Origin: Candidatus Parcubacteria bacterium | GTDB lineage: Bacteria; Patescibacteriota; Minisyncoccia; Phycocordibacterales; UBA918 | Direction: 5' to 3' | Assembly (NCBI GenBank): GCA_046050355.1 | Contig: JBJOPW010000002.1 | Location: 43,853-107,852 of the forward strand | DNA: 64,000 nt | In this document: positions 1-64,000 of the stretch, piece by piece | How positions within the stretch are numbered: the stretch's first letter is position 1 | How the letters are laid out: every line of letters starts with the position of its first letter | Translations under genes and position numbers: made by a program | Notes under the pieces: model-generated | The model's database searches: none | What the model saw: the letters and a program-made list of their open reading frames with translations, nothing else | What the model was told of the DNA's origin: nothing

Positions 1-2
1 TT

Positions 3-383
3 TTGACTGTCGCGATAGTTATTGCCGCGATTATTTTTGGTAACTTTTTGTTTGCGATATTAGCGGGTCTATCCGGTGCTTCACTGGCTGTTGCCGCTTC
101 TCAACCGCCACGAATAATTCGCTATGGAGTAAGTGTTCGTGGGATTACAGAAGAAAATAGTACCTATCCATTTACGTCACTTAAAGCGTATAGTATTAAT
201 GAAGACGATCCTCGTGGGCCGCAGTTACTCGTTTTGTCTAACAAAAATTTTGCACCGATGATCGTGATGCCAATACCAGAAGAGTACATTGATGAAATTG
301 ATGATATCTTAGCCGAACGATTACCCGAAGAGGCGCTCGAAGAACCATTGTTCAATCGATTGCTCGAGTTGGCCGGCTTTTAG
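3..383 (+). CDS. Hypothetical protein, C-terminal fragment (gene starts upstream of the window).
   Basis: Open frame running from the window edge to a stop at 383. Hydrophobic N-terminal stretch and acidic C-terminus. No recognisable family. Confidence 0.35.
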   Translation: MTVAIVIAAIIFGNFLFAILAGLSGASLAVAASQPPRIIRYGVSVRGITEENSTYPFTSLKAYSINEDDPRGPQLLVLSNKNFAPMIVMPIPEEYIDEIDDILAERLPEEALEEPLFNRLLELAGF

Positions 384-440
384 TGCAACGTGACAAGTGA
401 AAAAGCTTGTGGTACTATGCCACGCACCAGTAATGGTAAT

Positions 441-512
441 GCTCTCATAGTTTAATGGATAGAATGCCGGTTTGCGGTACCTGCGATCCAGGTTCGATTC
501 CTGGTGAGAGCA
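441..512 (+). tRNA. tRNA, predicted anticodon GCG (Arg-type loop TTGCGGT). Isotype uncertain.
   Basis: 72-nt cloverleaf. Acceptor stem GCTCTCA/TGAGAGC. D-arm contains GG. T-arm CCAGG-TTCGATT-CCTGG. The anticodon stem CCGGT/ACCTG has one C-U mismatch. No CCA encoded. Confidence 0.7.
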
Positions 513-521
513 CAGCAGTAT

Positions 522-587
522 AACGAAAGACCATCCATGCGCACATGGGTGGTCTTTCGTTATAGCAAGCAATTAGTATTGCTTGCG
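522..587. terminator. Two consecutive hairpins downstream of the tRNA: a 12-bp stem at 522-561 and a 9-bp stem at 566-587.
   Basis: AACGAAAGACCA...TGGTCTTTCGTT and GCAAGCAAT..ATTGCTTGC inverted repeats. Confidence 0.45.
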
Positions 588-603
588 GACTGCTGTGCTG
601 ACC

Positions 604-710
604 GGAGCGATGTTTTCTGCTTGGCTAAAGCAGAAAACCGCGAGGTGGGGTCGAGAACACTTAGTAGATTGGGAACGAAGTGAACCAATATACTTAGTGA
701 TTCGTGACCA
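604..710 (+). repeat. Copy A of a ~108-nt tRNA-associated repeat element.
   Basis: Variable 5' hairpin (GTTTTCTGCTT..AAGCAGAAAAC) followed by a conserved ~75-nt core. The core contains the hairpin AGTAGATTGG[GAACGAAGTGAA]CCAATATACT. About 90% identical to copies at 5437-5545 (minus) and 15505-15612 (plus). Confidence 0.65.
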
Positions 711-793
711 CAAACGGTACGAAAAAGCGCACCCTTATGGGTGCCTTTTTCGTTCGTGCTTTCACAGCAAAGCCTCTCGAGGCTTTGCGTCAG

Positions 794-864
794 GAATCGA
801 AGCCCGATTGAGAGTAGATTATGAGCTTGTGAAATAATCTAGCCACGAGCGTGATCGATTCCTG
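794..864 (+). repeat. Distal part of the composite element at the first tRNA locus: inverted T-arm copy, conserved-loop-type hairpin, partial direct repeat of the tRNA 3' region.
   Basis: GGAATCGAAGCC (794-805) is the reverse complement of the tRNA T-arm region. Hairpin TAGATTA[tGAGCTTGTGAAAt]TAATCTA at 815-841. TCGATTCCTG (855-864) matches the tRNA T-arm/acceptor junction. Confidence 0.4.
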
Positions 865-965
865 TTGACTTTGAGGCGCATAGTATACTTCCCGTGTTAC
901 AATCGACATGTTACAAAATAAAGTATTGTATGATTAAAACCATATCATTAGAACGGTTCATTATT

Positions 966-1769
966 ATGAGTTTGCTAGCGGCTGGATTTTTGCTTCAGGC
1001 AGGTATTGCCGCTGCTGCCACAACTGGCACTTTGCTTCCCACGACTGACGGCATCAATGCCAGTTGGACCCCAAAAACTGGCACTACCCACTACACGATG
1101 GTGGATGAGACGGCTTGCAATGGCACCACTGATTATGTATCAGAAACTACTGTCGGGGAGCGCGATTCATATCAGGTATCATTGGCTTCTGTGCCAGCCA
1201 ACGCTGAGATTACGAGTATTGCTATTGTGCCGTGCGCCTCTCGCAATAGTTCGGGTGGTGGTTCGTCAGTAATGGACGTGTTTTATCGCTTCAATGGCGC
1301 ACAGAGTGCTGACCAAGGTGGCTATGCGCTCACTGGTACCACTCCAACAGCCCTTGCAACGACTACTTTTTCTGGTTTGAGCCTAATCAATGCTGCATCG
1401 AGCACCCTTGAAGTAGGAGCGGTTTATACTTCAGGTACTAAGGGTGCTCGCTTGAGTCGTTTGGCTACGGTCATTACTTATACTCCGGCGGTGACGATCC
1501 CAACTGCGCCAACCAACTTCTTTGCCTTGGCGACCTCAACCGGTACCACTACCGGTGTTTACGCTTTTTGGACTGACAATTCAACCAATGAACAAGGTTT
1601 TAAGCTTGAACGTAGTACTGATAACGTGAACTTTAGTCTCGTAACAACCACTACTGGTCGCACCTTCCTCGATACTCCGGTTGCGAGTGGTACTTACTAC
1701 TACCGAGTCTACGCATACAATACTGCTGGTAACTCTAGTTACGCTACAAGTACTGCCATCGTACCGTAA
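966..1769 (+). CDS. Secreted protein with a C-terminal fibronectin type III-like domain.
   Basis: Signal-peptide-like N-terminus (MSLLAAGFLLQAGIAAAA). Thr/Gly/Ser-rich. C-terminal FWTDNS...YYYRVYAYNTAGNS resembles Fn3. The long ORF from 894 was trimmed to the ATG at 966. Confidence 0.5.
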   Translation: MSLLAAGFLLQAGIAAAATTGTLLPTTDGINASWTPKTGTTHYTMVDETACNGTTDYVSETTVGERDSYQVSLASVPANAEITSIAIVPCASRNSSGGGSSVMDVFYRFNGAQSADQGGYALTGTTPTALATTTFSGLSLINAASSTLEVGAVYTSGTKGARLSRLATVITYTPAVTIPTAPTNFFALATSTGTTTGVYAFWTDNSTNEQGFKLERSTDNVNFSLVTTTTGRTFLDTPVASGTYYYRVYAYNTAGNSSYATSTAIVP

Positions 1770-1859
1770 GCGAGAACAATATCCAACAAAATGCCACGCC
1801 ACTGCGCGTGGCTTTTTGTTTTTGCCATTTCACCCTATCTCGCATACAATACGACACAT

Positions 1860-2240
1860 ATGCGACTCATGGGTATTGATTACGGCACTAAAAAAGTGGG
1901 GATTGCCTTTACGGATGAAAGTGGGAAGATGGCGTTCCCGCATGGAGTAATACCCAATACACCCAAATTGCTTGATGTTATCACTGGCCTCATTAACGAA
2001 AAACGAGTAGGAGCGGTAGTCATCGGTCACTCACTAGATAAAGAAGGGAAACCTAACACTGTTCAGGCAGCGGTCGAGTCCCTGATGCTTGACCTTACAC
2101 TAGCGACCGGACTCCCCATCCATCTTGAACCCGAACAGTACTCAACCCAAGCCGCCTTACAATTACAAGGGAGGACGGCCCAGACTGATGCTTCAGCAGC
2201 AGCCCTCATTCTTGATGGATACCTTACTCGTAAAAAATAA
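1860..2240 (+). CDS. ruvX: Holliday junction resolvase-like protein YqgF/RuvX.
   Basis: MRLMGIDYGTKKVGIAFTDE N-terminal motif typical of the RuvX/YqgF RNase H-like family. Start chosen at the in-frame ATG at 1860. Confidence 0.8.
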   Translation: MRLMGIDYGTKKVGIAFTDESGKMAFPHGVIPNTPKLLDVITGLINEKRVGAVVIGHSLDKEGKPNTVQAAVESLMLDLTLATGLPIHLEPEQYSTQAALQLQGRTAQTDASAAALILDGYLTRKK

Positions 2241-2250
2241 TCAAACAATT

Positions 2251-2583
2251 ATGGAACAAATCACGTATGAAGATTTTGCTAAATTACATATTGGTATTGG
2301 TACAATACTGACTGTTGAAATTGTTGAGGGGGCAGATAAATTATTGAAACTCGCCGTGGAAGTAGGCGAGGAGAAACCACGACAGATTCTATCTGGTATC
2401 AGGGAATATTTTGCAGACCCGCAAGTACTGGTGGGGAAGCAATTTCCGTTTGTGCTTAATCTGGCTCCCCGGGTGATTCGGGGGTTTGAGAGTCAGGGCA
2501 TGATACTGGCGGCTAGTTATGAAGACGCATTGGCACTTCTAGCGCCGACAATCACCGTAGCACCTGGTACCAAAGTGAAATAG
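2251..2583 (+). CDS. tRNA-binding protein (Trbp111/CsaA-like OB-fold, EMAP domain).
   Basis: 110 aa. GIGTILTVEIVEGADKLLKLAVEVGEE...QILSGIREYF...GKQFPFVLNLAPRVIRGFESQGMILAA matches the tRNA-binding domain. Start at MEQITYEDF. Confidence 0.75.
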   Translation: MEQITYEDFAKLHIGIGTILTVEIVEGADKLLKLAVEVGEEKPRQILSGIREYFADPQVLVGKQFPFVLNLAPRVIRGFESQGMILAASYEDALALLAPTITVAPGTKVK

Positions 2584-2687
2584 GTGTGGGTTCCGGCAGC
2601 GAATTAGACAAAGCACAACGTATAATACAAGTAATGTCTTTTAGTTCGTTGCTTGCGCAGTATTTGCCACCGCCACAGTTCCTTAAA

Positions 2688-3728
2688 ATGCCAAGTTTAG
2701 GGGTTGATATTTCTGATACATCTCTTAAGTACATTCAATTTGGTGAGGGAAAGAAAAACATGCGCCCGCTCGTAACCTGGGGAGAGATTGATATTCCAAG
2801 TGGCATACTTGAACGAGGCTATGTGCATGATCAAAAAAAGCTGACCGATGTCTTAAAAGAATGTAAGGCTAAAACCGACGCTACATTTGTACGGGTATCA
2901 TTGCCTGAAGAGCGTGCCTATTTGTTTGAAACCGAAATAAAGCGATCAACACCAACTAAAGAAATTCGTAGCCTACTCGAATTTAGGTTGGAAGAAAATG
3001 TTCCGATTCCTGCCCGTGACGCTTTCTTTGATTTTGATATTTTAGCGGGAGAGACTAATGATAAAACTATACAAGTAGTAGTCGCCGCATATGCCCGCGA
3101 GACCATTCTTAATTATTTTGACGCCTGCAATGAAGCGGGTCTCGTGCCCATTGCCTTTGAAGTAGAAGCGCAGGCGATGGTGCGATCGGTACTACCGACT
3201 GGTATGCGAGGGGCGCATATGCTGGTAGATTTTGGAAAGACCCGGACCGGGGTTGGTATCGTGCTTGATGGAAAGTTGATGTACACCTCAACCATTGATT
3301 TTGGCGGCAATCAATTATCCGAAGTGCTCCGGAAAGTTCATGGACAAATCACAGAAGGAGAACTGACAACCATTAAAAATACTCAAGGGCTCATTAAGGG
3401 GGTACATGACACGAGAAGTTATGACGCGCTCATCTCAACCATGTCGGTGATTAAAGACGAACTCGCTTCGCGGATACAATATTGGCACAGTAGTGAAAAT
3501 AAAACCGAGTCACGTCGTATCCAATCAGTCATACTGTGCGGTGGCAGTTCTAATCTAAAGGGGTTGCCAGAGTATTTTACCGAGACACTTGGTGTACCAA
3601 CCTCACGGGCGAGTGTGTGGCAAAATGCATTTTCAGTACATAATTATATTCCACCTATTAGTATTCGCCATTCCTACGGCTATGCCACTGCTATTGGACT
3701 GGCATTACCACCCGATACTTCACTATGA
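2688..3728 (+). CDS. pilM: Type IV pilus assembly ATPase-like protein PilM.
   Basis: Actin-like fold pattern (GVDISDTSLKYIQ..., LVDFGKTRTGVGIV). First gene of a pilM-N-O-like operon with 4-nt overlaps. Start trimmed to MPSLGVD. Confidence 0.7.
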   Translation: MPSLGVDISDTSLKYIQFGEGKKNMRPLVTWGEIDIPSGILERGYVHDQKKLTDVLKECKAKTDATFVRVSLPEERAYLFETEIKRSTPTKEIRSLLEFRLEENVPIPARDAFFDFDILAGETNDKTIQVVVAAYARETILNYFDACNEAGLVPIAFEVEAQAMVRSVLPTGMRGAHMLVDFGKTRTGVGIVLDGKLMYTSTIDFGGNQLSEVLRKVHGQITEGELTTIKNTQGLIKGVHDTRSYDALISTMSVIKDELASRIQYWHSSENKTESRRIQSVILCGGSSNLKGLPEYFTETLGVPTSRASVWQNAFSVHNYIPPISIRHSYGYATAIGLALPPDTSL

Positions 3729-4261
3729 CCAATCTTATTCCCCCTAGTGCTGAAAAGCTTGTTATTAAAGAGTACTGGCTCCGGGTGGTGGCAGTCTGGT
3801 TATTTTTATTTGGAACTGGCTGTTTGATTGTAGCGAGTCTCCATCTGCCGACTTACGTATTGGTACGTAACGAGTTGACTGACTTGCGACAGCAGGTAGC
3901 AAATAATGCAGCCGAAACAGCCAGTATTGATACCAGCTCAGCCGCCATACAAGTAGCCATGACCGATGCCACTTTACTGCTAACGATGGGCACTAGCAGT
4001 GGTCAACATGTAGCAACAATTGAAGCGCTGACTACTATTGCCGGCAGTGATGTAGCACTGTCTTCGTTCTCACTCACGGTCAATGAAAAAAGTACCCAAA
4101 TAACTATCACTGGTACCGCACGAACTCGTACCGCTTTGGCGAATTTTCGTGACGCAATAGAAGCCGATGATCGATTTACTGATGCTATATTGCCAATATC
4201 CAGCTTAATTAAAGATCGCAACATTGACTTTACTATGACAGTAACAAGTAATAACCTATGA
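3725..4261 (+). CDS. pilN: PilN-like type IV pilus assembly protein.
   Basis: N-terminal NLIPP motif, single TM, then a periplasmic domain. Overlaps pilM by 4 nt (ATGA). Confidence 0.5.
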   Translation: MTNLIPPSAEKLVIKEYWLRVVAVWLFLFGTGCLIVASLHLPTYVLVRNELTDLRQQVANNAAETASIDTSSAAIQVAMTDATLLLTMGTSSGQHVATIEALTTIAGSDVALSSFSLTVNEKSTQITITGTARTRTALANFRDAIEADDRFTDAILPISSLIKDRNIDFTMTVTSNNL

Positions 4262-4767
4262 CCAAAAAGACTGTCACCACCCTTGGCATTGCTACCCTCT
4301 ACTTTGCGGTAGTATTGTCCGTGTTGATCTACGCGTATGTGTCAGTCCATTCACAAAAGGCTGATGCCCTGGCTTTAGCAACGACACTGGCTGAGCAGAC
4401 GAGCAAACAATCAATTGCTCGTTCTCTAGCTGCTACCTTTGATGCAACGATCGATGTACGCACTGAGATTGCCTCTTATTTTCTTGAGGAAAAAGAAACA
4501 ATCACCTTCATTGCTGAAATCGAGGCGTTAGCTCAGGCCCTAGGTGTCAGTATTGAACCGACGGCACTGGATTTTGTTACAACCGAATCAGGAAGGCGAG
4601 AGCTCAAAACCGGTTTCGCGGTTAAAGGTACTCGTACGGCCGTCTTACAATTCATGAAGGCAATTGAAACAATCCCGTACCATAGTCGGATTGCATCGCT
4701 GCAGGTGGTGGGGAATGATAATGAATGGAGCGGGCAGGTTGATCTTTTTGTTACAATAAAACCATGA
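4258..4767 (+). CDS. pilO: PilO-like type IV pilus assembly protein.
   Basis: Single N-terminal TM and about 140-aa periplasmic domain. Translationally coupled to pilN and the downstream ORF. Confidence 0.45.
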   Translation: MTKKTVTTLGIATLYFAVVLSVLIYAYVSVHSQKADALALATTLAEQTSKQSIARSLAATFDATIDVRTEIASYFLEEKETITFIAEIEALAQALGVSIEPTALDFVTTESGRRELKTGFAVKGTRTAVLQFMKAIETIPYHSRIASLQVVGNDNEWSGQVDLFVTIKP

Positions 4768-5222
4768 TAGACCAAGCAAAATTACAAACAATCATCACCC
4801 GCCTCGTACGGTCATCCTCGGTTGTTGAGCGACCAGCGATGAGTCCGGCTCGTGAATGGTTCACCGGTATCCTCATTACAATTTGTTTTGTATGTGTTGG
4901 TGGAGTAGTGAGTTATTGGTTATATCTTAATACCGTATCGGTAGAAGCGGAGGTGCAGGATAGTATAACCGCTACTTCATACAAAGGCGCCTTAGTCGAA
5001 GAGGCGGTTATGCGTTTTCGTGCCCGGGGCGCTGCTTACGAGCAGATTCGCGCCCGACAAAACGATCTGCAGCCAGTTGAGGCAATGGCGCCGGTGCCAC
5101 CAGTAACGACTGAGTCACCAATTACTGAGGTTCCTGCGGACCTTACGCCAGAACCACAGATACCAACGGTGGAGCCTGCAGAAGAAGCGACAGAGGAGTC
5201 TGCACCAACGTTGAGTTTTTAG
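4764..5222 (+). CDS. Membrane-anchored protein with a Pro/Glu/Thr-rich C-terminus (possible pilus-associated PilP-like component).
   Basis: Coupled to pilO by a 4-nt overlap. One TM. Low-complexity acidic C-terminal tail. Confidence 0.35.
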   Translation: MIDQAKLQTIITRLVRSSSVVERPAMSPAREWFTGILITICFVCVGGVVSYWLYLNTVSVEAEVQDSITATSYKGALVEEAVMRFRARGAAYEQIRARQNDLQPVEAMAPVPPVTTESPITEVPADLTPEPQIPTVEPAEEATEESAPTLSF

Positions 5223-5276
5223 TCGAAGTCACCGCACTAAACCACATCACTGTTGTGATGTGGTTTAGTGAATTTA

Positions 5277-5420
5277 CTCTGCCCCGGCTTGGAATCGTCC
5301 TGACGGTCACCAAGCTAGATTGTTTCGCTTTTGCTCACAATCTAGCAGGTGCCGCGGGACACGGCTCGCTGGCCCTAAAGGGGACCCCAGCTCCGCCGTT
5401 CGATTCCAAGCCGTGCCTAC
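5277..5420 (-). repeat. Structured tRNA-Arg 3'-end-derived segment: inverted and direct copies of the tRNA 3' end closing a multi-hairpin region that includes a conserved-loop hairpin.
   Basis: 5277-5297 is a 21/21 direct repeat of 5631-5651 (tRNA-Arg 3' end plus 4-nt trailer). 5399-5410 is its inverted complement (12-bp closing stem). Internal hairpin CTAGATTGT[GAGCAAAAGCGAA]ACAATCTAG. Confidence 0.5.
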
Positions 5421-5436
5421 AAATGTTAAATAATTT

Positions 5437-5545
5437 GGTCACGAATCACTAAGTATATTGATTCACTCCGTTCTCAATCTACTAAATGTTCGCGACCCCG
5501 TCTCGCGGTTTTCTGCTTTGGTCAAGCAGAAAACATCGCTGCGAC
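5437..5545 (-). repeat. Copy B of the ~108-nt tRNA-associated repeat element.
   Basis: Reverse complement aligns to copy A, including the GTTTTCTGCTT..AAGCAGAAAAC hairpin and the core ending GATTCGTGACCA. Core hairpin AGTAGATTGA[GAACGGAGTGAA]TCAATATACT. Confidence 0.65.
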
Positions 5546-5587
5546 TCAGAGAGAAGTCGAAAGCAATATTAATTGCTTTCTAAACCA

Positions 5588-5626
5588 AACAAAAGCGCTC
5601 GTTTTGAGCGCTTTTGTTTGGTTTTC
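5588..5626. terminator. Strong hairpin (14-bp stem) immediately downstream of tRNA-Arg(TCT).
   Basis: AAACAAAAGCGCTC-GTTTT-GAGCGCTTTTGTTT with flanking T/A runs. Confidence 0.55.
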
Positions 5627-5633
5627 TTCTCTC

Positions 5634-5705
5634 TGCCCCGGCTTGGAATCGAACCAAGAATAACGGCTTAGAAGTCCGCAGTTATATCCATTTAACTACC
5701 GGGAC
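5634..5705 (-). tRNA. tRNA-Arg (anticodon TCT).
   Basis: Reverse complement folds as a cloverleaf. Acceptor GTCCCGG/CCGGGGC, D-stem GTTA/TAAC with GG in the loop, anticodon loop CTTCTAA, T-arm CTTGG-TTCGATT-CCAAG. No CCA encoded. Confidence 0.8.
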
Positions 5706-5799
5706 GCACCCCATCTAACGATGAGGTGAAGACAGCATAGCAAAAAAATGGTGAGCCGGAAACTTCGTGAATCGCGCAGTGTTTTGTATACTACAAATT

Positions 5800-6537
5800 A
5801 TGCAAGACCGACCGACTATCCTTTTGGTGCAATTCAGACAAACTCCTGCCGCTGATCTCCTCGAACGCCAGAGTGTTGAACGTGAAGTTTCTCTCTTTGC
5901 GACGGTAAAAACTATATGTGGGGTTACCGGCAATGTACTCGAAGCGATACAGGGTGCTGATGGTGTGATACTCGGCGGTTCGGGAGACTATGATTTTGAT
6001 GGAGCGAGATCGCCCGATGATCCAGTACGGGCACGTACCGAAAATCTGTTTCGGTCACTTAGTCCAACGCTCGATTACTTATTTACTATCGATAAGCCAC
6101 TTCTTGGGATTTGTTTTGGACACCAGCTCATGGGTGCCTTTCGGGGTGCCAATGTCTATCACGACACTAACCAGAGCAAATTAAAGACGCATACCGTGAC
6201 GCTCCACGATGAAGGACGGAACCACCGCCTGTTTGCAAATATGCCAGTAACTTTTGATGCACAGTATGGACACAAGGATGTGCTCGCACATATTCCGACG
6301 GGTGCGACTTTGCTTGCGCATGGTGGTGAATCCTGTCGGGTGTCAGCGCTCGCGTATAGTGACAATATTATCTCGACACAATTCCATCCCGAATTATCGC
6401 TCGCTGATATGTATGACCGGGTGGCACATATTCCGCACTATTTACCAGAAGGTACAACCGTTGATGACGTGTTTTTTGATACGCCACACGCGCGGACGAT
6501 TTTGCATAATTTTGCGAAGGTGGTGGTAGCGGGGTAG
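5800..6537 (+). CDS. Class I glutamine amidotransferase-like protein.
   Basis: GICFGHQLM (catalytic Cys elbow) and TQFHPE motifs of the GATase1 family. Start trimmed to the ATG at 5800. Confidence 0.7.
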   Translation: MQDRPTILLVQFRQTPAADLLERQSVEREVSLFATVKTICGVTGNVLEAIQGADGVILGGSGDYDFDGARSPDDPVRARTENLFRSLSPTLDYLFTIDKPLLGICFGHQLMGAFRGANVYHDTNQSKLKTHTVTLHDEGRNHRLFANMPVTFDAQYGHKDVLAHIPTGATLLAHGGESCRVSALAYSDNIISTQFHPELSLADMYDRVAHIPHYLPEGTTVDDVFFDTPHARTILHNFAKVVVAG

Positions 6538-6754
6538 GGGCGGGGACTCGGTCACTCTCGTGGCTATATTAGTTCACAAGTTCATAATCTATGGACTCTT
6601 CAGGACTCGACCCAGAATCACGGTTCTTTTATTCAATACATTGAATAAAAGAAGCTCGTGTTCTTGGTCGGCGACTCCTCGTAATTTCTCTTGGTCAGAG
6701 AAATTACATCGTCCGTCGCTTCGAGTCCCTCACGGAAGCAAAACTATTTGCTTC

Positions 6755-7006
6755 CTATCGCCCACAAACAAAAAGAACCACTCCTGCGGTTCTTTTTGTT
6801 TGTGGCCATGACCGCGACAGAGATCGAACTATCACTGAGTTCCTCAAGAAGTTCGACAAGACGTCCGCCGATGCGTAAAGGCCTTGAAACTTCTGTAATG
6901 TGGCCATGATCGTGACACGGATCGAACTATCAGCGAGTTTCTGAATAAATTCGACAAGCCATCTGTCAGGGAATAAAGACCCTAAGACTTCTGTAAGGCG
7001 GCCCAC
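6755..7006 (-). pseudogene. Fused, frame-shifted tandem copies of a small-gene 3' end (shares the C-terminal peptide ...LQKxQGLYxSAxxLSNFxRNSVIVRSLSRS with 7976-8185).
   Basis: The ORF reads through two tandem ~100-bp DNA repeat units. The stop codon present in the 7976 copy (TGA) is TGG here, and unit 2 is frame-shifted. Confidence 0.3.
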
Positions 7007-7022
7007 ATCGACACATTTCTCG
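6764..7022 (+). repeat. 16-bp-stem hairpin (6764-6803) followed by two tandem ~100-bp repeat units (6803-6900, 6901-~7022). A third unit lies at 7973-8098.
   Basis: Units begin TGG(C/T)CATGA(C/T)CG(C/T)GACA..GATCGAAC and contain GTAAAG.CC.T.A.ACTTCTGTAA. Units 1 and 2 are directly adjacent with no spacer. Confidence 0.6.
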
Positions 7023-7678
7023 AACTTGGGCTCCCAACGACCTTCTAAGGTCGATCATTGAAAGGCTGGCGTCGCGTAAGTTGCCCCAGCAGGCTCGCGA
7101 CAATCATTGCGAGGCCTCCTTGCACTCATTCGATGCCGGCAACAATGGGTCGAAGAGCCTTGACATGCGGCAACGGACTGTTCCACCCTTAGACAGCACT
7201 CAATGAGAGGTTGAATCGACTCGCGCCGAAGTCCTGTTTCGGGTTCACAAAATGCTTCCAACTGTTACTGGTTCCATGCTCGGGATCGGAAGATATCTTA
7301 GTCACAGCGACAACCTAAGTACTTGATTTTATTGAGTTTTCCGCCTTTTTCCTTGCATTTGCCGCTGAGGTATGGGAAGATACTTGGGCGATAGGCTCGA
7401 GGCTGACCCGTCGCGGTGAAAGGTGCTGCAACACCAATCACATGTCCCACAAGGACGGCGCCCCAACCACAACCTGGTTGGGGCTTTCCTTTTATGTTGA
7501 CACGATGTCGTGGTCACATCCACCATGTTCCCATCAGGTTCGAGAATCGGGATGCAGCCCGCGAGCCTGACAGGGTCAGCCTCGGCCCTGCACTTTGTGG
7601 CGCGAATGCCGCTTATCGGCCCGGTGGCTGAGTTTGTACGCGCATTGGAGTGCAGGGCTTCTAGATTGGAGCCTACCC

Positions 7679-7864
7679 ATGTCGAAACATGGTATCATCG
7701 CCGATGTGCTCTTCGGAGCGATTGAAACCACCCTTGCGCCAGTCGTTGCTGTCGTCGAGGGAGTAACCGGTGAGGTCAGCAAGGAAGCCAGCGATGGTGT
7801 GCTTCGGGCAATTGTTGATCCGACCGATATCGCGATCAACGGCCTGATCAATATCACGAGGTAA
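7679..7864 (+). CDS. Small hypothetical protein (61 aa).
   Basis: ATG with GGAG 9 nt upstream. ORF is followed immediately by an 8-bp GC hairpin (CTCCGGCG..CGCCGGAG). Lies in the GC-elevated segment. Weak support. Confidence 0.25.
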   Translation: MSKHGIIADVLFGAIETTLAPVVAVVEGVTGEVSKEASDGVLRAIVDPTDIAINGLINITR

Positions 7865-7930
7865 CATCTCACTAACTCCGGCGGGATCTAGGTCTCGCCG
7901 GAGCCTAATAAATGTGTTTCTGATAGAAGA

Positions 7931-8098
7931 CAAGGGGAGTTGCGCAGTCCGCAACTCCCCTTGTCTTTACAGTGGTCATGACCGCGACAAGGATCGAACG
8001 ATCACGGAGTTCCTGAAGAAATTCGACAAGCCTCCCGCCGAAGAGTAAAGACCCTGAGACTTCTGTAAGGTGACCCAGAACGACACACTTCTCGAACC
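7931..8098 (+). repeat. Perfect 14-bp-stem hairpin (7931-7965) followed by repeat unit 3.
   Basis: CAAGGGGAGTTGCG-cagtcc-GCAACTCCCCTTG, then TGGTCATGACCGCGACAAGGATCGAAC... homologous to units at 6803-7022. Confidence 0.6.
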
Positions 8099-8185
8099 AT
8101 AAAAACGGTGCTCGAAAAATTGCAACATGTCGGTGGAAGAGACGCTAGACTTCGAAAACTCGAAAACTGAGTCTCTTGGTGGCAA
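7976..8185 (-). CDS. Small hypothetical protein (69 aa) ending in the repeated C-terminal peptide, followed by a terminator hairpin.
   Basis: Intact ORF whose last ~30 codons lie in repeat unit 3. TGA stop, then the 14-bp hairpin on the minus strand. Confidence 0.3.
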   Translation of the reverse strand: MPPRDSVFEFSKSSVSSTDMLQFFEHRFYGSRSVSFWVTLQKSQGLYSSAGGLSNFFRNSVIVRSLSRS

Positions 8186-8436
8186 TAGCAGAGACAGGGG
8201 TCAAAGCATCACGGAATTCTCGAGTAATCCACAATTCTTCTGGCTAAGAGTAAACTCTCTGAGATATCGGTACTGCGACCTTGACCGAGAAGGGTAGAAA
8301 GGAGAAAGCTATGACGTGAACTTACAGTGATCTAGACGCACAGCCCGACACGTTGGAGTTCAAATTGAAGTCAAGGTTCGGCAAGCATGCTCACAGTGAC
8401 AGTCTGTTCATTAGGGACGGAACCTGATGAACGCCA

Positions 8437-8859
8437 GTGGTGACACGCGATGTGCAAAGTGACATAGAGAGCTTCAAGTCAATTGATGACAGGGGTCAGT
8501 GGATGCTGCAACCAACATACTACGAGCACGAGTCGGGCTTGAACTGTGTTGACATAGCCAAGCGGTTGGCATTCCTTCGGGGAAACATTGTAAAGTACGT
8601 TTGGCGAGCAGGCAATAAGGGTGATTTGGTTCAAGACCTGCAGAAGGCGATTGAGTACGCGCAGATACTCATTGTTGACCCAGATCGGGTTTGCCAGGAC
8701 CAAGAGTTGGTTTCGATGATTGATTGGTATTGTAAGAATGAGTCGCACGACCTTCGTAGGACCATTATTAGAAGTGCCGCGCTGGACTCATCAGAGATCG
8801 ACTTGAAAGAAGGTGTTTTGATGAAGCTAGACCAGTGGGTTGATTCAACTCGGTCATGA
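8437..8859 (+). CDS. DUF3310-family protein (phage-associated).
   Basis: TYYEHESGLNCVDIAKRLAFLRGNIVKYVWRAGNKGDLVQDLQKAIEYAQIL matches the DUF3310 signature (..HY..G.E.ID.......FLLGNAIKYIWRAG.KG....DL.KA.WYL). GTG start. 3' end overlaps the convergent gene 8768-9454 by 92 nt, so its extent is uncertain. Confidence 0.5.
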   Translation: MVTRDVQSDIESFKSIDDRGQWMLQPTYYEHESGLNCVDIAKRLAFLRGNIVKYVWRAGNKGDLVQDLQKAIEYAQILIVDPDRVCQDQELVSMIDWYCKNESHDLRRTIIRSAALDSSEIDLKEGVLMKLDQWVDSTRS

Positions 8860-9454
8860 GTACTCGCTGCAGCAGCGTTAGTCGCGTATAATTCTTAGCA
8901 TCTTTGATGCAGGCAGGGTTGCGGATATTCAACATTAGGCAAGATCTGGTGAAGAACCATGACTTCAGATAGACTTCTCTCCCCCCAATAAACGGACAGC
9001 GAACAAGATCTACGGTACTTCTGCTAACGAGAAGGGAACGGTTGACCGAAGCTATCAGAGTGTCCATGACGGCATGATCAACAGTATTCCTGAACATCCG
9101 CGGATCGCCCCTTAGTACCTCCGAAAACAAACCTTCAGGTCCTATCTGATCGCGGAGGTCAGACTCTTCACGAAGAAGTTCATATATTTCTTTGACTAGT
9201 GCCCAATGCTTCTTGTCGCAGAGGTTGATCACGGACTCTGCTTCAATTCGTGCTTCAAGGACGACGGGAGTCAATTCAGTTCCGGCGCACTTGTTTTCCG
9301 TCCACGACAACGCATGGCGTGGGCCAGCTTCGAAGAAGTATATGCCTTCACCTAGCCAAAGGCCATCATGTTTACTCGGGTTGAATCTGTTCGATCGAGA
9401 GATTGACTCAGCAGACCCAAGGTCTGTTCCATGATACGCGATGTAGGTATACAA
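8768..9454 (-). CDS. ART-fold protein (RES-domain / PARP-like), putative NAD-utilizing toxin.
   Basis: N-terminal YHGT...NRFNPS...GEGIYFFEAGPRHALSWTE resembles the RES motif (GRFNPpG...lYlaes.etAllE) and the PARP H-G-[ST]/G.GIYF pattern. The C-terminal ~60 aa overlap the DUF3310 ORF and may be read-through. Confidence 0.45.
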   Translation of the reverse strand: MYTYIAYHGTDLGSAESISRSNRFNPSKHDGLWLGEGIYFFEAGPRHALSWTENKCAGTELTPVVLEARIEAESVINLCDKKHWALVKEIYELLREESDLRDQIGPEGLFSEVLRGDPRMFRNTVDHAVMDTLIASVNRSLLVSRSTVDLVRCPFIGGREVYLKSWFFTRSCLMLNIRNPACIKDAKNYTRLTLLQRVLMTELNQPTGLASSKHLLSSRSLMSPARHF

Positions 9455-9485
9455 AAAAATAGGCCCCCAGAGATTGTGGGGGACC

Positions 9486-10169
9486 TTAGCTTCCTACAAC
9501 GGTCTTTGCAAGACTCTCTCCCTGAACTGCATTGATGTTGTTGGGATCAGTGCAGTTGATGCGGTGAAATTCGTTCGCTGCAAAGACAATCACCGAGACA
9601 TTGGCTGAATCCGCCTCTGCCTTGACGATGCTGTAGGCCCTACGCAACTCATCGCGCGAAATCGCGTCAATGGTTAGGCCCATTCGCTTTGTCCTGTTTG
9701 ATAGAGGGGTTGCGTTGTCCCGTAGCTGATTTAAGCTAACCGGAAGAGCATCTGAGCTTGGTTTCCAAGTGCGAGATCCAAGAAGGACTTCGACACCATT
9801 ATCCCTTTGCTCTATATCTCCGCCTGTAATTATAAACTCTAAAGCAACAATTGCAATTAATATACCAACTTGAGGCAATAGAAGGAGAATTGTCAAGTAG
9901 AGCTCAGTTTCTGTCGTCTTTAGGAAGATTAGTGAGGCAGCGCTCGTTAGCAGAAGAATAAGATGGACTATTCCAAGTACAATAGATATCCCTACTCTGC
10001 GCGGAAGTATCTCCCCATGCTCATTTACTTGGGTTATCGGTTCAAAAAGGGTCCGAGCATTCAAAACTACTCGCCTCAATGTGCTTACAAACTGCCGCAA
10101 TGATGACGAACGCTTAACTAGCGCATAGAGGCCTGGTCCGACGGCGAAACTCAAAAGTGATGCTGACAT
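9486..10169 (-). CDS. Two-TM membrane protein of unknown function, directly upstream of and co-oriented with the ART-fold gene.
   Basis: Two adjacent hydrophobic helices (aa ~60-113) and a ~110-aa C-terminal soluble domain. 31-nt gap to the downstream gene. Confidence 0.45.
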   Translation of the reverse strand: MSASLLSFAVGPGLYALVKRSSSLRQFVSTLRRVVLNARTLFEPITQVNEHGEILPRRVGISIVLGIVHLILLLTSAASLIFLKTTETELYLTILLLLPQVGILIAIVALEFIITGGDIEQRDNGVEVLLGSRTWKPSSDALPVSLNQLRDNATPLSNRTKRMGLTIDAISRDELRRAYSIVKAEADSANVSVIVFAANEFHRINCTDPNNINAVQGESLAKTVVGS

Positions 10170-10273
10170 TTGGTCGAAAACTGCTTCTCGAACCGGACCA
10201 TAATCGGAAAATATCCAGTGTTAGAGCCCTATAATTGGCTTCAGATGAGGGAAAATTGTGGGGGTGTCCCCAA

Positions 10274-10349
10274 TGGTGGGCGATGAGGGACTCGAACCCC
10301 CGACCTCGATGGTGTAAACATCTTGCTCTACCAACTGAGCTAATCGCCC
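10274..10349 (-). tRNA. tRNA-Val (anticodon TAC), CCA encoded.
   Basis: Reverse complement GGGCGAT-TA-GCTC..GAGC-A-AGATG-TTTACAC-CATCG-AGGTC-GGGGG-TTCGAGT-CCCTC-ATCGCCC-A-CCA. A hairpin TGGGGGTGTCCCCA lies immediately 3'. Confidence 0.85.
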
Positions 10350-10434
10350 GAATGTCATGCAGTATAGCGTACTTTATTAAATTGTCCACCGGTAAGTTAT
10401 TAGAATAACACGTATATGGTATAATAATGAGCGT

Positions 10435-11100
10435 ATGAAAATACTCGAAAAGAAGAGGGCTATAGAGTTGCGTGAGCGGGGGATAGCTTTAGGTGAAATC
10501 GCTAAAAAATTAAACGTAGCAAAAGCTACAGTCAGTTATTGGGTACGGGATATTTCATTATCGAAGACACAGATCAAGCAACTCAGAGCGAATAGTCACT
10601 CAAGAGAAGCAATTGAAAAGCGACGATTGTCACGTATGACTGCAGCCGAAAAAATCCGAGATAGTATACGAGAAGAAGCTCGACAACAAGCAGTACAGTT
10701 AATCAAAAATCCATTATGGTGTGTTGCAATAGCCTTATATTGGGGGGAGGGTGGAAAGACGCAACGAACGGTTCGAATCGCAAATAGCGACCCCTCAGTT
10801 ATTAGACTACTTTGCCACTTCTTTAGAAATGAATGTCATGTGCCACTTTCTAAAATGCGAGCACATGTTCATGCGTTTTCGCACAGCGATATTGAATCAA
10901 TAGAGAAGTACTGGTCAAAAATTAGTGGCATACCCAGAAATCAATTTTTTAAGGCATATATTAAACAAAGTAGCTCTAGTAAAGAAAAAAGACAAACACT
11001 TCCAAATGGTACAATGCAAATATATGTACATGATAGTAGTTTGTTTATTAAAATTATAGCTTGGATAGAATATCTGAAAGAGATAAAACATTATGATTGA
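10435..11100 (+). CDS. HTH-domain protein with a possible LAGLIDADG-like motif (candidate free-standing homing endonuclease).
   Basis: N-terminal resolvase/sigma-70 region-4-like HTH (RGIALGEIAKKLNVAKATVSYWVRD). Central AIALYWGEGGK resembles LAGLI(E/D)GDG. AT-rich. Sits between tRNA-Val and acyP. Confidence 0.4.
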   Translation: MKILEKKRAIELRERGIALGEIAKKLNVAKATVSYWVRDISLSKTQIKQLRANSHSREAIEKRRLSRMTAAEKIRDSIREEARQQAVQLIKNPLWCVAIALYWGEGGKTQRTVRIANSDPSVIRLLCHFFRNECHVPLSKMRAHVHAFSHSDIESIEKYWSKISGIPRNQFFKAYIKQSSSSKEKRQTLPNGTMQIYVHDSSLFIKIIAWIEYLKEIKHYD

Positions 11101-11374
11101 ACTTCATGCCACAGTGACCGGTAAGGTACAGGGGGTACGGTACCGTGATTATGTCCAGCAAGCCGCGACTAATCTTGGGCTCGTAGGGTCGGTCGAAAAT
11201 CTCTCGGATGGTTCAGTTTTTGTTGTAGCACAAGGTATGCCAGATGTCCTCAAGGAATTTGTAGAGTATCTCCATGAGGGTTCGTTGTTGGCGCAGGTCG
11301 ATGGGGTGGCAGTTGAGTGGCGCAGTCAGGCGGGTCTATATCAAGAATTTTCAATCCTCTTTTCCTACCTATGA
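11093..11374 (+). CDS. acyP: Acylphosphatase.
   Basis: VTGKVQGVRYRDYV...GSVENLSDGSV acylphosphatase signatures. 93 aa. Confidence 0.8.
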   Translation: MIELHATVTGKVQGVRYRDYVQQAATNLGLVGSVENLSDGSVFVVAQGMPDVLKEFVEYLHEGSLLAQVDGVAVEWRSQAGLYQEFSILFSYL

Positions 11375-12039
11375 CTACACAGTTGTCATCACCATATTGC
11401 GTAGGTTTTATCATGGATGGCAACCGCCGGTACGCGGCCGAACGGGGATTGCCACAAGGAGCTGGGCACGAAGCCGGACTACAGGTTTTTGAACAGGTAA
11501 TTACCTGGTTGCAGGAGCAACATATACCGCATGGCGTATTCTACGCGTTTTCTACTGAGAATTGGCATCGTAGTGAGGCAGAAGTGTCGTTATTATTATC
11601 ATTGATAGAAATTGCTTTAGCGAAACAGCGATCTGTGCGATTGCGATTTATTGGTGACCGATTACGCTTTAGCACTATAATGCAAGATAAATTGTCCGCA
11701 GTAGAAGCTGAGGAGCACGGTAATACTAATGTAACAATCTGGGTAGCCTTATCATATGGTGGCAGACAGGAGATTATTTCTGCGGTTAATAAAGCTATCG
11801 CGGCTCGGGTTCCAGTAACTGAAAACAGTTTCTCGGCGTTATTTGATTCGGTGGGGATGCCCGATCCTGATCTTATTATTCGTACTGGCGGTGATATGCG
11901 CCTCTCTAATTTTTTACCGTGGCAAGCAGTCTATAGCGAGCTGATGTTTACCCCTACCTACTGGCCAGCATTTACGAAAGAGGAATTTACCAGTATGCTG
12001 GCGCAATATGGAGACAGAAAACGTCGTTTCGGACGCTAA
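11371..12039 (+). CDS. uppS: Undecaprenyl pyrophosphate synthase.
   Basis: FIMDGNRRYA and IRTGG..RLSNFLPWQ..YSE cis-prenyltransferase motifs. Start trimmed to the ATG at 11371 (ATGA overlap with acyP). Confidence 0.85.
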   Translation: MTTQLSSPYCVGFIMDGNRRYAAERGLPQGAGHEAGLQVFEQVITWLQEQHIPHGVFYAFSTENWHRSEAEVSLLLSLIEIALAKQRSVRLRFIGDRLRFSTIMQDKLSAVEAEEHGNTNVTIWVALSYGGRQEIISAVNKAIAARVPVTENSFSALFDSVGMPDPDLIIRTGGDMRLSNFLPWQAVYSELMFTPTYWPAFTKEEFTSMLAQYGDRKRRFGR

Positions 12040-12784
12040 AGATATTATTGAGCCAGTGGTCATTTACGAAGATGACGCGATTTTAGTCGTGAATAAGCCC
12101 TACGGGATGCTCGTGCATGAAGATTGGCAACAAAAAGACGGTACTTTAGTCGACTGGTTTTTGGTCCGCTGCCCGAGTGCTCGTGGGGTAGGGGAAGCGA
12201 CAGCAACACCAGAAGGAAAACCACTTGAACGCTCCGGAGTAGTGCATCGCCTCGATCGCGAGACGTCAGGGGTGATAGTCTTGGCAAAAACTGCCGAAGC
12301 CCACGCTCATCTCAAGGCTGAGTTTCATGACCGCAAGGCAAAAAAAGAGTATCGGGCTTTTGTCTATGGTCGACTCCACGAACGGTGGGGAACCATTGAT
12401 CGACCCATTGGCCGTAATACGCAGAATTTTCGACTCCGTTCGGCGCAGCGTGGTGCCAAGGGGACCTTGCGCAATGCGGTAACTGACTGGGAACGAATTG
12501 CGGCTGGTGAATACGAAGGTGAGCCCTTTTCATATATGAAATTAATGCCAAAGACCGGCCGTACTCACCAGCTCCGAGTCCATCTAAAGGCCATTGATCG
12601 ACCAATTGTTCAAGATGTGTTGTATAGCGGTAAGAAGCGCGAGACCTCAAACAATCTTGGTTTGGAGCGATTGGCCCTCCACGCCCACGTGCTCGAACTG
12701 ACCTTGCCTAGTGGTGAGCGAGAACGATTTATTGCGCCAGTGCCACATAGTTTTGAACTAGCTGCCGAAAAGCTCGAAGAATAG
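12008..12784 (+). CDS. RluA-family pseudouridine synthase.
   Basis: HRLDRETSGVIVLAK catalytic Asp motif. ILVVNKP..G N-terminus. Confidence 0.8.
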   Translation: METENVVSDAKDIIEPVVIYEDDAILVVNKPYGMLVHEDWQQKDGTLVDWFLVRCPSARGVGEATATPEGKPLERSGVVHRLDRETSGVIVLAKTAEAHAHLKAEFHDRKAKKEYRAFVYGRLHERWGTIDRPIGRNTQNFRLRSAQRGAKGTLRNAVTDWERIAAGEYEGEPFSYMKLMPKTGRTHQLRVHLKAIDRPIVQDVLYSGKKRETSNNLGLERLALHAHVLELTLPSGERERFIAPVPHSFELAAEKLEE

Positions 12785-12871
12785 GCGGTCGTATTGCAGA
12801 ATAGGGTCTCTTGTGGTAGATTAGGGCACGTTTTACACGGACAAGAGGCATTTTATTGTTATTACTATTGT

Positions 12872-13453
12872 ATGAACACAGCATTACAGGGCGTCGCTAT
12901 CTCGCCAGTACAGATGGCAGACCGTAAGGCGCTTGGCTTGAAGCCGGGCGATACGGTCAAGGTGCACCAGAAGATCGTTGATAAGGGAAAGACTCGTCTC
13001 CAAGTTTTTGAAGGCGTGGTGCTTGCCCGTAAGCATGGTGATGAACCAGGAGCTACCTTTACTGTCCGTAAAGTCTCAAGTGGCGTTGGTGTAGAAAAAA
13101 TCTTCCCTCTCTACACACCACTCATCGAAAAAATTGAGATTGTGAAGCGTGCCAAGGTACGTCGCGCCAAGCTCTACTACATTCGTGAGAAGGTGGCCCG
13201 TGAGATTAAGCGTCAGATGCGCCGCATGTCTCTCGTTTCAATGTCTACCGAAAGTGAGACCGAAGCCAATGCTCGTATTGAAGCAGAGGCTAAGGCAGTC
13301 GCTGAAGCAGCCGCTGCCGCCGAAGCGGCTGCTCTCGCAGCCGCTGCACCAGTTGTCGAAGAGACTCCAGTGGTAGCAGAAGCTCCAGCGGAAGTAGCAG
13401 CAGAAGAAACTCCTGCTGCTGAAACACCAGTTGAAGCAGAGAAGAAAGACTAG
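12872..13453 (+). CDS. rplS: 50S ribosomal protein L19 with an Ala/Glu-rich C-terminal extension.
   Basis: [49 protein letters not shown]. Start trimmed to the ATG at 12872. Confidence 0.85.
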
Positions 13454-13467
13454 TCTCTCATCAATAA

Positions 13468-13496
13468 CAAAACCGACCGTCAGGTCGGTTTTGTTA
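13468..13496 (+). terminator. Rho-independent terminator after rplS.
   Basis: AAAACCGACC-GTCA-GGTCGGTTTTGTT. Confidence 0.6.
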
Positions 13497-13508
13497 TATA
13501 CTGTCGCT

Positions 13509-14348
13509 ATGATAACGAAACCACTTTTTGAAGCACTTATTGCCGAGATTGAATCAGCGGGTGAATTAGCGCACAAATACTTTATTGATAATGAGTCTGA
13601 CAACGAACAAAAAGCTGACGGTTCAGTGGTTACCGTTATCGATACGACCATTGAGACCCGTTTGGTTGCGTTTATTCGTGCACATTTTCCCGACGACACA
13701 ATTGTTGGAGAAGAAGGAGAAGGTGTGATTGGCACCAGTAGTTTCGTTTGGCATATTGATCCGATAGATGGTACAGATAATTTTTTAAGAAGAATTCCAT
13801 TTTGTGCCATCTCAGTGGCACGACTGGGAGATACCGATGAAGATTCGTGTGCGGTGATTCATAACCCAATTACGCAACAAACCTTTTCTAGCTATATGGA
13901 TGAAGCAGTCTACGAAAAGCATATCGTACATCACATGAATGATGATTTAATTGGTGGTCGGGCCATGATTTCTATTGCGCGAGGACGGGTTTCTTGGATG
14001 AAATCAGCCAGCTACAATATACGCAAAGCCCTTGGTCTCCATTTTGGTGGCGGTAATTCGTTTGGTTGTTGTGCGCTTGAACATGCCTATGTGGCGGCCA
14101 ACCGTCTTGATGGAGTTCTTACTTTTGGGTTGCATACCTATGATTATGCTGCCGGATTATATCTTATAAAATCAGCTGGAGGTATTATTTCAGTATTTGA
14201 GGATGACCAATGGCAGCAATGGCAAGGAAGTATCAAAGCACTTTGCTCTCAACATGGCGCCACCATTTTCTCGTCACATCAGGGCATTCATGCTGAGGCG
14301 ATAGCCTATATTGGTAACCCACGAACTTGGAGTGATGAACCCGCTTAA
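13509..14348 (+). CDS. Inositol monophosphatase-family protein (SuhB/CysQ-like).
   Basis: WHIDPIDGTDNFL metal-binding motif. Start trimmed to the ATG at 13509 after the terminator. Confidence 0.75.
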   Translation: MITKPLFEALIAEIESAGELAHKYFIDNESDNEQKADGSVVTVIDTTIETRLVAFIRAHFPDDTIVGEEGEGVIGTSSFVWHIDPIDGTDNFLRRIPFCAISVARLGDTDEDSCAVIHNPITQQTFSSYMDEAVYEKHIVHHMNDDLIGGRAMISIARGRVSWMKSASYNIRKALGLHFGGGNSFGCCALEHAYVAANRLDGVLTFGLHTYDYAAGLYLIKSAGGIISVFEDDQWQQWQGSIKALCSQHGATIFSSHQGIHAEAIAYIGNPRTWSDEPA

Positions 14349-15058
14349 GAATCTTTCTCAGAACCAATCAGAACCTTGCGCAACATTGTACCAACGAGAC
14401 CGAGGAGCATACCAAGTAACAACATGCTTGTAAACCGAGACAGAATGAGCGTGATTGTTCCACCGAGGGTATCTGGTTGCGGATAGCTAATACCACCAAG
14501 AATTGCCCGCAACGCCCACCACATACCACTTGGAATATCCTGAGCAGCTACTTGATGATTTTCAAAAACGTAAAAGAGTGATCCGAGTAGTAATGTCGCA
14601 ATCAAAAGTGTCGCACTATAAATCTCGAGATTTATTTTATACAGTGATTGGGCGGCATTTTTCTTCCGTTTGATTTCTGAGAACTTCGCAAGACGAAGCA
14701 TTCGTAGAAGACGGATGATTCGTACCGCCCGAGTGGCTTTGAGGAAGGTGAGGTTATTTAATCCGAGGTATGAAGGGAGAATGGCAGCGAGGTCGATAAT
14801 ACCAAAAAAACTGAACATATAACGCAACCGGTTTGGACTATAATAGAGCCGAGTAACATACTCGAGACTAAAAATAGTCACAATTGCCATCTCGAGATTG
14901 TGAAATATACCCACATAGACAGATAGGGACGGGACTGTCTCAAGTGCTACAACAGCCACAGCAACTAGGGTTGTGATGGCAAGAAAATGTTCTGTTCCCG
15001 GTGGTGTTACGTCTGAAAACGAGCGTCGGATGACTGGATGTTTCTGTTTTCGTTTCAT
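14345..15058 (-). CDS. Voltage-gated-type ion channel (Ion_trans family).
   Basis: S4-like RAVRIIRLLRMLRLAKF voltage sensor, multiple TM segments, pore-like TLGG segment. Confidence 0.6.
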   Translation of the reverse strand: MKRKQKHPVIRRSFSDVTPPGTEHFLAITTLVAVAVVALETVPSLSVYVGIFHNLEMAIVTIFSLEYVTRLYYSPNRLRYMFSFFGIIDLAAILPSYLGLNNLTFLKATRAVRIIRLLRMLRLAKFSEIKRKKNAAQSLYKINLEIYSATLLIATLLLGSLFYVFENHQVAAQDIPSGMWWALRAILGGISYPQPDTLGGTITLILSRFTSMLLLGMLLGLVGTMLRKVLIGSEKDS

Positions 15059-15151
15059 TGCAATTATCGTAACATAGGGAATCGACAGTGACTTGATAAT
15101 ACTATTGCTTTAGTGCATAATGTCGCCACTTGAGAAATCAAGGTTCTCACC

Positions 15152-15236
15152 TGCCCAGGTGGCGAAATTGGTAGACGCACTACCTTGAGGTGGTAGCGCC
15201 TTCACGGGCATGCTGGTTCAAATCCAGTCTTGGGCA
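15152..15236 (+). tRNA. tRNA-Leu (anticodon GAG), long variable arm.
   Basis: GCCCAGG acceptor, GG in the D-loop, anticodon arm CTACC-TTGAGGT-GGTAG, variable arm CGCCTTCACGGGCAT, T-arm CTGG-TTCAAAT-CCAG. No CCA encoded. Confidence 0.85.
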
Positions 15237-15670
15237 CAAATAGCCGACCGAAACATGAATATGTTTCGGTCGTTGCTATTTGTAGACCAAGACTGGATTT
15301 GAAAGACAGTTTCGGGGTTCCCTTAGGGCCGAAACTGTCCGGGTCGGGCGAATGAGTTATATTGTGAGCAAAGCGAAATAATATAACCATGAGTGTGACC
15401 AAATCCAGTCTTGGGCACAAAGTCGTAAAACAAAAACAATTCTCCAAAAGAGAATTGTTTTTGTTTTAGAAAGCCAATGACTTGGCTTTCGACGACTTTG
15501 TGAAGCGGAGCGTTGTGAGTCGCCCCAGAAAGGCGACGAACCGCGAGCTGGGGTCGAGAACACTTAGTAGATTGAGAACGGAGTGAATCAATATACTTAG
15601 TGATTCGTGACCAGGACAAGCAAACAGGATTAAATAAAAAGCTTAGTAACTCATGACTTAATCCAGTCTT
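15237..15670 (+). mobile_element. Composite non-coding element(s) downstream of tRNA-Leu, bounded by direct repeats of the tRNA 3' end.
   Basis: Hairpin 15245-15276. Inverted copy of the tRNA 3' end at 15284-15302. Hairpin 15305-15338. Conserved-loop hairpin GTTATATTGT[GAGCAAAGCGAA]ATAATATAAC at 15355-15386. A 22-nt exact direct repeat of the tRNA 3' end at 15399-15420. Hairpin 15425-15468. Repeat copy C. A second partial repeat AATCCAGTCTT at 15659-15669. Confidence 0.5.
15505..15612 (+). repeat. Copy C of the ~108-nt tRNA-associated repeat element.
   Basis: Conserved core CCGCGAGCTGGGGTCGAGAACACTTAGTAGATTGAGAACGGAGTGAATCAATATACTTAGTGATTCGTGACCA. Its 5' hairpin differs from copies A and B (GTCGCC..GGCGAC). 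Confidence 0.65.
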
Positions 15671-15739
15671 ACCATGAGACGGAACGATCTTTCAGCTGTT
15701 CCTCATACCAAAATTGCCAAAGTGGTATACTACTCCCGT

Positions 15740-17128
15740 ATGACCTATCCGCTTGCTCTCCAGTACGAAAAAGCTTTTAAAGATGCTGATATCCGTGGCA
15801 TCTATCCAAAAGAGATAAATGAAGGACTGGTATATGCCGTTGCTCGCGCGTTCGTTGAGGAGTTTGCCTATACCAAGGTGGTAGTCGGGCGGGACATGCG
15901 TCTGTCTTCGCCCGAGCTCCATACTGCCTTTGTCTCTGGTGTGCGCGACGCGGGAGCGGATGTGATTGACGTGGGGATGGTCGCGACCCCGCAGCTCTAC
16001 TTTGCCTCCGGGTCTATGAATCTCCCTGGCGTGATGATTACTGCCTCACATAGTCCCGCTGCGTACAATGGACTCAAGCTCGTGCACGCTGAGGCGATAC
16101 CACTCACGAAGCGCAATGGTCTCACCCAAATTCTCAAACGGGTGAAGCGAGGGCAGTGGACGAAGCCAGCAAAAAAAGGAAAGTTCCAGAAAAAGAATAT
16201 CGACGCTGGGTACCAAAAGCGAGTGCTGGCCGGTATCAAGCCAAAGCACTATGCGGGTCTGCGTATCGCAACCGATATTGGCAACGGGATGGCGCATGAT
16301 ATCGTGCCACTCCTCGCAGCGAAGCTTCCAATCAAGTTTGATACTATCTTTGCTCGCCGTGATGGTCGTTTTCCTAACCGGGACTCTGATCCCAATCTTC
16401 GCGAAAATCAAGCAGCGCTTGATGACAAAATTGACCACGGTCATTTTGATTTTGGGATTTCTTTTGACGGGGACGCTGACCGCATTGCGTTTCTTGATGA
16501 ACACGGCAACTACGTCAACAGTGCGGCGATAGGAGCTCTTATTGCGAAGCGTATGTTGGCGCGCGAGCCAAAAGCGAAGATTGCTTCCACGAATCTCAAT
16601 AGCCGTATTTATGATGAGACTATCAAAGCTGCTGGTGGGAAGGTGGTGATGGCCCGCACCGGACATACCTTTGTGAAAGAAGCGATGCGAAAGCATCAGG
16701 CGGTGTTTGGCTGTGAGTACTCGGGACACTTCTTCTTCCGCGACTTTTTCTATACTGATTCGGAAGTACTCACCTTACGCGAGGTCCTTGATGCTTACGT
16801 GGAGGCGAAGGCAGCGGGGCAGACCTTTGGCGAGATGATGGCGCCGTATCTCGTGTACCACCAGACTGAGGATATTGTGATCAAGGTCGCCGACAAAGAC
16901 ATCGCGATGGCGAAAGTACATGAGTATCTGGTGTCTCTCAAACCAAAGACGCTCAAGAAATTTGACGGCTACTTTGTTGATTTTGGTGATGTCTGGGGCG
17001 CGGTCAAAATGAGTGTGACCGAGTACGGGGTGAAGCTCATGTTTGAATCTACGAGCAAAGCCAAAGCGGTAAAGCTCCAAAAGCAGATTGCGACGTTTGT
17101 GAAGTCGGTGGCGAAGGAGAGTTGTTGA
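15740..17128 (+). CDS. Phosphomannomutase/phosphoglucomutase-family phosphohexomutase.
   Basis: TASHSPAAYNG active-site Ser loop and GISFDGDADR metal-binding loop. Start trimmed to the ATG at 15740. Confidence 0.8.
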   Translation: MTYPLALQYEKAFKDADIRGIYPKEINEGLVYAVARAFVEEFAYTKVVVGRDMRLSSPELHTAFVSGVRDAGADVIDVGMVATPQLYFASGSMNLPGVMITASHSPAAYNGLKLVHAEAIPLTKRNGLTQILKRVKRGQWTKPAKKGKFQKKNIDAGYQKRVLAGIKPKHYAGLRIATDIGNGMAHDIVPLLAAKLPIKFDTIFARRDGRFPNRDSDPNLRENQAALDDKIDHGHFDFGISFDGDADRIAFLDEHGNYVNSAAIGALIAKRMLAREPKAKIASTNLNSRIYDETIKAAGGKVVMARTGHTFVKEAMRKHQAVFGCEYSGHFFFRDFFYTDSEVLTLREVLDAYVEAKAAGQTFGEMMAPYLVYHQTEDIVIKVADKDIAMAKVHEYLVSLKPKTLKKFDGYFVDFGDVWGAVKMSVTEYGVKLMFESTSKAKAVKLQKQIATFVKSVAKESC

Positions 17129-17150
17129 ATTTCAATAAATATAATCGACC

Positions 17151-17702
17151 ATGAAACAGCTCACATTTATCACTGGCAACCCAAACAAAGTTAAGCAACT
17201 AGAGCTTTATCTCAAGTTCCCGGTGGAGTACCGGGCAATTGATTTGCCCGAAATCCAAAGCCTCGATTTGGAAACGGTCGCGGTAGCAAAAGCGCAGGCG
17301 GCTTATGCGATTCACAAAGCGCCGGTGCTGATTGAAGATATTGGGCTGTCGTTTTCGGCGTTGGGCGGCCTCCCTGGTCCGTTTGTAAAGTGGTTCCTCG
17401 AAACGGTTGGTAACGAAGGTATGTGCCGCATGCTCGACAGCTATCAGGATCGCACAGCTATCGGAGCCGTCTGCTATGTCTTGTGTGACGAGCATGGACA
17501 CCAAGTGTTCACCGCTGCGCGAGAGGGGACTATTGCCATGACCCCGCGTGGCCCGAGTTACTTTGGTTGGAATCCGATTTTCATCCCTAAAGGGGAAACA
17601 AACACCTATGCCGAGATGTCGCCAGAAAAAGAACAGGCAACTTCACTCCGCCGAACAGCTATTGGCAAGCTTCAGACGTATCTCGACGCCAATTACCAGT
17701 GA
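17151..17702 (+). CDS. rdgB: Non-canonical purine NTP pyrophosphatase (RdgB/Ham1 ITPase).
   Basis: FITGNPNK N-terminus and FGWNPIF motif. Confidence 0.8.
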   Translation: MKQLTFITGNPNKVKQLELYLKFPVEYRAIDLPEIQSLDLETVAVAKAQAAYAIHKAPVLIEDIGLSFSALGGLPGPFVKWFLETVGNEGMCRMLDSYQDRTAIGAVCYVLCDEHGHQVFTAAREGTIAMTPRGPSYFGWNPIFIPKGETNTYAEMSPEKEQATSLRRTAIGKLQTYLDANYQ

Positions 17703-17760
17703 CAGGTCGCCCTTAGGGGCGGCTTTTGTTTGGTAGTAGCTGACAACATCACAGTTGCCG

Positions 17761-18105
17761 CTATTTAATTTTGTCCCCAATAGCGATATGGAAGTGGAGA
17801 TGAGGTGTGTCTTGCCACTTACCAATATTTGTTAGTAATTGTACTCCTTTATTCTGAAGCTCTTCTTCTGGTATGGTACGAATAATATCTCGGGCAACGG
17901 TGAGAATTTCTTCATATAAAGAAGTGTCAGTTACATGACGAATATCCCAAATATGCTCTTTAGGAATTATGACTATATGTTTTTCCCAAAACGGTTTGGT
18001 ATGGTAGTACGCTAATATGCGATCGCTTTCAAACACCTTTTCAATATCCGCATCTTGCTTGAGGGCTACATCGCAATAAAAATCGAAGTCATCGGGATTA
18101 CTCAT
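17761..18105 (-). CDS. HIT-family hydrolase.
   Basis: Histidine triad HLHFHI near the C-terminus. 114 aa. Confidence 0.75.
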   Translation of the reverse strand: MSNPDDFDFYCDVALKQDADIEKVFESDRILAYYHTKPFWEKHIVIIPKEHIWDIRHVTDTSLYEEILTVARDIIRTIPEEELQNKGVQLLTNIGKWQDTPHLHFHIAIGDKIK

Positions 18106-18182
18106 TAAAAAATTATAGCAGGTTTGTCTGCCTGCTAGGGATAAGGGTGAAAGTTAGTCGTGGGAGATAAAAAGAAACCGCC

Positions 18183-18935
18183 TTAGGGAGGGTCGGTTTC
18201 AGGAGGGGCAAGTTTTGCCCAGCGTGTGATAGCATCGTCGCAATGCTTGATCGCCACTTTGTTGCCAGCATCAGCTTGAGTGCGATTGCTGCTTTGGTCG
18301 AGCCACAGACGGGCGGTAGCGACCGGCAACCCCTTCTCGACTAGCCAGTCAAGACAGCCTGGGTCGACATCCACGTAGATTTCAGACAGACGACTGTGGA
18401 ACAGCGAGTCTGCCTGAGCGATATCCCCTCGGTCGAGGAAGATCGATACGACGAGGGTGTCGTACTGTCTACCATCCTGGTAGAAGAGAACGATCAACTC
18501 TTCCGCAGAAATGGGCGAATACTGCTCAAAAGCTTCCAAGAGCAGTTGACGGTTCTCGCCTTTGGGAAGTTTTTCCCAAAGCAGCTGCGCAATTTCAAGC
18601 AGGGCTGGATTCAGAACACCGTTGATTTGCGTCAGCAGGAGTACGTCTCGGACGGGGTGGCGCAACCCACGGAAGGTGGCAGGGATTCCAACCAAGTGAG
18701 CCAACTCGGCCCACTTTTCCAAGAGTGCCGCCACGACTGCGGTGAGGATGTTTGCTCGATCAGTTTCGGGCAGGTTGCTCACAGCAATGTGCTGAAAAGC
18801 CCGTCGGCATGGTGTAGCTTCGTAATCCGTGAGATTCTTGAAGTCTTTGGACAGATTCCGGTCGATGCCGAAGAAGTCCGTCCAGTCCTTTTGGGTGGCA
18901 GTGATTGCATCAAAGTCCATCGTCGTCTCCAGCAA
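18183..18935 (-). CDS. Hypothetical protein (250 aa), GC-elevated.
   Basis: Long protein-like ORF followed on its strand by a terminator hairpin at 18149-18178 plus a U-run. The overlapping plus-strand ORF 18396-19163 was judged less protein-like. Confidence 0.45.
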   Translation of the reverse strand: MLETTMDFDAITATQKDWTDFFGIDRNLSKDFKNLTDYEATPCRRAFQHIAVSNLPETDRANILTAVVAALLEKWAELAHLVGIPATFRGLRHPVRDVLLLTQINGVLNPALLEIAQLLWEKLPKGENRQLLLEAFEQYSPISAEELIVLFYQDGRQYDTLVVSIFLDRGDIAQADSLFHSRLSEIYVDVDPGCLDWLVEKGLPVATARLWLDQSSNRTQADAGNKVAIKHCDDAITRWAKLAPPETDPP

Positions 18936-19010
18936 AGATCGGTGCGTGACCTACGCAGCAAGGGAACATTCCGTGCCAGCTTACAATATAAACAAATCTC
19001 GTCAATGGAG

Positions 19011-19222
19011 AGGCGGCTACCGGAAGGAATTGGTCACAGGTTACTAAGCTTTTTATTTCGCTTTGCTCATAAAAATCTAAGTACCCGCGACCCCGCCTCG
19101 GCCGTTTTATTTCTAGAAAGAAATAAAACATGCCTGCGACTTTCAATTCCCGGACGCAAGTGATACTAATCACTTGCTTAGCCGCCCCAATATAAAAGAC
19201 CCCAAAAAGGGGTCCTTTATAT
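19011..19222 (-). mobile_element. Composite non-coding element downstream of tRNA-His, bounded by a direct repeat of the tRNA 3' end.
   Basis: Partial direct repeat GGCGGCTACCGG.A..GGAATTGG at 19013-19034. Conserved-loop hairpin (minus sense ATTTTTAT[GAGCAAAGCGAA]ATAAAAA) at 19049-19077. Palindromic hairpins 19106-19129 and 19157-19178. Inverted copy of the tRNA 3' end (TAGCCGCCCCAATAT) at 19179-19195. Terminator hairpin 19196-19218. Confidence 0.5.
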
Positions 19223-19298
19223 TGGGGCGGCTACCGGGAATTGAACCCGAATTGAGAGTTCCACAAACTCCAGTAATAACCATTATACCATAGCCGCC
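19223..19298 (-). tRNA. tRNA-His (anticodon GTG) with encoded G-1 and CCA.
   Basis: Reverse complement GGCGGCTA...anticodon arm GGAGT-TTGTGGA-ACTCT, T-arm TCGGG-TTCAATT-CCCGG, 3' end TAGCCGCC-C-CCA. The extra 5' G pairing with C73 is His-specific. Confidence 0.85.
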
Positions 19299-19422
19299 AG
19301 ATTGGTCACGCAAGTAGGGAGTTACTCGCGTGACCACTGTTATACCTATTTTTTCGGAAAAAGTCGAGTCCGCAACCCGCGACTAGCTATTAGATTGATA
19401 TTTTGTATACTGAAAGGTATCT

Positions 19423-19518
19423 ATGGATCAAGAGACACTTTTAATCGCTATCTTCTTCACCTTTATGATCGGGGCGGGGATTGGTTTTTACGTGACCAAA
19501 GCCATTATTGGTGTATGA
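19423..19518 (+). CDS. Small hydrophobic peptide (31 aa, single TM) overlapping the start of the YibE/F gene.
   Basis: MDQETLLIAIFFTFMIGAGIGFYVTKAIIGV. TATACT -10-like box and a GAAAGG Shine-Dalgarno upstream. TGA overlaps the ATG of the next gene (ATGA). Confidence 0.35.
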   Translation: MDQETLLIAIFFTFMIGAGIGFYVTKAIIGV

Positions 19519-20645
19519 GGCACTGGTTGCTCACACTGGCGACATTCCTCATCCTCTGTAGCGGCAGTAGCGTTGCCTTAGCCCAAGAAGTACACCAAGA
19601 ACTCCAAGAGACAGTTCGAGCGGAGGTGCTTGAGATAGTAAAAGCCTACGACCGGGATATTATGGGTACCGGAGCGACCACCACCGTGCAGGAACTGCGC
19701 GCCAAGCTCCTCTCGGGAAGTAAGGCGGGGGAGGTGGTCCGCTTTGAAAACGACCTCATGGTCCTCGCGGTCGGGGACAAAATATTTGTTAATCGACTGG
19801 TATCAATTGAAGGTGAGGAATACTACATCTTTAAAGATATTGAACGACGACCGCAGCTCCTTATTTTGGCGGTTCTCCTTTCGGTCCTGGTGGTAGTGTT
19901 TGCCCGCTGGCAGGGGATACGGGCTATCCTCAGTCTCGCTCTCAGTGTGGTCGCTATTCTCTTTTTGTTGGTGCCGGCACTCCTTGCGGGGTACGATCCG
20001 GCGCTCGCGAGCTTTGCCATTGCAGCGGTGATTCTCGCGCTCACGCTCTTTTTGACTCATGGGTTTGGTATTTATGTGCGGATTGCGTACTTTGGGACGA
20101 TGGCGGCGGTAGGGGTTACCTGTCTCGTGGCGTGGTTCTCGGTTACGTGGCTCCACCTTACTGGCTTTAGTGCAGACGCGTCGGTGTATCTCAACTTCGC
20201 CACCGGCGGACAGCTTGATCTTGCCGGACTCCTCCTTGGGGGGATTATCATTGGACTCTTAGGGGTGCTTGATGATGTCTCAATTACTCAAGCCTCGGTG
20301 GTGCAGGAACTCCGCCGGGCCAACTCTACTCTTGGGGTTCGTTCGCTCTACGAACGGGGAGTGCGGGTGGGGCGCGATCATGTTGGGTCACTGGTGAATA
20401 CTCTCGCACTCGCGTACGTGGGGACGGCGCTGCCGCTGGTGCTTCTCTATACCCAATCCCAAGCACCGTTCCTTGATATTCTCAATCAAGAGGTAGTGGC
20501 CGCTGAGCTCGTGCGTATTATTGTCGGGAGTATCGGGCTCGTGCTCGCGGTGCCGTTTACTACCTTGGTGGCCGCTTACTACTTTTCACGGCATGAAATT
20601 GACAACAACTTGTCCACAACGCACAGCCATCACCATCACCATTAG
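19515..20645 (+). CDS. YibE/F-family integral membrane protein with a C-terminal His5 tail.
   Basis: Multiple TM helices with YibE/F-like architecture. The long ORF from 19302 was trimmed to MRHWLLTLATF. Confidence 0.65.
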   Translation: MRHWLLTLATFLILCSGSSVALAQEVHQELQETVRAEVLEIVKAYDRDIMGTGATTTVQELRAKLLSGSKAGEVVRFENDLMVLAVGDKIFVNRLVSIEGEEYYIFKDIERRPQLLILAVLLSVLVVVFARWQGIRAILSLALSVVAILFLLVPALLAGYDPALASFAIAAVILALTLFLTHGFGIYVRIAYFGTMAAVGVTCLVAWFSVTWLHLTGFSADASVYLNFATGGQLDLAGLLLGGIIIGLLGVLDDVSITQASVVQELRRANSTLGVRSLYERGVRVGRDHVGSLVNTLALAYVGTALPLVLLYTQSQAPFLDILNQEVVAAELVRIIVGSIGLVLAVPFTTLVAAYYFSRHEIDNNLSTTHSHHHHH

Positions 20646-20854
20646 ACTGTGCCCAAAACGTCCTCATACGTTGTTGCGCTTCATTCAGAAACATTCACCG
20701 TATAAAAAATACGACTCATATTTCTTCATTCACGCGCCTAGTCTGAGGGCGTTTTGAACACAGTCATTGTTAGTTGTATAGGGTTTTGTCACTTACTTAA
20801 GAAGCGTATAATAGAGGTACCTTTATTTAATCAGGGTAATTTTAATACAAAGCT

Positions 20855-21244
20855 ATGAAAGGATTTGTTGAAGAGTTCAAAGCCTTCGCCATGCGAGGCA
20901 ATGTCGTCGATTTGGCAGTAGCGGTGGTTATTGGTGCAGCTTTTGGCAAGATCGTCTCATCGCTTGTCGAGAATATTTTTATGCCAGTCATTGGTATTCT
21001 CGTCGGCGGGGTTGATTTTACTGGTTGGGCTCTCAAGGTTGGGGAGGTGAATATTGCCTATGGCGCCTTCCTGCAGAGTGTCTTTGACTTTATCATCGTG
21101 GCTTTTGTCATCTTTATGGTGGTGAAGGGTATGGCAAAGATGAAGAAGGCTGAAGAGGCGGCCCCAGCGAAGCCAGCTGAACCATCAGTCGAAGCAAAGC
21201 TCCTGATGGAAATCCGTGATAGTTTGCGTCACCACCACAACTAA
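20855..21244 (+). CDS. mscL: Large-conductance mechanosensitive channel.
   Basis: [38 protein letters not shown] typical MscL N-terminus. 129 aa. Confidence 0.85.
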
Positions 21245-21733
21245 TTAAATGGAATACTCTCAGTAAGGAGTATTGCCACTATAACGGTATAAAACGTACA
21301 AATCGAGTGTCCAACCGGTCACTCGATTTGTTTGTCTCTCTCGCCAAAGTCATAAAACAGTTCTGCAATACGGACTGTCCACTAGTTATCCACATTTAGG
21401 GAGTGACCTAAACTAATCGAGCTATATTTTTCAAGCTTTTCTTCGAAAAGACTCGTCTTTTTACAAGACACCAAAACCACACTATGATAGAGATACCGCA
21501 CGAGTTCTCCAATCGTGCGTGTCGGGGTAATAGACACGCCACGGGCACGCCAATTTTTATGACGTGAACATTGGCCAGCATGTTCTGGTGTGTCTTTATT
21601 TCCCTCAGGTTCTTTACTAAACCCAATCGACTCATTGTATTGTAGTTAGCCGCTCACAAGAAGAGAGTACCACCACAGATTGTGTTTGGATGAGAATAAT
21701 TTATTACCGCTGTCGCCTAACTGTTGTTGTGAT

Positions 21734-23047
21734 ATGGAAATTAAGCAGATAAAAAAGCGTGATGGTTCAATTAAGCCATTTGATATTGGCAAGATCGAGC
21801 ACGCCATCCTCATGGCTCTCTCGGAGACTAATGCTGGGGGGGTGGAGGATGCCAAAAAAGTCGCGACATTGGTTCACCAAAAAGTAGTATCAATGTGTGT
21901 GCAGGCTGGTACGGCTGAAAATGGAGACCCAAAAGCTCAGAAGTGTATCGATGGCTACCCAACGGTAGAAGAGATCCAAGACCTGGTCGAAGCGTCTCTG
22001 ATGGAGCTCAATTACTTTGATACCGCTAAGGCGTACATCATTTATCGCAATGAACGCAAGAAGATGCGCGAGCGCGATATCTTCCGCAAGCGTCAGAACT
22101 TGAAACCCTACGAGTACCCTGAGCTTTACGAGTATGTCGATGCCATTCGTCACTCCTACTGGGTACATACCGAATTTAACTTCACCGGCGATGTGCAGCA
22201 TTTCCATGTGAATGTGAATGATGCCGAGCGTAATGCCATCAAGAACACCATGCTCGCCATCGCGCAGATTGAAGTAGCGGTGAAGAGTTTCTGGGGGGAC
22301 ATCTACAAAAAGATGCCAAAGCCAGAAATTGGGGCAGTGGGATCGACGTTTGCTGAGTCAGAGATTCGTCACACTGATGCCTACTCACACCTGCTTGAAA
22401 TCCTTGGGCTCAACAACGAGTTTGCAAAGATTAAAGATATTCCGGTGATTCAGCAGCGGATGGACTACCTTGATAAGGTGGCAGAACTCTCGCGCACCCA
22501 GGAGAATCGCGAGTACGCCCATGCCATCATGCTCTTCTCGCTCTTTATTGAGCACGTGTCACTGTTCTCACAGTTCCTTATTATGATGTCGTTTAACAAG
22601 CACAAGAACTTGTTTAAGGGTATCAGTAATGCGGTTGAGGCGACGAGTAAAGAAGAAAACCTGCATGGTCTCTTCGGTATTGACGTCATTAACATTATCA
22701 AAGAAGAGCATCCAGAGTGGTTTGATAAGGCCATGCAGGAAGCTATCCTCAAGGCCTGTGAAGAAGCCTATGAAGCTGAAAGCCGTGTGGTGGACTGGAT
22801 CTTCGAAGCTGGAGAATTGGACTTTTTGCCGTCACAGAACGTCAAGGAGTTTATCAAGAATCGTCTCAATAACTCGCTTGCAGCGATTGGCATGCCTCGG
22901 CACTTTGAGGTGAGTGAGGCCCTCCTTGAAGAAACTGATTGGTTTGACAATGAAGTGATTGCCACGAAGCATGTCGACTTCTTTGATAAGCGTTCAATCA
23001 ATTACAACAAACGCGCCGCCAGTGTTACCAGTGAAGATTTATTCTAG
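21734..23047 (+). CDS. nrdB: Ribonucleotide reductase small (radical-generating) subunit NrdB with an N-terminal ATP-cone domain.
   Basis: MEIKQIKKRDGSIKPFDIGKIEHAIL is an ATP-cone, followed by a ferritin-like R2 core with E..H iron-ligand pairs. Start at the ATG at 21734. Confidence 0.8.
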   Translation: MEIKQIKKRDGSIKPFDIGKIEHAILMALSETNAGGVEDAKKVATLVHQKVVSMCVQAGTAENGDPKAQKCIDGYPTVEEIQDLVEASLMELNYFDTAKAYIIYRNERKKMRERDIFRKRQNLKPYEYPELYEYVDAIRHSYWVHTEFNFTGDVQHFHVNVNDAERNAIKNTMLAIAQIEVAVKSFWGDIYKKMPKPEIGAVGSTFAESEIRHTDAYSHLLEILGLNNEFAKIKDIPVIQQRMDYLDKVAELSRTQENREYAHAIMLFSLFIEHVSLFSQFLIMMSFNKHKNLFKGISNAVEATSKEENLHGLFGIDVINIIKEEHPEWFDKAMQEAILKACEEAYEAESRVVDWIFEAGELDFLPSQNVKEFIKNRLNNSLAAIGMPRHFEVSEALLEETDWFDNEVIATKHVDFFDKRSINYNKRAASVTSEDLF

Positions 23048-23077
23048 TTTGTCGCGCAGCTGACTTAATTTCCGTTT

Positions 23078-24766
23078 ATGCAAAAGAATGTACCGTGGAG
23101 TTGGATTAATGAAAATACGCGTGCGTTCATGTCACGTGGCTACCTCGTTGATGGACAGACGACCGAAGAACGAGTGCGGGCGATTGGTGAACATGCCGAA
23201 AAAATCCTCGGCCAAAAAGGCTTTGCGGATAAGTTCGAAAAGTACATGAGTCTCGGATGGATTTCACTCGCAACGCCGGTCTGGGCGAACTTTGGCCTTA
23301 AGCGCGGGCTTCCTATCAGTTGCTTCGGTTCATACGTAGCTGATGATATGGCGAATATTCTCCATACTCAGGCCGAGGTAGGCATGATGAGTAAGTACGG
23401 TGGGGGATGTTCTGCCTACTTTGGTGACCTTCGCCCGCGGGGGAGTGAAATTACCCAAAACGGTAATTCCTCTGGCCCGGTGCATTTTATGCAACTCTTT
23501 GAAAAGATTCTTGATGTGGTGAGTCAGGGGGCGACCCGCCGTGGTGTGTTTGCTGCCTACTTACCAGTCGAGCATCCCGATATCCTCGAATTCCTCGATA
23601 TTGGTACCGAAGGTAACCCGATTCAAAAAATTAACCATGCGGTCACTGTCACTAATAAGTGGATGGAAGAGATGGTGGCCGGTGACGCCGACAAGCGCGC
23701 TATCTGGGCCAAGGTTATTCAGCGGCGTGGTGAAATTGGGTATCCGTATATTATCTTTATTGATAATGCGAACGATGGTAAGCCAGAAGTCTACAAGGAC
23801 AAAAATCTCCCGATCTACGCGAGTAATGTTTGTAGTGAGATTATGTTGCCAAGTAATCGTGATTGGTCATTTGTGTGCTGTCTCTCGTCTATCAACATCA
23901 TGCACTACGATGATTGGAAGGATACTGATTTGGTGGAAACGATGACGTATTTCCTGGAAGCAGTCATGACCGAGTTCATAAATAAACTCGAAGCCATGCG
24001 TGATCACGAAGATGCTGATAAGCGTCTCGCATTTCGGTTTATGGAACGACCGTACAACTTTGCGGTCGCGAACCGTGCGCTTGGCCTTGGAGTACTTGGG
24101 TACCACTCGTATTTGCAGTCCAAAGGCCTCGCTTTTGAAAGTGATGAAGCGGGTCGCCTGAATACCGAAATCTTCAAGCTCATGCAAGAGCGATCACTCA
24201 AGGCATCAGCCGAGATGGCCAAAGAAATTGGCGAACCAGAGATTCTCAAAGGGTATGGTCGCCGTCATACGACGACGATGGCGATTGCGCCAACTACTTC
24301 GTCAGCCTTTATTCTCGGGCAGGTGTCACAGGGTATTGAGCCGATTTGGTCTAACTGCTACATCAAGGATGTAGCGAAGCTCAAGGTGGTGATTAAGAAC
24401 CCAACTCTCGAAACACTACTTGAAGCTAAGGATAAAAACACCAAAGAAGTCTGGGATAGTATTCGTGATAATGACGGGTCGGTCCAACATCTCGATTTCC
24501 TTAGTGAAGATGAAAAGGCCGTCTTCCGTACATTTGCGGAGATTGATCAGGGTAAGCTTATTGAGCATGCCGCCGAACGCCAGCAGTACATTGATCAAGG
24601 CCAGTCACTAAACGTGATGGTGGCGCCCGATACGCCAGTGAAGGAGATCAACCAGCTCTACCTCAAGGCATGGAAGCAGGGTTGCAAAGCGCTCTACTAC
24701 CAACACAGTATGAATGCTGCGCAGCAGCTGACCCGCAAGAAGATTCAGGAACGAGCCAATAAATAA
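23078..24766 (+). CDS. nrdA: Ribonucleotide reductase catalytic subunit NrdA (class I), no ATP-cone.
   Basis: NVCSEIMLPS catalytic Cys/Glu region and a C-terminal Tyr pair (KALYYQHS). The N-terminus lacks a VxKRDG ATP-cone. Confidence 0.85.
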   Translation: MQKNVPWSWINENTRAFMSRGYLVDGQTTEERVRAIGEHAEKILGQKGFADKFEKYMSLGWISLATPVWANFGLKRGLPISCFGSYVADDMANILHTQAEVGMMSKYGGGCSAYFGDLRPRGSEITQNGNSSGPVHFMQLFEKILDVVSQGATRRGVFAAYLPVEHPDILEFLDIGTEGNPIQKINHAVTVTNKWMEEMVAGDADKRAIWAKVIQRRGEIGYPYIIFIDNANDGKPEVYKDKNLPIYASNVCSEIMLPSNRDWSFVCCLSSINIMHYDDWKDTDLVETMTYFLEAVMTEFINKLEAMRDHEDADKRLAFRFMERPYNFAVANRALGLGVLGYHSYLQSKGLAFESDEAGRLNTEIFKLMQERSLKASAEMAKEIGEPEILKGYGRRHTTTMAIAPTTSSAFILGQVSQGIEPIWSNCYIKDVAKLKVVIKNPTLETLLEAKDKNTKEVWDSIRDNDGSVQHLDFLSEDEKAVFRTFAEIDQGKLIEHAAERQQYIDQGQSLNVMVAPDTPVKEINQLYLKAWKQGCKALYYQHSMNAAQQLTRKKIQERANK

Positions 24767-25094
24767 TGAATCGAAAAGATGGAGTATTGAAAAGGGATAG
24801 AGAAAATGAAAAAGGTATAAAACAGCCAGAAAGCAAAGCTTTCTGGCTGTTTTATATGTTGCAATTCCATTTCCAATTTTCCATAATTAATACGGTGGAT
24901 ATGTACCCTCGACGTTCGATAGGCTCATGTATGATAGAGGGTAAGGAGTAAGCGATATTGGGCAGGGACTATGTTTCGCGACGACATGGTCCCCGCCGAG
25001 CATCGCTTTTTCTTATGGTCGAATGCAGCCTGGCTTAGCGTAGAAATGGTTGTGATACCTAGAGCTTTATTGCCAATTTTGTATAATAACCAAT

Positions 25095-26033
25095 ATGTTA
25101 CGTCTGTTAGCGGTGTTGCTCATCTGTTCGTTGGCACTATATTGGTATGCGGCGGTGGGTATGGTCTGTCCGGCTCCTTTGACATACCAGATCAATCAGC
25201 AAATCGATGAACGTTTTGGTATTACAGCAACTGAGCTCGAAGAGGCAACGGAAAAAGCAATTGGTATCTGGGAGACCGCGTCAGGACGTGAACTTTTTAC
25301 GCTAGCGACCAGTAAGGATGTCGAGGTTACTATCAACCTCGTATTTGACGACCGACAGGCCGCCTTGCTAGCAGAAGAGACAATCAGGGAGTCTTTAACT
25401 CATAAAGAAATGAGCTCAGTACAACTCCAAGAAACCTATGACTCCTTGGTGGCGGAATACCAAACAGCCAAGCAGACACATGAGGCACATGTGGCTGCAT
25501 ACGAAGATCGACTGGCAGCCCATAATGCGCTTGTGGCAACCTACAATGAAGCTGGTGGGGTGCCAGAGGCAGAGTATGCGGCCTTACAAAAAGCCGAGAG
25601 TGCCCTCGCTCGTGAGGCAGACACCCTCGAAAGCGAAACCGAGCGACTCAACAATCTAGCGCGCGAGATTAATAGTGTCGGTGAAAGAGGTAACCAAATC
25701 ATCCGTCAATATAATGAAGGCGTCACCACGTACAATGAACGTTTTGGTGCCGCTGAAGAGTTTACGGAGGGTGACTATCAAAATGGACAAATCAATATTT
25801 ATACCTTTAAAAATAAGGATGAATTAGTTAAGGTGTTGGCTCATGAGTTTGGTCACGCGCTCTCTATCCCTCACGTTGAGGGAAGTGAATCCGTCATGTA
25901 TTATTTACTTGAGGATCAACCGACGCCTCTCACCCTTTCTGCTGAGGACACGGCCGCTCTCGTGACGGTATGTGGCAACACTGGCAGTGTGGGGACGCAG
26001 GTTCGTACACTCATTAATCGTTATATTATTTAG
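25095..26033 (+). CDS. Membrane-anchored zinc metalloprotease (metzincin/matrixin-like).
   Basis: HEFGHALSIPH = HExxHxxGxxH zinc-binding motif. N-terminal TM/signal. Central coiled-coil-like Ala/Glu-rich region. Confidence 0.65.
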   Translation: MLRLLAVLLICSLALYWYAAVGMVCPAPLTYQINQQIDERFGITATELEEATEKAIGIWETASGRELFTLATSKDVEVTINLVFDDRQAALLAEETIRESLTHKEMSSVQLQETYDSLVAEYQTAKQTHEAHVAAYEDRLAAHNALVATYNEAGGVPEAEYAALQKAESALAREADTLESETERLNNLAREINSVGERGNQIIRQYNEGVTTYNERFGAAEEFTEGDYQNGQINIYTFKNKDELVKVLAHEFGHALSIPHVEGSESVMYYLLEDQPTPLTLSAEDTAALVTVCGNTGSVGTQVRTLINRYII

Positions 26034-26036
26034 TTT

Positions 26037-26825
26037 ATGAATAGTCTATTTAGCTCAGCTATCAATCGCACATTGGCAACCTTGGTGTTGGTTGGTGTTG
26101 TTATTGCTCTTGGTAGTTATGCGTACGTCACACTCAAGAATGCTGGTGGTTGGGTGGGTCCAACCACCATCAACGTGGTTGGCAATGGAGAAGTAACAGC
26201 CGTACCAGATATTGCCACGTTCTCTTTTTCGGTTAAAGCTGAGGGCGCCGATGCTGCTACCGCTCAGGCTAAGTCTGCTGAAGCCATGAAGGCAGTCAAT
26301 GACTACCTCAAAGGGGAAGGAGTAGAAGAAAAAGATATAAAAACTACCGGTTATAATCTCAATCCAAAGTACTCCTATGAAGAGCGACCATGTGCCATGG
26401 GTATGTGGTGTCCACCAGGTGAGCAGAAGATGAATGGCTTTGAGGTCTACCAGACCGTTACCGTTAAGGTTCGAGATACTGCTAAGGCTGGGAATCTTCT
26501 AACTGGAGTTGGTGAGAAAGGAGCCACTGATATTAGTGGGCTTGGCTTCACTATTGATAATGAAGAAGAATCGAAAGCTAAAGCGCGTGAGTTGGCGATC
26601 AAAGATGCCAAGGCACAAGCAGAAGCTCTCGCTACACAACTGGGTGTCCGATTGGTCGAAATGACTGGTTACTATGAAGAGTCACCATATAATCCATCAC
26701 CATACTATGGTATGGGTGGTGATATGGCCATGTCGGCGAAGGCTGAAATGGCACCAGCAGCTGATGTACCGATGGGTGAAAATACGATTACGAGTCGAGT
26801 CAATTTGACCTACCGAGTACGGTAA
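26037..26825 (+). CDS. SIMPL-domain (DUF541, YggE-like) secreted protein.
   Basis: N-terminal TM/signal. Two-lobed SIMPL-like pattern (VTAVPDIATFSFSV..., ...ITSRVNLTYRV). Confidence 0.65.
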   Translation: MNSLFSSAINRTLATLVLVGVVIALGSYAYVTLKNAGGWVGPTTINVVGNGEVTAVPDIATFSFSVKAEGADAATAQAKSAEAMKAVNDYLKGEGVEEKDIKTTGYNLNPKYSYEERPCAMGMWCPPGEQKMNGFEVYQTVTVKVRDTAKAGNLLTGVGEKGATDISGLGFTIDNEEESKAKARELAIKDAKAQAEALATQLGVRLVEMTGYYEESPYNPSPYYGMGGDMAMSAKAEMAPAADVPMGENTITSRVNLTYRVR

Positions 26826-26887
26826 CAATATCCCCTAGACAGGACACAGAGAACAAAAGACCCAAAAAGGGTCTTTTGTTTAATTGT

Positions 26888-26916
26888 TTGACACCCTCAC
26901 AATTGGGGAGTATAGT
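26888..26916 (+). promoter_or_regulatory. Sigma-70-type promoter upstream of secE-nusG.
   Basis: TTGACA, 17-bp spacer, TATAGT. Followed at 26925-26950 by a short hairpin CGCC-ACCCGA-GGCG and a T-run. Confidence 0.45.
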
Positions 26917-26981
26917 GTAGTCAAATCGCCACCCGAGGCGTTTTTATTTTGACCAGTCATTAGTAATATATACATCTATCT

Positions 26982-27170
26982 ATGGAACGTTTCTCGCGCT
27001 ATATTCGCGCAACAATCGCTGAGATGAAGCATGTGAAGTGGCCTAGTCGTCGTCAGGCAACAGTATACACCGCCTTGGTACTGGGTATTTCAGCGGTAGT
27101 GATGACCTTTGTGTCGTTAGCAGACTTTGTCTTTACTTCCGGTATCGACTTTATTGTTAACCGTATCTAA
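26982..27170 (+). CDS. secE: Preprotein translocase subunit SecE.
   Basis: 62-aa protein with a single C-terminal TM (VYTALVLGISAVVMTFVSLADFVF). Conserved position immediately upstream of nusG. Confidence 0.7.
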   Translation: MERFSRYIRATIAEMKHVKWPSRRQATVYTALVLGISAVVMTFVSLADFVFTSGIDFIVNRI

Positions 27171-27175
27171 TTCCT

Positions 27176-27721
27176 ATGGCCAAACAACATTCAACCGGTG
27201 AGCGTCGCTGGTACGCCATTCATACTTATTCCGGGTATGAAAACGCGGTTGCGCGTAATCTCCGTCAGCGTATTGATTCTCTCAATATGCAGGACAAAAT
27301 CTTTGATGTCGTCGTTCCGTCAGAGAAGAAGATCCGTGTCAAAGGTGGTAAGCGAGTGACTGAAGAAGAAAATTTGTTTCCAGGGTATGTACTGGTCGAG
27401 ATGATTGTTGATGATGAATCATGGTATGTCGTTCGGAACACGCCTCGGGTAACGGGCTTTGTGGGATCAGGTACTCAACCAGTCCCACTCTCAGACGCTG
27501 AATACCGCGCGCTCGTGCGCCAGATGTCTGATGATACACCAACTCACAAAGTTGATCTCTCGGCTGGAGATATGGTTATTATTGCGGATGGTCCATTTAA
27601 GGATCTCGAAGGTAAAGTGGGTGAGGTCGACGAGAAGTCAGGTAAGGTAAAGGTCTTGGTGGCTATGTTCGGGCGCGAGACACCGGTTGAACTCGACTTT
27701 CTCCAGATCAAGAAGGTGTAA
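27176..27721 (+). CDS. nusG: Transcription termination/antitermination factor NusG.
   Basis: RRWYAIHTYSGYENAV NGN domain and C-terminal KOW (GKVGEVDEKSGKVKVLVAMFGRETPVEL). Confidence 0.85.
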   Translation: MAKQHSTGERRWYAIHTYSGYENAVARNLRQRIDSLNMQDKIFDVVVPSEKKIRVKGGKRVTEEENLFPGYVLVEMIVDDESWYVVRNTPRVTGFVGSGTQPVPLSDAEYRALVRQMSDDTPTHKVDLSAGDMVIIADGPFKDLEGKVGEVDEKSGKVKVLVAMFGRETPVELDFLQIKKV

Positions 27722-27822
27722 GGCTGCGTTCACTTTGGGAGTAAAATATTCCGTGTCGACACTGCCAAGCGAATGCAAAACGCACAGAAAGCCACCGGTA
27801 GCAAACCCGGTGGCTTTCGCCA

Positions 27823-27851
27823 TTTTACAAAACTACACTTCATGGTATAAT
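27823..27851 (+). promoter_or_regulatory. Promoter of rnpB.
   Basis: TTTTAC, 17-bp spacer, TATAAT, ending about 8 nt before the RNA start. A hairpin terminator of nusG lies at 27790-27819. Confidence 0.45.
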
Positions 27852-27859
27852 CAAGAAAC

Positions 27860-28265
27860 GCGGATGGTTGCGAATTCGAGTTGTGTAATTACCATCTCGA
27901 GTTTGAGGAAAGTCCGGACACAGCGTCAATAGAAATATTGTCGAGACAGGTAGTGGGTAATACCCATCCTGAGCAATCAGCGAGGTGCGAGCAGAGACGC
28001 CCGCGGCGAAAGCCAACGGCTACCCACCAGGGTAGAGCTTGTATGGCAACATACAAGGTGAAACGGCTAAATCCTTACCCCTGTGCAAGGCCGTGCCGAG
28101 CACGTAGTCTGGATACATAATCTCTATGATTACATTTCAGACTACGTGCTTGGAGAGCTGCAAGAGGTGATCAGTAATGATCATCCCAGGTATATAACCA
28201 TCTCGAGCCAATGGCTCGAACAGAATCCGGCTTACAGCGTATCAAACACTCCCTTAGGGGAGTTT
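27860..28265 (+). ncRNA. rnpB: RNase P RNA (bacterial type).
   Basis: P4 5' strand GAGGAAAGTCCGGAC at 27905-27919 and P4 3' strand ACAGAATCCGGCTTA at 28220-28234 match the universally conserved RNase P RNA motifs. Ends with terminator hairpin CTCCCTTAGGGGAG plus T5 at 28247-28268. All six-frame ORFs inside are judged spurious. Confidence 0.8.
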
Positions 28266-28359
28266 TTGATTGCTACAATTACATCACTTTAACCATACTT
28301 TGTGTCTAGAGTTATTTGACATGTAGCTACATTAGTATATTATTGTAGCTACAACTGGT

Positions 28360-28602
28360 ATGACACGAAAGCAGAAAGTATTAGAACAATTTCTGGCAGA
28401 TCCAGTCCGCTGTTCACTGTCTGAGATTGAACAAATATTGTTGACTCATGATTGCATGCGGATTACTGCCAAAGGCAGTCATGTGAAATGGAAACATTAC
28501 AATCTGTCCCGAGACCTTGTTATTCCAGTACACCAAAACGACTGTAAAAATTTTTACAAAAAAGAAGCGCTGAAGTTTATAAAAGAAATTCGTAACACCT
28601 AG
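28360..28602 (+). CDS. hicA: HicA-family toxin (mRNA interferase, YcfA-like).
   Basis: 80 aa. GSHVKWKHYNLSRDLVIPVH matches the HicA core (GSH..f.hp....v.vP.H). AT-rich. Confidence 0.55.
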   Translation: MTRKQKVLEQFLADPVRCSLSEIEQILLTHDCMRITAKGSHVKWKHYNLSRDLVIPVHQNDCKNFYKKEALKFIKEIRNT

Positions 28603-28606
28603 AACC

Positions 28607-28924
28607 ATGACTACCGCCACTATAACTGTCCAAAACAAAAAGTATGAATATACCCTTGCTCCCGTAAGGGGGACGGGTGACGTTGTGCGTTTTGTCTGCA
28701 AAGCGGCCAAGATTGATCAAGAGTTTCTCGCTGAGGATATTCCAGCGCTTATATTTGACCTTCCCGCCCTTATTGTGGCCGAAAAGAAACATAATGCCAG
28801 TCAATCTGAGGTGGTGCGTTTCCGCGTATCCTCCGTCGATAAGAAAAAAATTGAACAAAAAGCCATTGCTAAAGGTTATGATTCAGTTTCTGATTACTTG
28901 CGCGCTGTTGCTGTAGCACCTTAG
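28607..28924 (+). CDS. hicB: Putative HicB-like antitoxin with a C-terminal ribbon-helix-helix-like segment.
   Basis: Immediately downstream of hicA with a 4-nt gap. C-terminal KKIEQKAIAKGYDSVSDYLRAVAV resembles a CopG/RHH DNA-binding motif. Confidence 0.4.
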   Translation: MTTATITVQNKKYEYTLAPVRGTGDVVRFVCKAAKIDQEFLAEDIPALIFDLPALIVAEKKHNASQSEVVRFRVSSVDKKKIEQKAIAKGYDSVSDYLRAVAVAP

Positions 28925-29043
28925 TGTAATGTTGCAAAATAGCGGTTTTCTTGTATACTGAGCCTCGCTTCTAAAAGCTAGTCGCTCGTGGCTATGGAAA
29001 ACACGGCGGGTAGCGCACACGTTAATTATTTCAACAAAACATC

Positions 29044-29472
29044 ATGGCAAAGAAACTTGTAAAGAAGATCAAGGTTCAGTCAGTGGGTGGTAAGGCAACG
29101 CCAGCTCCACCACTCGGACCAGTACTCGGTCAGGCCGGTATTAATATCGGTGAGTTCGTCAATCAGTTCAATGAACAGACTCGTGGCGAGCGCATGGGTG
29201 AAGTAGTCCCAATCGAAATCTCAGTCTACGATGACCGTTCGTTTACGTTTATCCTCAAGACCTCACCAGCGTCACGCCTCATCTTGAAGAAGATGGGTAA
29301 GGATAAAGGTTCGCAAAAGCCAGGTATTCAGAGTGGTGGAACTATTACCAAGGCGCAGATTCGCGAGATTGCCGAAATCAAGGCCGTTGATCTCACTGCC
29401 GCTTCAGTTGAAGCTGCGATGAAGAGTATTGAAGGTACAGCTCGATCAATGGGCGTAAAAGTCGTTGACTAG
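29044..29472 (+). CDS. rplK: 50S ribosomal protein L11.
   Basis: KVQSVGGKATPAPPLGPVLGQAGINIGEFVNQFNEQT highly conserved L11 N-terminal domain. A terminator hairpin follows at 29493-29522. Confidence 0.9.
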   Translation: MAKKLVKKIKVQSVGGKATPAPPLGPVLGQAGINIGEFVNQFNEQTRGERMGEVVPIEISVYDDRSFTFILKTSPASRLILKKMGKDKGSQKPGIQSGGTITKAQIREIAEIKAVDLTAASVEAAMKSIEGTARSMGVKVVD

Positions 29473-29659
29473 TCTCATTCCTTAAACTAACAAAAGACCG
29501 GCACATTTGTGTCGGTTTTTTGTATTTGCGGTTGACGCATCCCCTCAGCTGTCCTCTCGTGTCCTGATCTTGAGGGTCTCTGTAAGAAATGGGGAAGTGA
29601 GGCGTCAAAGGGTTTGGAGCCCCAATAATGGGGTGTGTAAAAATGAAAGAGAGGCAGTC

Positions 29660-30064
29660 ATGCTAGATCAACTGTTGGCCATCAAGAAGCCGGAACTTGT
29701 CATCGTTGTTCACGATCTCGTTCCCGGTCCGTCACCTTTTTCGCGTCCTTCGCCGCGAAGTGTTTCGGCAGCGGTTGCAGACCAGCCTTCTATCTGGGGT
29801 GTTGCCAAGCGTGTGCAGATGTTGCTGGTTCCTCCGAGCGATCGAGTAACCGGTTCGTTCACCGTCCACGAGTCTCGGCGTGTCGAAGTGAATGGTGCTG
29901 ACCGATTCTACTTCATGGTCAGTGGTCACAATTTCAGCTTTCACGAACGACTGCCGAGGCAGTTCTTCCAACCAGGTTCAGCAGCTGCCATGTTTGGACC
30001 CACCGACGGTCCAATCGTCGAAGAGATGATCCAAAAGTTCCTCGATGAGTTGCGACAGAAGTAA
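29660..30064 (+). CDS. Hypothetical protein (134 aa) with atypically GC-rich, Pro/Ser-rich composition.
   Basis: ATG with AAAGAGAGG Shine-Dalgarno. Codon usage visibly more GC-rich than neighbours. Followed by a GC-rich terminator at about 30096-30135. The ORF from 29507 was trimmed. Confidence 0.4.
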   Translation: MLDQLLAIKKPELVIVVHDLVPGPSPFSRPSPRSVSAAVADQPSIWGVAKRVQMLLVPPSDRVTGSFTVHESRRVEVNGADRFYFMVSGHNFSFHERLPRQFFQPGSAAAMFGPTDGPIVEEMIQKFLDELRQK

Positions 30065-30138
30065 GTCGCCAGCCAAGGTCAGCATCGCTGACCAATCCAC
30101 CCGTCCGGTTCTGTGTATCCGGGCGGTTTTGCAATCAG

Positions 30139-30654
30139 TTAATTTAGGCGTTTAAAATCAACCCACTCAAAGTTGATACCGTCATGCGTCTGCATCTCAC
30201 TGGTATGTACGGGCGTAAAGCTGGTAGCAAAATCAGGGAAGATGGTATCGCCTGGTGTATCGTCATGAAAAAAGGTGAGATGGAGGAAGTCGGTGTAGGG
30301 GAGTGCCAGGCGATAGAGCTCAGCGCCACCACCGATGTGGATCTCGGACGGATTCTCCTCCGCTGCCAAGGCAAAAGCCGTTTCCAAATCATTGGCGACG
30401 AGCACACCTTGGGGCGCCGGATATGTTGTGTCTCTCGTGACCACAATGTTCGTCCGTCCTGGTAGTGGTTTGCCGAGAATTGCCACTATCGATTCAAAGG
30501 TCTTCCGACCCATAATCACCGGCTTGCCGAGGGTGAGTTCCTTAAACCGCTTCATATCAGCTGGTACATGCCACAAAAGACCATTGTCTTGGCCAATAGC
30601 GCGGGTGCTTTTGCCCATACTGGCTACAATAACGATAGGGATATTTCTATACAT
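30139..30654 (-). CDS. folA: Dihydrofolate reductase.
   Basis: IVIVASMGKSTRAIGQDNGLLWHVPADMKRFKELTLGKPVIMGRKTFESI... canonical DHFR motifs. Confidence 0.85.
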   Translation of the reverse strand: MYRNIPIVIVASMGKSTRAIGQDNGLLWHVPADMKRFKELTLGKPVIMGRKTFESIVAILGKPLPGRTNIVVTRDTTYPAPQGVLVANDLETAFALAAEENPSEIHIGGGAELYRLALPYTDFLHLTFFHDDTPGDTIFPDFATSFTPVHTSEMQTHDGINFEWVDFKRLN

Positions 30655-30751
30655 AATACTATTATGACATGTTCAAAGGCGGCTGTCTTTTGGTGGTCTT
30701 TGTTGCGTAATGGTACACTTATGGTCACTAATCACTAAGAACTACAAACTT

Positions 30752-31426
30752 ATGGCTCATTATGAAATCGAAATTAAGAGTTTGCTTGGTACACCGGAGC
30801 GTGCAGCTGAGATTAAATCAAAAATGGCGACCGCTGACCCAAGTTTAAAACTCACTTCAGAAAACACCCAGCTCAATCACTATTTTGAAGGTGGCGATAT
30901 AAAAGTGCTGGCTTCCAGTGTCGAACACCTATTTTTAGTCGATATATTTGCTAAACTGACGAAGATTGTTTCTATTGGCAAAAACTTCTCTGTCCGGACA
31001 CGGCAACGAGACGAGGAAGTCCTGTTGGTGATAAAAGCTTCGATTGATTCAGGTACAAGTGAGAATACAGTTTCGCGGTTAGAGTTTGAGGAACCAGTTG
31101 TATTGAGTCTCGAGGAACTAGACGTTTTGGTCTTATCTGCCGGCTACACGTATCAAGCTAAATGGTCTCGCACTCGCGAAGAATATGCATACAAAGGGAT
31201 CAATGTCTGTTTCGATAAAAATGCTGGTTATGGATATGTGGCTGAATTTGAGAAAATTCTCCACGATGAATCAGAACTGTCAGCTGCACGTCAAGAACTT
31301 GATGAGCTAATGGGTGAGTTGGGAGTAGAAGAGTTATCGCAAGAGCGTTTGGCACGAATGTTTGCTCACTATAATACTAACTGGTCTCAGTACTACGGAA
31401 CTGATAAAATATTTATCATAGAATAA
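30752..31426 (+). CDS. CYTH-domain protein (CyaB-like triphosphate tunnel metalloenzyme).
   Basis: N-terminal YEIEIKSLL resembles the CYTH EIERKF-type motif. About 224 aa. Start trimmed to the ATG at 30752. Confidence 0.6.
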   Translation: MAHYEIEIKSLLGTPERAAEIKSKMATADPSLKLTSENTQLNHYFEGGDIKVLASSVEHLFLVDIFAKLTKIVSIGKNFSVRTRQRDEEVLLVIKASIDSGTSENTVSRLEFEEPVVLSLEELDVLVLSAGYTYQAKWSRTREEYAYKGINVCFDKNAGYGYVAEFEKILHDESELSAARQELDELMGELGVEELSQERLARMFAHYNTNWSQYYGTDKIFIIE

Positions 31427-31434
31427 TTCGTTAT

Positions 31435-31995
31435 ATGTTTCTGTCAGATAAAGATATTTTAGCGGAGGTTAAGGCTGGTAATATTACCCTCGAACCATTT
31501 GTGCAAAAACAATTACAACCGGCTACCTACGATATTCGGTTAGGTAATACATTTATTGTCAATGATGCTCACTCAACTAAAGCCATCGATCCTGTTAAAG
31601 GAATTTTTCCTAAGACACAAACAATTGAGGTAGCTGATGGTGGTGAGTTTGTACTTCATCCCGGAGTGAGTATCCTTGGCTACTCAAAAGAACGGTTTGG
31701 TTCCGATAGCTATTTGATTGAAGTAAATGGTAAGTCGAGCCTTGCGCGCATTGGTCTTATCGTTCACAACTCAGCTAGTATCGTAAACCCAGGTCATTAT
31801 CTACAAATCGCCCTTGAGCTTTGCAATCTCAACAATGTGCCAATCATTCTTCGACCTGGAATGCTTATCGCTCAACTCTCGTTTTCAACTCTCAGTTCAC
31901 ACACGAATAAGACCTACGGTGAGACAGGTCGCTATCACGAAAACAACATTGTAGGGTATGTTCCACCGAAGACAAAGAAGTCGACCAAAAAATAG
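31435..31995 (+). CDS. dcd: dCTP deaminase.
   Basis: MFLSDKDILAEVKAGNITLEPF..ATYDIRLG.. dUTPase-fold Dcd pattern. 186 aa. Confidence 0.85.
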   Translation: MFLSDKDILAEVKAGNITLEPFVQKQLQPATYDIRLGNTFIVNDAHSTKAIDPVKGIFPKTQTIEVADGGEFVLHPGVSILGYSKERFGSDSYLIEVNGKSSLARIGLIVHNSASIVNPGHYLQIALELCNLNNVPIILRPGMLIAQLSFSTLSSHTNKTYGETGRYHENNIVGYVPPKTKKSTKK

Positions 31996-32021
31996 TAGCA
32001 CTTTAAATACATTATTATATT

Positions 32022-33035
32022 ATGTCAACCAAACACCCAGAGTACCAATACCTTGATCTGTGTCGGGATATTTTAGAAAATGGAGCTGATAAAGAGTTGT
32101 TTTTCAATCAAGTCGTATTGGATGAATACAAAACTAAGGGCGAGGAACCTCCGTTTATTCGTTCAGTTTTTGGAAGACAAATCCGTTTTGATTTATCTAA
32201 AGGTTTTCCATTGTTAACTACTAAAAGAACTTTTTGGCGTGGGATTACTACAGAACTTATTTGGTTTCTGAGTGGCAGTTCAAATATCCGACCGCTACTT
32301 GAGGTCAATAATCATATCTGGGATGAATGGGCATGGAAAATGTATCATATGTGGGCTTTGGAACACGCTCCAAATGAAGATTTATCACAAGAAGATTTTA
32401 TTCAAAAATTAACTGATTTACCAGCCGATGATCCATTTGTACAGAGATGGGGAGATCTCATTACAATTTATGGTCGCATGTGGCGTCGTTGGCCAGCAAA
32501 AGACGGACGTGAGATAGATCAGCTGGCGTGGGTAATTGAAGGGCTAAAGAAAAAGCCCGATCGAAAATCTTATGTCGTGAGCGCTTGGAACCCCGACTTC
32601 ATTTATGAAATGGCATCTGAGGGGCAGAAATCTCACGTACCGCCGTTCTGCCACACCATGTTTCAGTTTCAGGTTGCAGATGGAAAATTAAATCTCGGAC
32701 TGTATCAACGGTCGGCCGACTTATTCCTTGGTGTGCCATTTAATATTGCCAGTTATGCCTTATTACTTGAAATGGTTGCTCAAATTGTAAATATTCCAGC
32801 TGGAGAGTTCGTACATACTTTCGGTGATGTTCATATTTACAGTAATCATTTTGATCAAGTAAAAGAGCAGCTTACTCGTGAACCGTATAAGTTTCCAACC
32901 TTGTCACTTAATAAGAGTGTAACTAATATTGATGATTTCAAACTTGACGATATCATCCTCAATGATTATCAAGCACACCCGTTGCTTAAGGGCGAAATAG
33001 CTAATATTGGTGGTTTTGACGAAAAGAAGAAATAA
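32022..33035 (+). CDS. thyA: Thymidylate synthase (ThyA-type).
   Basis: PPCHTMFQFQV and YQRSADLFLGVPFNIASYALLLEMVAQ active-site motifs. Confidence 0.9.
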   Translation: MSTKHPEYQYLDLCRDILENGADKELFFNQVVLDEYKTKGEEPPFIRSVFGRQIRFDLSKGFPLLTTKRTFWRGITTELIWFLSGSSNIRPLLEVNNHIWDEWAWKMYHMWALEHAPNEDLSQEDFIQKLTDLPADDPFVQRWGDLITIYGRMWRRWPAKDGREIDQLAWVIEGLKKKPDRKSYVVSAWNPDFIYEMASEGQKSHVPPFCHTMFQFQVADGKLNLGLYQRSADLFLGVPFNIASYALLLEMVAQIVNIPAGEFVHTFGDVHIYSNHFDQVKEQLTREPYKFPTLSLNKSVTNIDDFKLDDIILNDYQAHPLLKGEIANIGGFDEKKK

Positions 33036-33046
33036 TTCGAATCAGT

Positions 33047-33733
33047 ATGGAAAAAGCAAAATTAATTGTGGTCGACGGCGGAGCCAATATTGGTAAGGCG
33101 ACGCAGGCCGATATGCTCATGAATCGTCTTATCAATGAGGGGTACCAGGTCGGAAAGATGGATTTCCCACGTTACAACCAAAACACTATCGGACACTTCA
33201 TTAACGAGTTTATTGATAGTGATAGTCCGTCGCTCGCAACCTTGCCACCAAAGTGTTTTGCTGTTCTCTTTGCGGCTGACCGCTACGAATCAAAAAAGCA
33301 GATTGAAGAGTGGGTGGCCGAAGGTCGGGTGATTATCTTCGACCGCTATGTGAGCGCCTCGATGTTGCACCAAGGGAGCAAGATTGCCGATATCGACCAA
33401 CGTGAAGAATTTCTCCGCTGGGTAGAGCATGTTGAGTACGAAATCTTTGGGATGCCACGACCGGATTTGACCGTCTATCTTGATGTGCCGCCAAACGAAA
33501 GCGACAAGCTCCTCGGCTATGTGGAGGAACTTGGCGTAAAAGTGGTCAATGACGAAAGTAAGGCAAAGATTGACCAAGCCAAAGTCTCAGACTGTGCCAA
33601 GTATCTTGCTGCCATCAATCACAACTGGGTGACAGTACCGTGTCTTGAGGGAGGGGAACTCCGTAACCGTGATGCGATTCACGAAGAAGTGTATACCGCA
33701 GTAAAGTCCAAATTACTCACTACACCAGCCTAA
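33047..33733 (+). CDS. tmk: Thymidylate kinase-like protein (divergent P-loop).
   Basis: IVVDGGANIGKATQ (variant P-loop), FDRYVSASMLHQG (DRY..S..YQG-like) and PDLTVYLDV lid/LID motifs. Confidence 0.65.
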   Translation: MEKAKLIVVDGGANIGKATQADMLMNRLINEGYQVGKMDFPRYNQNTIGHFINEFIDSDSPSLATLPPKCFAVLFAADRYESKKQIEEWVAEGRVIIFDRYVSASMLHQGSKIADIDQREEFLRWVEHVEYEIFGMPRPDLTVYLDVPPNESDKLLGYVEELGVKVVNDESKAKIDQAKVSDCAKYLAAINHNWVTVPCLEGGELRNRDAIHEEVYTAVKSKLLTTPA

Positions 33734-33752
33734 ATATCGGACTGGTATAGGG

Positions 33753-34124
33753 TTAGTACATTGCGGTGCGAACACGATTCACCACCTCTTTGGGTTCGAC
33801 ATTGGCTTTGACAATGTAGTCTTCTGGCTTGAGCGACACCGCCTCGTAGACATTGACTGGGTCACTGAAGTTGGTGAGGTAGATGACTTTGGCCGTTCGC
33901 CCCCACTCATCTTCGCGGATTTTTTTCATGGCTTCATAGCCGTCCATGTTGGGCATGTCGATGTCCATGAGGATAATTGATGGATGATGTTCGAGCGCCA
34001 GGGCGATAGCCTCGTTGCCGTCTTTGGCGATGATCACGTTGATACCCGCTTCGCTGAAGGCAAAGCGATACATCTCACGGAGCACCATGTCGTCGTCAAC
34101 AAGTAAAATAGATTTTTGATCCAT
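33753..34124 (-). CDS. Stand-alone response-regulator receiver domain (CheY-like).
   Basis: ILLVDDD...D..MP.MDG...KKIR receiver signature with the phospho-acceptor Asp in ILMDIDMP. Confidence 0.8.
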   Translation of the reverse strand: MDQKSILLVDDDMVLREMYRFAFSEAGINVIIAKDGNEAIALALEHHPSIILMDIDMPNMDGYEAMKKIREDEWGRTAKVIYLTNFSDPVNVYEAVSLKPEDYIVKANVEPKEVVNRVRTAMY

Positions 34125-34284
34125 GTTGACAGTATAGCACTGCCGTAGGCTGGTGGGTAGCCGGCCCCTAGATTTGGCCTCACCGCCAATAATCTTGTAT
34201 ACTGGAGCTACTAATATTCTTTGGCTTATGATCTAAGTTTCTGCGACATTGATGAGGAGATTACTGATATTTAATTCTTTAAAC

Positions 34285-35553
34285 ATGGAACACTATTCAT
34301 TCATCAAAGCGCAGGATCCGGAATTATATGCCGCTCTTATGGGCGAAGAAGCGCGTGAAGCCCGTGGGGTAGAGCTCATCCCGAGTGAGAACTACGTCTC
34401 ACGAGCGGTACTTGAGGCCAATGGCTCAGTCTTTACAAACAAATACTCAGAAGGGTATCCCGGAAAGCGTTACTACGGCGGACAAGAGTACACTGATATC
34501 GCGGAGACGCTCGCGATTGAACGTGCTAAAGAGCTCTTTAAGGCCAAATATGCGAATGTTCAGCCACTTGGTGGTGCGGCGGCGAATGTCGCGATGTACT
34601 TTGCCCTCATGGAGCCAGGCGACACGGTCCTCGGGATGGATCTCTCACACGGCGGACACCTGACGCACGGACACCCAACCACCGCCATTAACAAAGTCTT
34701 TAACTTTGTCCGGTACAAGATGAAAGACGTTGATACGGGTGAAATTGATTACGAGGAACTCCGTCGAGTCGCCCTTGAGCACAAGCCAAAAATTATCCTC
34801 GCGGGCTTCTCAGCGTACAGTCGTGAGCTTGATTATGAAAAGTTTGTCGCAATTGCGCGGGAAGTGGGAGCGTACACAGTGGCTGATATGGCGCATATTG
34901 CTGGACTCATTGCTGGTGGGGTAGCCAAAAACCCATTTGATTATGGTTTTGATGTGATCACCACTACCACCCACAAGACGCTCCGTGGTCCGCGGGGAGG
35001 CATGATTCTTGTACGTGAGAGCGAAGAGATTGCGAAGAGAATCAACAAAGCGGTCTTCCCGGGGATGCAGGGAGGTCCACATATGCACATCATTGCCGCG
35101 AAAGCGGTGGCCTTTGGTGAAGCCCTCACACCAGCTTTTAAGGTGTATGCTGCCCAGATCCTCAAAAACGCCAAAGCGATGGAAGCGGTCTTCAAAGCGG
35201 AAAACATTCGCCTCCTCTGCGGCGGGACGGACAACCATCTCCTTGTCGCCGACGTATTTGGTAGTCTTGGGGTTACCGGCCAGCAGGCAGAGACGGTCCT
35301 TGATGAGGTGGGTATTACCCTTAACAAAAATATGATTGCGGACGACACCCGTAGTGCGATGGATCCGTCTGGTATCCGCTTTGGGACACCAGCGATGACT
35401 ACCCGTGGGATGAAAGAAGGGGAAGCGACCAAGCTTGCGGAGATCATGATCACCGCCATGCGGGCTAAAGACGATAGTGCGAAGAAAGCAGAACTCCAGA
35501 AAGAGGTACAGGCGCTGTGTGAGGCTTTCCCAGTCCCAGAGAAAATGGTTTAA
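34285..35553 (+). CDS. glyA: Serine hydroxymethyltransferase.
   Basis: VTTTTHKTLRGPRGG PLP-Lys motif and overall SHMT similarity. Terminator at 35566-35603. Confidence 0.9.
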   Translation: MEHYSFIKAQDPELYAALMGEEAREARGVELIPSENYVSRAVLEANGSVFTNKYSEGYPGKRYYGGQEYTDIAETLAIERAKELFKAKYANVQPLGGAAANVAMYFALMEPGDTVLGMDLSHGGHLTHGHPTTAINKVFNFVRYKMKDVDTGEIDYEELRRVALEHKPKIILAGFSAYSRELDYEKFVAIAREVGAYTVADMAHIAGLIAGGVAKNPFDYGFDVITTTTHKTLRGPRGGMILVRESEEIAKRINKAVFPGMQGGPHMHIIAAKAVAFGEALTPAFKVYAAQILKNAKAMEAVFKAENIRLLCGGTDNHLLVADVFGSLGVTGQQAETVLDEVGITLNKNMIADDTRSAMDPSGIRFGTPAMTTRGMKEGEATKLAEIMITAMRAKDDSAKKAELQKEVQALCEAFPVPEKMV

Positions 35554-35748
35554 ATCTAGTTTTGAAAAGCAATCGCCGGTCAATTGGCCGGCGATTGCTT
35601 TTTTATTTCAAATGTGTCATAATACATCTGACGCGGAATTGCAACAACCCGTCATCTGTCCCTGTTGCACACTGCCTATGGCACCGCCCGACCGTCTCCT
35701 TTGCAGGATCGACGTCGGGCGGCTTTTTTCATCTGCTACAATATTGGT

Positions 35749-36840
35749 ATGGACGATGAGCGTGAACCATTTTTTCATCGACTGCGACGCACTATTCGAC
35801 ACCACTGGCTAACACTGGCCTTTGTCTGTGGGTTCATTACCGACTTCCTTCTCCTTAATCGTGTTGACGATGCAATTGATAATGCAATTCTCTCAGCATA
35901 CGTGGTGCTCGCAACTGTTTCACTTTTACTCTTTTATGCGGGGATTGCGCAGCGCTTCGGTTATGTGTGGTCACCGCGGGTACAACGGGGTGCAAGTATG
36001 GTGATGCAGTATGCGTACGGCGGTCTTTTTTCCGGCATGCTCATTTTCTACGGCAAGAGTGGCGCGATTCTTTCGAGTTGGCCGTTCCTGTTTCTCATCA
36101 TCATTGCCATTCTCGGTAATGAGCTAATAAAGAATCGCGGGCAGCAGCTCGTCTTTAATCTCTTTGCCTACTTTGTGGGGCTATTTTCGTTTGCTGTACT
36201 CCAGGTACCGGTCCTCAGTGGACACATGGGGGGATGGGTCTTCTTCGGCTCAGGACTCTTGGCCCTCATTGGTGTTTACATTGTCATTCAACTCCTTACC
36301 TTCATTATTCCAAACTACCTCCTCCTTGAGATGCGGAAGATCGTTTTTATTATTCTCAGTACCTTTGTGATCTTTCAAGGTTTATATCTCACGAACATCA
36401 TTCCGCCGATTCCACTCTCCTTAAAAGAAATAACTATCGCTCAATCAGTTGTAAAAGTGGGGAGTGACTACGAGGTCGTCTATGAACCAGCCCCGTGGTG
36501 GCAGTTCTGGGTCCGAGTACACGAGACCTTTCACCCTGCGACTGGCTCTGTCGCTTGCTTCACCCGCGTCTTTGCTCCGACCAAACTCACTACCGAAATA
36601 GAGCATGTTTGGGAGTACAAAGACCCCAAGACCGGCAAGTGGGTGCATCATTTTAGTTTACCGTTCGCAATTGTGGGTGGGGGAGATAATGGCTACCGGG
36701 GCTTCACCGCTATCTCGAGTTACCAAGATGGTACCTGGCGCTGCCGGGTGACCACGAAGCGGGGGCAAGTTATTGGCCAGCAGGTCTTTACGATTGATTC
36801 GAGTACTAAGCCAACCCGTACCGAGCGGAGGGTTGAATAA
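35749..36840 (+). CDS. Polytopic membrane protein with a C-terminal soluble domain (DUF2914-like architecture).
   Basis: About 7 TM helices followed by a ~130-aa Trp/Tyr-rich C-terminal domain. Preceded by its own hairpin (35650-35726) and a TACAAT box. TTG ORF trimmed to the ATG at 35749. Confidence 0.5.
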   Translation: MDDEREPFFHRLRRTIRHHWLTLAFVCGFITDFLLLNRVDDAIDNAILSAYVVLATVSLLLFYAGIAQRFGYVWSPRVQRGASMVMQYAYGGLFSGMLIFYGKSGAILSSWPFLFLIIIAILGNELIKNRGQQLVFNLFAYFVGLFSFAVLQVPVLSGHMGGWVFFGSGLLALIGVYIVIQLLTFIIPNYLLLEMRKIVFIILSTFVIFQGLYLTNIIPPIPLSLKEITIAQSVVKVGSDYEVVYEPAPWWQFWVRVHETFHPATGSVACFTRVFAPTKLTTEIEHVWEYKDPKTGKWVHHFSLPFAIVGGGDNGYRGFTAISSYQDGTWRCRVTTKRGQVIGQQVFTIDSSTKPTRTERRVE

Positions 36841-36910
36841 ATTATAATAGTGTGGTATGGTTCTTGTCCGCTAACAGGGCGGAAGTACCAAAAAAGAGGG
36901 ACTAACTTTA

Positions 36911-37093
36911 ATGCAAAGCAGTCAAGATACCACCCGAATGCCGCGTCGCATTTCGAACATGATGGCGAATGCTATCGTGGGCTCGGCAAAAGCGTTCAAA
37001 GGGCGCGAAGCCGTTGGACGGGGCGGAAAGCCGTTCAAGAAACCCGGCCAGGTCAAGGTGGTGAAGAAAACCAAAAGGGGACAGATCCAATAA
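36911..37093 (+). CDS. Small, very basic protein (60 aa; Lys/Arg/Gly-rich).
   Basis: AGAGGG Shine-Dalgarno 10 nt upstream. Followed by a long GC hairpin (37104-37130) and a second hairpin plus T6 (37150-37175). Confidence 0.35.
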   Translation: MQSSQDTTRMPRRISNMMANAIVGSAKAFKGREAVGRGGKPFKKPGQVKVVKKTKRGQIQ

Positions 37094-37196
37094 GAGGCAA
37101 GAGCAGGGAGCGGCCAAGCTGGCCCTCCCGACTCATCCATATACGCACGACCGTCCGGTCGGGCGTTTTTTCATTTTTCTGCTATAGTGTGCCCAT

Positions 37197-38876
37197 ATGG
37201 AAGTTGTTATCCGTGCCGCCATCACTGATGTACTCAAGGAACTTGGTCTCCCCGAGGTGGCATTTACCATTGAGCACCCAAAGATGCTTGATCATGGCGA
37301 CTACGCGTGTAACGTGGCGATGGTTTTGGGTAAGCAGGTGGGCCAATCACCGCGCGCTGTGGCGGAGCAAATCCTCGCGAAGCTTCAGGGTCAGATTGAA
37401 TACGTCGAGCGTATCGAGATTGCTGGTCTGGGTTTTTTGAACTTCTACCTCAGTCGCGATTTCTTTTCCGCTGAAGCGGCCCGAGTACTCGAAGAGGGAG
37501 CCGGTTGGGGTGAACATGACACCGAGGTAGACGAGGTAGTGCTGTTTGAGTACACCAGTCCAAACCTGTTTAAGCCACTCCATATTGGTAACCTGGTAGG
37601 GAATATTATTGGCGAATCATTTACCCGACTATTTGAAATGGCCGGGGCTGATGTGCGTCGCCTGAACTATCCGTCTGATATTGGTCTCACGGTGGCGAAG
37701 GGAGTCTGGGGTCTTAAGACTACTGGCAGTGACCCAAGCGATATCACAGCCCTGGGGAATGCCTATCGAGTTGGGAATGATGCGTACGAGAATGACGAGA
37801 CTGCCAAAGCCGAAATCGAAAGCATCAACCGTGCCCTCTATGCCCGCACGGACGAATCCCTCAATGCGCTGCGCGATGCCGGTATCGCGACTTCGCGCCG
37901 CAGTCTCACCGCGCTGTGCGAACTTCTTGGAACACATTTTGATACCGAGATAACGGAAAGCCAAGCGAGTGCTCCTGGTACAGAAATAGTGAAAGCCAAT
38001 ATCGGCACAGTCTTTACTGAGAGCGAGGGCGCGGTAGTGTATCAGGGAGAGAAAGCGGGTCTCCATACCCGTGTCTTTCTCAACTCACAAGGTCTCCCGA
38101 CGTATGAAGCGAAGGATGTTGGACACTTTACCCTCAAGCAGCAGGCCCACCCTGACTGGACGGAGTCTATCATTGTGACCGGCAACGAACAGACCGAATA
38201 TTTCAAAGTCCTCTATGCGGCACTGCGCGAACTGTTTCCCGAGATTGCCGACAAAAATCTCGAACATATCCCAACCGGCTTTTTGACCCTCACGACGGGC
38301 AAGATGTCTTCACGTAAGGGTAATGTCCTCACCGGCGAATCGCTCTTTGCCGAAGTGGCTGAGGCGGCACGCGAACGAGCGCAGGAGAGTCGAGCCGATG
38401 ATATCGAGAAGCTTGCGAATCAAATTGCGGTAGCGGCCATCAAATACCAGATACTAAAATACAGTGTTGGTTCAAATATCGTCTTTGATAAAGAAAAGGC
38501 CCTTTCATTTGAAGGAGACTCCGGTCCGTACCTACAGTATACGTACGCGCGCTGTCTCTCAGTGCTCGAAAAAGCGCGCGGGGTAGAGATCGAGCCACAG
38601 CTCGCACCGGCACCCGAGACACCATACGTCCTTGAACGTATCTTGTACCGGTTCCCGGAGGTGACCGAAGCGGCGCTCCGTGACCGTGCTCCACATACTG
38701 TCGTCACCTATCTCACTGAACTAGCTGGCGAGTTCAACTCGTTTTATGCGCATGAGATAATAGCGGACGCCAGCGATACCTACGCTCCGTACAAGGCGTT
38801 GCTGACGTCCGCTGTCGCAACGACACTGAAGAATGGTCTTTGGGTCCTCGGTATCGAAGCGCCTGAACGACTCTAG
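37197..38876 (+). CDS. argS: Arginyl-tRNA synthetase.
   Basis: N-terminal ArgRS add-1 domain, HIGN (class I HIGH variant) and KMSSRKGN (KMSKS) motifs. TATAGT box just upstream. Confidence 0.9.
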   Translation: MEVVIRAAITDVLKELGLPEVAFTIEHPKMLDHGDYACNVAMVLGKQVGQSPRAVAEQILAKLQGQIEYVERIEIAGLGFLNFYLSRDFFSAEAARVLEEGAGWGEHDTEVDEVVLFEYTSPNLFKPLHIGNLVGNIIGESFTRLFEMAGADVRRLNYPSDIGLTVAKGVWGLKTTGSDPSDITALGNAYRVGNDAYENDETAKAEIESINRALYARTDESLNALRDAGIATSRRSLTALCELLGTHFDTEITESQASAPGTEIVKANIGTVFTESEGAVVYQGEKAGLHTRVFLNSQGLPTYEAKDVGHFTLKQQAHPDWTESIIVTGNEQTEYFKVLYAALRELFPEIADKNLEHIPTGFLTLTTGKMSSRKGNVLTGESLFAEVAEAARERAQESRADDIEKLANQIAVAAIKYQILKYSVGSNIVFDKEKALSFEGDSGPYLQYTYARCLSVLEKARGVEIEPQLAPAPETPYVLERILYRFPEVTEAALRDRAPHTVVTYLTELAGEFNSFYAHEIIADASDTYAPYKALLTSAVATTLKNGLWVLGIEAPERL

Positions 38877-39455
38877 GTTTGCAAAAATAAATAATACTGA
38901 TAGGCTCATGGCAGTCAGTTAAAACAGCGGGGTAGGCATGGGCTGGTGGCAAGAATTGTTCGGGTTTGAGTTCTGGGCCTATCTCGGGTGGCAGTTTTAC
39001 CTCGAGACGCTCATGTGGCAAATCCCAGAGGATGATCCACCCGATGGTGGTATCCCAAACGGGGTCGCGTACGCGGCCCCGTTTTAGCGCTTGACGGTAA
39101 AGATGGCAGGTGTACGATTATGACTTACCGCTTTGCAAGGAGGCAAAAGGCGGTAGTTGCGAAGGGAGGGTAAGACTTTGATTACTACAAGCTTGGTTAT
39201 TGCGGGGCTTATAAGTGTCATCGTGCTGCTGTTGGCTGCGTTTTGGCCAAGAAAAACAAATATGGCAGAAAGCCATATCGAGCAAGGAACTGGGCGGGGT
39301 TAACACCCTGCTCTTTGCTTTATGTGGCCGCTCGCCAAAAGAGAGAATCGTGGTACTATGCCAAGTACCGGCCTGATATGTCGGTGAGTTTAGTTTCGGG
39401 GTTGGACCCCTAAATCATACTCATTACTAATGTCTGATATACATTTTATATTTTT

Positions 39456-42400
39456 ATGTCAAAAATGCATGGTCGTGAAAACGACACCGTAGCGGTTGAA
39501 ACTGCTACACAAAAGAGTGACGTTGCCCTGCGCGAAGAGACTATCCTTGCGTTCTGGCAAGAGCACGATATTTTTAATAAAACCCTAGCGACACCGGCGG
39601 GGGACGCACCAATTGGTGACTATATCTTTTATGATGGTCCACCGTTTGCGACCGGGACACCACACTACGGCCATATCTTAGCAAGTACCATCAAGGACGC
39701 CGTCCCACGCTTTTGGACGATGCGTGGCTACCATGTTCCCCGCAAGTGGGGGTGGGACTGTCATGGGTTGCCGCTCGAGAACCTTATCGAAAAGAAGCTC
39801 GGACTTGCGACCAAGCGTGACATCGAAGACTATGGGGTCAAGAACTTCAATGAAGCCGCACGCGGTACCGTCATGGAGTACGCTGACTACTGGAAGATGG
39901 CCATTCCGCGTATGGGACGCTGGGCTGACATGGAGAACGACTACAAAACCATGGACAGTACCTACACCGAAAGTGTGTGGTGGGTATTCTCTGAACTGTA
40001 CAAAAAAGGTCTTGCGTTTGAGGGTTTCAAGACCATGCATCTCTGTCCACGCTGTGGCACGACCCTGTCTAACTTCGAAGTGAATCAGGGGTACAAAGAT
40101 ATCAAAGACATCGCCGTGACGGTGAAGCTACCACTGCTCGATGACGCCGGGCAGGTGACTGACACCGCACTCCTCGTGTGGACGACGACACCATGGACCC
40201 TCCCAGGGAACTTGGCTGCCGCTATCAATCGCGAGTTTGATTATGTGAAAGTGAAGGTTCTTCCCAAGGTTGATATAGGGCAGCTAAACGGTGAGTATGT
40301 TTCAAAGTCTGAAGAATATGTTGTTTTAGCAAAAGGAATACTAGAAAAATGCTATGCAGAAAAAATGTCCATTCAGACTTTCTATGCTTTTGGCGATCAT
40401 TGGCTTGTGCCAGTTGAAACATTTTCTGGCGACACTCTTATCGGACGCTCGTACCAACCACCATTTCCGTTTATGGCAGGACAGAGTTTTGACCAGACTA
40501 ACGCCTGGAAGATTTGGCATGCCGACTACGTCGAACTCGGTGAGGAGGGAACCGGCGCCGTCCATATCGCGCCTGCCTACGGTGAAGACGACATGCAGCT
40601 CGCTAAGGCCAATAATGTCCCAATTGTCCACCATGTCGATGAGAGTGGTCGGTTCAAAGACTGGGTGACCGGCTTTAACTGCGCCTTAGTAAAGCCAAAA
40701 GATGACGATACGTCTGGCGTTGATCACAAAGATACTGATATTGAAATCTTGAAGTTCCTCCAGGCCGCTGGCAAGATTTTCAAAAAGGAGAATATCACAC
40801 ACAGTTACCCACACTGTTGGCGCTGCGATACACCGCTCCTCAACTACGCGACTACCTCATGGTTCGTAAATGTACCAAAGATCAAAGACGAACTCGTCGC
40901 CGTGAACAACGGTGTCCACTGGGTCCCAGAACATGTTGGTACAAATCGTTTTGGTAAGTGGCTCGAGGGGGCGCGTGACTGGGCTATCTCTCGCCAGCGT
41001 TACTGGGGTGCGCCACTGCCAATTTGGAAGAATCCAACCACTGGTGAAGTGAAAGTGATAGGCTCGCTTAAAGACCTACAAACGTATGTGCGAAAGAGTG
41101 GTAACACCTATACCATCACCCGCCATGCTGAGGCGGAGAGTAATCTCTCTGGGGTTATTGATGCGATTAAGGATGAAGCCAATCATTTGACTGAAACTGG
41201 CAAAGCGCAAGCTAAAGCGACCGCCGAAACATTACGTGTCAAAGGAATCACCCGGATTGTGCATTCGGGTATGACCCGAGCTCGTGAGACAGCGGAATTA
41301 ATTGCCAATGAACTAGGGCTGTCTCAGGCTGTGGTCGTTGCCGATGAACGGTTGCAGGAATTTAAAGTAGGGACTGCTTGGGAGGGTAAGACTTGGGCTG
41401 AGTTTAACTCTCAGTTCGCAACCGAAGAAGAAAAATTTGAGAAGACTTTTGCCGGTGGCGAGAGTCGCTTTGATTTGATCAAACGAGTAGGACAGTGGCT
41501 TTATGAATATGACGCCTCGAACCAAAACGAGCACACACTTGTGATTGGGCACGGTAGCTCACTTTTTGCACTACAAACAGTAGCCCGAGGAGCTGATTAT
41601 GATGAGATGATTACCCTCAAAAAAACTGGGTATCTCAAAAATGCCGAGGTGCGAGATCTGCCCTTTATCCCTATACCCCACAATGACCTCTACCAGCTCG
41701 ACTACCATCGACCATACATCGATGAGATTGAGCTCTACGACACCGATGGTGCGAAGCTTGAGCGCATCAAGGATGTCTTTGATTGTTGGTTCGAGTCGGG
41801 TTCGATGCCATATGCCCAGCATCACTACCTGGGTGAGAACCCAGAGGAGTTTGCCCCGAAGTGTTTCCCAGCCCAGTTTATTGCCGAAGGACTCGATCAG
41901 ACTCGCGGCTGGTTCTACTCACTCATTGTACTCGGTACTGCACTCTTCGGCCGTTCGCCGTATGAGCATGTGATTGTAAATGGTCTCGCCTTGGCTGAAG
42001 ACGGCAAGAAGATGTCAAAGAGTCTCCGCAACTATCCTGATCCGATGGAGCTTGTTGACCGAGTGGGGGCAGACGCTATTCGTTACTACATGATGTCTGC
42101 GCCAATCATTCGGGGTGAAGACCTGAACTTCAGTGAAAAGGAAGTAACTGAACAACAGCGCAAAAATATCGGTCGTTTGCACAATGTACTCGCCATGTAC
42201 GACATGTATGCCGATGGTACTACTGCAAATGCCGCCTCTGCCAACACACTCGATCGTTGGATTGTCTCACGCCTCAATCAGCTGATAGCTGAAGTAACTG
42301 TAGGGTACGAGAGCTACGAGCTCGATAAGGCCACTCGACCAATCGCCGATTTCATTGATGATGTTTCTGTCTGGTATCTACGCCGTTCTCGCGAACGATT

Positions 42401-43061
42401 GAAGAGTGATGATGTGGCAGATAAAGCACTGGCTCTCGGCACCCTCCGCTATATCTTGCGAGAGCTTGCAAAGGTAATGGCACCTGCCATGCCGTTCTAT
42501 GCTGAGTACCTCTACCGTGCAGTCCGAGAGGAGAGTGAGGCAGAAAGTGTCCACCTCACCAAGTGGCCAGAATGTGCAATTGTGGACGAAAGTAGTATTG
42601 ATCTTATGAAGCAAGTACGTGAAGTCGTGACTGCCGCACTTGAAGCGCGCATTAAGTCTGGTATCAAAGTGCGTCAGCCGATTGCCAGTGTCACTGGTCC
42701 AGAGTTGCCAGCCGAGTATCAATCAATTGTGCTTGATGAGCTCAATGCCAAAGCGTATCAAGTAGGGGAAATCATCTCAATTGACACTACCCTCACCCCT
42801 GAACTCATCGCCGAAGGAGCGGTCCGTGAAGTGATGCGCGCCATCCAAGATATGAGAAAGCAGACCGACCTCACCCCTAATGATATTGTCAGTCTCATTA
42901 TTGAGACCGATGCGGCCGGGCAAACGGCGCTTGAAACCCCAGCACTCAAAGCCCTCCTCATGAAGACGGTTAATGCCAAGAGTATTACCTACGCTAGTAC
43001 ATCAGGAACTGAAGTCATTGCTGGCGAGTATCGCTTTGTGGTGAATGTAGTGAATGAGTAG
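39456..43061 (+). CDS. ileS: Isoleucyl-tRNA synthetase with an inserted ~200-aa histidine-phosphatase (PGAM-like) domain.
   Basis: PHYGHILAS (HIGH), WTTTPWTLPGN (editing CP1), HCWRCDTP, WAISRQRYWGAPLP, DCWFESGS, KMSKS. Between the last two core blocks there is a segment with RHAEAE...GHGSS, which are histidine-phosphatase motifs. Confidence 0.9.
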   Translation: MSKMHGRENDTVAVETATQKSDVALREETILAFWQEHDIFNKTLATPAGDAPIGDYIFYDGPPFATGTPHYGHILASTIKDAVPRFWTMRGYHVPRKWGWDCHGLPLENLIEKKLGLATKRDIEDYGVKNFNEAARGTVMEYADYWKMAIPRMGRWADMENDYKTMDSTYTESVWWVFSELYKKGLAFEGFKTMHLCPRCGTTLSNFEVNQGYKDIKDIAVTVKLPLLDDAGQVTDTALLVWTTTPWTLPGNLAAAINREFDYVKVKVLPKVDIGQLNGEYVSKSEEYVVLAKGILEKCYAEKMSIQTFYAFGDHWLVPVETFSGDTLIGRSYQPPFPFMAGQSFDQTNAWKIWHADYVELGEEGTGAVHIAPAYGEDDMQLAKANNVPIVHHVDESGRFKDWVTGFNCALVKPKDDDTSGVDHKDTDIEILKFLQAAGKIFKKENITHSYPHCWRCDTPLLNYATTSWFVNVPKIKDELVAVNNGVHWVPEHVGTNRFGKWLEGARDWAISRQRYWGAPLPIWKNPTTGEVKVIGSLKDLQTYVRKSGNTYTITRHAEAESNLSGVIDAIKDEANHLTETGKAQAKATAETLRVKGITRIVHSGMTRARETAELIANELGLSQAVVVADERLQEFKVGTAWEGKTWAEFNSQFATEEEKFEKTFAGGESRFDLIKRVGQWLYEYDASNQNEHTLVIGHGSSLFALQTVARGADYDEMITLKKTGYLKNAEVRDLPFIPIPHNDLYQLDYHRPYIDEIELYDTDGAKLERIKDVFDCWFESGSMPYAQHHYLGENPEEFAPKCFPAQFIAEGLDQTRGWFYSLIVLGTALFGRSPYEHVIVNGLALAEDGKKMSKSLRNYPDPMELVDRVGADAIRYYMMSAPIIRGEDLNFSEKEVTEQQRKNIGRLHNVLAMYDMYADGTTANAASANTLDRWIVSRLNQLIAEVTVGYESYELDKATRPIADFIDDVSVWYLRRSRERLKSDDVADKALALGTLRYILRELAKVMAPAMPFYAEYLYRAVREESEAESVHLTKWPECAIVDESSIDLMKQVREVVTAALEARIKSGIKVRQPIASVTGPELPAEYQSIVLDELNAKAYQVGEIISIDTTLTPELIAEGAVREVMRAIQDMRKQTDLTPNDIVSLIIETDAAGQTALETPALKALLMKTVNAKSITYASTSGTEVIAGEYRFVVNVVNE

Positions 43062-43105
43062 ACCGAATACTTCATTTAAATGAAGTATGTAGGGTAAGGA
43101 AAAGA

Positions 43106-43146
43106 AAACCGCCCCAGAATCACTGCGTGATTCTGGGGCGGTTTTG
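43106..43146 (+). terminator. Rho-independent terminator after ileS.
   Basis: AAAACCGCCCCAGAATCAC-TGC-GTGATTCTGGGGCGGTTTT. Confidence 0.65.
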
Positions 43147-43173
43147 TGCTGGACGTCAATGGTATAATAGCCA

Positions 43174-43761
43174 ATGATGTCGTACCAGACTTACATTACG
43201 GACGCGGTGGTGGTCGGGAGCTATCACTCCAATACCGCGGACAAATCGTACCTCCTGTTTACCGAGCGCGCCGGCATGCTCTACGCGACTGCTCGCAGTG
43301 TCCGCGAAGAGCGAAGCAAACAGCGCTATGCCTTGCAGGACTTTTCGCATATCACCGTGACCTTGGTCAAAGGCAAAGCGGGCTGGCGCATTGGTAGTGT
43401 TGAATCATACCAAAACTTCTATGCCGATGCGGTCTCACGGTTGGCACGGGGGAGTGTTGTCCGCCTGACAAAAACCCTCCGTCGCTATGTCCAAGGTGAG
43501 GTACCAGACGAAAATCTATACCGTACCTATACCGAAGCACTGGCACTCCTCTCGACTGAGTGTGAAGCGCGTACTGCCTACGAACGCTGTGCTGAAGTCC
43601 GTCTCTTGTCCCATCTTGGGTATGTCGCGAGTGATGCGGTAGTAGCACCACTATTTGAGACATCACTTCATGAACTATCGCCGGCGCTGGTCGGGGAACA
43701 CGAAGCAATATTGGAATTACTCTACCGTGGCGCACAGGCAGTGAGTCATTTGGAACGATAG
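43174..43761 (+). CDS. recO: DNA repair protein RecO (short form).
   Basis: N-terminal OB-fold-like region (ITDAVVVGSYHSNTADKSYLLFTERAGMLYATARSVR) and overall length and charge pattern similar to RecO. Moderate similarity only. Confidence 0.55.
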   Translation: MMSYQTYITDAVVVGSYHSNTADKSYLLFTERAGMLYATARSVREERSKQRYALQDFSHITVTLVKGKAGWRIGSVESYQNFYADAVSRLARGSVVRLTKTLRRYVQGEVPDENLYRTYTEALALLSTECEARTAYERCAEVRLLSHLGYVASDAVVAPLFETSLHELSPALVGEHEAILELLYRGAQAVSHLER

Positions 43762-43775
43762 GGGGTGATATACTG

Positions 43776-45722
43776 ATGCATATGTCAGGTATTAAAGATC
43801 AAGCAGAGCTTGATGAGATTCGCAAACGTCTCTATGAACGTGGTGGTCAGCCACGGGCAGCGAGCCGTGTTCACTTGGCTACCGATGAGCAAACGCCGGT
43901 GGCTCGAGAATGGCAGGCTCCTGCTGTCCCGCCCAAAGCACCAACCGAAATGCTTCAACCTCGTGCTGAAGCTAAGCCGTTTGTAGTAAAACGGAAGACG
44001 TATCGATCAATTATTATTTTAGCAACACTGGCCATATTTCTATTGGTGTTAGGGGTGACCGGCCTCTATATGTTCCTCGGTAATAATCAGATTTCAAACG
44101 AGAATATCAACGTCACGATTTCTGGTCCGATTACCGTTGGAGGAGGGGAAACACTACCACTTGAAATTACATTAGAAAATAAAAATACCGTTTCTATTGA
44201 AGGTGCTGTCTTGATAGTAAATTTACCCCCCGGTACAAAAACAGCCGGAGAGAACCCGCAAGATATGCTAGAGGAACGTATATCAGTAGGTTCTGTTGGT
44301 GCTGGTGAGGTAATTACTCTGCCACTTAATGCGGTGATATTCGGTGAAGAGAATCAAGAACGACAAGTCAAAGCGACCATTGAGTATCGCCTCATTGGAT
44401 CAAACGGGACCTTTTATAAAGAGTCAGAGCCGTTCAATTTCAAAATTAACTCTTCGCCGGTTGTGATTAGAGTTAATACGTTAAAAAAAGTCTCCGCGGG
44501 ACAAGAAATTGAAGTCGAATTGCAGGTACAATCAAACGCATCAGCGCCTCTTAAGGATATTTTGGTACAAGCTGATTATCCAAACAACTTTGACTTTAGT
44601 CGCTCCGAGCCAAATCCAATGTATCGTGAGAGTGCCTGGCTGCTTGATGAAATCAAGCCAGAAGAAACAAAAAAGATCAAAATATATGGAGTGATTGTTG
44701 GTCAGCAGGCTGAGGAGTTCCAGCTTAAGTTTAGCGCTGGAACCCCAAAGCCTGAAAATCAATTTGAAGTAGGATCTATCCTCACTGTTGCCAATGCCGA
44801 TTTTATCATTGAGCAACCTTTTATTAATGTGGGCTTAAGTGTTAATGATACCGAGAGTGAAATTGTGACTACCAAAATCGGTTCGCAGACAAATGTAGCG
44901 GTGACTGTCCGTAACACACTCACCGATACGCTCTATGATATGGCCGTTGAGGTAAAGGTGGCTGGTAATGTACTCATACGTGACCGGGTCAATGTACAGC
45001 GTGGTTATTATGATTCGGTAAAGGATGTTATTCGTTTTGATCCATCTGGTGATAGCGACCTTTCAGAGGTTTCGCCTGGTGAGAGTAAAACGTTCACGTT
45101 CACCCTTAATCCTGGTGACCAAGTGAACACTCCATCCTTTAATCTAACAGCCAATGCGTACGCAAGACGTGTGTCTGAATCGCAAGCAACTGAACAATTA
45201 GTTGGTACCGCCAAAACAGAGGTGAAATTCACTTCAGCAGTCCGCATTAATCGTGAGTTGGGGCGTAATAATAGTTTTGTTGAGAGTGGGCCGTTCCCGC
45301 CGGTAGCTGACCAAGCGACCACCTATACCGTTACTCTCATTGCGGGAGCTGGAGGTAATGATGTGACCGGCGCCACGGTGGCGACAGCGCTCCCACAATA
45401 TGTGTCGTGGCAAAATCAATCTGCCGGCGATGGCACGGTGTCATTTAATCCGGTCTCCAAAGAGATTGTTTGGTCGATTGGCGACATTGAAGCTGGTAAA
45501 GACAAACAAATAAAGTTTCAAGTGAGTATTTTGCCAAGCCAGACACAGATTGGTAGTGCGCCGGCCATTCTCGCCGCTAGCCGCTTTAGAGCGACAGATC
45601 GATTTACTGGCGATGTGGTACGAGCTGATGCTGCGCCACTTTCAACCGAACTCTCCACCGAAGCCGGCTTTGAAAAAGATAATGGTGTGATTAGACGGAG
45701 TGTTGGGGCTTCGCTTGAGTAA
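43776..45722 (+). CDS. Large single-TM surface protein with repeated beta-rich domains.
   Basis: One TM near aa 85-110, then about 530 aa of Thr/Val/Asn-rich repeats with a CARDB/DUF11-like pattern. Confidence 0.5.
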   Translation: MHMSGIKDQAELDEIRKRLYERGGQPRAASRVHLATDEQTPVAREWQAPAVPPKAPTEMLQPRAEAKPFVVKRKTYRSIIILATLAIFLLVLGVTGLYMFLGNNQISNENINVTISGPITVGGGETLPLEITLENKNTVSIEGAVLIVNLPPGTKTAGENPQDMLEERISVGSVGAGEVITLPLNAVIFGEENQERQVKATIEYRLIGSNGTFYKESEPFNFKINSSPVVIRVNTLKKVSAGQEIEVELQVQSNASAPLKDILVQADYPNNFDFSRSEPNPMYRESAWLLDEIKPEETKKIKIYGVIVGQQAEEFQLKFSAGTPKPENQFEVGSILTVANADFIIEQPFINVGLSVNDTESEIVTTKIGSQTNVAVTVRNTLTDTLYDMAVEVKVAGNVLIRDRVNVQRGYYDSVKDVIRFDPSGDSDLSEVSPGESKTFTFTLNPGDQVNTPSFNLTANAYARRVSESQATEQLVGTAKTEVKFTSAVRINRELGRNNSFVESGPFPPVADQATTYTVTLIAGAGGNDVTGATVATALPQYVSWQNQSAGDGTVSFNPVSKEIVWSIGDIEAGKDKQIKFQVSILPSQTQIGSAPAILAASRFRATDRFTGDVVRADAAPLSTELSTEAGFEKDNGVIRRSVGASLE

Positions 45723-45848
45723 CGTTTTGGCGGACTGACTTTTTTGTGGTACAACAGTACCTGTAATCTATACATATATGTCAGCCGAAACCACATCGCC
45801 AACTACTGTCACTATGGATCCCGTTAGAAGTACTGACAAAGCATAATT

Positions 45849-47249
45849 TTGTATATGGACACAAATACTGTAAACCAAAAAACTTCTAATGGGATGGAGA
45901 AAATCACTGCGCTTTGTAAGCGTCGCGGGTTTGTCTTTCAGGGCTCTGATATCTACGGCGGACTCAAAGGGGCGTGGGACTTAGGTCCACTCGGGGTCGC
46001 GCTCAACAACCGCATCAAGAGTGAATGGTGGAAGATGTTTGTCGAAGGACGTGAAGATATGTACGGCCTTGATGCAGCGATTTTGATGAACGCCAAAGTC
46101 TGGGAGGTGTCTGGACACGTGGCCGGATTTGTTGATCCACTCGTCGAAGATACCGAAACCGGTGAGCGTTTTCGTGCGGACCATCTACTCAAGGACAATG
46201 GTATTGATGCCGACGGGCTTTCACTCGAAGCGATTGATGCCTTGATTCTTGAAAAGGGCATCAAAAGTCCAAAGGGTAATCCACTTTCAAAAGCCCGCAC
46301 CTTCAACATGATGTTCGAGACTCGGATTGGCGCCACTGCTGGTCCGGAGGGGCAGGTCTACCTCCGTCCCGAAACCGCTCAAGGTATTTTTGTAAACTTC
46401 AAAAATGTGATGGACAGTATGTCACCAAAGTTGCCGTTTGGTATTGGGCAAATCGGTAAGGCCTTTCGTAATGAAATTGCACCACGTGAATTCCTGTTCC
46501 GGGTGCGTGAATTTGAACAAATGGAAATCGAGTACTTCGTCCGACCTGAGGAGTGGGAAGCCAAGTTCGAAGAGTGGCGACAGGCTATCTGGGCGTGGTT
46601 TGACCACCTTGGTCTCTCCCGTGCAAATGTGCAGGAGTTTGAAGTGCCCGAAAACGACCTCGCTCACTACAGTAAGCGGACAATCGATTTTGAGTATAAT
46701 TTTCCTGGCAAGGGCTTTGATGAGCTCGCTGGTTTTGCCTACCGCACCGACTTCGATCTCCGCGCGCACATGGCGGGGAGTGGTCAGTCGCTTGAGTATG
46801 TCGAAGCCGATGGGACGAAGCTCGTGCCACATGTCCTTGAACCATCGTTCGGGGTTGGTCGTGCCTTGACTGCGGTCCTCTGCGAAGCCTACCGCGAAGA
46901 CGAGGTGAATGGGGAAGTCCGTACCTACCTCGCTCTCCCGACACATCTTGCACCATACCGGGCCTGTGTCTCACCATTGTTAAAGAACAAACCAGAGTTG
47001 GTGGACAAAGCACGGGGAGTATTTCAGCTTCTCAAAAAAGAGTTTGGTAATGTTGCCTGGGATGACAATGGCAACGTCGGCAAGCGCTACCGTCGCCAAG
47101 ACGAAATTGGTACCCCGTACTGTATTGTCATCGACTTTGATACTCTTGGCGAAAACCCTGACCTCCTCGACACCGTCACCATCCGCCACCGTGATACTGG
47201 GGAGCAGGAGCGGGTAGCGATTGCAGACCTTGTCAGTCGCCTCAAATAA
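45849..47249 (+). CDS. glyQS: Glycyl-tRNA synthetase, dimeric alpha2 (eukaryote/archaeal-like) type.
   Basis: ALCKRRGFVFQGSDIYGGLKGAWDLGPLGVALNNRIKSEWWKMFV closely matches the GlyRS N-terminal signature. Class II motifs (FRNEIAPR). C-terminal anticodon-binding domain. Confidence 0.85.
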   Translation: MYMDTNTVNQKTSNGMEKITALCKRRGFVFQGSDIYGGLKGAWDLGPLGVALNNRIKSEWWKMFVEGREDMYGLDAAILMNAKVWEVSGHVAGFVDPLVEDTETGERFRADHLLKDNGIDADGLSLEAIDALILEKGIKSPKGNPLSKARTFNMMFETRIGATAGPEGQVYLRPETAQGIFVNFKNVMDSMSPKLPFGIGQIGKAFRNEIAPREFLFRVREFEQMEIEYFVRPEEWEAKFEEWRQAIWAWFDHLGLSRANVQEFEVPENDLAHYSKRTIDFEYNFPGKGFDELAGFAYRTDFDLRAHMAGSGQSLEYVEADGTKLVPHVLEPSFGVGRALTAVLCEAYREDEVNGEVRTYLALPTHLAPYRACVSPLLKNKPELVDKARGVFQLLKKEFGNVAWDDNGNVGKRYRRQDEIGTPYCIVIDFDTLGENPDLLDTVTIRHRDTGEQERVAIADLVSRLK

Positions 47250-47438
47250 CTATATTCTGGAGCTACCACAGTCGAAACCGACGATGACTTATGGGCGTGC
47301 CTGATGACTGTTCGGGTGCAGATACTGGTATAGTGCGTGAAACGATGTGCCAGGAGTAGATTGTGGGAGGGGTGATGTTGGTGATGATCCGGTATGTGAT
47401 CAAGTTTCATCAACATCACCCCTTATGTTTTCTGTAAC

Positions 47439-47603
47439 TCAATGGGTGAGGCGAAACATCACCCAGATACCAACGAGGGCGCCGACGGCATTGCCGATGA
47501 TAGAGGCAAACGAGAACAAGCTATCACCCCAGAGCGCTGGGATATAGCCACCGATAAGACCGCCTACAAACATCCCAAAATAGATAGCTCGTCGTGAATC
47601 CAT
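47439..47603 (-). CDS. GlsB/YeaQ/YmgE-like small membrane protein (54 aa).
   Basis: MDSRRAIYFGMFVGGLIGGYIPALWGDSLFSFASIIGNAVGALVGIWVMFRLTH. Gly-zipper two-TM pattern. Followed on its strand by a 13-bp perfect inverted repeat (47362-47420). Confidence 0.4.
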   Translation of the reverse strand: MDSRRAIYFGMFVGGLIGGYIPALWGDSLFSFASIIGNAVGALVGIWVMFRLTH

Positions 47604-47668
47604 GAGATAAGTATACCGTACTGGGGCAGGGTTTGTATTTTGCTATTTCGTGGTACAGTATTTTGACT

Positions 47669-49108
47669 ATGGCAGACAAAAAAGCCCGATATATTACCAC
47701 CACCTTACCGTATGTGAACGCGGACCCACACATCGGTTTTGCGTATGAAATTGTAAATGCCGATGCACTCGCTCGGTACTGGCGCCTGATGGGGGACGAG
47801 GTATTTTTTAATACTGGTACCGATGAGCACGGGCAGAAGATTGCCCAGAAGGCTGACGAAAAAGGCGAGAGTCGCCAGGCCTATGTCGATCACTACGCGG
47901 GCGAGTTCAAGCGTCTTGGTGATGCCCTCAATCTCTCTTTTGATGCCTTCATCCGTACCACTGATGCTGGTCATGTGGCTGCAGCGCAAGAAATCTGGCG
48001 CCGCTGTGTCGCACAAGGCGATATCTACAAAAAGTCTTATAGTGGTCACTACTGTGTTGGGTGTGAGCTGTTTTATAAGCCCGAAGAGCTCCTCCCAGGT
48101 AATGTCTGTCCGATTCACATCACCCCGTGTCAGGTGATTGAGGAAGAGAACTATTTCTTCAAACTTTCAAACTATCAAGCGTACCTCGAGGAGTACCTTA
48201 GTCGCGAAGGAGTCATCGAGCCTGAGTGGCGTCGCCAAGAAGCGATTAACTTTGTAAAAGCTGGACTCGAAGACTTTAGTATCTCGCGTGAGAAAGCACG
48301 CCTTGATTGGGGTATCCCCGTGCCGGGTGATGAGAACCAAGTGATGTACGTCTGGTTTGATGCCCTCACAAACTATATCTCGACTCTCGGCTGGCCCGAT
48401 GAGTCTGGTGCCTTTGGTAAGTTCTGGCGCGACGGGGAGGTGATGCAAGTGGCCGGCAAAGACCAGGTGCGCTTCCAATCAATTATGTGGCAGGCAATGC
48501 TGAAGAGTGCGGGAGTGAAGGCAACCGATAAGGTGGTCTACCACGGCTTTATCAATAGTGGGGGACAGAAGATGAGTAAGTCCTTGGGGAACGTCATTTC
48601 ACCATACGAACTGATTGCAAAATATGGTACCGACGCAACGCGGTACCTCCTCCTTCGCCACGTCCATCCCTTTGATGACAGTGATGTCACCTGGGAGAAA
48701 CTCGATGAGTGGTATACCGCCAACCTCGTAAATGGCCTTGGTAACCTGGTCGCCCGCGTGATGAAGATGGCGGAGACGCATCTTGATACTCCAGTTGAAC
48801 GACCAGAAGCAATCGACTTTGCATCAGAGTACACCGACGCATTTGCTGCATATAACCTCCAGCAGGTTTGTGACTATGTTTGGTCACGAGTGGGCGCACT
48901 TGATGAGCGTATCGCTACCGAAGAACCGTTTAAACTCGTAAAGGTAGATAAAGAAAAAGCCCAAGCTATCATCCGCGAATTGGTGCTTGAGGTCTACAGC
49001 ATTGGTCGTTTCCTTAATCCACTCATGCCAGAAACCAACCGTATTATCAAAGAGACCGTTCTCGCGAACCAGAAGCCAGAAAATCTTTTTACTCGTCTCG
49101 AATCCTAG
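47669..49108 (+). CDS. metG: Methionyl-tRNA synthetase (short form).
   Basis: PYVNADPHIGFAYE (HIGH-region), CxxC zinc knuckle (CVGCE...CPIH), KMSKSLGN. Start trimmed to MADKKARY at 47669. Confidence 0.9.
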   Translation: MADKKARYITTTLPYVNADPHIGFAYEIVNADALARYWRLMGDEVFFNTGTDEHGQKIAQKADEKGESRQAYVDHYAGEFKRLGDALNLSFDAFIRTTDAGHVAAAQEIWRRCVAQGDIYKKSYSGHYCVGCELFYKPEELLPGNVCPIHITPCQVIEEENYFFKLSNYQAYLEEYLSREGVIEPEWRRQEAINFVKAGLEDFSISREKARLDWGIPVPGDENQVMYVWFDALTNYISTLGWPDESGAFGKFWRDGEVMQVAGKDQVRFQSIMWQAMLKSAGVKATDKVVYHGFINSGGQKMSKSLGNVISPYELIAKYGTDATRYLLLRHVHPFDDSDVTWEKLDEWYTANLVNGLGNLVARVMKMAETHLDTPVERPEAIDFASEYTDAFAAYNLQQVCDYVWSRVGALDERIATEEPFKLVKVDKEKAQAIIRELVLEVYSIGRFLNPLMPETNRIIKETVLANQKPENLFTRLES

Positions 49109-49111
49109 TCT

Positions 49112-49753
49112 ATGAAAATCTTTGTTTTTGGAGACAGTATTACCGAGGGTTACTTTGATACTGACAGTGGCGGTTGGTGCAATCGTCTTATTCAGTATGT
49201 AATGAAAAAGGAGTTAGAGACAGATTTTTCATACAATCGGCAAGTTTTCAATCTTGGTGTGGCGGGGAATACGAGCACTGATATCGTGGCAAGAATGGAG
49301 TCAGAGATTGAATCGAGATGTAAAAAGACTTCAAGTGAAGAAAAGGTTCTCATGATTGCTGTTGGCGTAAACGATAGCCAATACAATGTTGATACCAAAG
49401 AGACTAAAGTTCACATAAACCAGTTCGAGAATAATGTTCTCGAAATGATTAAAATTGGAAAAGAGCATCAAGCCAAGATTGTTGTGATTGGTCTATTACC
49501 TGTAGTTGAAAGATTAGTTCAACCAATGCCTTGGAAGCCGACACATGCTTACAGCAATCAAATGATCGATGTATACGATGATAAGCTAAAGGTAATTGGC
49601 GAAAACAACAGTTGCTCATTTATAAGTTTACAAAACATTTTTACAGATGACGTTGAGTCGTATTTTGTAGATGGGGTACATCCAAATGAAAAGGGACACG
49701 CACTTTTGGCAGAAAAAATTCACGAGGCATTAAAAATAGAATCAATTTTGTAA
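49112..49753 (+). CDS. SGNH/GDSL-family hydrolase.
   Basis: FVFGDSITEG (block I Ser), GVND..., DGVHPNEKGH (block V Asp-x-x-His). AT-rich relative to its neighbours. Confidence 0.7.
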   Translation: MKIFVFGDSITEGYFDTDSGGWCNRLIQYVMKKELETDFSYNRQVFNLGVAGNTSTDIVARMESEIESRCKKTSSEEKVLMIAVGVNDSQYNVDTKETKVHINQFENNVLEMIKIGKEHQAKIVVIGLLPVVERLVQPMPWKPTHAYSNQMIDVYDDKLKVIGENNSCSFISLQNIFTDDVESYFVDGVHPNEKGHALLAEKIHEALKIESIL

Positions 49754-49754
49754 T

Positions 49755-50003
49755 ATGACTACAACTGAAACAATTGAAGAACGAAATCGTCGAGTAGAAC
49801 TTGATAAAGCCTGGGAGACCAGCAAGACACGTCGCTTCTGTATTGCCACTGTTACATATATGATCGCAACATTATTCATGTGGCGAATCGGTGTACCAGA
49901 TCCGTTCATCAATGCACTCGTGCCAACTGGTGGTTACCTACTCTCCACACTCTCATTACCTTTTATTAAAGCGTGGTGGGTTCAGCGATATGGAAACAAA
50001 TAA
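49755..50003 (+). CDS. Small membrane protein (82 aa).
   Basis: Two hydrophobic helices. 1-nt gap after the upstream gene. Overlaps the next gene by 14 nt. Confidence 0.35.
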   Translation: MTTTETIEERNRRVELDKAWETSKTRRFCIATVTYMIATLFMWRIGVPDPFINALVPTGGYLLSTLSLPFIKAWWVQRYGNK

Positions 50004-50586
50004 ACCACAAGTCGTATTCATACACGGTGGGGATGCTATCCGTGATCCGGAAAAGCTCTACCGATTACTGAAGAACCGGTCATTTAATCCGTACGAACAA
50101 AAGAAAAAATGGCGAGACGAACTCATAGAGCATATTGAAAGTGATTTTGAGTGCCATACACTCTCGATGCCAAATGCGTTTTGGGCAGACTACGAAGCGT
50201 GGAAGATTTGGTTTGAAAAAATGCTACCATACATGCGTGATGGCATTATCCTGGTCGGACACTCGCTTGGTGGGGGATTTCTCTTGCGATACCTCGGCGA
50301 AAATACCTTGCCAGTCCGAGTAGCGCAGGTACACCTCCTGGCACCAGTGGTACTTGAGCTCGAAGACTGCGAAGGCTTTTTGATTGATGTCGACACCTGG
50401 TCAGGTTTCAAAACTGCCATAGACGCCGTACATGTCTGGCACTCAATGGACGATAACCTCGTGCCAATTGCCCATAGTGAGAAGTTGATAGAACTCTACC
50501 CGGCAGCTCATTTTCATCCTTTCACCAACTACGGACATTTTCTCATGGAGTCATTTCCAGAATTGGAAACCGTTATCACAACATAA
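49990..50586 (+). CDS. Alpha/beta-hydrolase-fold serine hydrolase (YdeN/FSH1-like).
   Basis: VVFIHGG..., GHSLGG nucleophile elbow, C-terminal His (NYGHF). Start trimmed to METNKPQV. Confidence 0.6.
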   Translation: METNKPQVVFIHGGDAIRDPEKLYRLLKNRSFNPYEQKKKWRDELIEHIESDFECHTLSMPNAFWADYEAWKIWFEKMLPYMRDGIILVGHSLGGGFLLRYLGENTLPVRVAQVHLLAPVVLELEDCEGFLIDVDTWSGFKTAIDAVHVWHSMDDNLVPIAHSEKLIELYPAAHFHPFTNYGHFLMESFPELETVITT

Positions 50587-50587
50587 T

Positions 50588-51121
50588 ATGCGACACTTAA
50601 TTGTATTACCGGGGAATAGTCAAAAAAATAAAGCCTGGGGCGAATTGATGCTCGAGCACTACGCTCCAGAGTTTGATTCATCGTTCATGCTTGAGTACGA
50701 TCATTGGGAGAGTGAGAAGACCACTATAGATTTTGCCCGAGAAGAAGATAAGCTCCGTACTCACGTAGCGACACTGCCGTCAAATACTGATGTTGTACTC
50801 TTTGCGAAGTCAGCGGGATCACTTTTGGCTTTCCTGGCTATCCACCATGGAGCTATTACACCAAACTACTGTGTCCTCTTTGGGATTCCATTTGACCTAG
50901 CGGCAGATAATCTTTTCAAAGATCATTGGTCACCGGTTGATAGTTTTGGAGTCAAAGCGATCGCGTTTCATAATCTGGCCGACCCGACCACCAGCTACGA
51001 GTTCACCAAGTCGATACTTGGTACACACGCTCCACAGATCACACTTATTACCACTAATGAAACGGACCATTGGTATGGAGATATTGCTACATATAGTCCA
51101 TCTATAGCTGCACTCTTGTAA
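50588..51121 (+). CDS. Hypothetical alpha/beta-hydrolase-like protein.
   Basis: LFAKSAGS (G-x-S-x-G-like) and DHW motifs. 1-nt gap to the upstream paralogous-type gene. Confidence 0.4.
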   Translation: MRHLIVLPGNSQKNKAWGELMLEHYAPEFDSSFMLEYDHWESEKTTIDFAREEDKLRTHVATLPSNTDVVLFAKSAGSLLAFLAIHHGAITPNYCVLFGIPFDLAADNLFKDHWSPVDSFGVKAIAFHNLADPTTSYEFTKSILGTHAPQITLITTNETDHWYGDIATYSPSIAALL

Positions 51122-51129
51122 ACAATTCT

Positions 51130-51975
51130 ATGAAATACATTGACACCCATGCCCATCTCAATCTCGCGGCCTTCCACGATGATGTGGATGCCGTGGTGGC
51201 ACGCTGTGTCGCTGAGGAAGTCGGTGTTATCAATATTGGTACGAAGCTCACGACAAGCCTACGGGCAGTAGAGCTTGCAGCACGCTATGACAATATGTAT
51301 GCGATAGTCGGGCTCCACCCGATTCAGACGGTGCCCGGCACTCATGATGAGGATGAGATAGGGGAAGGTGGGCAACCGTTTATTAGTCGAGGTGAGACAT
51401 TTGATGTGGCTGCTTTTCGTGTGCTCGCACAGTCACCAAAGGTAGTCGGGATAGGTGAGTGCGGTTTTGACTACTGGCACTGCCCAAAGGAGACATACGA
51501 AATCCAGGAGACGGCTTTTCTCGAACAGATCAAACTCGCTAACGAACTAGAGTTACCGCTCATGATCCACACCCGCGGGCCAAAGCCAGGGGAGGAGAGT
51601 CCAACAGGCCGGAGTGTCTACGAGGATGTCTACGAGATATTGAAGAACCATGCCAAGGTGCCGTTTAATGTGCATTTCTATGCTGGTACTGTTGAAGAAG
51701 CTAAGGCGTTTATCGATATTGGCGGCACCGTCTCATTCACTGGTGTGATTACCTTCGCAAAAGCCTACGAAGAGATTATTAAAGCGCTCCCGTTCGATAA
51801 GATTCATGCTGAGACGGATTGTCCGTATGTGGCACCGATACCGTATCGCGGACAACGCTGCGAACCATGGATGGTCAAGGAGGTATATAAGAAGATTGCG
51901 GCAATCAGAAGTGAAGACGAGGAGGTGGTATACGGCACACTGCTCGAGAATGCCAAACGCTGGTATAAGATCTAA
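51130..51975 (+). CDS. tatD: TatD-family metal-dependent DNase/hydrolase.
   Basis: MKYIDTHAHLN N-terminal His pair, GECGFDYWH, HTR..., ETDCPY motifs. Confidence 0.85.
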   Translation: MKYIDTHAHLNLAAFHDDVDAVVARCVAEEVGVINIGTKLTTSLRAVELAARYDNMYAIVGLHPIQTVPGTHDEDEIGEGGQPFISRGETFDVAAFRVLAQSPKVVGIGECGFDYWHCPKETYEIQETAFLEQIKLANELELPLMIHTRGPKPGEESPTGRSVYEDVYEILKNHAKVPFNVHFYAGTVEEAKAFIDIGGTVSFTGVITFAKAYEEIIKALPFDKIHAETDCPYVAPIPYRGQRCEPWMVKEVYKKIAAIRSEDEEVVYGTLLENAKRWYKI

Positions 51976-52063
51976 AACTGCCAAACTGGCCGGGAGTTGA
52001 TTTCACATAGTTTTGCTTTTTGTTTCTAGTATACTTTGAGGAGGTATTACATAATCATTAACT

Positions 52064-53854
52064 ATGGAACTATTAATTGTGTTGGTGGTTGGATATGTCT
52101 TTATTTTTCCAATCTACCTGTTGGTACGTCTCAATCAACTTAGTCGTGAGGTAAAAGAGTTACGCGAGGGTCGTAGTCAGGGGACACCCGCAATTAGTAA
52201 CAGTGCCACGATACCGTCGACGCCATTACCAACAACCCCGGTAGCGCCGGCATCAACAGTGACTCCAATACCGGAAGTCAGCCACCTTGCAGTCGGCTTA
52301 CGTCCACAGCCGGTCTTAGTTCCGAACGCAGTAGCCAGTACTGCCAATCACCAAGGATTTGATTTGGTTGCCTGGTTCAAGAAAGACCTATTGGTAAAGG
52401 TCGGCGCACTGCTGCTCCTTATTGGCTTTGGGTGGTTTTTGAGTTTTGCCTTCAGTAATGGACTCATTGGTCCCCGCGGACAAATATCGCTTGGTATTCT
52501 CGCGGGCATCATTTTCATGGTGGTCGGGGTATGGCGCTTATCACGTTCGGTACACCAGGCTGGTATCTTTGTGATACTGGGCTCGGGGATTGTGCTCATG
52601 ACGGTCTTTTCGGCTCGACTCATTTATGACTTCTTTACTCCAACCACGGCACTGATTACGATGTTTATGTCAATTGCGCTCGTTGCCTTTGTAGCGGTGC
52701 GAGCTAAGAGTCAAAACATCGCCATTGTTGGGTTACTCATGGGGGCGGCGGTACCATACCTGACCTATACGCCAGAGCCATCAGTGATTGGACTCTTTGC
52801 GTATCTGGCAGTGTTGGTGCTTGGTAGTCTTTGGGTGATGTTCCAGATCAAGTCCGAATGGTTGCTGTTCGTGGCGCTGTCGATTGTCTTTCTCTTTAGT
52901 GCTCCGTATATGGAGTACGGCACCGGGGATGATTCAATGATTGTACTCTTGTTTAGCTTTGGCTTTACGCTCATCTTTTTCCTTGGCAGTCTGGTGTCGT
53001 TTATCCGTCGTCAGGCCGTTGCAGCACATGGTATTCATATGATTACCGCGGCTGGTACTGGACTCTACTTGGCGACGAGTATCACTGCTATGGCGCCCGA
53101 ATCGTGGCAGGCATCACTCTACGCGATGTGGATGGTCGTATTTGCGACCGGAGCGTTCCTCGTATTTCGGTTCGCAAACGACCGTATCCCGTTTTATGTC
53201 TATAGCGCGGTGAGTATTGGTCTCTTGGGTGCTGCGACCGCTTCGTTACTTGAAGGGTATGCACTGACCATTGCCCTCACGCTCGAGATTACCGCCGTTG
53301 TATCGCTCGCAGCTCTCTTTACCAAAGAGCAGAAGATTACTCAGAGTCTCTGCTTCTTGTTTGCGCTCCCAGTACTGCTGTCGGTGGAGAGTATTACTGC
53401 TTCCAATTGGAACAGTGGCTTTCTACACTCTGACTTCTTTGTGCTGGCGTCACTTATCCTAGGGCTCGCGTTTGCAGCTTCGCTACTCAACACCCAGTAC
53501 CGTCGTGGGGTGCTGATTGATGCTTCAGCTGCGCAAGCCCTTGCTGGTTTTGCTGGCGGGTACGGGGTCATCTTGGTGTGGCTTATTACTCATAGTGTCT
53601 TGACTGATGACACGGCCACCCTTGTGTCGTTAGTGTTGTATACGCTTACCGGTATGGCGCTCTACATCCGCGGCGTCACCATAGCGAGCAGTCAGCTCAA
53701 AGTCTGGGGTGGGATACTCATTGGTTTGGTCGTCGGCCGACTTCTCCTTATCGATGTGTGGGACATGGATATCGTTGGTCGTATCATCACGTTCTTCGTG
53801 ATTGGCTTACTCCTCATCTCAACGGCGTTTATCCGAAAGTTTAATCAATCATAA
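52064..53854 (+). CDS. Large polytopic membrane protein (DUF2339-like architecture).
   Basis: N-terminal helix plus charged linker, a Pro/Thr-rich segment, then about 14 TM helices. Confidence 0.55.
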   Translation: MELLIVLVVGYVFIFPIYLLVRLNQLSREVKELREGRSQGTPAISNSATIPSTPLPTTPVAPASTVTPIPEVSHLAVGLRPQPVLVPNAVASTANHQGFDLVAWFKKDLLVKVGALLLLIGFGWFLSFAFSNGLIGPRGQISLGILAGIIFMVVGVWRLSRSVHQAGIFVILGSGIVLMTVFSARLIYDFFTPTTALITMFMSIALVAFVAVRAKSQNIAIVGLLMGAAVPYLTYTPEPSVIGLFAYLAVLVLGSLWVMFQIKSEWLLFVALSIVFLFSAPYMEYGTGDDSMIVLLFSFGFTLIFFLGSLVSFIRRQAVAAHGIHMITAAGTGLYLATSITAMAPESWQASLYAMWMVVFATGAFLVFRFANDRIPFYVYSAVSIGLLGAATASLLEGYALTIALTLEITAVVSLAALFTKEQKITQSLCFLFALPVLLSVESITASNWNSGFLHSDFFVLASLILGLAFAASLLNTQYRRGVLIDASAAQALAGFAGGYGVILVWLITHSVLTDDTATLVSLVLYTLTGMALYIRGVTIASSQLKVWGGILIGLVVGRLLLIDVWDMDIVGRIITFFVIGLLLISTAFIRKFNQS

Positions 53855-53861
53855 ATCACGT

Positions 53862-55037
53862 ATGTTTCGTCCTATTGTAATTCTCGTACTCACGCTCCTC
53901 ATTATCGTAGCGCCTGTCTACGCTGCACCGCGTGAAGATGCCACTGCCTTTCGTACCATCTTTGCGCTTGCGCCATTAACGATCACCTTGCCGTCAGTGG
54001 TTGAGGTCGATCTCAGTCAATACTCGTTTTCTAGTGCTGAGTTTATGGTCTATGAGGTGGGATCAAATGCGTGGGTCACGCCAACATATCGCAATCAATC
54101 TGAAACACTTCGAAACAAACCGGTGGTTACTGATTCAGATACTGGTAATAGAATCCCGGCATTAACAGACAAAAACCAAGCCACCCCCTACACCTTTCAA
54201 GTAGCCGGCAATCAGATTAGCACGGTAACGTTGAATTTCACGTACTCGAAGCCGATTACTGCCGGACAGCTGGTCCTAGATCTAAGTCAAAACGTCCAGT
54301 TGCCGCGTACGGTGATGATCAGTGTGGGGGACGGGGACAATGAGCAAGTAGCGCTCGCTACTACAGCTGTCACCGGTAGAACTATAGTTTTCCCAAAACT
54401 CACGGGGACAGTGTGGAAAGTAACTTTTACCCATAATCAACCACTCCGTATCAGCGAACTCACGTTTGTGGATGAAGCGGCGCCACAGCAGATCACCAAG
54501 TCACTGCGCTTCCTGGCACAACCTGGTCAGTCGTATGTAGTGTATGCCAATCCCGACCGTCCAAACACCGTGCAAGGGCGGGAGAGTGGCAATGTGTGGG
54601 GCAACACCGTCGTGCCAGTGCCAGTTCAAGTATTGTCGAGCAAGGACAATCCCTATTACGTACAGAAAGATTCTGATAAGGACACCGTTCCCGACGAAGC
54701 TGACAATTGTCCCTTTATCGCCAACCTTGACCAAATCGACGTGAATGCTAACAAGCAGGGTGATGCCTGTGAGGACTTTGACCAAGACGGTGCCATGAAC
54801 AATACCGATAACTGTCCTGATTTACCAAACCGCTACCAAGCAGACAAAGATAGTGATGGTATTGGTGACGAGTGTGATGACGATGAGAGTCGCCTTACCG
54901 AGAAGTATGCTTGGCTACCGTGGGTAGCTCTTGGTGCGGCACTCCTCACTATCGTTGGCATGTTTGTGGTTGTCTCCAGGCGTCCGCTTCCAAGTGAACA
55001 AACGGCAGTCAGTGATAATACCACCACCATGCTGTAA
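53862..55037 (+). CDS. Secreted, C-terminally anchored protein with thrombospondin type-3-like calcium-binding repeats.
   Basis: Signal peptide. Repeated D.D.D..PD..DNCP...N.DQ.D.D.DG.GD.CD motifs. C-terminal TM. Confidence 0.55.
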   Translation: MFRPIVILVLTLLIIVAPVYAAPREDATAFRTIFALAPLTITLPSVVEVDLSQYSFSSAEFMVYEVGSNAWVTPTYRNQSETLRNKPVVTDSDTGNRIPALTDKNQATPYTFQVAGNQISTVTLNFTYSKPITAGQLVLDLSQNVQLPRTVMISVGDGDNEQVALATTAVTGRTIVFPKLTGTVWKVTFTHNQPLRISELTFVDEAAPQQITKSLRFLAQPGQSYVVYANPDRPNTVQGRESGNVWGNTVVPVPVQVLSSKDNPYYVQKDSDKDTVPDEADNCPFIANLDQIDVNANKQGDACEDFDQDGAMNNTDNCPDLPNRYQADKDSDGIGDECDDDESRLTEKYAWLPWVALGAALLTIVGMFVVVSRRPLPSEQTAVSDNTTTML

Positions 55038-55086
55038 TGAAAGGTAAAAACAAACGCTCGACACTGTAAGTGTCGAGCGTTTGTTT

Positions 55087-56013
55087 TTAATCAAAGATCT
55101 TAATGAGATACTCGTCGATTTTGCGCTGGTCCCAGTCGTAGAAGTGAGCCTCGTCGCGTTTGAGGTCTGAGGCCAAGTCTTCACCGACAAAGCGCCAGTG
55201 CCATGGTTCGTAGACATAGTAGGCGTTACCTTCAGGGTAGGAGAGCGTGAAGCCATACTTATGGGCATTTTCCTTGAGCCATGCATAGGCTTTGGTGTCA
55301 CCAAAGCCACCAAGACTACCACCAAGGTCGGGCGTAGAAAAATCGAGGGTGGTGCCGAGTTGATGTTCAGAGTAACCTTGATCGGCAGAGAAAGTGTTCG
55401 CACCACTACCATACGATTGGAGGTAGGCACCTTTGAGGTCGGCTTGCGTTTCAAACGAACGATACGCTGAGACTACCGTAAGTTCAATATCGTCACGTTT
55501 AGCGGCTGCCAGCAAATCGTCGAGAAATGGCAGAGCATCGGTGTGGAAGTACTGTTCTTTACGACCGGGAGCCAGATAGTCACTGTCGATAACCTTTAAT
55601 TTTGAGGGGATGTAGTTTTCATTGAGGAAATACACCTTTGAGTATTTTTGGAGCAGTTCTTCGTCGGTCTTTGAGAGCTTATCAAGTCGTCCGACGGTTC
55701 CTGAGATTTTTTTGATTTGCCGTTCGAAGGCATCATTCTTGGCTTCTTCCTGTTCGAGTTTGGCGATAAGATCATTGCGCTCGAGCGTGAGCGCAGCAAT
55801 CGAACTACTAGCAGACTCTGCTTCGGCCACCCGCTGGTCAGTTGAAGAGGCGACTTCAAGCAGGAAATAGTTGCGTTCTTGGAGGAGCATGAGGACACGC
55901 TCGTGTTGCGTGTAGCTGTAGTACCCGAGTCCACACAGGAGTGAGAGGAGGACACCGGAGAGTCCCGCCAAAGCTGGGACAAGGAGACGATGGGCGGACT
56001 TTTTGCTTTCCAT
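55087..56013 (-). CDS. D-alanyl-D-alanine carboxypeptidase (VanY / peptidase M15B family), membrane-anchored.
   Basis: SAYRS..Q, SEHQLGTTLD and EPWHWR zinc-binding motifs. N-terminal TM. Confidence 0.75.
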   Translation of the reverse strand: MESKKSAHRLLVPALAGLSGVLLSLLCGLGYYSYTQHERVLMLLQERNYFLLEVASSTDQRVAEAESASSSIAALTLERNDLIAKLEQEEAKNDAFERQIKKISGTVGRLDKLSKTDEELLQKYSKVYFLNENYIPSKLKVIDSDYLAPGRKEQYFHTDALPFLDDLLAAAKRDDIELTVVSAYRSFETQADLKGAYLQSYGSGANTFSADQGYSEHQLGTTLDFSTPDLGGSLGGFGDTKAYAWLKENAHKYGFTLSYPEGNAYYVYEPWHWRFVGEDLASDLKRDEAHFYDWDQRKIDEYLIKIFD

Positions 56014-56135
56014 GTTCCGTATTGTAGCATGGAAACCCGACTTGAATCACCGCTCACTTTGTGGTATTGTTCTGCCGTTATTAGAAGCTGGTGTGCCTGT
56101 AGTGATACAAAGCTACAAACACCAAACAATTACAT

Positions 56136-56648
56136 ATGAACGATACAAACATGCCAGTTACCGAGGCCGGTCGTGAGCCAGTGGCTTACGAACTCGCCTA
56201 CCACGTACTTCCAACGGTAGCTGAAGGGGAAGTAGATAGTGTCACCGCCGAGGTGAAAGCGTTTATTACAAAAGCGGGGGGTCAGATTTTTGACGAGGAG
56301 GTCGCTGAGCGCTTCGAACTTGCCTACGAGATTGAAAAATACCTCGAAGGACGATACCGCCGCTTCAGTAGTGCGTACTTTGGTTGGGTGCGATTCCGTT
56401 TGGATCCAGCCGCCCTGGCTGCGGTACAGGAAGAGATCGATACCCACAAAGCGTTGCTTCGTACCCTCACGATCCGCCTTACCAAGACCGAAGAAGAGAA
56501 CCCATTTCGTTTTCACGAAGCATTGGCTGACCTCAAAACTCGCAACGTGACCATTACCGATGAAGAGGTGGTTGAGGTTGAAGAAGTGGTGGAGGGTGAC
56601 GTCGAGGCAGTAGAGGGTGACGAAAAGACTGAAGAAGTGGTAAAATAG
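56136..56648 (+). CDS. rpsF: 30S ribosomal protein S6 with an acidic C-terminal tail.
   Basis: YELAYHVLP...GG.I......G.R.LAY.I S6 pattern. Part of the rpsF-ssb-rpsR arrangement. Confidence 0.85.
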   Translation: MNDTNMPVTEAGREPVAYELAYHVLPTVAEGEVDSVTAEVKAFITKAGGQIFDEEVAERFELAYEIEKYLEGRYRRFSSAYFGWVRFRLDPAALAAVQEEIDTHKALLRTLTIRLTKTEEENPFRFHEALADLKTRNVTITDEEVVEVEEVVEGDVEAVEGDEKTEEVVK

Positions 56649-56675
56649 TCCTACTATTCAATAACCACACACTGT

Positions 56676-57113
56676 ATGTACCTTAACAAAGCGATGATTT
56701 ATGGGAATTTGACCCGTGATCCAGAGATGAAAGCACTCCCTAGTGGTATGCAAGTTTGCTCGTTTTCGGTGGCTACAAATCGTACGTATACTGACCGCGA
56801 TGGCAAAAAACAAGAATCAGTTGATTATCACAATGTCGTCGCCTTCGGCAAGCAGGCCGAAGTCATCGGTAAGTATCTGGCCAAAGGACGTGGTATCTAC
56901 GTCGAGGGCCGGATGCAAACCCGCAGTTGGGAAAAAGATGGTCAAAAACAATACCGTACCGAAATCATCATGGATCGCTTTGAATTTGGTCCAAACAGCA
57001 ATAGTGGAGGAGGGGCCAGTGCGCCAGCCGCAAATAATAGTGCACAGCAGTCAGCACCGGTGCTCCCGGATTATCCAGAGGAGGAAATCAACCCTGAAGA
57101 CATCCCATTTTAA
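56676..57113 (+). CDS. ssb: Single-stranded DNA-binding protein.
   Basis: MYLNKAMIYGNLTRDPE..., OB-fold motifs, Gly-rich linker and C-terminal acidic tip ending DIPF. Confidence 0.9.
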   Translation: MYLNKAMIYGNLTRDPEMKALPSGMQVCSFSVATNRTYTDRDGKKQESVDYHNVVAFGKQAEVIGKYLAKGRGIYVEGRMQTRSWEKDGQKQYRTEIIMDRFEFGPNSNSGGGASAPAANNSAQQSAPVLPDYPEEEINPEDIPF

Positions 57114-57289
57114 AGTCTAGATATACGGTATCTACGGCGTTGCAGTTCAGTCAAATAACAGTCAACGTACAAAAGTACGCCTCCCGTTATTTGCTTCCTG
57201 CGCCTGGTATCTACCGCATCCTAAACTTTAAAATAATTGGAAAAATAAAACTTGAAATCCCGTTCAATTATTAGACTCATACAAATATT

Positions 57290-57502
57290 ATGGAACAAAC
57301 AGAACGACACAATATTCACAAGAAGGCGAAGATGGAACATATCGATTACAAAGATATCGTTCGTCTCGGACACCACGTGAACCCGCACGCGCGCATGAAC
57401 AGTCGCAAGCGCACTGGCTTTGGTGCCAAGCAGCAACGTGATTTTGCCAATGCGATCAAGCGCGCTCGCTTTATGGCCTTGATGCCATACATTGCTCACT
57501 AA
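57290..57502 (+). CDS. rpsR: 30S ribosomal protein S18.
   Basis: IDYKD...GKI..RR.TG....QR.LA.AIKRARF.ALMPY. Confidence 0.85.
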   Translation: MEQTERHNIHKKAKMEHIDYKDIVRLGHHVNPHARMNSRKRTGFGAKQQRDFANAIKRARFMALMPYIAH

Positions 57503-57579
57503 CAGAAAGCCCATAAAAACACCTGCGGATATTGCCCGTAGGTGTTTTTAGGTGTAGCATATGGGGAGGAGGTGTACCA

Positions 57580-57789
57580 ATGCCCAACACGTTTTTTCCT
57601 GGGCCGATCTACGTTCTGGTGTCTGCTCTAGGTCTGCTCCTTTTCTTCGTTCTTTTGAAGGTGGCTGGGGTGTCGAATGCAATAGTGAGCATACTTATGA
57701 TCATTGCGATCGTGGTAGTGCTGATACCGTTCGTTCGAGCGCTCCAGAGACTGTCACGCGCGCCTGTGTCAACAAAAGATCGAGCCTAG
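57580..57789 (+). CDS. Small two-TM membrane protein (69 aa).
   Basis: GGGAGGAGG Shine-Dalgarno before the ATG at 57580. Terminator AAGCCCGCAG-ACTA-CCGCGGGCTTTTT at 57801-57827. Confidence 0.4.
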   Translation: MPNTFFPGPIYVLVSALGLLLFFVLLKVAGVSNAIVSILMIIAIVVVLIPFVRALQRLSRAPVSTKDRA

Positions 57790-57857
57790 CCGAAAACGAA
57801 AAGCCCGCAGACTACCGCGGGCTTTTTCACTGCTTGTTCTTTCGGTAGCGTCTGGAG

Positions 57858-58433
57858 TTAGGCCTTTTCAACTCGCTCGGAGTAGGCACTATCTTCGGTG
57901 TTGACCGCCACGATATCACCTTCATTAATAAACATAGGTACCATGAGTTTGGCTCCTGTCTCTAGAGTTACTTCTTTGAGTGCGCCACCAGAAGAATTAC
58001 CTTTGACAGCGTCAGCGGCTTCAGTGACTTTGAGTTCAACCTTGATAGGGAACTTGAGACCAATGATCTCGTCATCAAACACGAGTGCTTGGATCTCACT
58101 ACGATCCTTAAGGAATTTACCCTGGTCACCCACAAATTCTTCTGCGAGCATAAAGCGCTCAGCTGGTTTGCCAGCATTATGGAACCAGTATTCGCTACCT
58201 TTGCGGTAGATAAATGTCGCCATTTTGGTTTCCAGCTCTGCTTCCTCGGCCGTCTCGTTCACATGGAAGGTATTTTCAATCACGCGACCAGTTTTGATGT
58301 TCTTGAGCTTTGTGATGTTGACCGGTTTACGTTGCTGTTTACGAAATACGTGATAGGAGATAACGATATACGGTTCATCGTTAAAAAGAATCACTTTTTT
58401 GGGGGTAATTTCGTTGTAAGATAAGACTGCCAT
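57858..58433 (-). CDS. efp: Elongation factor P.
   Basis: Full-length EF-P similarity (three-domain, KOW-like N-terminus, conserved GK..G loop). Confidence 0.9.
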   Translation of the reverse strand: MAVLSYNEITPKKVILFNDEPYIVISYHVFRKQQRKPVNITKLKNIKTGRVIENTFHVNETAEEAELETKMATFIYRKGSEYWFHNAGKPAERFMLAEEFVGDQGKFLKDRSEIQALVFDDEIIGLKFPIKVELKVTEAADAVKGNSSGGALKEVTLETGAKLMVPMFINEGDIVAVNTEDSAYSERVEKA

Positions 58434-58659
58434 GAAGTAAAGAAACGAGCGTAGCGACTATTCTGAACTTCGTTCCCGATTTGGTCCTTCTTAGACCAAA
58501 TCGCTGGAACTGGTACACACAGTCAACGTGCTTACTAAAATTTAATAATAATCTATTGCAAAATAGATCTAGTAACGCTACTTTATAACAAAACTACACC
58601 AAAAAAGCAAAGCTTTGTACAACACCAAAAGGGCAGTAATGGTGGTACTATAGAGATAT

Positions 58660-59250
58660 ATGCAGTGGTTTTCTACAACTGACGACGCTCGTGAATTACC
58701 CGACGAAGAATTGTTACTGCGCTCCACCGGCCAGCCTTGGCTCTTTGCGGTCCTGCTTGATCGCTACGAACAAGCCTTTATGCGTCGCGCTTTAGCTATA
58801 ATTCGGGACGAACGCGATGCCGAAGAGATCGTCCAAGATACCTTTACCAAGATCTATATGCACGCGAAGAGTTTCAAGCCACAAGAAGGCGCTAAGTTTT
58901 CGTCTTGGGCGTACCGCATCCTCCTTAATACGAGCTATACCTACTATGTGCGCAGACGTAAGCTTGGAGAGCGGGTGAGTGCGCTTGATCCTGAGTTTGA
59001 AGCGTTGGTGGCGGATAAAGGGCAAGACCCCGAACGAGCTGTTGATCGTGACATTGTCGATCGGGTGTTAGCTCGGTTGCCAGGACACTTTGCTCAAGTG
59101 TTGCGCCTCCATTACCTCGAACGCTGGAGCCAAGACGACATTGCTCGTCTTACGGGGGAAGAGGTGGGAACGGTAAAGGCACGGGTACATCGTGCCAAAG
59201 CAGCGTTTCGAAAAGCCGTTTTACCAGGAGAAATTGAGCCGACGCTGTAA
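58660..59250 (+). CDS. ECF-type RNA polymerase sigma factor.
   Basis: Sigma-70 region 2 (FMRRALAIIRDERDAEEIVQDTFTKIY) and region 4 HTH (LERWSQDDIARLTGEEVGTVKARVHRAK). Confidence 0.8.
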   Translation: MQWFSTTDDARELPDEELLLRSTGQPWLFAVLLDRYEQAFMRRALAIIRDERDAEEIVQDTFTKIYMHAKSFKPQEGAKFSSWAYRILLNTSYTYYVRRRKLGERVSALDPEFEALVADKGQDPERAVDRDIVDRVLARLPGHFAQVLRLHYLERWSQDDIARLTGEEVGTVKARVHRAKAAFRKAVLPGEIEPTL

Positions 59251-59284
59251 CTTTTTTGAGGCTTTACTCGTTATAATAATTTGT

Positions 59285-59641
59285 ATGGAAACCCTACAAT
59301 CACAATTTGCCAAAAGTCGTAGCCTACGTCGAGCCGTCATGCGCCGCGTGTGGTATGTCTTTATGGTGAGTCTGATACTACGACCGGCCCTCGTGCTCGG
59401 CTTTGTCTTTGGGGCCAGTGCCATAGCGTTTTGGCGATTGGTATCCATTACCAGTATTGTGGAGAATTTCCTTCAGGTACAAGTGGGGCATTTACCAACC
59501 TACGTCGGTACGGCCTTGATGCAGGCGGATACGACCGCCCTGTTGGCTTTTATTGGTCTTTGTATTGTGGCGATGATTGTATGTGGCCAAATGCTTGCCA
59601 TACTGGTTGCAACATGGCGTTCACGTCCACAATTAATCTAA
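59285..59641 (+). CDS. Membrane protein downstream of the ECF sigma factor (possible anti-sigma factor).
   Basis: Short cytoplasmic N-terminus, then three TM helices. The position immediately 3' of the sigma factor gene is the only functional hint. Confidence 0.35.
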   Translation: METLQSQFAKSRSLRRAVMRRVWYVFMVSLILRPALVLGFVFGASAIAFWRLVSITSIVENFLQVQVGHLPTYVGTALMQADTTALLAFIGLCIVAMIVCGQMLAILVATWRSRPQLI

Positions 59642-59710
59642 CCAAAGCAGGGTAGGGTAACAACAAACAACGACCCAGGGGGTCGCTGTTTGTTGTTACC
59701 AATCACCGGA

Positions 59711-60802
59711 TTAATCGTCGCTACCTCCAGTAGCTTTTTCTTCCTTGAGTGACTTACGGACGTGTTTGAGGAGTTCGGTTCGTACTTTGGGATTTTCTCG
59801 AAGGAAGGTGCGAGCGGCATCGTAGCCTCGACCGAGCTTCACTTCACTCGAGTCGTCGCCCCCGGGCGGATTAAAGGTATATGAAGAACCAGACTTCGTG
59901 ACATACTTGTACTTTTCACCAAGGGCGAGGAGTTCACCTTCAAGAGAGATGCCTTCGTTGTAGATAAGGTCAAATTCGGTGGCTTTAAATGGGGCAGCCA
60001 CCTTATTTTTTACTACTTTAACCCGATGGCGACCACCAACCACCTCTTCACCCTTTTTGATCTGGGCAATCCGGCGAATATCAAGACGGACAGATGTGTA
60101 GAATTTGAGGGCCTTTCCACCGGGGGTAGTTTCAGGATTACCAAACATCACACCAACCTGCATACGGATCTGGTTAATGAAGATAACAACCGTCTTACTC
60201 TTGGCAACAATACCAGTGAGCTTACGCAAGGCCTGACTCATGAGTCGCGCCTGCTTACCAACATGGTGCGCCCCCATTTCACCTTCGATCTCATCGCGTG
60301 GGGTAAGGGCGGCGACGGAGTCAATCACGATGACGTCAATCTTGCCCGAGCGAACCAGGGATTCGACGATTTCGAGGGCTTGTTCACCATTGTCTGGCTG
60401 TGAGATGAGGAGTTCATCGAGCTTTACTCCCAGATTCCTGGCGTATTCAGGATCCATGGCATGTTCAGCGTCAATAAAGGCGCAAATACCACCCGCTTTT
60501 TGAGCTTCAGCAATGGCGTGGAGGGAGAGGGTGGTTTTTCCTGATGATTCAGGGCCATAGATCTCAATAATACGACCCCGGGGGTATCCACCAATCCCAA
60601 GCGCTTCATCGAGGCCAATTGAACCTGAAGCAATAGCGTCGACATCAACCTTGCGGCTATCACTTAAGGTCATGATTGCTTCTTCACCAAACTTGGTTTT
60701 GAGACTACGGAGGGTCTCCGCAATGTCACTGAGTCCACTCTGTTTATCAGTAGCGGGGGAACCAATCGTCTTCGGTGCTTTGGCGGCTTTTTTTGGTTTC
60801 AT
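59711..60802 (-). CDS. recA: Recombinase RecA.
   Basis: [20 protein letters not shown]alker A region and full-length RecA similarity, with a Lys-rich N-terminal extension. Confidence 0.95.
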
Positions 60803-60880
60803 GGTCAGATAGGTTACTTATTTATTTCTACAAACACAGCAATTATACCATATGGGTGCTTTTGCGGGGGTGTATGCACG

Positions 60881-61264
60881 TTACGGAGTGACAAGTGATG
60901 CCGGTGTATACATAAACGGTCGCTCGAGTTTGGTGACGCGTCCATAGCGGTCGGTGGCGGCGAGTGTTGCTATGGTATACCCATTTTCGAGCACCAGCGC
61001 TTCCTTAAAGTGTCCAGTTGGATCAGTGAAGATCTGCCGACCGTTGAGGGAGAGATTGGTGATGTTTACCGCCATCCCTTCAAGGGTTACGATGCGCTCG
61101 TTATGAACACGTTCCGGTTCAAAAGCGAGGACAATCTGTGGCCCAGCAATTAGAAAACGCGCCTGCCAGAGGATATAGAGCACTAAGAGCAACAGGCTGG
61201 TGGCGATGAGAGCACCTTTTATGAGGGTGCGAAAGGTAAAACGAGGTAAGGTAATCGGGGCCAT
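60881..61264 (-). CDS. Hypothetical N-terminally anchored protein (127 aa).
   Basis: Single TM after a short basic N-terminus. Co-oriented between ftsK and recA. Confidence 0.4.
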   Translation of the reverse strand: MAPITLPRFTFRTLIKGALIATSLLLLVLYILWQARFLIAGPQIVLAFEPERVHNERIVTLEGMAVNITNLSLNGRQIFTDPTGHFKEALVLENGYTIATLAATDRYGRVTKLERPFMYTPASLVTP

Positions 61265-61270
61265 AGTGTA

Positions 61271-63496
61271 TTAGAATGTATCTCGACCTTCATCCTCCTC
61301 ACGTTCATTGGCCACATCAGTATCGCCACCAATAAGTACCTGTCTTGGCTTGGCGCCATCGGCGGGTCCGATCACCCCTTTCTCTTCGAGGAGATCCATC
61401 AGACGAGCGGCTCGTGAATAACCAACCCGAAGCTTGCGCTGAATATATGAGGTTGAGGCTTTGCCAGCTTCGATCACAGCTACTTTTGCATCCTCATAGA
61501 GGTCATCGTCATCGTTGCTGTCATCATCCTGAAGCATGCCTATAAAGCTGTCGCCAGTGCCGCCAGACTTCTCGTCGAGGTTAATTGAGTCAAGCGACTG
61601 GGCTTCAGCCTGAGCCTTGAGGTAGGCAACCACATTTTTGGTTTCGTCTTCAGAGATGAAGGCCGATTGGAGACGGATTGGTTTTGGTGAATCACTCGAA
61701 AGGAAGAGCATATCGCCACGACCGAGGAGCTTTTCTGCACCAATTTGATCGAGAATGGTCCGTGAGTCAATTTGAGAAGCCACATTAAGCGCGAGACGAG
61801 TAGGGATATTGGCCTTAATGGTACCAGTGATAACGTTCACACTTGGTCGCTGGGTGGCGAGGATGAGGTGAATACCGACCGCGCGACTCATCTGGGCGAG
61901 GCGGACAATGAGGGCTTCGAGTTCCCGTGGGTAGGCAAGCATGAGGTCGGCGAGCTCGTCCATCACAATCACGATATACGGGAGTGGCTCAGGGAGTTCT
62001 GCTCGAGTTTCTTCGAGTGCGCCGGCCTCCTCCCAGGCTTTTTTGGCAGGTTGGTAGATATTGTTGTGGTACGAATCGAGATTTTGAATTTTCTTACTCT
62101 GGAGGATGTCATAACGTCGTTCCATTTCCTTTACCGCCCACTTGAGCATGAGGAGGGTCTTCTTGGCGTCAGTGATGACCGAGGTCAGGAGATGGGGAAT
62201 GCCCTCGTAGAGGGTGAGTTCCACGCGCTTTGGGTCAACCATGAGGAGACGAAGTTGATCTGGTGAGTTACGGAAGAGAAGCGAGACCACAATATTGTGA
62301 ATCATGATCGACTTACCAGAACCGGTAGTACCAGCGATGAGGGCGTGTGGCATGCGAGCGATATTCGCAAAGTGGGCGTGTCCGGTTACATCTTTACCGA
62401 GGGCTACTAAGAGTGGGTGTGGAGAGTCGGTATATTCGGGAGTCTTGAGGAGTGATGCCAGACCGACCGTAGCGCGTTGCAAGTTCGGGATTTCGATGCC
62501 CACCAGTGATTTCCCGGGAATCGGAGCTTCAATACGAAGGGCGCTCGTTGAGAGGTTTAGTTGGAGTTCTTGTTGCAGACCGACAATACGAGCGATCTTC
62601 ACCCCTTGGGCGGGCTTCAGCGCATAGCGGGTGATAGTTGGTCCCACCTCAACTGCGTCCATCTCCACATTAATACCGAACTCTTTGAGGGTGCGCTTGA
62701 TGATGTTGGCGTTTGCCTTCACATCACCGGTTTGGGCTTTACCGGTATCTTTTTTAAGGAGTGAAAGAGACGGAGGAGCGTATCGTCCCCGGAACGTAGA
62801 AACCACAAAATCTCCATTTTTAGTACTGAGACCGAGGGATTCTTTGGCTGCCGCCACAAGCGGTCGCTTGGCTGGAGTCTCGCTTTCCTCAAGTTCTGCG
62901 TCATCATCACTGGCGACTTTCTGCTTAGCTGGCAGCTCGTCGGGTTCATCCAGCGGAATATCAAGGTTATCGATGTCGCTATCGTCATCATAATCAAAGG
63001 CCTTTTTCTTCGGGAGGGCGAGTCCTGTGTTAAAGAAGAGGAACGTACTGATGAGAGTAAGTCCAAAAAGAATTACACCAGCCAATACCCCACCAAGGAG
63101 CGATTCAAGTGGCCACAAGAGCGCCAGGCCAGTATAGCCCCCAAGGCCAGCGCTGGTGTGCTCAAGGAGTCCCAGGACCGCGAGGAAGAAGAGCACGATA
63201 CCAATAATCTTTGAGCCGCTAATGTGGTTGTCATCTTTCGGATTGAGGAGTATGTATACAAAGAAAGCGCAGGCAATTGGTGAGAGATACGCACCAGCAC
63301 CAAACATCGTATCAAGTGCCAGATAGGTGTAGTGCCCAAGGGGTCCACTCATATCAAAAAGTGCAGCCAAAAAAAAGACACCGACAATCGCCACGAGTAC
63401 CGCCCAAATCGCCTGTTTGGCTTGCGGCGACAGGTCGTCAAAGAATGAAGAACGTTCAACTACTATTTCTTTCGGTGCAGATTTCTTTTTTGCCAT
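61271..63496 (-). CDS. ftsK: DNA translocase FtsK/SpoIIIE.
   Basis: N-terminal TM domain. Motor domain with GTTGSGKS Walker A. C-terminal gamma winged-helix (QRKLRVGYSRAARLMDLLEEKGVIG). Start trimmed to MAKKKSAPK. Confidence 0.9.
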   Translation of the reverse strand: MAKKKSAPKEIVVERSSFFDDLSPQAKQAIWAVLVAIVGVFFLAALFDMSGPLGHYTYLALDTMFGAGAYLSPIACAFFVYILLNPKDDNHISGSKIIGIVLFFLAVLGLLEHTSAGLGGYTGLALLWPLESLLGGVLAGVILFGLTLISTFLFFNTGLALPKKKAFDYDDDSDIDNLDIPLDEPDELPAKQKVASDDDAELEESETPAKRPLVAAAKESLGLSTKNGDFVVSTFRGRYAPPSLSLLKKDTGKAQTGDVKANANIIKRTLKEFGINVEMDAVEVGPTITRYALKPAQGVKIARIVGLQQELQLNLSTSALRIEAPIPGKSLVGIEIPNLQRATVGLASLLKTPEYTDSPHPLLVALGKDVTGHAHFANIARMPHALIAGTTGSGKSIMIHNIVVSLLFRNSPDQLRLLMVDPKRVELTLYEGIPHLLTSVITDAKKTLLMLKWAVKEMERRYDILQSKKIQNLDSYHNNIYQPAKKAWEEAGALEETRAELPEPLPYIVIVMDELADLMLAYPRELEALIVRLAQMSRAVGIHLILATQRPSVNVITGTIKANIPTRLALNVASQIDSRTILDQIGAEKLLGRGDMLFLSSDSPKPIRLQSAFISEDETKNVVAYLKAQAEAQSLDSINLDEKSGGTGDSFIGMLQDDDSNDDDDLYEDAKVAVIEAGKASTSYIQRKLRVGYSRAARLMDLLEEKGVIGPADGAKPRQVLIGGDTDVANEREEDEGRDTF

Positions 63497-63697
63497 AAAC
63501 AACGTTGTAAAATATGCCCCTATCATACCACGTGACGCCCCCAAGCAGCTGTGGACTGATGACCAAAAGGTGGTCTTGTGTAGTAGGACATAAAAGCCAA
63601 GCATTGTCTCTTGTGGAAAGGACAGCAAATCAGTACCATAGAGACACGATACGAGTAAAAATGTCGTTTAAAGAATTGCAATAATAAAAGACAATAT

Positions 63698-64000
63698 ATG
63701 GAATATATACGTCATGATAGTCTCATACAGGTGTCGTTATTGTCCGCTAATGAAGACTTTTATAATAATGTTTTTAAAAAGACAGAACGAATAATCTCGG
63801 CTGCCTTTTATCTCACGACCCATCTCGAGTCCTCAAAGACGTATACGACATTCAAAACACTCCTCGAAGAGCAGGCACTCACACTCCATGGTGCCAACCT
63901 ACAGACCCTCGCGGTCCGGGTGGGCGACAGTGCTGCCTTGGTCCCACTGCAAGCGGCCCTCGTCGCCGTCGACAGTACGCTCACTATTATGAGCGGCGCC
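63698..64000 (+). CDS. Hypothetical protein, N-terminal fragment (continues beyond the window).
   Basis: ATG at 63698. Open frame of 101 codons to the window edge with no stop. No family recognised. Confidence 0.3.
   Translation, partial: MEYIRHDSLIQVSLLSANEDFYNNVFKKTERIISAAFYLTTHLESSKTYTTFKTLLEEQALTLHGANLQTLAVRVGDSAALVPLQAALVAVDSTLTIMSGA

What the first reader, a model, noticed from the sequence alone, without database searches (positions are those of the whole stretch)
19011..19222. tRNA-His trailer is predicted to fold back onto the tRNA acceptor end
The 17 nt immediately following the His terminator hairpin (19179-19195, TTAGCCGCCCCAATAT on the plus strand) are the exact complement of the tRNA-His 3' acceptor/CCA region lying 30 nt away. 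The trailer transcript could therefore sequester the mature 3' end. The same inverted-copy arrangement occurs at the Leu locus (15284-15302) and the Arg locus (5399-5410). A further fragment complementary to the His T-arm is at 19140-19152, and a partial direct repeat of the tRNA 3' end is at 19013-19034.
Basis: seen in the sequence. Interest (0 to 1): 0.6.

Follow-up and report, generated by a model that had tools for sequence, protein, structure and literature searches.

The report
Structured mini-element inserted in tRNA-His
The sequence after tRNA-His that can fold back onto the tRNA's end is real, but it is the left arm of a ~215-base non-coding, highly structured insertion that sits in the tRNA gene's T-loop. 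It belongs to an apparently undescribed family that has colonised tRNA, tmRNA and even ftsZ gene ends across the Candidate Phyla Radiation (CPR) bacteria.

Summary
tRNA-His lies on the minus strand (19223-19297). Its last 11 nt, a terminator hairpin and an exact complement form a 25-nt-arm inverted repeat. A 12-nt complement of the T-arm and a decayed direct repeat of the tRNA 3' end follow.

These are not a tRNA-specific regulatory trailer. They are parts of one insertion. It has a replacement tRNA 3' piece, a terminator, a small hairpin and a 10-25 nt segment complementary to the tRNA across the insertion point. It ends in a conserved 104-nt scaffold that stops exactly at the displaced original tRNA 3' piece.

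The same scaffold follows four of the five tRNAs in the window. A covariance model found 149 copies in CPR genomes, 125 just downstream of a same-strand tRNA or tmRNA. Covariation is strong, and G-U pairs far outnumber A-C pairs, which places the structure on the tRNA-sense strand.

Close relatives lack the insertion at tRNA-His. Nested and tandem copies exist, and some copies sit at ftsZ 3' ends. It is therefore a mobile, non-autonomous element.

No element-encoded or linked enzyme, Rfam family or publication was found. The mechanism is inferred, not shown.

The parts
19223..19297 (-). tRNA-His(GTG) gene. G-1 is at 19298 and CCA is encoded. Its 3' part from C56 (19223-19243) is the element-borne replacement piece, 'F'.
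   Evidence: ARAGORN; Rfam tRNA 56.6 bits; the direct-repeat boundary at C56 is seen across the family.
19190..19222 (-). Trailer plus terminator hairpin: GACCCC-TTTTT-GGGGTC (core 19198-19214) with an A-rich 5' flank and a T-rich 3' flank. It forms the tip of hairpin H1.
   Evidence: terminator-like scan.
19179..19189 (-). Exact complement of the tRNA-His acceptor 3' strand + C73 + CCA (outer part of the H1 3' arm).
   Evidence: Inverted repeat I1, 25-nt arms, 96%.
19156..19177 (-). P3, a small conserved hairpin (GCAAGTGAT-TAGT-ATCACTTGC). It interrupts the antisense copy exactly between the acceptor and T-stem parts.
   Evidence: The same GMAAG...CTTKC hairpin, with compensatory stem changes, occurs in other copies.
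19142..19153 (-). G1, a 12-nt complement of T54-G65 (T-loop + T-stem 3' strand). It spans the left insertion junction and directly precedes the scaffold.
   Evidence: I5, 12/12. The family-wide match to the cognate tRNA is 10.6/12, against 7.9/12 for other tRNAs.
19032..19142 (-). Conserved scaffold. H2 comprises helices Pa and Pb, a GSA/GA internal loop and hairpin P4. H3 is a long hairpin GGTC-GA-GAAC-ACTTAG..P5..CTTAG-..-GTGACC. It ends at the right junction, where GTGACC reads ggtcac at 19032-19037 on the + strand.
   Evidence: CM R1 hit, 95.2 bits; covariation.
19012..19031 (-). F', the displaced and now decayed original tRNA-His 3' part (AATTCCTTCCGGTAGCCGCC). It is the direct repeat.
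   Evidence: D1, 12/12; intact counterparts in other loci.
509..709 (+). X element after tRNA-Arg(GCG), type B. P1 5' strand 509-518, terminator 519-564, P3 565-586, G1 590-599, scaffold 599-709.
   Evidence: CM 109.3 bits.
5437..5635 (-). X element after tRNA-Arg(TCT), type B. G1 5547-5556, P3 5559-5580, scaffold 5437-5547.
   Evidence: CM 105.3 bits.
5277..5417 (-). Y-subfamily element at tRNA-Arg(TCT). Antisense copy of the T-arm/acceptor 5398-5417, scaffold 5297-5399, displaced tRNA 3' repeat 5277-5297.
   Evidence: CM 37.9 bits.
15238..15422 (+). Y-type element in tRNA-Leu. Terminator, antisense copy 15283-15303, scaffold 15303-15400, displaced tRNA 3' repeat 15400-15422.
   Evidence: CM 20 bits; a near-identical copy in L004.
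15416..15612 (+). X element (type B) following the Leu repeat. P3 15469-15490, G1 15492-15502, scaffold 15502-15612.
   Evidence: CM 100.3 bits.
6540..6850 (-). Relic X-type element whose antisense segments match tRNA-Val (6757-6765 and 6720-6731). It has two right-end remnants, each followed by GAGTCC. It now lies 3.4 kb from tRNA-Val.
   Evidence: CM 21.8 bits at 6609-6719.

Best explanation
The fold-back is the left-end hairpin of a ~215-nt non-coding mobile insertion ('X element') in the T-loop of the tRNA-His gene.

**Shown: layout in the tRNA sense**
1. A replacement copy of the tRNA from C56 to CCA.
2. A new trailer and an intrinsic terminator.
3. A complement of that same tRNA piece. 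It extends 2-5 nt past the insertion point and is interrupted by a small hairpin, P3.
4. A conserved 104-nt scaffold of covarying helices that ends (…GTGACC) exactly where the displaced original tRNA 3' piece begins.

**Shown: consequences and behaviour**
- Because the element supplies the tRNA 3' part and a terminator, the host tRNA gene stays intact. Its transcript should normally stop before the antisense segment.
- The family inserts at T-loop position 55/56-57 (type A, as here) or at the very 3' end of the tRNA (type B).
- It targets tRNAs of nearly all identities, tmRNA genes and an ftsZ 3' end.
- It is gained and lost between close relatives.
- It encodes no protein.

**Inferred**
- The element moves through a single-stranded form of the tRNA-sense strand: a read-through RNA or ssDNA.
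- The scaffold is the handle for a trans-acting enzyme.
- The target-complementary segment is the specificity determinant. It pairs with the intact target across the insertion point. In the integrated state it simply pairs with the element-borne tRNA copy.
- It is a selfish element, not a regulator of tRNA-His maturation.
For: **Insertion and mobility**
- tRNA-His has no such sequence in L004, and has Y + X copies and an intact direct repeat in L001. tRNA-Leu and tRNA-Arg(TCT) differ likewise.
- The direct repeat runs from C56 to the tRNA end in dozens of loci, and the trailers beyond it are unrelated.
- There are tandem remnants (L002), nested insertions, tmRNA targets, and ftsZ targets that carry a copy of the coding 3' end.
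- The window holds a relic copy matched to tRNA-Val.

**Family size and context**
- The exact 18-mer of the right end occurs in more than 117 stretches of GTDB genomes. All are CPR lineages except two contigs from MAGs with non-CPR labels.
- CM R1 finds 149 copies. 125 of them have a same-strand tRNA or tmRNA within 700 nt upstream (median gap 86 nt).

**Structure**
- 95.6% of cells are paired, against 75.4% in shuffles.
- 22 of 23 pairs show double changes.
- The covariation score is 0.503 against 0.158 (0 of 500 shuffles reach it); slid controls give about 0.05.
- G-U/U-G pairs number 202 against 32 A-C/C-A, which puts the structure on the tRNA-sense strand.

**Target matching**
- Complementarity to the tRNA 3' region has a median of 29 matched nt.
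- It starts either at T54 or about 5 nt before the tRNA end.
- The segment next to the scaffold matches its own tRNA 10.6/12, against 7.9/12 for other tRNAs.

**No cis protein**
- No recurrent neighbouring ORF was found.
- The scaffold is never split by a long insert.
Against: - No enzyme has been identified, and no autonomous copy was found in about 850 kb of flanks.
- An intrinsic terminator upstream of the scaffold argues against abundant scaffold RNA. No promoter is evident.
- ssDNA transposons of the IS200/IS605 type show replication-strand bias. None is seen here: 55 of 119 copies lie on the G-rich strand.
- It is unexplained how the carried tRNA piece and its complement are both re-specified when the element moves to a new tRNA.
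- In the left hairpin, G-T and A-C mismatches are nearly balanced (37 vs 25). That stem gives no clear sign of RNA-level selection.
- All genomes are MAGs, and no expression data were available.
Confidence: 0.6

Rival explanations
1. One reading: the trailer is a cis-acting RNA device of the tRNA gene. When transcribed, it pairs with the acceptor/CCA end and T-arm to control 3' maturation, stability or quality control of tRNA-His and other tRNAs.
For: - A read-through RNA folds so that the trailer captures the tRNA 3' half.
- The structure is on the tRNA-sense strand.
- The pairing around the tRNA 3' end is kept by a compensatory change between the window and L110 Arg(GCG) copies.
- Four of the five tRNAs in the window carry it.
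Against: - A terminator precedes the complementary segment.
- Close relatives have the same tRNAs without it.
- Displaced direct repeats, tandem remnants, nested copies and copies at ftsZ 3' ends are not expected of a maturation signal.
- tRNA-Val in the window has no adjacent copy; only a relic matched to tRNA-Val lies 3.4 kb downstream.
Confidence: 0.1
2. The element is a folded single-stranded DNA recombination or transposition substrate. Hairpin H1 rebuilds a duplex copy of the target (as in integron attC or CTX-phage attP(+)) or presents cleavage sites at hairpin bases (as in IS200/IS605 ends and REP elements). A host- or mobile-element-encoded tyrosine recombinase or HUH nuclease moves it in trans.
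For: - Strand-specific hairpins with G-T pairs.
- Both junctions lie at the base of long hairpins.
- The complementary segment pairs with 2-5 nt of the left flank, like the guide/cleavage-site pairing of IS608 (established knowledge).
- No ORF lies inside the element.
- A terminator in front of the scaffold does no harm to a DNA-level element.
Against: - No replication-strand bias.
- No Y1/HUH or integrase gene was seen near any copy or among the window ORFs scanned.
- The 104-nt multi-helix scaffold with conserved internal loops and a conserved G-U is more elaborate than known ssDNA transposon ends.
Confidence: 0.22
3. The elements are left-over attachment-site arms of ordinary tRNA-targeting integrative elements or prophages (attL/attR fused after internal deletion, or attP-only mini-circles). 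They would be moved by a classical integrase acting on double-stranded DNA.
For: - T-loop sublocation, restoration of the tRNA 3' end and direct repeats are classic for integrase-mediated insertion into tRNA and tmRNA genes (established knowledge).
- A 3.4-kb insert with a DUF3310 gene sits at tRNA-Val in the window.
Against: - Double-stranded att sites do not need strand-specific covarying helices.
- The same scaffold serves about 17 tRNA identities, with target-matched variable parts.
- The unit is a uniform ~150-215 nt, and none of the 149 copies has an integrase nearby.
- There were no hits in IMG/VR viral contigs.
Confidence: 0.06
4. The scaffold plus the displaced tRNA 3' piece forms a tRNA-like RNA. 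The antisense acceptor and T segments pair with the downstream repeat to give an acceptor/T minihelix, with P3 in place of the D and anticodon arms. RNase P, RNase Z or the CCA-adding enzyme could then process or tag it. It might also serve as a reverse-transcription template, like a SINE.
For: - In type A copies, P3 sits exactly at the acceptor/T-stem junction of the antisense copy.
- The downstream repeat is often perfectly conserved while the adjacent old trailer is unrelated.
- The structure is on the sense strand.
Against: - About one third of copies (type B) have no T-arm complement and no long downstream repeat, yet keep an intact scaffold.
- No reverse transcriptase was found nearby.
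- The alternative fold competes with the much closer upstream partner.
Confidence: 0.07

Closest known systems
tRNA/tmRNA-targeting integrative elements (tyrosine-integrase islands and prophages, T-loop sublocation; tycheposons as a small-genome example)
   Same: Inserts in the 3' part of tRNA and tmRNA genes. Carries a replacement 3' segment so the gene stays intact. Leaves the displaced segment as a direct repeat. Accumulates in tandem.
   Different: Only 100-215 nt long with no integrase or other gene. One scaffold serves many tRNA identities. Contains an inverted copy of the target. Has strand-specific covarying structure.
IS200/IS605-derived PATEs and REP/BIME elements mobilised by HUH (Y1) transposases/RAYTs
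   Same: Small, non-coding, strand-specific hairpin elements moved in trans. Cleavage sites are defined by base pairing with nucleotides next to a hairpin. Often lie downstream of genes.
   Different: No HUH gene was found and there is no replication-strand bias. The pairing is much longer (10-25 nt). The element carries a copy of the target. The scaffold has several helices.
Integron attC sites / CTX-phage attP(+) (folded ssDNA recombination sites)
   Same: A direct and an inverted copy fold into a hairpin that mimics the duplex target. Structure rather than sequence is conserved in part of it. Only one strand is the active one.
   Different: The target is a tRNA T-loop, not attI or dif. No IntI or Xer link was shown. 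An additional conserved 104-nt scaffold is present.
Transposon-encoded guide RNAs (TnpB/IscB omega RNA, IS110 bridge RNA, group II intron EBS-IBS pairing)
   Same: A conserved structured non-coding scaffold abuts the element end. Next to it lie variable segments that match the target, one complementary to the sense strand across the insertion point. The flank that follows the scaffold is identical to the target.
   Different: No nuclease, recombinase or RT gene lies in cis or nearby. There is no Rfam match. A terminator sits upstream of the scaffold. The guide is paired in cis with an element-borne target copy.
R2 retrotransposon 5' ribozyme / tRNA 3' external transcribed spacer RNAs
   Same: The element or trailer is co-transcribed with a host structural RNA gene and pairs with host sequence at the junction.
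   Different: No ribozyme core motifs were recognised. No RT was found. Function as a trailer RNA is untested.

Membership tests
tRNA-targeting integrase-type integrative element | Insertion in the 3' part of a tRNA/tmRNA gene, with restoration of the gene and a direct repeat of the displaced part | tested here: met
   Direct repeat from C56 to the tRNA end in dozens of loci. In the window: 19012-19031 vs 19223-19243.
tRNA-targeting integrase-type integrative element | Element encodes, or lies next to, a tyrosine or serine integrase | tested here: not met
   No ORF lies inside any copy. No recurrent neighbouring protein in 117 loci. Window ORFs scanned show none.
IS200/IS605 PATE / REP-RAYT | Subterminal strand-specific hairpins at both ends | tested here: met
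   H1 and H3 hairpins reach both junctions. G-U 202 vs A-C 32.
IS200/IS605 PATE / REP-RAYT | Partner Y1 HUH transposase in the genome | not testable with these tools
   Whole genomes could not be retrieved. None was seen in the 64-kb window ORFs scanned or in the 8-kb flanks.
IS200/IS605 PATE / REP-RAYT | Orientation bias relative to replication (lagging-strand template) | tested here: not met
   55 of 119 copies lie on the G-rich strand. The proxy, local GC skew, is noisy.
Integron attC / CTX attP(+) | A hairpin of direct + inverted copy reconstitutes a duplex recombination site | tested here: met
   25-nt arms in the window. Median of 29 matched nt across 90 copies.
Integron attC / CTX attP(+) | Cognate recombinase (IntI or XerCD) and its core sequence (GTTRRRY or dif) | tested here: not met
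   The junction sequences (…GGTTC|GAATCC…, …GTGACC|) do not fit GTTRRRY or dif on direct reading. No integron integrase was seen.
Transposon guide RNA (omega RNA / bridge RNA) | Conserved covarying RNA scaffold at the element end, adjacent to target-matched sequence | tested here: met
Transposon guide RNA (omega RNA / bridge RNA) | Associated TnpB/IscB/IS110 protein; match to known RNA families | tested here: not met
   No Rfam hit at gathering score or at E<=10. No such ORF lies next to any copy.
Transposon guide RNA (omega RNA / bridge RNA) | The scaffold is expressed as RNA | not testable with these tools
   No transcriptome data. A terminator lies upstream of the scaffold.
Self-cleaving ribozymes (hammerhead, HDV-like, twister and others) | Match to family covariance models / conserved catalytic core | tested here: not met
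   No Rfam match. The three-way-junction strands are only 0-3 nt long with no conserved core (reading).

The most novel reading that the evidence does not exclude
The X/Y/Z/W elements are a protein-less, programmable homing system.

- A conserved RNA (or ssDNA) scaffold recruits a trans-encoded enzyme of CPR bacteria that is still unknown.
- Two target-matched segments direct insertion into the T-loop of the cognate tRNA gene. One is the complement spanning the insertion point. The other is the tRNA-identical flank after the scaffold.
- The element brings its own copy of the displaced gene end.

This would be a new class of nucleic-acid-guided DNA insertion whose specificity is rewritten for about 20 different targets.

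One candidate partner deserves testing. It is the ~220-aa protein with an HTH and an uncharacterised domain that abuts the 5' side of tRNA genes (window 10435-11100).
Probability: 0.3. Interest if true: 0.9.

Novelty: new variant of a known kind. Interest (0 to 1): 0.75.

Why it matters
- CPR bacteria have tiny genomes with single-copy tRNA genes. Yet a large share of those genes (four of five in this window) carry a selfish, highly structured insertion that manages not to break them.
- The family combines traits that are otherwise split between integrase islands (gene-end replacement), ssDNA hairpin elements and guide-RNA transposons.
- It re-targets one scaffold to about 17 tRNA identities, tmRNA and a protein-coding gene end. 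Working out its enzyme could reveal a compact, naturally programmable insertion mechanism.
- In practice, annotation pipelines should recognise these elements. They create pseudo-tRNA fragments, long hairpins and assembly breaks next to tRNA genes in CPR MAGs.

Tried and rejected
- **Rfam.** The whole window at gathering score, and two element regions at E<=10, gave only tRNA, RNase P and spurious miRNA-like hairpin hits.
- **IMG/VR.** A scan with the 18-mer gave no hits, so there is no sign of a phage vector.
- **Autonomous copy.** No scaffold is split by a long insert. The 24 copies without an upstream tRNA are mostly contig edges, ftsZ targets or degenerate tRNAs.
- **Neighbouring ORFs.** All-against-all clustering of 779 ORFs in 117 loci gave a largest cluster of 13 loci. 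By reading their sequences, the top clusters look like housekeeping genes (PilM/N, Hsp20, RluA, FtsZ, L19).
- **Window ORFs.** Pfam and NCBIfam scans found no integrase, transposase or RT.
- **HTH protein next to tRNA-Val.**
  - A LAGLIDADG-like sequence motif suggested a homing endonuclease.
  - The AlphaFold model (pLDDT 88) has an alternating alpha/beta C-terminal domain. It gave no significant Foldseek hit in PDB or BFVD.
  - An HVH motif is confined to one subfamily.
  - The link to the element is left open.
- **Replication-strand bias.** None was found.
- **Ribozyme cores.** I looked for hammerhead and HDV-like cores at the three-way junction and rejected both on inspection.
- **Literature.** Five full-text searches on CPR, tRNA, mobile elements, structured RNA and T-loop insertion found no description.

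Full report
**1. The observation**

The window is a bacterial chromosome segment. It carries RNase P RNA at 27852-28250 and five dispersed tRNA genes. tRNA-His(GTG) lies on the minus strand at 19223-19297 with CCA encoded, so its downstream region is at lower coordinates.

- The repeat finder reports a 25-nt-arm inverted repeat, 96% complementary with a 5-nt loop: 19179-19203 against 19209-19233. The arm nearer the tRNA contains the last 11 nt of the tRNA.
- There is an exact 12-nt complement of the T-loop/T-stem: 19142-19153 against 19234-19245.
- There is an exact 12-nt direct repeat of the tRNA 3' end: 19012-19023 equals 19226-19237.
- Folded as one RNA, tRNA-His plus 190 nt downstream reaches -136.3 kcal/mol (z = -12.6). 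The tRNA's T-arm and acceptor 3' strand are taken up by the downstream complement.

**2. What surrounds it**

I wrote out the regions after all five tRNAs in the tRNA sense. The His features turned out to be parts of a repeated, modular unit. Its order is:

1. The tRNA 3' part.
2. A trailer and a terminator hairpin.
3. An antisense copy of the tRNA end.
4. A small hairpin, P3.
5. A 10-12 nt antisense segment, G1.
6. A conserved ~104-nt block that ends in …ACTTAGTGATTCGTGACC.
7. In the His case, a decayed second copy of the tRNA 3' part.

The conserved block follows tRNA-Arg(GCG), tRNA-Arg(TCT), tRNA-Leu and tRNA-His. A related 'Y' version also sits at Arg(TCT) and Leu. A third version sits after Arg(GCG). 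A relic whose antisense segments match tRNA-Val lies at 6540-6850.

**3. It is an insertion**

Homologues of the neighbouring phosphomannomutase place the organism in the CPR/Patescibacteria (Parcubacteria). An identical protein is on record from a Candidatus Parcubacteria MAG.

Syntenic contigs from relatives show presence/absence:

| Locus (phosphomannomutase identity to window) | tRNA-His | tRNA-Leu | tRNA-Arg(TCT) |
|---|---|---|---|
| L004 (76%) | tRNA and a plain terminator only | Y element, nearly identical to the window's | Terminator only |
| L001 (95%) | Y copy, X copy, then an intact repeat of the tRNA 3' end and the old terminator | Only a right-end remnant | Not in the locus |
| L002 (79%) | Not in the locus | An X copy followed by several truncated right ends, each joined to AAATCCA (the Leu T-loop) | Not in the locus |

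**4. A large family**

The lineages are Saccharibacteria, Paceibacteria, Kaiserbacteria, Nomurabacteria, Campbellbacteria, Lloydbacteria, Yonathbacteria and others. Two contigs come from MAGs with non-CPR labels.
- It does not occur in IMG/VR viral contigs.
- In 80 of 126 extracted copies a same-strand tRNA lies upstream. About 17 tRNA identities are represented.
- A covariance model built from 24 copies finds 149 copies in 850 kb of these loci. Of those, 125 have a same-strand tRNA or tmRNA within 700 nt upstream, with a median gap of 86 nt.
- Other copies sit at tmRNA genes. Others sit at the 3' end of an ftsZ-like ORF (…DDWGAVPAFLRRSKLK*), where the element carries a copy of the coding end and its complement.
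- One subfamily has inserted into the GGGGT|CGAGAAC site of X itself.

**5. Anatomy and statistics**

*Direct repeat.* In 'type A' copies such as His, the repeat runs from C56 of the T-loop to the tRNA end. The trailers beyond it are unrelated, so the element brings its own trailer and terminator. Two loci have longer repeats and look young: L014 with 50 nt and L056 with 28 nt.

*Complementarity to the tRNA 3' region.* The median is 29 matched nt. It starts either at T54 (type A, about 60 copies) or about 5 nt before the tRNA end (type B, about 27 copies). In both types it extends 2-5 nt to the left of the junction. It therefore matches the intact target or the rebuilt left junction. The segment next to the scaffold matches its own tRNA 10.6/12, against 7.9/12 for tRNAs of other identity.

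*Scaffold covariation*:

| Measure | Observed | Control |
|---|---|---|
| Cells paired | 95.6% | 75.4% (shuffled) |
| Pairs with changes on both sides | 22 of 23 | 14.8 of 23 (shuffled mean) |
| Covariation score | 0.503 | 0.158 (shuffled; 0 of 500 shuffles reach it) |
| Covariation score, slid register | – | about 0.05 |

*Strand.* G-U/U-G pairs outnumber A-C/C-A pairs 202 to 32, or 75 to 28 without one conserved G-U pair. The structure therefore forms on the tRNA-sense strand, as RNA or as ssDNA.

*Negative results.*
- No Rfam family matches.
- No protein is encoded inside any copy or recurrently beside one.
- There is no bias with respect to the GC-skew-inferred replication strand: 55 of 119 copies lie on the G-rich strand.

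**6. Interpretation**

*Shown.* The His 'trailer' is a mobile, non-autonomous, structured insertion. It replaces the tRNA 3' end with its own copy and supplies a terminator.

*Inferred.*
- The scaffold is the handle for a trans-acting enzyme.
- G1 and the antisense copy are the specificity determinant.
- The mobile form is single-stranded.

I favour an RNA-level scaffold slightly over an ssDNA substrate, for three reasons: the scaffold is complex, it has a conserved G-U pair, and there is no replication-strand bias. Against that, the upstream terminator and the lack of a visible promoter favour a DNA-level element. I therefore leave this open (best explanation and rival 2).

A terminator also lies before the antisense segment.

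Classical integrase att remnants do not explain strand-specific covariation, nor one scaffold serving many tRNAs.

It remains unexplained how the carried piece and its complement are both rewritten for a new target.

**7. A lead on the enzyme (unproven)**

- Window ORF 10435-11100 encodes a 221-aa protein with an N-terminal HTH. It starts 86 nt upstream of tRNA-Val, on the opposite strand, and is absent at that spot in L001 and L004.
- It has 476 homologues of about 220 aa. Many lie on short contigs, and JGI calls some of them 'transposase-like'.
- Its orthologues keep the same divergent position next to tRNA-Val.
- Paralogues end 3-50 nt before tRNA-Gly or tRNA-Met genes in 7 of the X-bearing loci.
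- A LAGLIDADG-like sequence motif is present. However, the AlphaFold model (pLDDT 88) has an alternating alpha/beta C-terminal domain with no significant PDB or BFVD match.
- An unrelated LAGLIDADG_3 protein ends 1 nt before tRNA-Leu in L001.

Whether any of these proteins moves the elements is unknown.

**8. Novelty**

Five full-text searches found no description of the element. It shares single features with integrase islands, PATE/REP elements, attC/CTX sites and transposon guide RNAs. For each of these families at least one defining feature was tested and not met, or could not be tested (see the membership table).

I rate it a new variant of a known kind: a site-specific, non-autonomous mobile element. 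There is a real chance, about 0.3, that the mechanism is new.

Noticed in passing
window 6850-10270: A ~3.4-kb segment lies between tRNA-Val (10274-10349) and the relic tRNA-Val-matched element (6540-6850). Relatives L001 and L004 have no comparable segment downstream of tRNA-Val. It holds a DUF3310 protein (8437-8859) and ORFs of 227 and 228 aa with no family hit. It looks like a small island inserted at the tRNA-Val 3' end.
   Followed up: partly
window 10435-11100 (+); L007, L018, L028, L030, L059, L099, L106, L113, L123-L127: A family of ~220-aa proteins abuts the 5' side of tRNA genes. They have an N-terminal HTH and an uncharacterised alpha/beta domain with a LAGLIDADG-like sequence motif. 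The genes are divergent from tRNA-Val, or end 3-50 nt before tRNA-Gly or tRNA-Met. There are 476 homologues, many on short contigs. The fold is unclassified.
   Followed up: partly
L001 8128-8799: A LAGLIDADG_3-domain protein (E 9e-13) ends 1 nt before tRNA-Leu. A similar gene follows ribosomal protein L19 in L123. It is a second endonuclease-like family next to tRNA genes.
   Followed up: no
L041, L055, L065, L073, L075: X elements are inserted in the last ~35 nt of an ftsZ-like ORF. Each carries a replacement copy of the C-terminal coding sequence (…VPAFLRRSKLK*) and its complement. The family is therefore not restricted to RNA genes.
   Followed up: partly
window 19303-19336: A 14-bp hairpin ending in GTGACCA lies 5 nt upstream of the tRNA-His 5' end. 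The hairpin is kept in L001 and L004 (ending CGACCAAT there). Its 3' end resembles the right end of the X element.
   Followed up: no
window 6850-8190: A ~100-nt unit is repeated three times. On the + strand it shows a codon-like substitution pattern for a short peptide ending …RDRTITEFLKKFDK…. It may be a small repeated gene within the island.
   Followed up: no
window 27852-28250: RNase P RNA (bacterial class A) scores only 109 bits against a gathering score of 100. This CPR lineage has a divergent RNase P RNA.
   Followed up: no
window 19030-19298 (fold): In the minimum-energy fold of the read-through RNA, the freed tRNA-His 5' acceptor strand (GCGGCU) pairs with AGUCGC immediately after G1. 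It could be chance or an alternative to helix Pa.
   Followed up: no
window 52001-54000: AT skew drops to -0.253 here only. The region overlaps ORF 52064-53854 (not scanned) and the start of ORF 53802-55037, which has thrombospondin type 3 repeats.
   Followed up: no
window 30722-30740: A 17/19 match to the X right-end motif (TCTTAGTGATTAGTGACCA) lies just upstream of an ORF start, with no scaffold around it. It could be a remnant or chance.
   Followed up: no

What the first reader, a model, noticed from the sequence alone, without database searches (positions are those of the whole stretch)
41060..41680. Isoleucyl-tRNA synthetase carries an inserted ~200-aa histidine-phosphatase (PGAM-like) domain in its catalytic core
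Canonical IleS blocks WAISRQRYWGAPLP and DCWFESGS are separated by only ~45 aa in E. coli-type enzymes. Here they are separated by ~245 aa. The extra segment contains ITRHAEAESN, an R-H-G/A-E phosphohistidine motif, and a later VIGHGSSL, the second catalytic His of the histidine-phosphatase superfamily. I know of no aaRS with an embedded PGAM-fold domain. It could be a moonlighting phosphatase, an unusual proofreading or 3'-end-repair activity, or a lineage-specific insertion.
Basis: partly seen in the sequence, partly recalled or inferred. Interest (0 to 1): 0.65.

Follow-up and report, generated by a model that had tools for sequence, protein, structure and literature searches.

The report
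Phosphatase domain nested inside isoleucyl-tRNA synthetase
The isoleucine-charging enzyme of this candidate-phyla-radiation bacterium really does carry a complete, apparently active histidine-phosphatase domain inside its catalytic half, and related bacteria have attached the same kind of phosphatase to this enzyme several separate times, which points to an undescribed job that the two do together.

Summary
Confirmed. ORF 39456-43061 (+) encodes a 1201-aa type-2 IleRS (TIGR00392, 834 bits). Residues 543-748 (nt 41082-41699) are a clean 206-aa insertion: yeast and human IleRS have about 8 residues there. The insertion lies inside the CP3 subdomain. It matches Pfam His_Phos_1 (E 4e-29) and folds confidently (pLDDT 91, TM 0.75 to solved phosphatases). 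Its catalytic set (R556, H557, N563, R608, E635, H699) is invariant in 120 close homologues and almost invariant in 150 representatives of distant clusters.

The wider pattern is new. In low-GC Patescibacteria the same phosphatase is a separate ~190-aa gene just upstream of an insert-less ileS (8 of 8 loci in argS-phosphatase-ileS order; 7 abut or overlap ileS). The synteny matches the window. In Gracilibacteria and Peregrinibacteria relatives, His_Phos domains sit at three other IleRS loops, sometimes in two or three copies. One protein has a HAD phosphatase instead. Some add GNAT or P-loop kinase domains.

Best reading: an active phosphomonoesterase that works with IleRS. The substrate is unknown; my best guess is a phosphorylated tRNA end. 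I found no paper describing it. It is a new variant of a known kind.

The parts
39456..43061 (+). ileS: 1201-aa type-2 (eukaryote-like) isoleucyl-tRNA synthetase with a nested phosphatase domain
   Evidence: ORF. TIGR00392 ileS scores 833.9 bits against a cut-off of 621.4. Pfam finds tRNA-synt_1 split in two, Anticodon_1 and DUF5915. Best PDB relatives are human, yeast and T. thermophilus IleRS at E about 1e-192. The exact protein is on record as a hypothetical protein of a Candidatus Parcubacteria bacterium MAG.
39456..41081 (+). IleRS N-terminal part (aa 1-542): first half of the Rossmann fold with HYGH (nt 39663-39674), the CP1 editing domain, CP2, and the first hairpin of CP3 ending in IGSLKDLQ
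   Evidence: Aligns to yeast and human IleRS residues 13-490. Motif positions.
41082..41699 (+). Inserted histidine-phosphatase (His_Phos_1) domain, aa 543-748
   Evidence: PF00300 E = 4.4e-29. AF2 pLDDT is 86-96 across the insert in the full-length model and 91.1 when modelled alone. Foldseek TM is about 0.75 to solved phosphatases. dN of 0.12-0.18 against saturated dS versus close relatives.
41121..41126 (+). R556-H557: the RH(G/A) motif, with the predicted phosphohistidine nucleophile
   Evidence: Invariant in 120/120 close homologues and in 141/141 aligned domains of distant cluster representatives.
41277..41279 (+). R608: second phosphate-binding arginine (S-x-x-x-R-x-x-x-T-A motif)
   Evidence: 120/120; 156/156.
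41358..41360 (+). E635: predicted general acid/base
   Evidence: 120/120; 148/156, with 5 Asp.
41550..41552 (+). H699: second active-site histidine (VIGHGSSL)
   Evidence: 120/120; 149/150.
41700..43058 (+). IleRS C-terminal part (aa 749-1201): rest of CP3 (DYHRPYID...), second half of the Rossmann fold with DCWFESGS (nt 41781-41804) and KMSKS (nt 42009-42023), anticodon-binding domain and C-terminal DUF5915
   Evidence: Aligns to yeast and human IleRS from residue 498/499 onwards. Pfam domains.
37197..38876 (+). argS (arginyl-tRNA synthetase), the conserved upstream neighbour
   Evidence: ORF. tblastn synteny across most of the related loci whose sequence reaches that far upstream. Pfam ArgRS domains are called on the corresponding gene in loci L062-L077.
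38877..39455 (+). Non-coding argS-ileS spacer. It occupies the position where sister lineages carry the free-standing phosphatase gene. It holds no phosphatase remnant.
   Evidence: No ORF of 80 aa or more on the + strand. A six-frame hmmsearch with the insert profile finds nothing. The last ~180 nt are conserved in close relatives.
43174..43761 (+). recO-like gene, the conserved downstream neighbour
   Evidence: Syntenic in most of loci L001-L029 (tblastn). RecO_N/RecO_C Pfam hits are called on the corresponding gene in L062-L071.
43776..45722 (+). 648-aa protein, the conserved downstream neighbour (faint CLIPPER/DUF7619 hits on its counterparts)
   Evidence: tblastn synteny. Pfam notes on the counterparts.

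Best explanation
The segment is a complete branch-1 histidine phosphatase domain nested in the CP3 subdomain of a functional type-2 IleRS. It is the fused form of a phosphatase that sister Patescibacteria encode as a separate gene butted against the start of ileS.

Shown:
- The fold is a His_Phos_1 fold.
- The catalytic residues are intact and conserved: R556 and H557 (nucleophile), N563, R608, E635 (acid/base) and H699.
- The domain is under purifying selection.
- The insertion leaves all IleRS motifs intact.
- The phosphatase-IleRS association has arisen or been kept in at least five configurations: a separate upstream gene, and four different insertion points.

Inferred:
- The domain is an active phosphomonoesterase that uses the standard phosphohistidine mechanism.
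- It operates physically with IleRS on a phosphorylated ligand of the synthetase.

My specific guess is that it removes a terminal phosphate from tRNA(Ile), or from another RNA end presented by IleRS, so that the tRNA can be charged again. That would make it a second hydrolytic service site, analogous in logic to the CP1 editing domain.

Rough probabilities: domain identity 0.97; catalytically active 0.8; function coupled to IleRS 0.65-0.7; tRNA-end substrate 0.25.
For: Identity:
- Pfam PF00300 E = 4.4e-29.
- AF2 pLDDT 91.1 and pTM 0.88 for the insert alone.
- Foldseek E about 4e-14 and TM 0.75 to iPSP1, GpgP and PhoE.

Intact IleRS:
- TIGR00392 scores above its cut-off.
- HYGH, KMSKS and DCWFESGS are present.

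Active site:
- Invariant in 120/120 close homologues.
- R/H 141/141, R608 156/156, E635 148/156 and H699 149/150 in representatives of clusters at 50% identity or less.
- Insert dN is 0.12-0.18 with synonymous sites saturated.

Coupling to IleRS:
- All 8 free-standing homologues examined lie in the order argS-phosphatase-ileS, next to an insert-less ileS of 940-997 aa. In 7 of them the stop and start overlap or lie 1-4 nt apart. The synteny matches the window.
- His_Phos domains occur at four distinct IleRS positions: A1 before DxHRPxxD (window type), A2 after it, B between DxWFESG and KMSKS, and C after KMSKS. Combinations BC, AC, AB and ABC also occur.
- The domains cluster by site. The nearest neighbour belongs to the same class in 61/62 C domains, 43/45 A domains of the Gracilibacteria set, and 116/116 free-standing proteins.
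- One relative carries tandem HAD phosphatase domains at site B instead of a His_Phos domain.

Location: the CP2-CP3 linker lines the tRNA CCA-end pocket of yeast IleRS (PMC7955072).

Weak hints for an RNA substrate:
- P-loop kinase domains are co-inserted in some relatives. For one of them the best hits are Pnkp1 (PDB) and Ser-tRNA(Sec) kinase (NCBIfam), both far below threshold.
- Free-standing forms are more basic than their IleRS partner in 4 of 5 loci.
Against: - No substrate is shown and no biochemistry exists.
- The nearest solved relatives are small-molecule phosphatases, and no specific family cut-off is reached.
- The window's insert is acidic (pI 5.6, net charge -6), and nested inserts have the same charge density as the IleRS core. 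This does not look like an RNA-binding surface.
- The basic charge of the free-standing forms is largely a low-GC proteome effect.
[quoted passage not shown] Precise geometry relative to the active site therefore seems not to be required.
- Close relatives exist with no insert and no nearby phosphatase gene: P0506/L074 (67-74% identical to P0500) and L033. The phosphatase is therefore not indispensable to IleRS.
- The same loops also host GNAT, kinase, DUF559 and IS200-like domains. IleRS in these bacteria may simply tolerate insertions.
- The second kinase example gave no RNA-kinase similarity.
- I could not obtain model coordinates, so the distance from H557 to the aminoacylation site is unknown.
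Confidence: 0.55

Rival explanations
1. Hitch-hiking housekeeping phosphatase. The domain is an ordinary small-molecule phosphatase of the phosphoserine, sugar-phosphate or nucleotide type. It is needed by these reduced genomes and has been parked in a permissive surface loop of an essential, steadily expressed protein. It has no mechanistic link to aminoacylation.
For: - The closest structures are metabolite phosphatases: iPSP1, GpgP, PhoE and HFP.
- The same IleRS loops accept unrelated domains: GNAT, P-loop kinase, DUF559, IS200-like Y1_Tnp and an alpha/beta hydrolase.
- Near relatives lack the domain altogether.
- The insert evolves 1.2-1.7 times faster than the core and was swapped for a divergent cassette in L011/P0018.
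- The charge density of the inserts equals that of the core.
Against: - The partner is consistently IleRS. Nearly all of the top 150 of 317 clusters with E<1e-10 are IleRS or fragments of it.
- All 8 free-standing genes lie in argS-phosphatase-ileS order, 7 of them abutting ileS.
- At least four separate insertion points, plus a non-homologous HAD phosphatase at one of them, all occur in IleRS. A random parking place would not be chosen repeatedly.
Confidence: 0.25
2. Cis-acting protein phosphatase. The domain removes an inhibitory phosphate from IleRS itself, for example a serine of the KMSKS loop, in the way HipA-type kinases silence GltX or TrpS. It would act either as built-in immunity to kinase toxins or as half of a regulatory switch.
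For: - Insertion sites B and C flank the KMSKS loop, and A1/A2 lie in the neighbouring CP3.
- Some relatives carry a P-loop kinase domain in the same protein.
- From general knowledge: the His_Phos superfamily includes the protein phosphatases SixA, PGAM5 and Sts-1, and Hip kinases phosphorylate class I synthetases near KMSKS.
Against: - I know of no reported phosphorylation of IleRS.
- SixA similarity is far below its cut-off (27.5 against 74.5 bits).
- The best structural neighbours are small-molecule enzymes.
- The co-inserted kinases are P-loop small-molecule or RNA-type kinases, not Hip or Hanks-type protein kinases.
Confidence: 0.1
3. On-target detoxification. The phosphatase inactivates, or prevents activation of, a phosphorylated inhibitor aimed at IleRS. 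GNAT and kinase domains in relatives would modify such inhibitors in other ways. The logic resembles MccE or RimL acetylation of aminoacyl-nucleotide antibiotics.
For: - Co-occurrence of GNAT, kinase and phosphatase domains in IleRS of Gracilibacteria and Peregrinibacteria.
- NCBIfam already holds an exception model for IleRS with a GNAT domain (NF040702).
- Cassette-like replacement and fast evolution of the insert fit a conflict system.
Against: - I know of no IleRS inhibitor that carries a phosphomonoester.
- The association is deep and broad across Patescibacteria, and the catalytic core is strictly conserved. This looks more like housekeeping than an arms race.
Confidence: 0.07
4. Non-catalytic module. 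The fold is retained only as a structural spacer or as a phosphate-binding handle, for example for the tRNA backbone or its 5'-phosphate.
For: Insertions in CP regions of class I synthetases often serve tRNA binding (general knowledge). The domain tolerates several positions in the protein.
Against: The complete catalytic set, including the nucleophile His and the acid/base Glu, is almost invariant over very deep divergence of about 30% identity. Binding alone would not require this. A free-standing form of the gene exists.
Confidence: 0.03

Closest known systems
Type-2 (eukaryote-like) isoleucyl-tRNA synthetase, e.g. T. thermophilus 1ILE, yeast 7D5C/8WND, human 9W01
   Same: Shares the full set of IleRS domains and motifs. 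E is about 1e-192 to these chains, and the protein scores above the TIGR00392 cut-off.
   Different: Those enzymes have about 8 residues (eukaryotes) or a small zinc hairpin (Thermus; PMC7191050) where this protein has a 206-aa phosphatase domain inside CP3.
CP1 editing domain of class Ia synthetases
   Same: A hydrolytic domain nested in the Rossmann fold of the same enzyme that services the tRNA 3' end in cis. This is the logic I propose for the phosphatase.
   Different: CP1 is universal in IleRS, ValRS and LeuRS, has an unrelated fold, and hydrolyses aminoacyl esters. The phosphatase is lineage-specific, sits in CP3, and its substrate is unknown.
NCBIfam NF040702, 'isoleucine--tRNA ligase, N-acetyltransferase domain-containing'
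   Same: Another IleRS with an accessory enzyme domain inserted. GNAT and His_Phos occur together in relatives such as P0393, P0266 and P0477.
   Different: The window protein has no GNAT domain and scores 312 bits against a cut-off of 1999. The NCBIfam scan of this protein matched no model that names an IleRS with a His_Phos domain.
Small His_Phos branch-1 phosphatases: H. thermophilus phosphoserine phosphatase iPSP1 (4IJ5), M. tuberculosis GpgP Rv2419c (4PZ9), B. stearothermophilus PhoE (1H2E), CobC alpha-ribazole phosphatase
   Same: Same fold, similar size and the same catalytic residues. TM is about 0.75 and sequence identity 23-26%. The best NCBIfam phosphatase hit is CobC.
   Different: Those are free-standing metabolite enzymes. 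The insert reaches none of their family cut-offs (CobC 73.9 against 162.9 bits). It belongs to a separate clade found only with IleRS.
Bifunctional RNase H / CobC-like acid phosphatase (M. tuberculosis Rv2228c type, NF005567)
   Same: A His_Phos domain fused to a nucleic-acid enzyme. It is among the best NCBIfam hits for the insert and for the free-standing forms.
   Different: That is a terminal fusion, not a nested insertion, with a different partner enzyme. The score is below the cut-off (56.7 against 326 bits).
Kinase-phosphatase pairs: PFK-2/FBPase-2 and polynucleotide kinase-phosphatase (Pnkp) RNA end-healing enzymes
   Same: Some IleRS relatives combine a P-loop kinase domain with the His_Phos domain. 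FBPase-2 is a structural match. One kinase insert has Pnkp1 as its best PDB hit.
   Different: The window protein has no kinase domain. The similarities are weak and were not reproduced with a second example. Known Pnkp phosphatases are HAD or metallophosphoesterase enzymes, not His_Phos (general knowledge).

Membership tests
Isoleucyl-tRNA synthetase (class Ia; TIGR00392) | Whole-protein score above the curated equivalog cut-off | tested here: met
   833.9 bits against a cut-off of 621.4, matched in two stretches on either side of the insert.
Isoleucyl-tRNA synthetase (class Ia; TIGR00392) | Class I signature motifs HIGH and KMSKS, and the anticodon-binding domain | tested here: met
   HYGH at aa 70-73 and KMSKS at 852-856. 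PF08264 Anticodon_1 E = 3e-31.
Isoleucyl-tRNA synthetase (class Ia; TIGR00392) | Isoleucine activation and tRNA(Ile) charging activity | not testable with these tools
   Sequence only. No other class I synthetase gene apart from argS was noticed among the ORFs I examined in the window.
Type-2 (eukaryote-like) IleRS | Closer to eukaryotic and Thermus IleRS than to the S. aureus/E. coli type, with a DUF5915 C-terminal region instead of the bacterial zinc-binding C-terminus | tested here: met
   E about 1e-192 to human, yeast and Thermus chains against 2e-86 to S. aureus 1FFY. PF19302 DUF5915 is present.
Histidine phosphatase superfamily, branch 1 (PF00300) | Score above the Pfam gathering threshold | tested here: met
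   102 bits against 21.7, E = 4.4e-29, aa 554-721, profile positions 3-169 of 194.
Histidine phosphatase superfamily, branch 1 (PF00300) | Catalytic core: RHG-type motif with the nucleophile His, two Arg, the acid/base Glu and a second His | tested here: met
   R556-H557-A558, R608, E635 and H699 are present and invariant or nearly so.
Histidine phosphatase superfamily, branch 1 (PF00300) | Alpha/beta PGAM-like fold | tested here: met
   AF2 pLDDT 91.1. Foldseek probability 1.00 and TM 0.74-0.76 to 4IJ5, 4QIH and 1H2E.
Histidine phosphatase superfamily, branch 1 (PF00300) | Phosphomonoesterase or mutase activity through a phosphohistidine intermediate | not testable with these tools
   Inferred from conservation only.
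Cofactor-dependent phosphoglycerate mutase (dPGM) | Score above the dPGM model cut-offs | tested here: not met
   dPGM_arch 59.9 bits against 225; PRK01295 34.7 against 316; TIGR01258 is not among the hits listed. From the sequence, the motif reads RHAEAESN and E635 is followed by FKVG, not the RHYG that I recall for dPGM.
Alpha-ribazole phosphatase CobC (TIGR03162) | Score above the equivalog cut-off | tested here: not met
   73.9 bits against 162.9. The free-standing forms score 86-98 bits.
Phosphohistidine phosphatase SixA (TIGR00249) | Score above the equivalog cut-off | tested here: not met
   27.5 bits against 74.5.
Pnkp-type RNA end-healing module | Polynucleotide kinase domain together with a phosphatase (and a ligase partner) | tested here: not met
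   The window protein has no kinase domain. Kinase domains occur only in some distant relatives, and their similarity to Pnkp or PSTK is weak and inconsistent.

The most novel reading that the evidence does not exclude
IleRS of the candidate phyla radiation has a second, previously unrecognised service activity. A phosphatase, sometimes joined by a kinase or an acetyltransferase, works on tRNA(Ile) or on the synthetase itself. It would heal phosphorylated or cleaved tRNA ends, or reverse inhibitory phosphorylation. This need would be strong enough that evolution has attached a phosphatase to IleRS at least five separate ways, once with a non-homologous HAD enzyme.
Probability: 0.3. Interest if true: 0.85.

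Novelty: new variant of a known kind. Interest (0 to 1): 0.72.

Why it matters
Aminoacyl-tRNA synthetases are among the best-studied enzymes, and their accessory domains (editing, tRNA-binding, signalling) have each revealed new biology. A catalytically intact phosphatase nested in the catalytic half of IleRS is not in the literature I could search.

The association is not a one-off. It spans a large part of the Patescibacteria, occurs as a separate coupled gene or at four insertion points, and is mimicked once by a HAD phosphatase. That degree of convergence argues that some phosphate-removing step is tied to isoleucine charging in these ultra-small, host-dependent bacteria.

Finding the substrate could uncover a new form of tRNA or synthetase damage control or regulation. 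It would also give a functional handle on a protein family that is currently labelled only 'class I tRNA ligase family protein' or 'hypothetical protein'. The free-standing and fused pairs offer a ready-made experimental system.

Tried and rejected
1. Remnant of a free-standing phosphatase gene in the 580-nt argS-ileS spacer (38877-39455). There is no ORF and no profile similarity in any of the six frames. Rejected.
2. Intein or other self-splicing element. The segment is a phosphatase fold from end to end, and the residue after the C-terminal 'HN' is Asp, not Cys, Ser or Thr. Rejected on sequence.
3. Membership in dPGM, CobC, SixA, PspA or GpmB. All scores are far below the curated cut-offs.
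4. Charge as evidence for RNA binding. Free-standing forms have pI about 10, but their genomes are 32-36% GC and the neighbouring proteins are basic too. Nested inserts match the core. Only a weak residual signal is left.
5. Kinase domains of relatives as Pnkp- or PSTK-like. One example gave Pnkp1 (E = 1e-3) and PSTK (39.6 against 290 bits) as best hits. A second example gave nothing specific. Inconclusive.
6. dN/dS. Synonymous sites are saturated (pS 0.63-0.77), so only dN << dS can be stated.
7. Direction and number of gene-to-insert transitions. A neighbour-joining tree of IleRS cores interleaves free-standing-type and nested-type enzymes, and between-class domain identities are all about 0.30. 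Not resolved.
8. Alignment-based scan of genome contigs with the diverse insert profile failed for lack of a conserved stretch.
9. Known RNA element in the conserved ileS leader. There was no Rfam family, only hairpin-like chance matches.
10. Taxon names for the site-A2 and site-C lineages. The cluster look-ups returned almost no names.
11. Geometry of the phosphatase pocket relative to the aminoacylation site. The structure tool returns no coordinates, so this could not be measured.
Full report
**The observation**

The window has one long ORF at 39456-43061 (+) of 1201 aa.
- WAISRQRYWGAPLP at aa 509-522
- ITRHAEAESN at 554-563
- VIGHGSSL at 696-703
- DCWFESGS at 776-783
- HYGH at 70-73 and KMSKS at 852-856

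NCBIfam calls the protein isoleucine--tRNA ligase above the curated cut-off (TIGR00392, 833.9 against 621.4 bits), matched in two pieces. Pfam finds tRNA-synt_1 split in two, Anticodon_1, DUF5915 and, between the two halves, His_Phos_1. That hit scores E = 4.4e-29 (102 bits, cut-off 21.7) over aa 554-721.

**Boundaries and position of the insertion**

phmmer against all PDB sequences aligns residues 24-542 and 749-1080 to human (9W01) and yeast (8WND) cytosolic IleRS. Only about 8 residues of those chains lie between the two blocks. The insertion is therefore aa 543-748 (nt 41082-41699), between IGSLKDLQ and DYHRPYID.

Yeast CP3 is residues 459-526, and the CP2-CP3 linker ARDWNVSRNRYWG lines the pocket for the tRNA CCA end (PMC7955072). 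The insertion falls between yeast residues about 490 and 499, that is, inside CP3. In Candida IleRS CP3 is a small beta-beta-alpha-alpha subdomain, and in Thermus it carries a zinc knuckle (PMC7191050). So the segment is not a known CP2 or zinc element. It is an extra domain nested in CP3.

**Is the domain a real and intact phosphatase?**

- AlphaFold2 of the full protein (residues 16-1201, 69-sequence alignment) gives mean pLDDT 81.9. The insert is the most confident stretch, at 86-96 per 10-residue block.
- The insert modelled alone gives pLDDT 91.1 and pTM 0.88.
- Foldseek against the PDB returns only histidine-phosphatase-fold proteins. The best are Hydrogenobacter phosphoserine phosphatase (E = 4e-14, TM 0.76), M. 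tuberculosis glucosyl-3-phosphoglycerate phosphatase Rv2419c (TM 0.75, rmsd 2.8), S. pombe PGM and PhoE.
- The catalytic set expected for branch 1 (R556, H557, N563, R608, E635, H699) is invariant in 120 of 120 homologues of 63-100% overall identity.
- In the 150 best representatives of 50%-identity clusters, insert identity falls to about 30%. There R/H are 141/141, R608 156/156, E635 148/156 (5 Asp), H699 149/150, E669 153/154 and R677 151/154.
- Against close relatives the insert has dN of 0.12-0.18 while synonymous sites are saturated. This resembles the IleRS core, although the insert's dN is 1.2-1.7 times higher.
- No specific phosphatase family is reached: CobC 73.9 against 162.9 bits, archaeal dPGM 59.9 against 225, SixA 27.5 against 74.5.

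**Distribution**

The exact protein is recorded as a hypothetical protein of a Candidatus Parcubacteria bacterium MAG. All 120 best homologues (1117-1261 aa) carry PF00300 as well. A full scan of 1.84 billion cluster representatives with the insert alone finds 317 clusters at E<1e-10. Nearly all of the top 150 are IleRS or fragments of it with the domain in the same place. In GTDB species representatives the architecture occurs in records labelled Paceibacteria, Parcubacteria, Kaiserbacteria, Nomurabacteria, Adlerbacteria and 'Patescibacteria group' (L001-L031). One Patescibacteria genome (L033), some Myxococcota and a gammaproteobacterium have the same IleRS type without the insert.

**The free-standing form**

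A profile of diverse inserts retrieves, at E about 1e-60, many ~186-202-aa proteins that consist of the phosphatase domain only. Named examples come from Candidatus Staskawiczbacteria, Parcubacteria bacterium DG_74_3 and 'Patescibacteria group'.

I looked up eight of them. All eight lie in the order argS-phosphatase-ileS, next to an ileS of 940-997 aa that lacks the insert. In seven, the phosphatase stop and the ileS start overlap or are 1-4 nt apart. In one (L077) a 197-aa ORF intervenes. The wider order argS-phosphatase-ileS-(x)-recO-large secreted-type protein is the order in the window: argS 37197-38876, ileS 39456-43061, recO-like 43174-43761, 648-aa ORF 43776-45722. The window has instead a 580-nt non-coding spacer between argS and ileS, with no trace of a phosphatase gene.

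**Other insertion points**

One representative, P0241 (1419 aa), has an intact zinc-knuckle CP3. Its cluster has six members, on contigs of up to 1.06 Mb. It carries one His_Phos domain directly after DCWFESGSMPYA and a second one about 70 residues after KMSKS.

Its relatives include proteins named Candidatus Gracilibacteria, Peregrinibacteria and Peribacteria. Among 119 of them:
- site C only: 44
- site A: 26
- sites BC: 7
- site B: 5
- sites ABC: 2
- sites AC: 2
- sites AB: 1
- none: 13
- the remaining 19 could not be assigned to a site

'Site A' is in fact two sites. In A1, the window type, the domain precedes DxHRPxxD (224 proteins in my sets). In A2 the domain follows that motif and replaces the zinc hairpin (22 proteins).

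P0500 (A2) and P0506 (no insert, and no His_Phos within 13 kb) are 74% and 67% identical in the flanks and share synteny. That event, a gain or a loss, is therefore comparatively recent.

Domains group by site rather than by host protein. The nearest neighbour belongs to the same class in 61/62 C domains, 43/45 A domains of the Gracilibacteria set, and 116/116 free-standing proteins. Between-class identity is about 0.30. Some proteins carry tandem copies: four in P0129 and two in P0211 and P0264.

One relative, P0454, has two HAD-IA phosphatase domains at site B and no His_Phos. Others add GNAT, P-loop kinase (AAA_18/AAA_33/Zeta-toxin-like), DUF559, an IS200-like domain or an alpha/beta hydrolase.

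**Interpretation**

Shown:
- a functional-looking IleRS with a complete histidine phosphatase nested in CP3
- deep conservation of the phosphatase active site
- a lineage-wide and repeatedly re-created association between a phosphatase and IleRS

Inferred:
- the domain is catalytically active
- it works together with IleRS

The convergence is hard to explain by chance parking of a housekeeping enzyme. It comprises a coupled gene, four insertion points and one analogous HAD replacement.

The substrate is not known. I favour a terminal phosphate on tRNA(Ile) or another RNA end held by IleRS, for three reasons:
- CP3 adjoins the CCA-end pocket.
- A P-loop kinase is sometimes co-inserted, which gives the kinase-plus-phosphatase composition of end-healing enzymes.
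- One such kinase is most similar, though weakly, to Pnkp1 and Ser-tRNA(Sec) kinase.

I put this at only about 0.25. The reasons for caution are:
- The insert is acidic.
- Its nearest solved relatives are metabolite phosphatases.
- The insertion points are scattered.
- A second kinase example showed nothing specific.
- Close relatives do without the domain.

The rivals are a hitch-hiking metabolic phosphatase, a cis-acting protein phosphatase for IleRS, on-target detoxification of an inhibitor, and a non-catalytic module. They are set out separately with their evidence.

**Comparison with what is known, and novelty**

The enzyme is a member of IleRS type 2, and the insert is a member of His_Phos branch 1. 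Both membership tests were met on sequence, motifs and fold. The combination is not described in the papers I could search. Four full-text queries returned nothing relevant, and the AARS Online database paper does not mention it. NCBI labels some of these proteins 'class I tRNA ligase family protein' or 'hypothetical protein'. NCBIfam holds an exception model for IleRS with a GNAT domain, and the scan matched no model naming an IleRS with a His_Phos domain. I rate it a new variant of a known kind, with high interest for the synthetase field because of the convergent fusions.

**Limits**

- There is no biochemistry.
- The structure tool returned no coordinates, so geometry could not be measured.
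- Taxon names are missing for several lineages.
- The direction of the gene-to-insert transition is unresolved.
- Only 64 kb of this genome was visible, so a second ileS or phosphatase elsewhere in the genome cannot be excluded. None is present in the window.

Noticed in passing
window 38877-39455 (especially 39278-39455): The argS-ileS spacer is non-coding. Its last ~180 nt are 79-94% identical in related genomes (L001-L005, L011). It contains terminator-like hairpins at 39292-39313 and 39366-39386, and a long hairpin at about 39260-39340. No Rfam family matches. It may be an ileS leader or attenuator.
   Followed up: partly
L011:4130-4747 (= protein P0018): A close relative of the window organism (ArgRS 94%, IleRS N-part 87%, C-part 79%, RecO 90% identical) has an insert only 41% identical to the window's. 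Its insert is closest (50-56%) to inserts of more distant lineages, and the catalytic residues are intact. This looks like cassette replacement by recombination.
   Followed up: partly
proteins P0129, P0211, P0264: Tandem arrays of the phosphatase domain occur in or next to IleRS. P0129 has four copies after the N-terminal part of IleRS; P0211 and P0264 have two. All are on short contigs, so completeness is uncertain.
   Followed up: no
proteins P0393, P0454, P0455, P0471, P0477, P0479, P0266, P0444, P0406: IleRS of relatives in the Gracilibacteria/Peregrinibacteria group (most carry no taxon name) accumulates other enzyme domains in the same loops: GNAT acetyltransferase, P-loop kinase (AAA_18/AAA_33/Zeta-toxin-like), tandem HAD phosphatase and an alpha/beta hydrolase. 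DUF559 and an IS200-like Y1 transposase domain sit inside the CP1 region. Proteins reach 1859 aa.
   Followed up: partly
L059:15-5694: An actinobacterial MAG has the gene order mnmA-ligA-nadD-rsfS-His_Phos (CobC-like, 123 bits)-leuS. A histidine phosphatase therefore also lies next to another class Ia synthetase gene outside the Patescibacteria. From memory, E. coli cobC and M. tuberculosis Rv2419c lie in similar nadD-rsfS clusters.
   Followed up: partly
L073 and L074 (proteins P0500, P0506): Two syntenic loci from unnamed lineages differ by presence or absence of a His_Phos domain that replaces the CP3 zinc hairpin (KCTCGGKMS). Their GC contents are 0.55 and 0.42. This pair is useful for dating a gain or loss.
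   Followed up: partly
window 43776-45722 and counterparts in L001-L031 and L062-L077: A large protein (about 550-650 aa) with only faint CLIPPER/DUF7619 hits follows recO in nearly all of these Patescibacteria loci. It is acidic (pI about 5) even in low-GC genomes whose other proteins are basic.
   Followed up: no
window 27852-28250 and 441-512, 5634-5705, 10277-10349, 15153-15236, 19226-19297: A bacterial class A RNase P RNA (109 bits, just above the gathering score of 100) and five tRNA genes lie elsewhere in the window.
   Followed up: no
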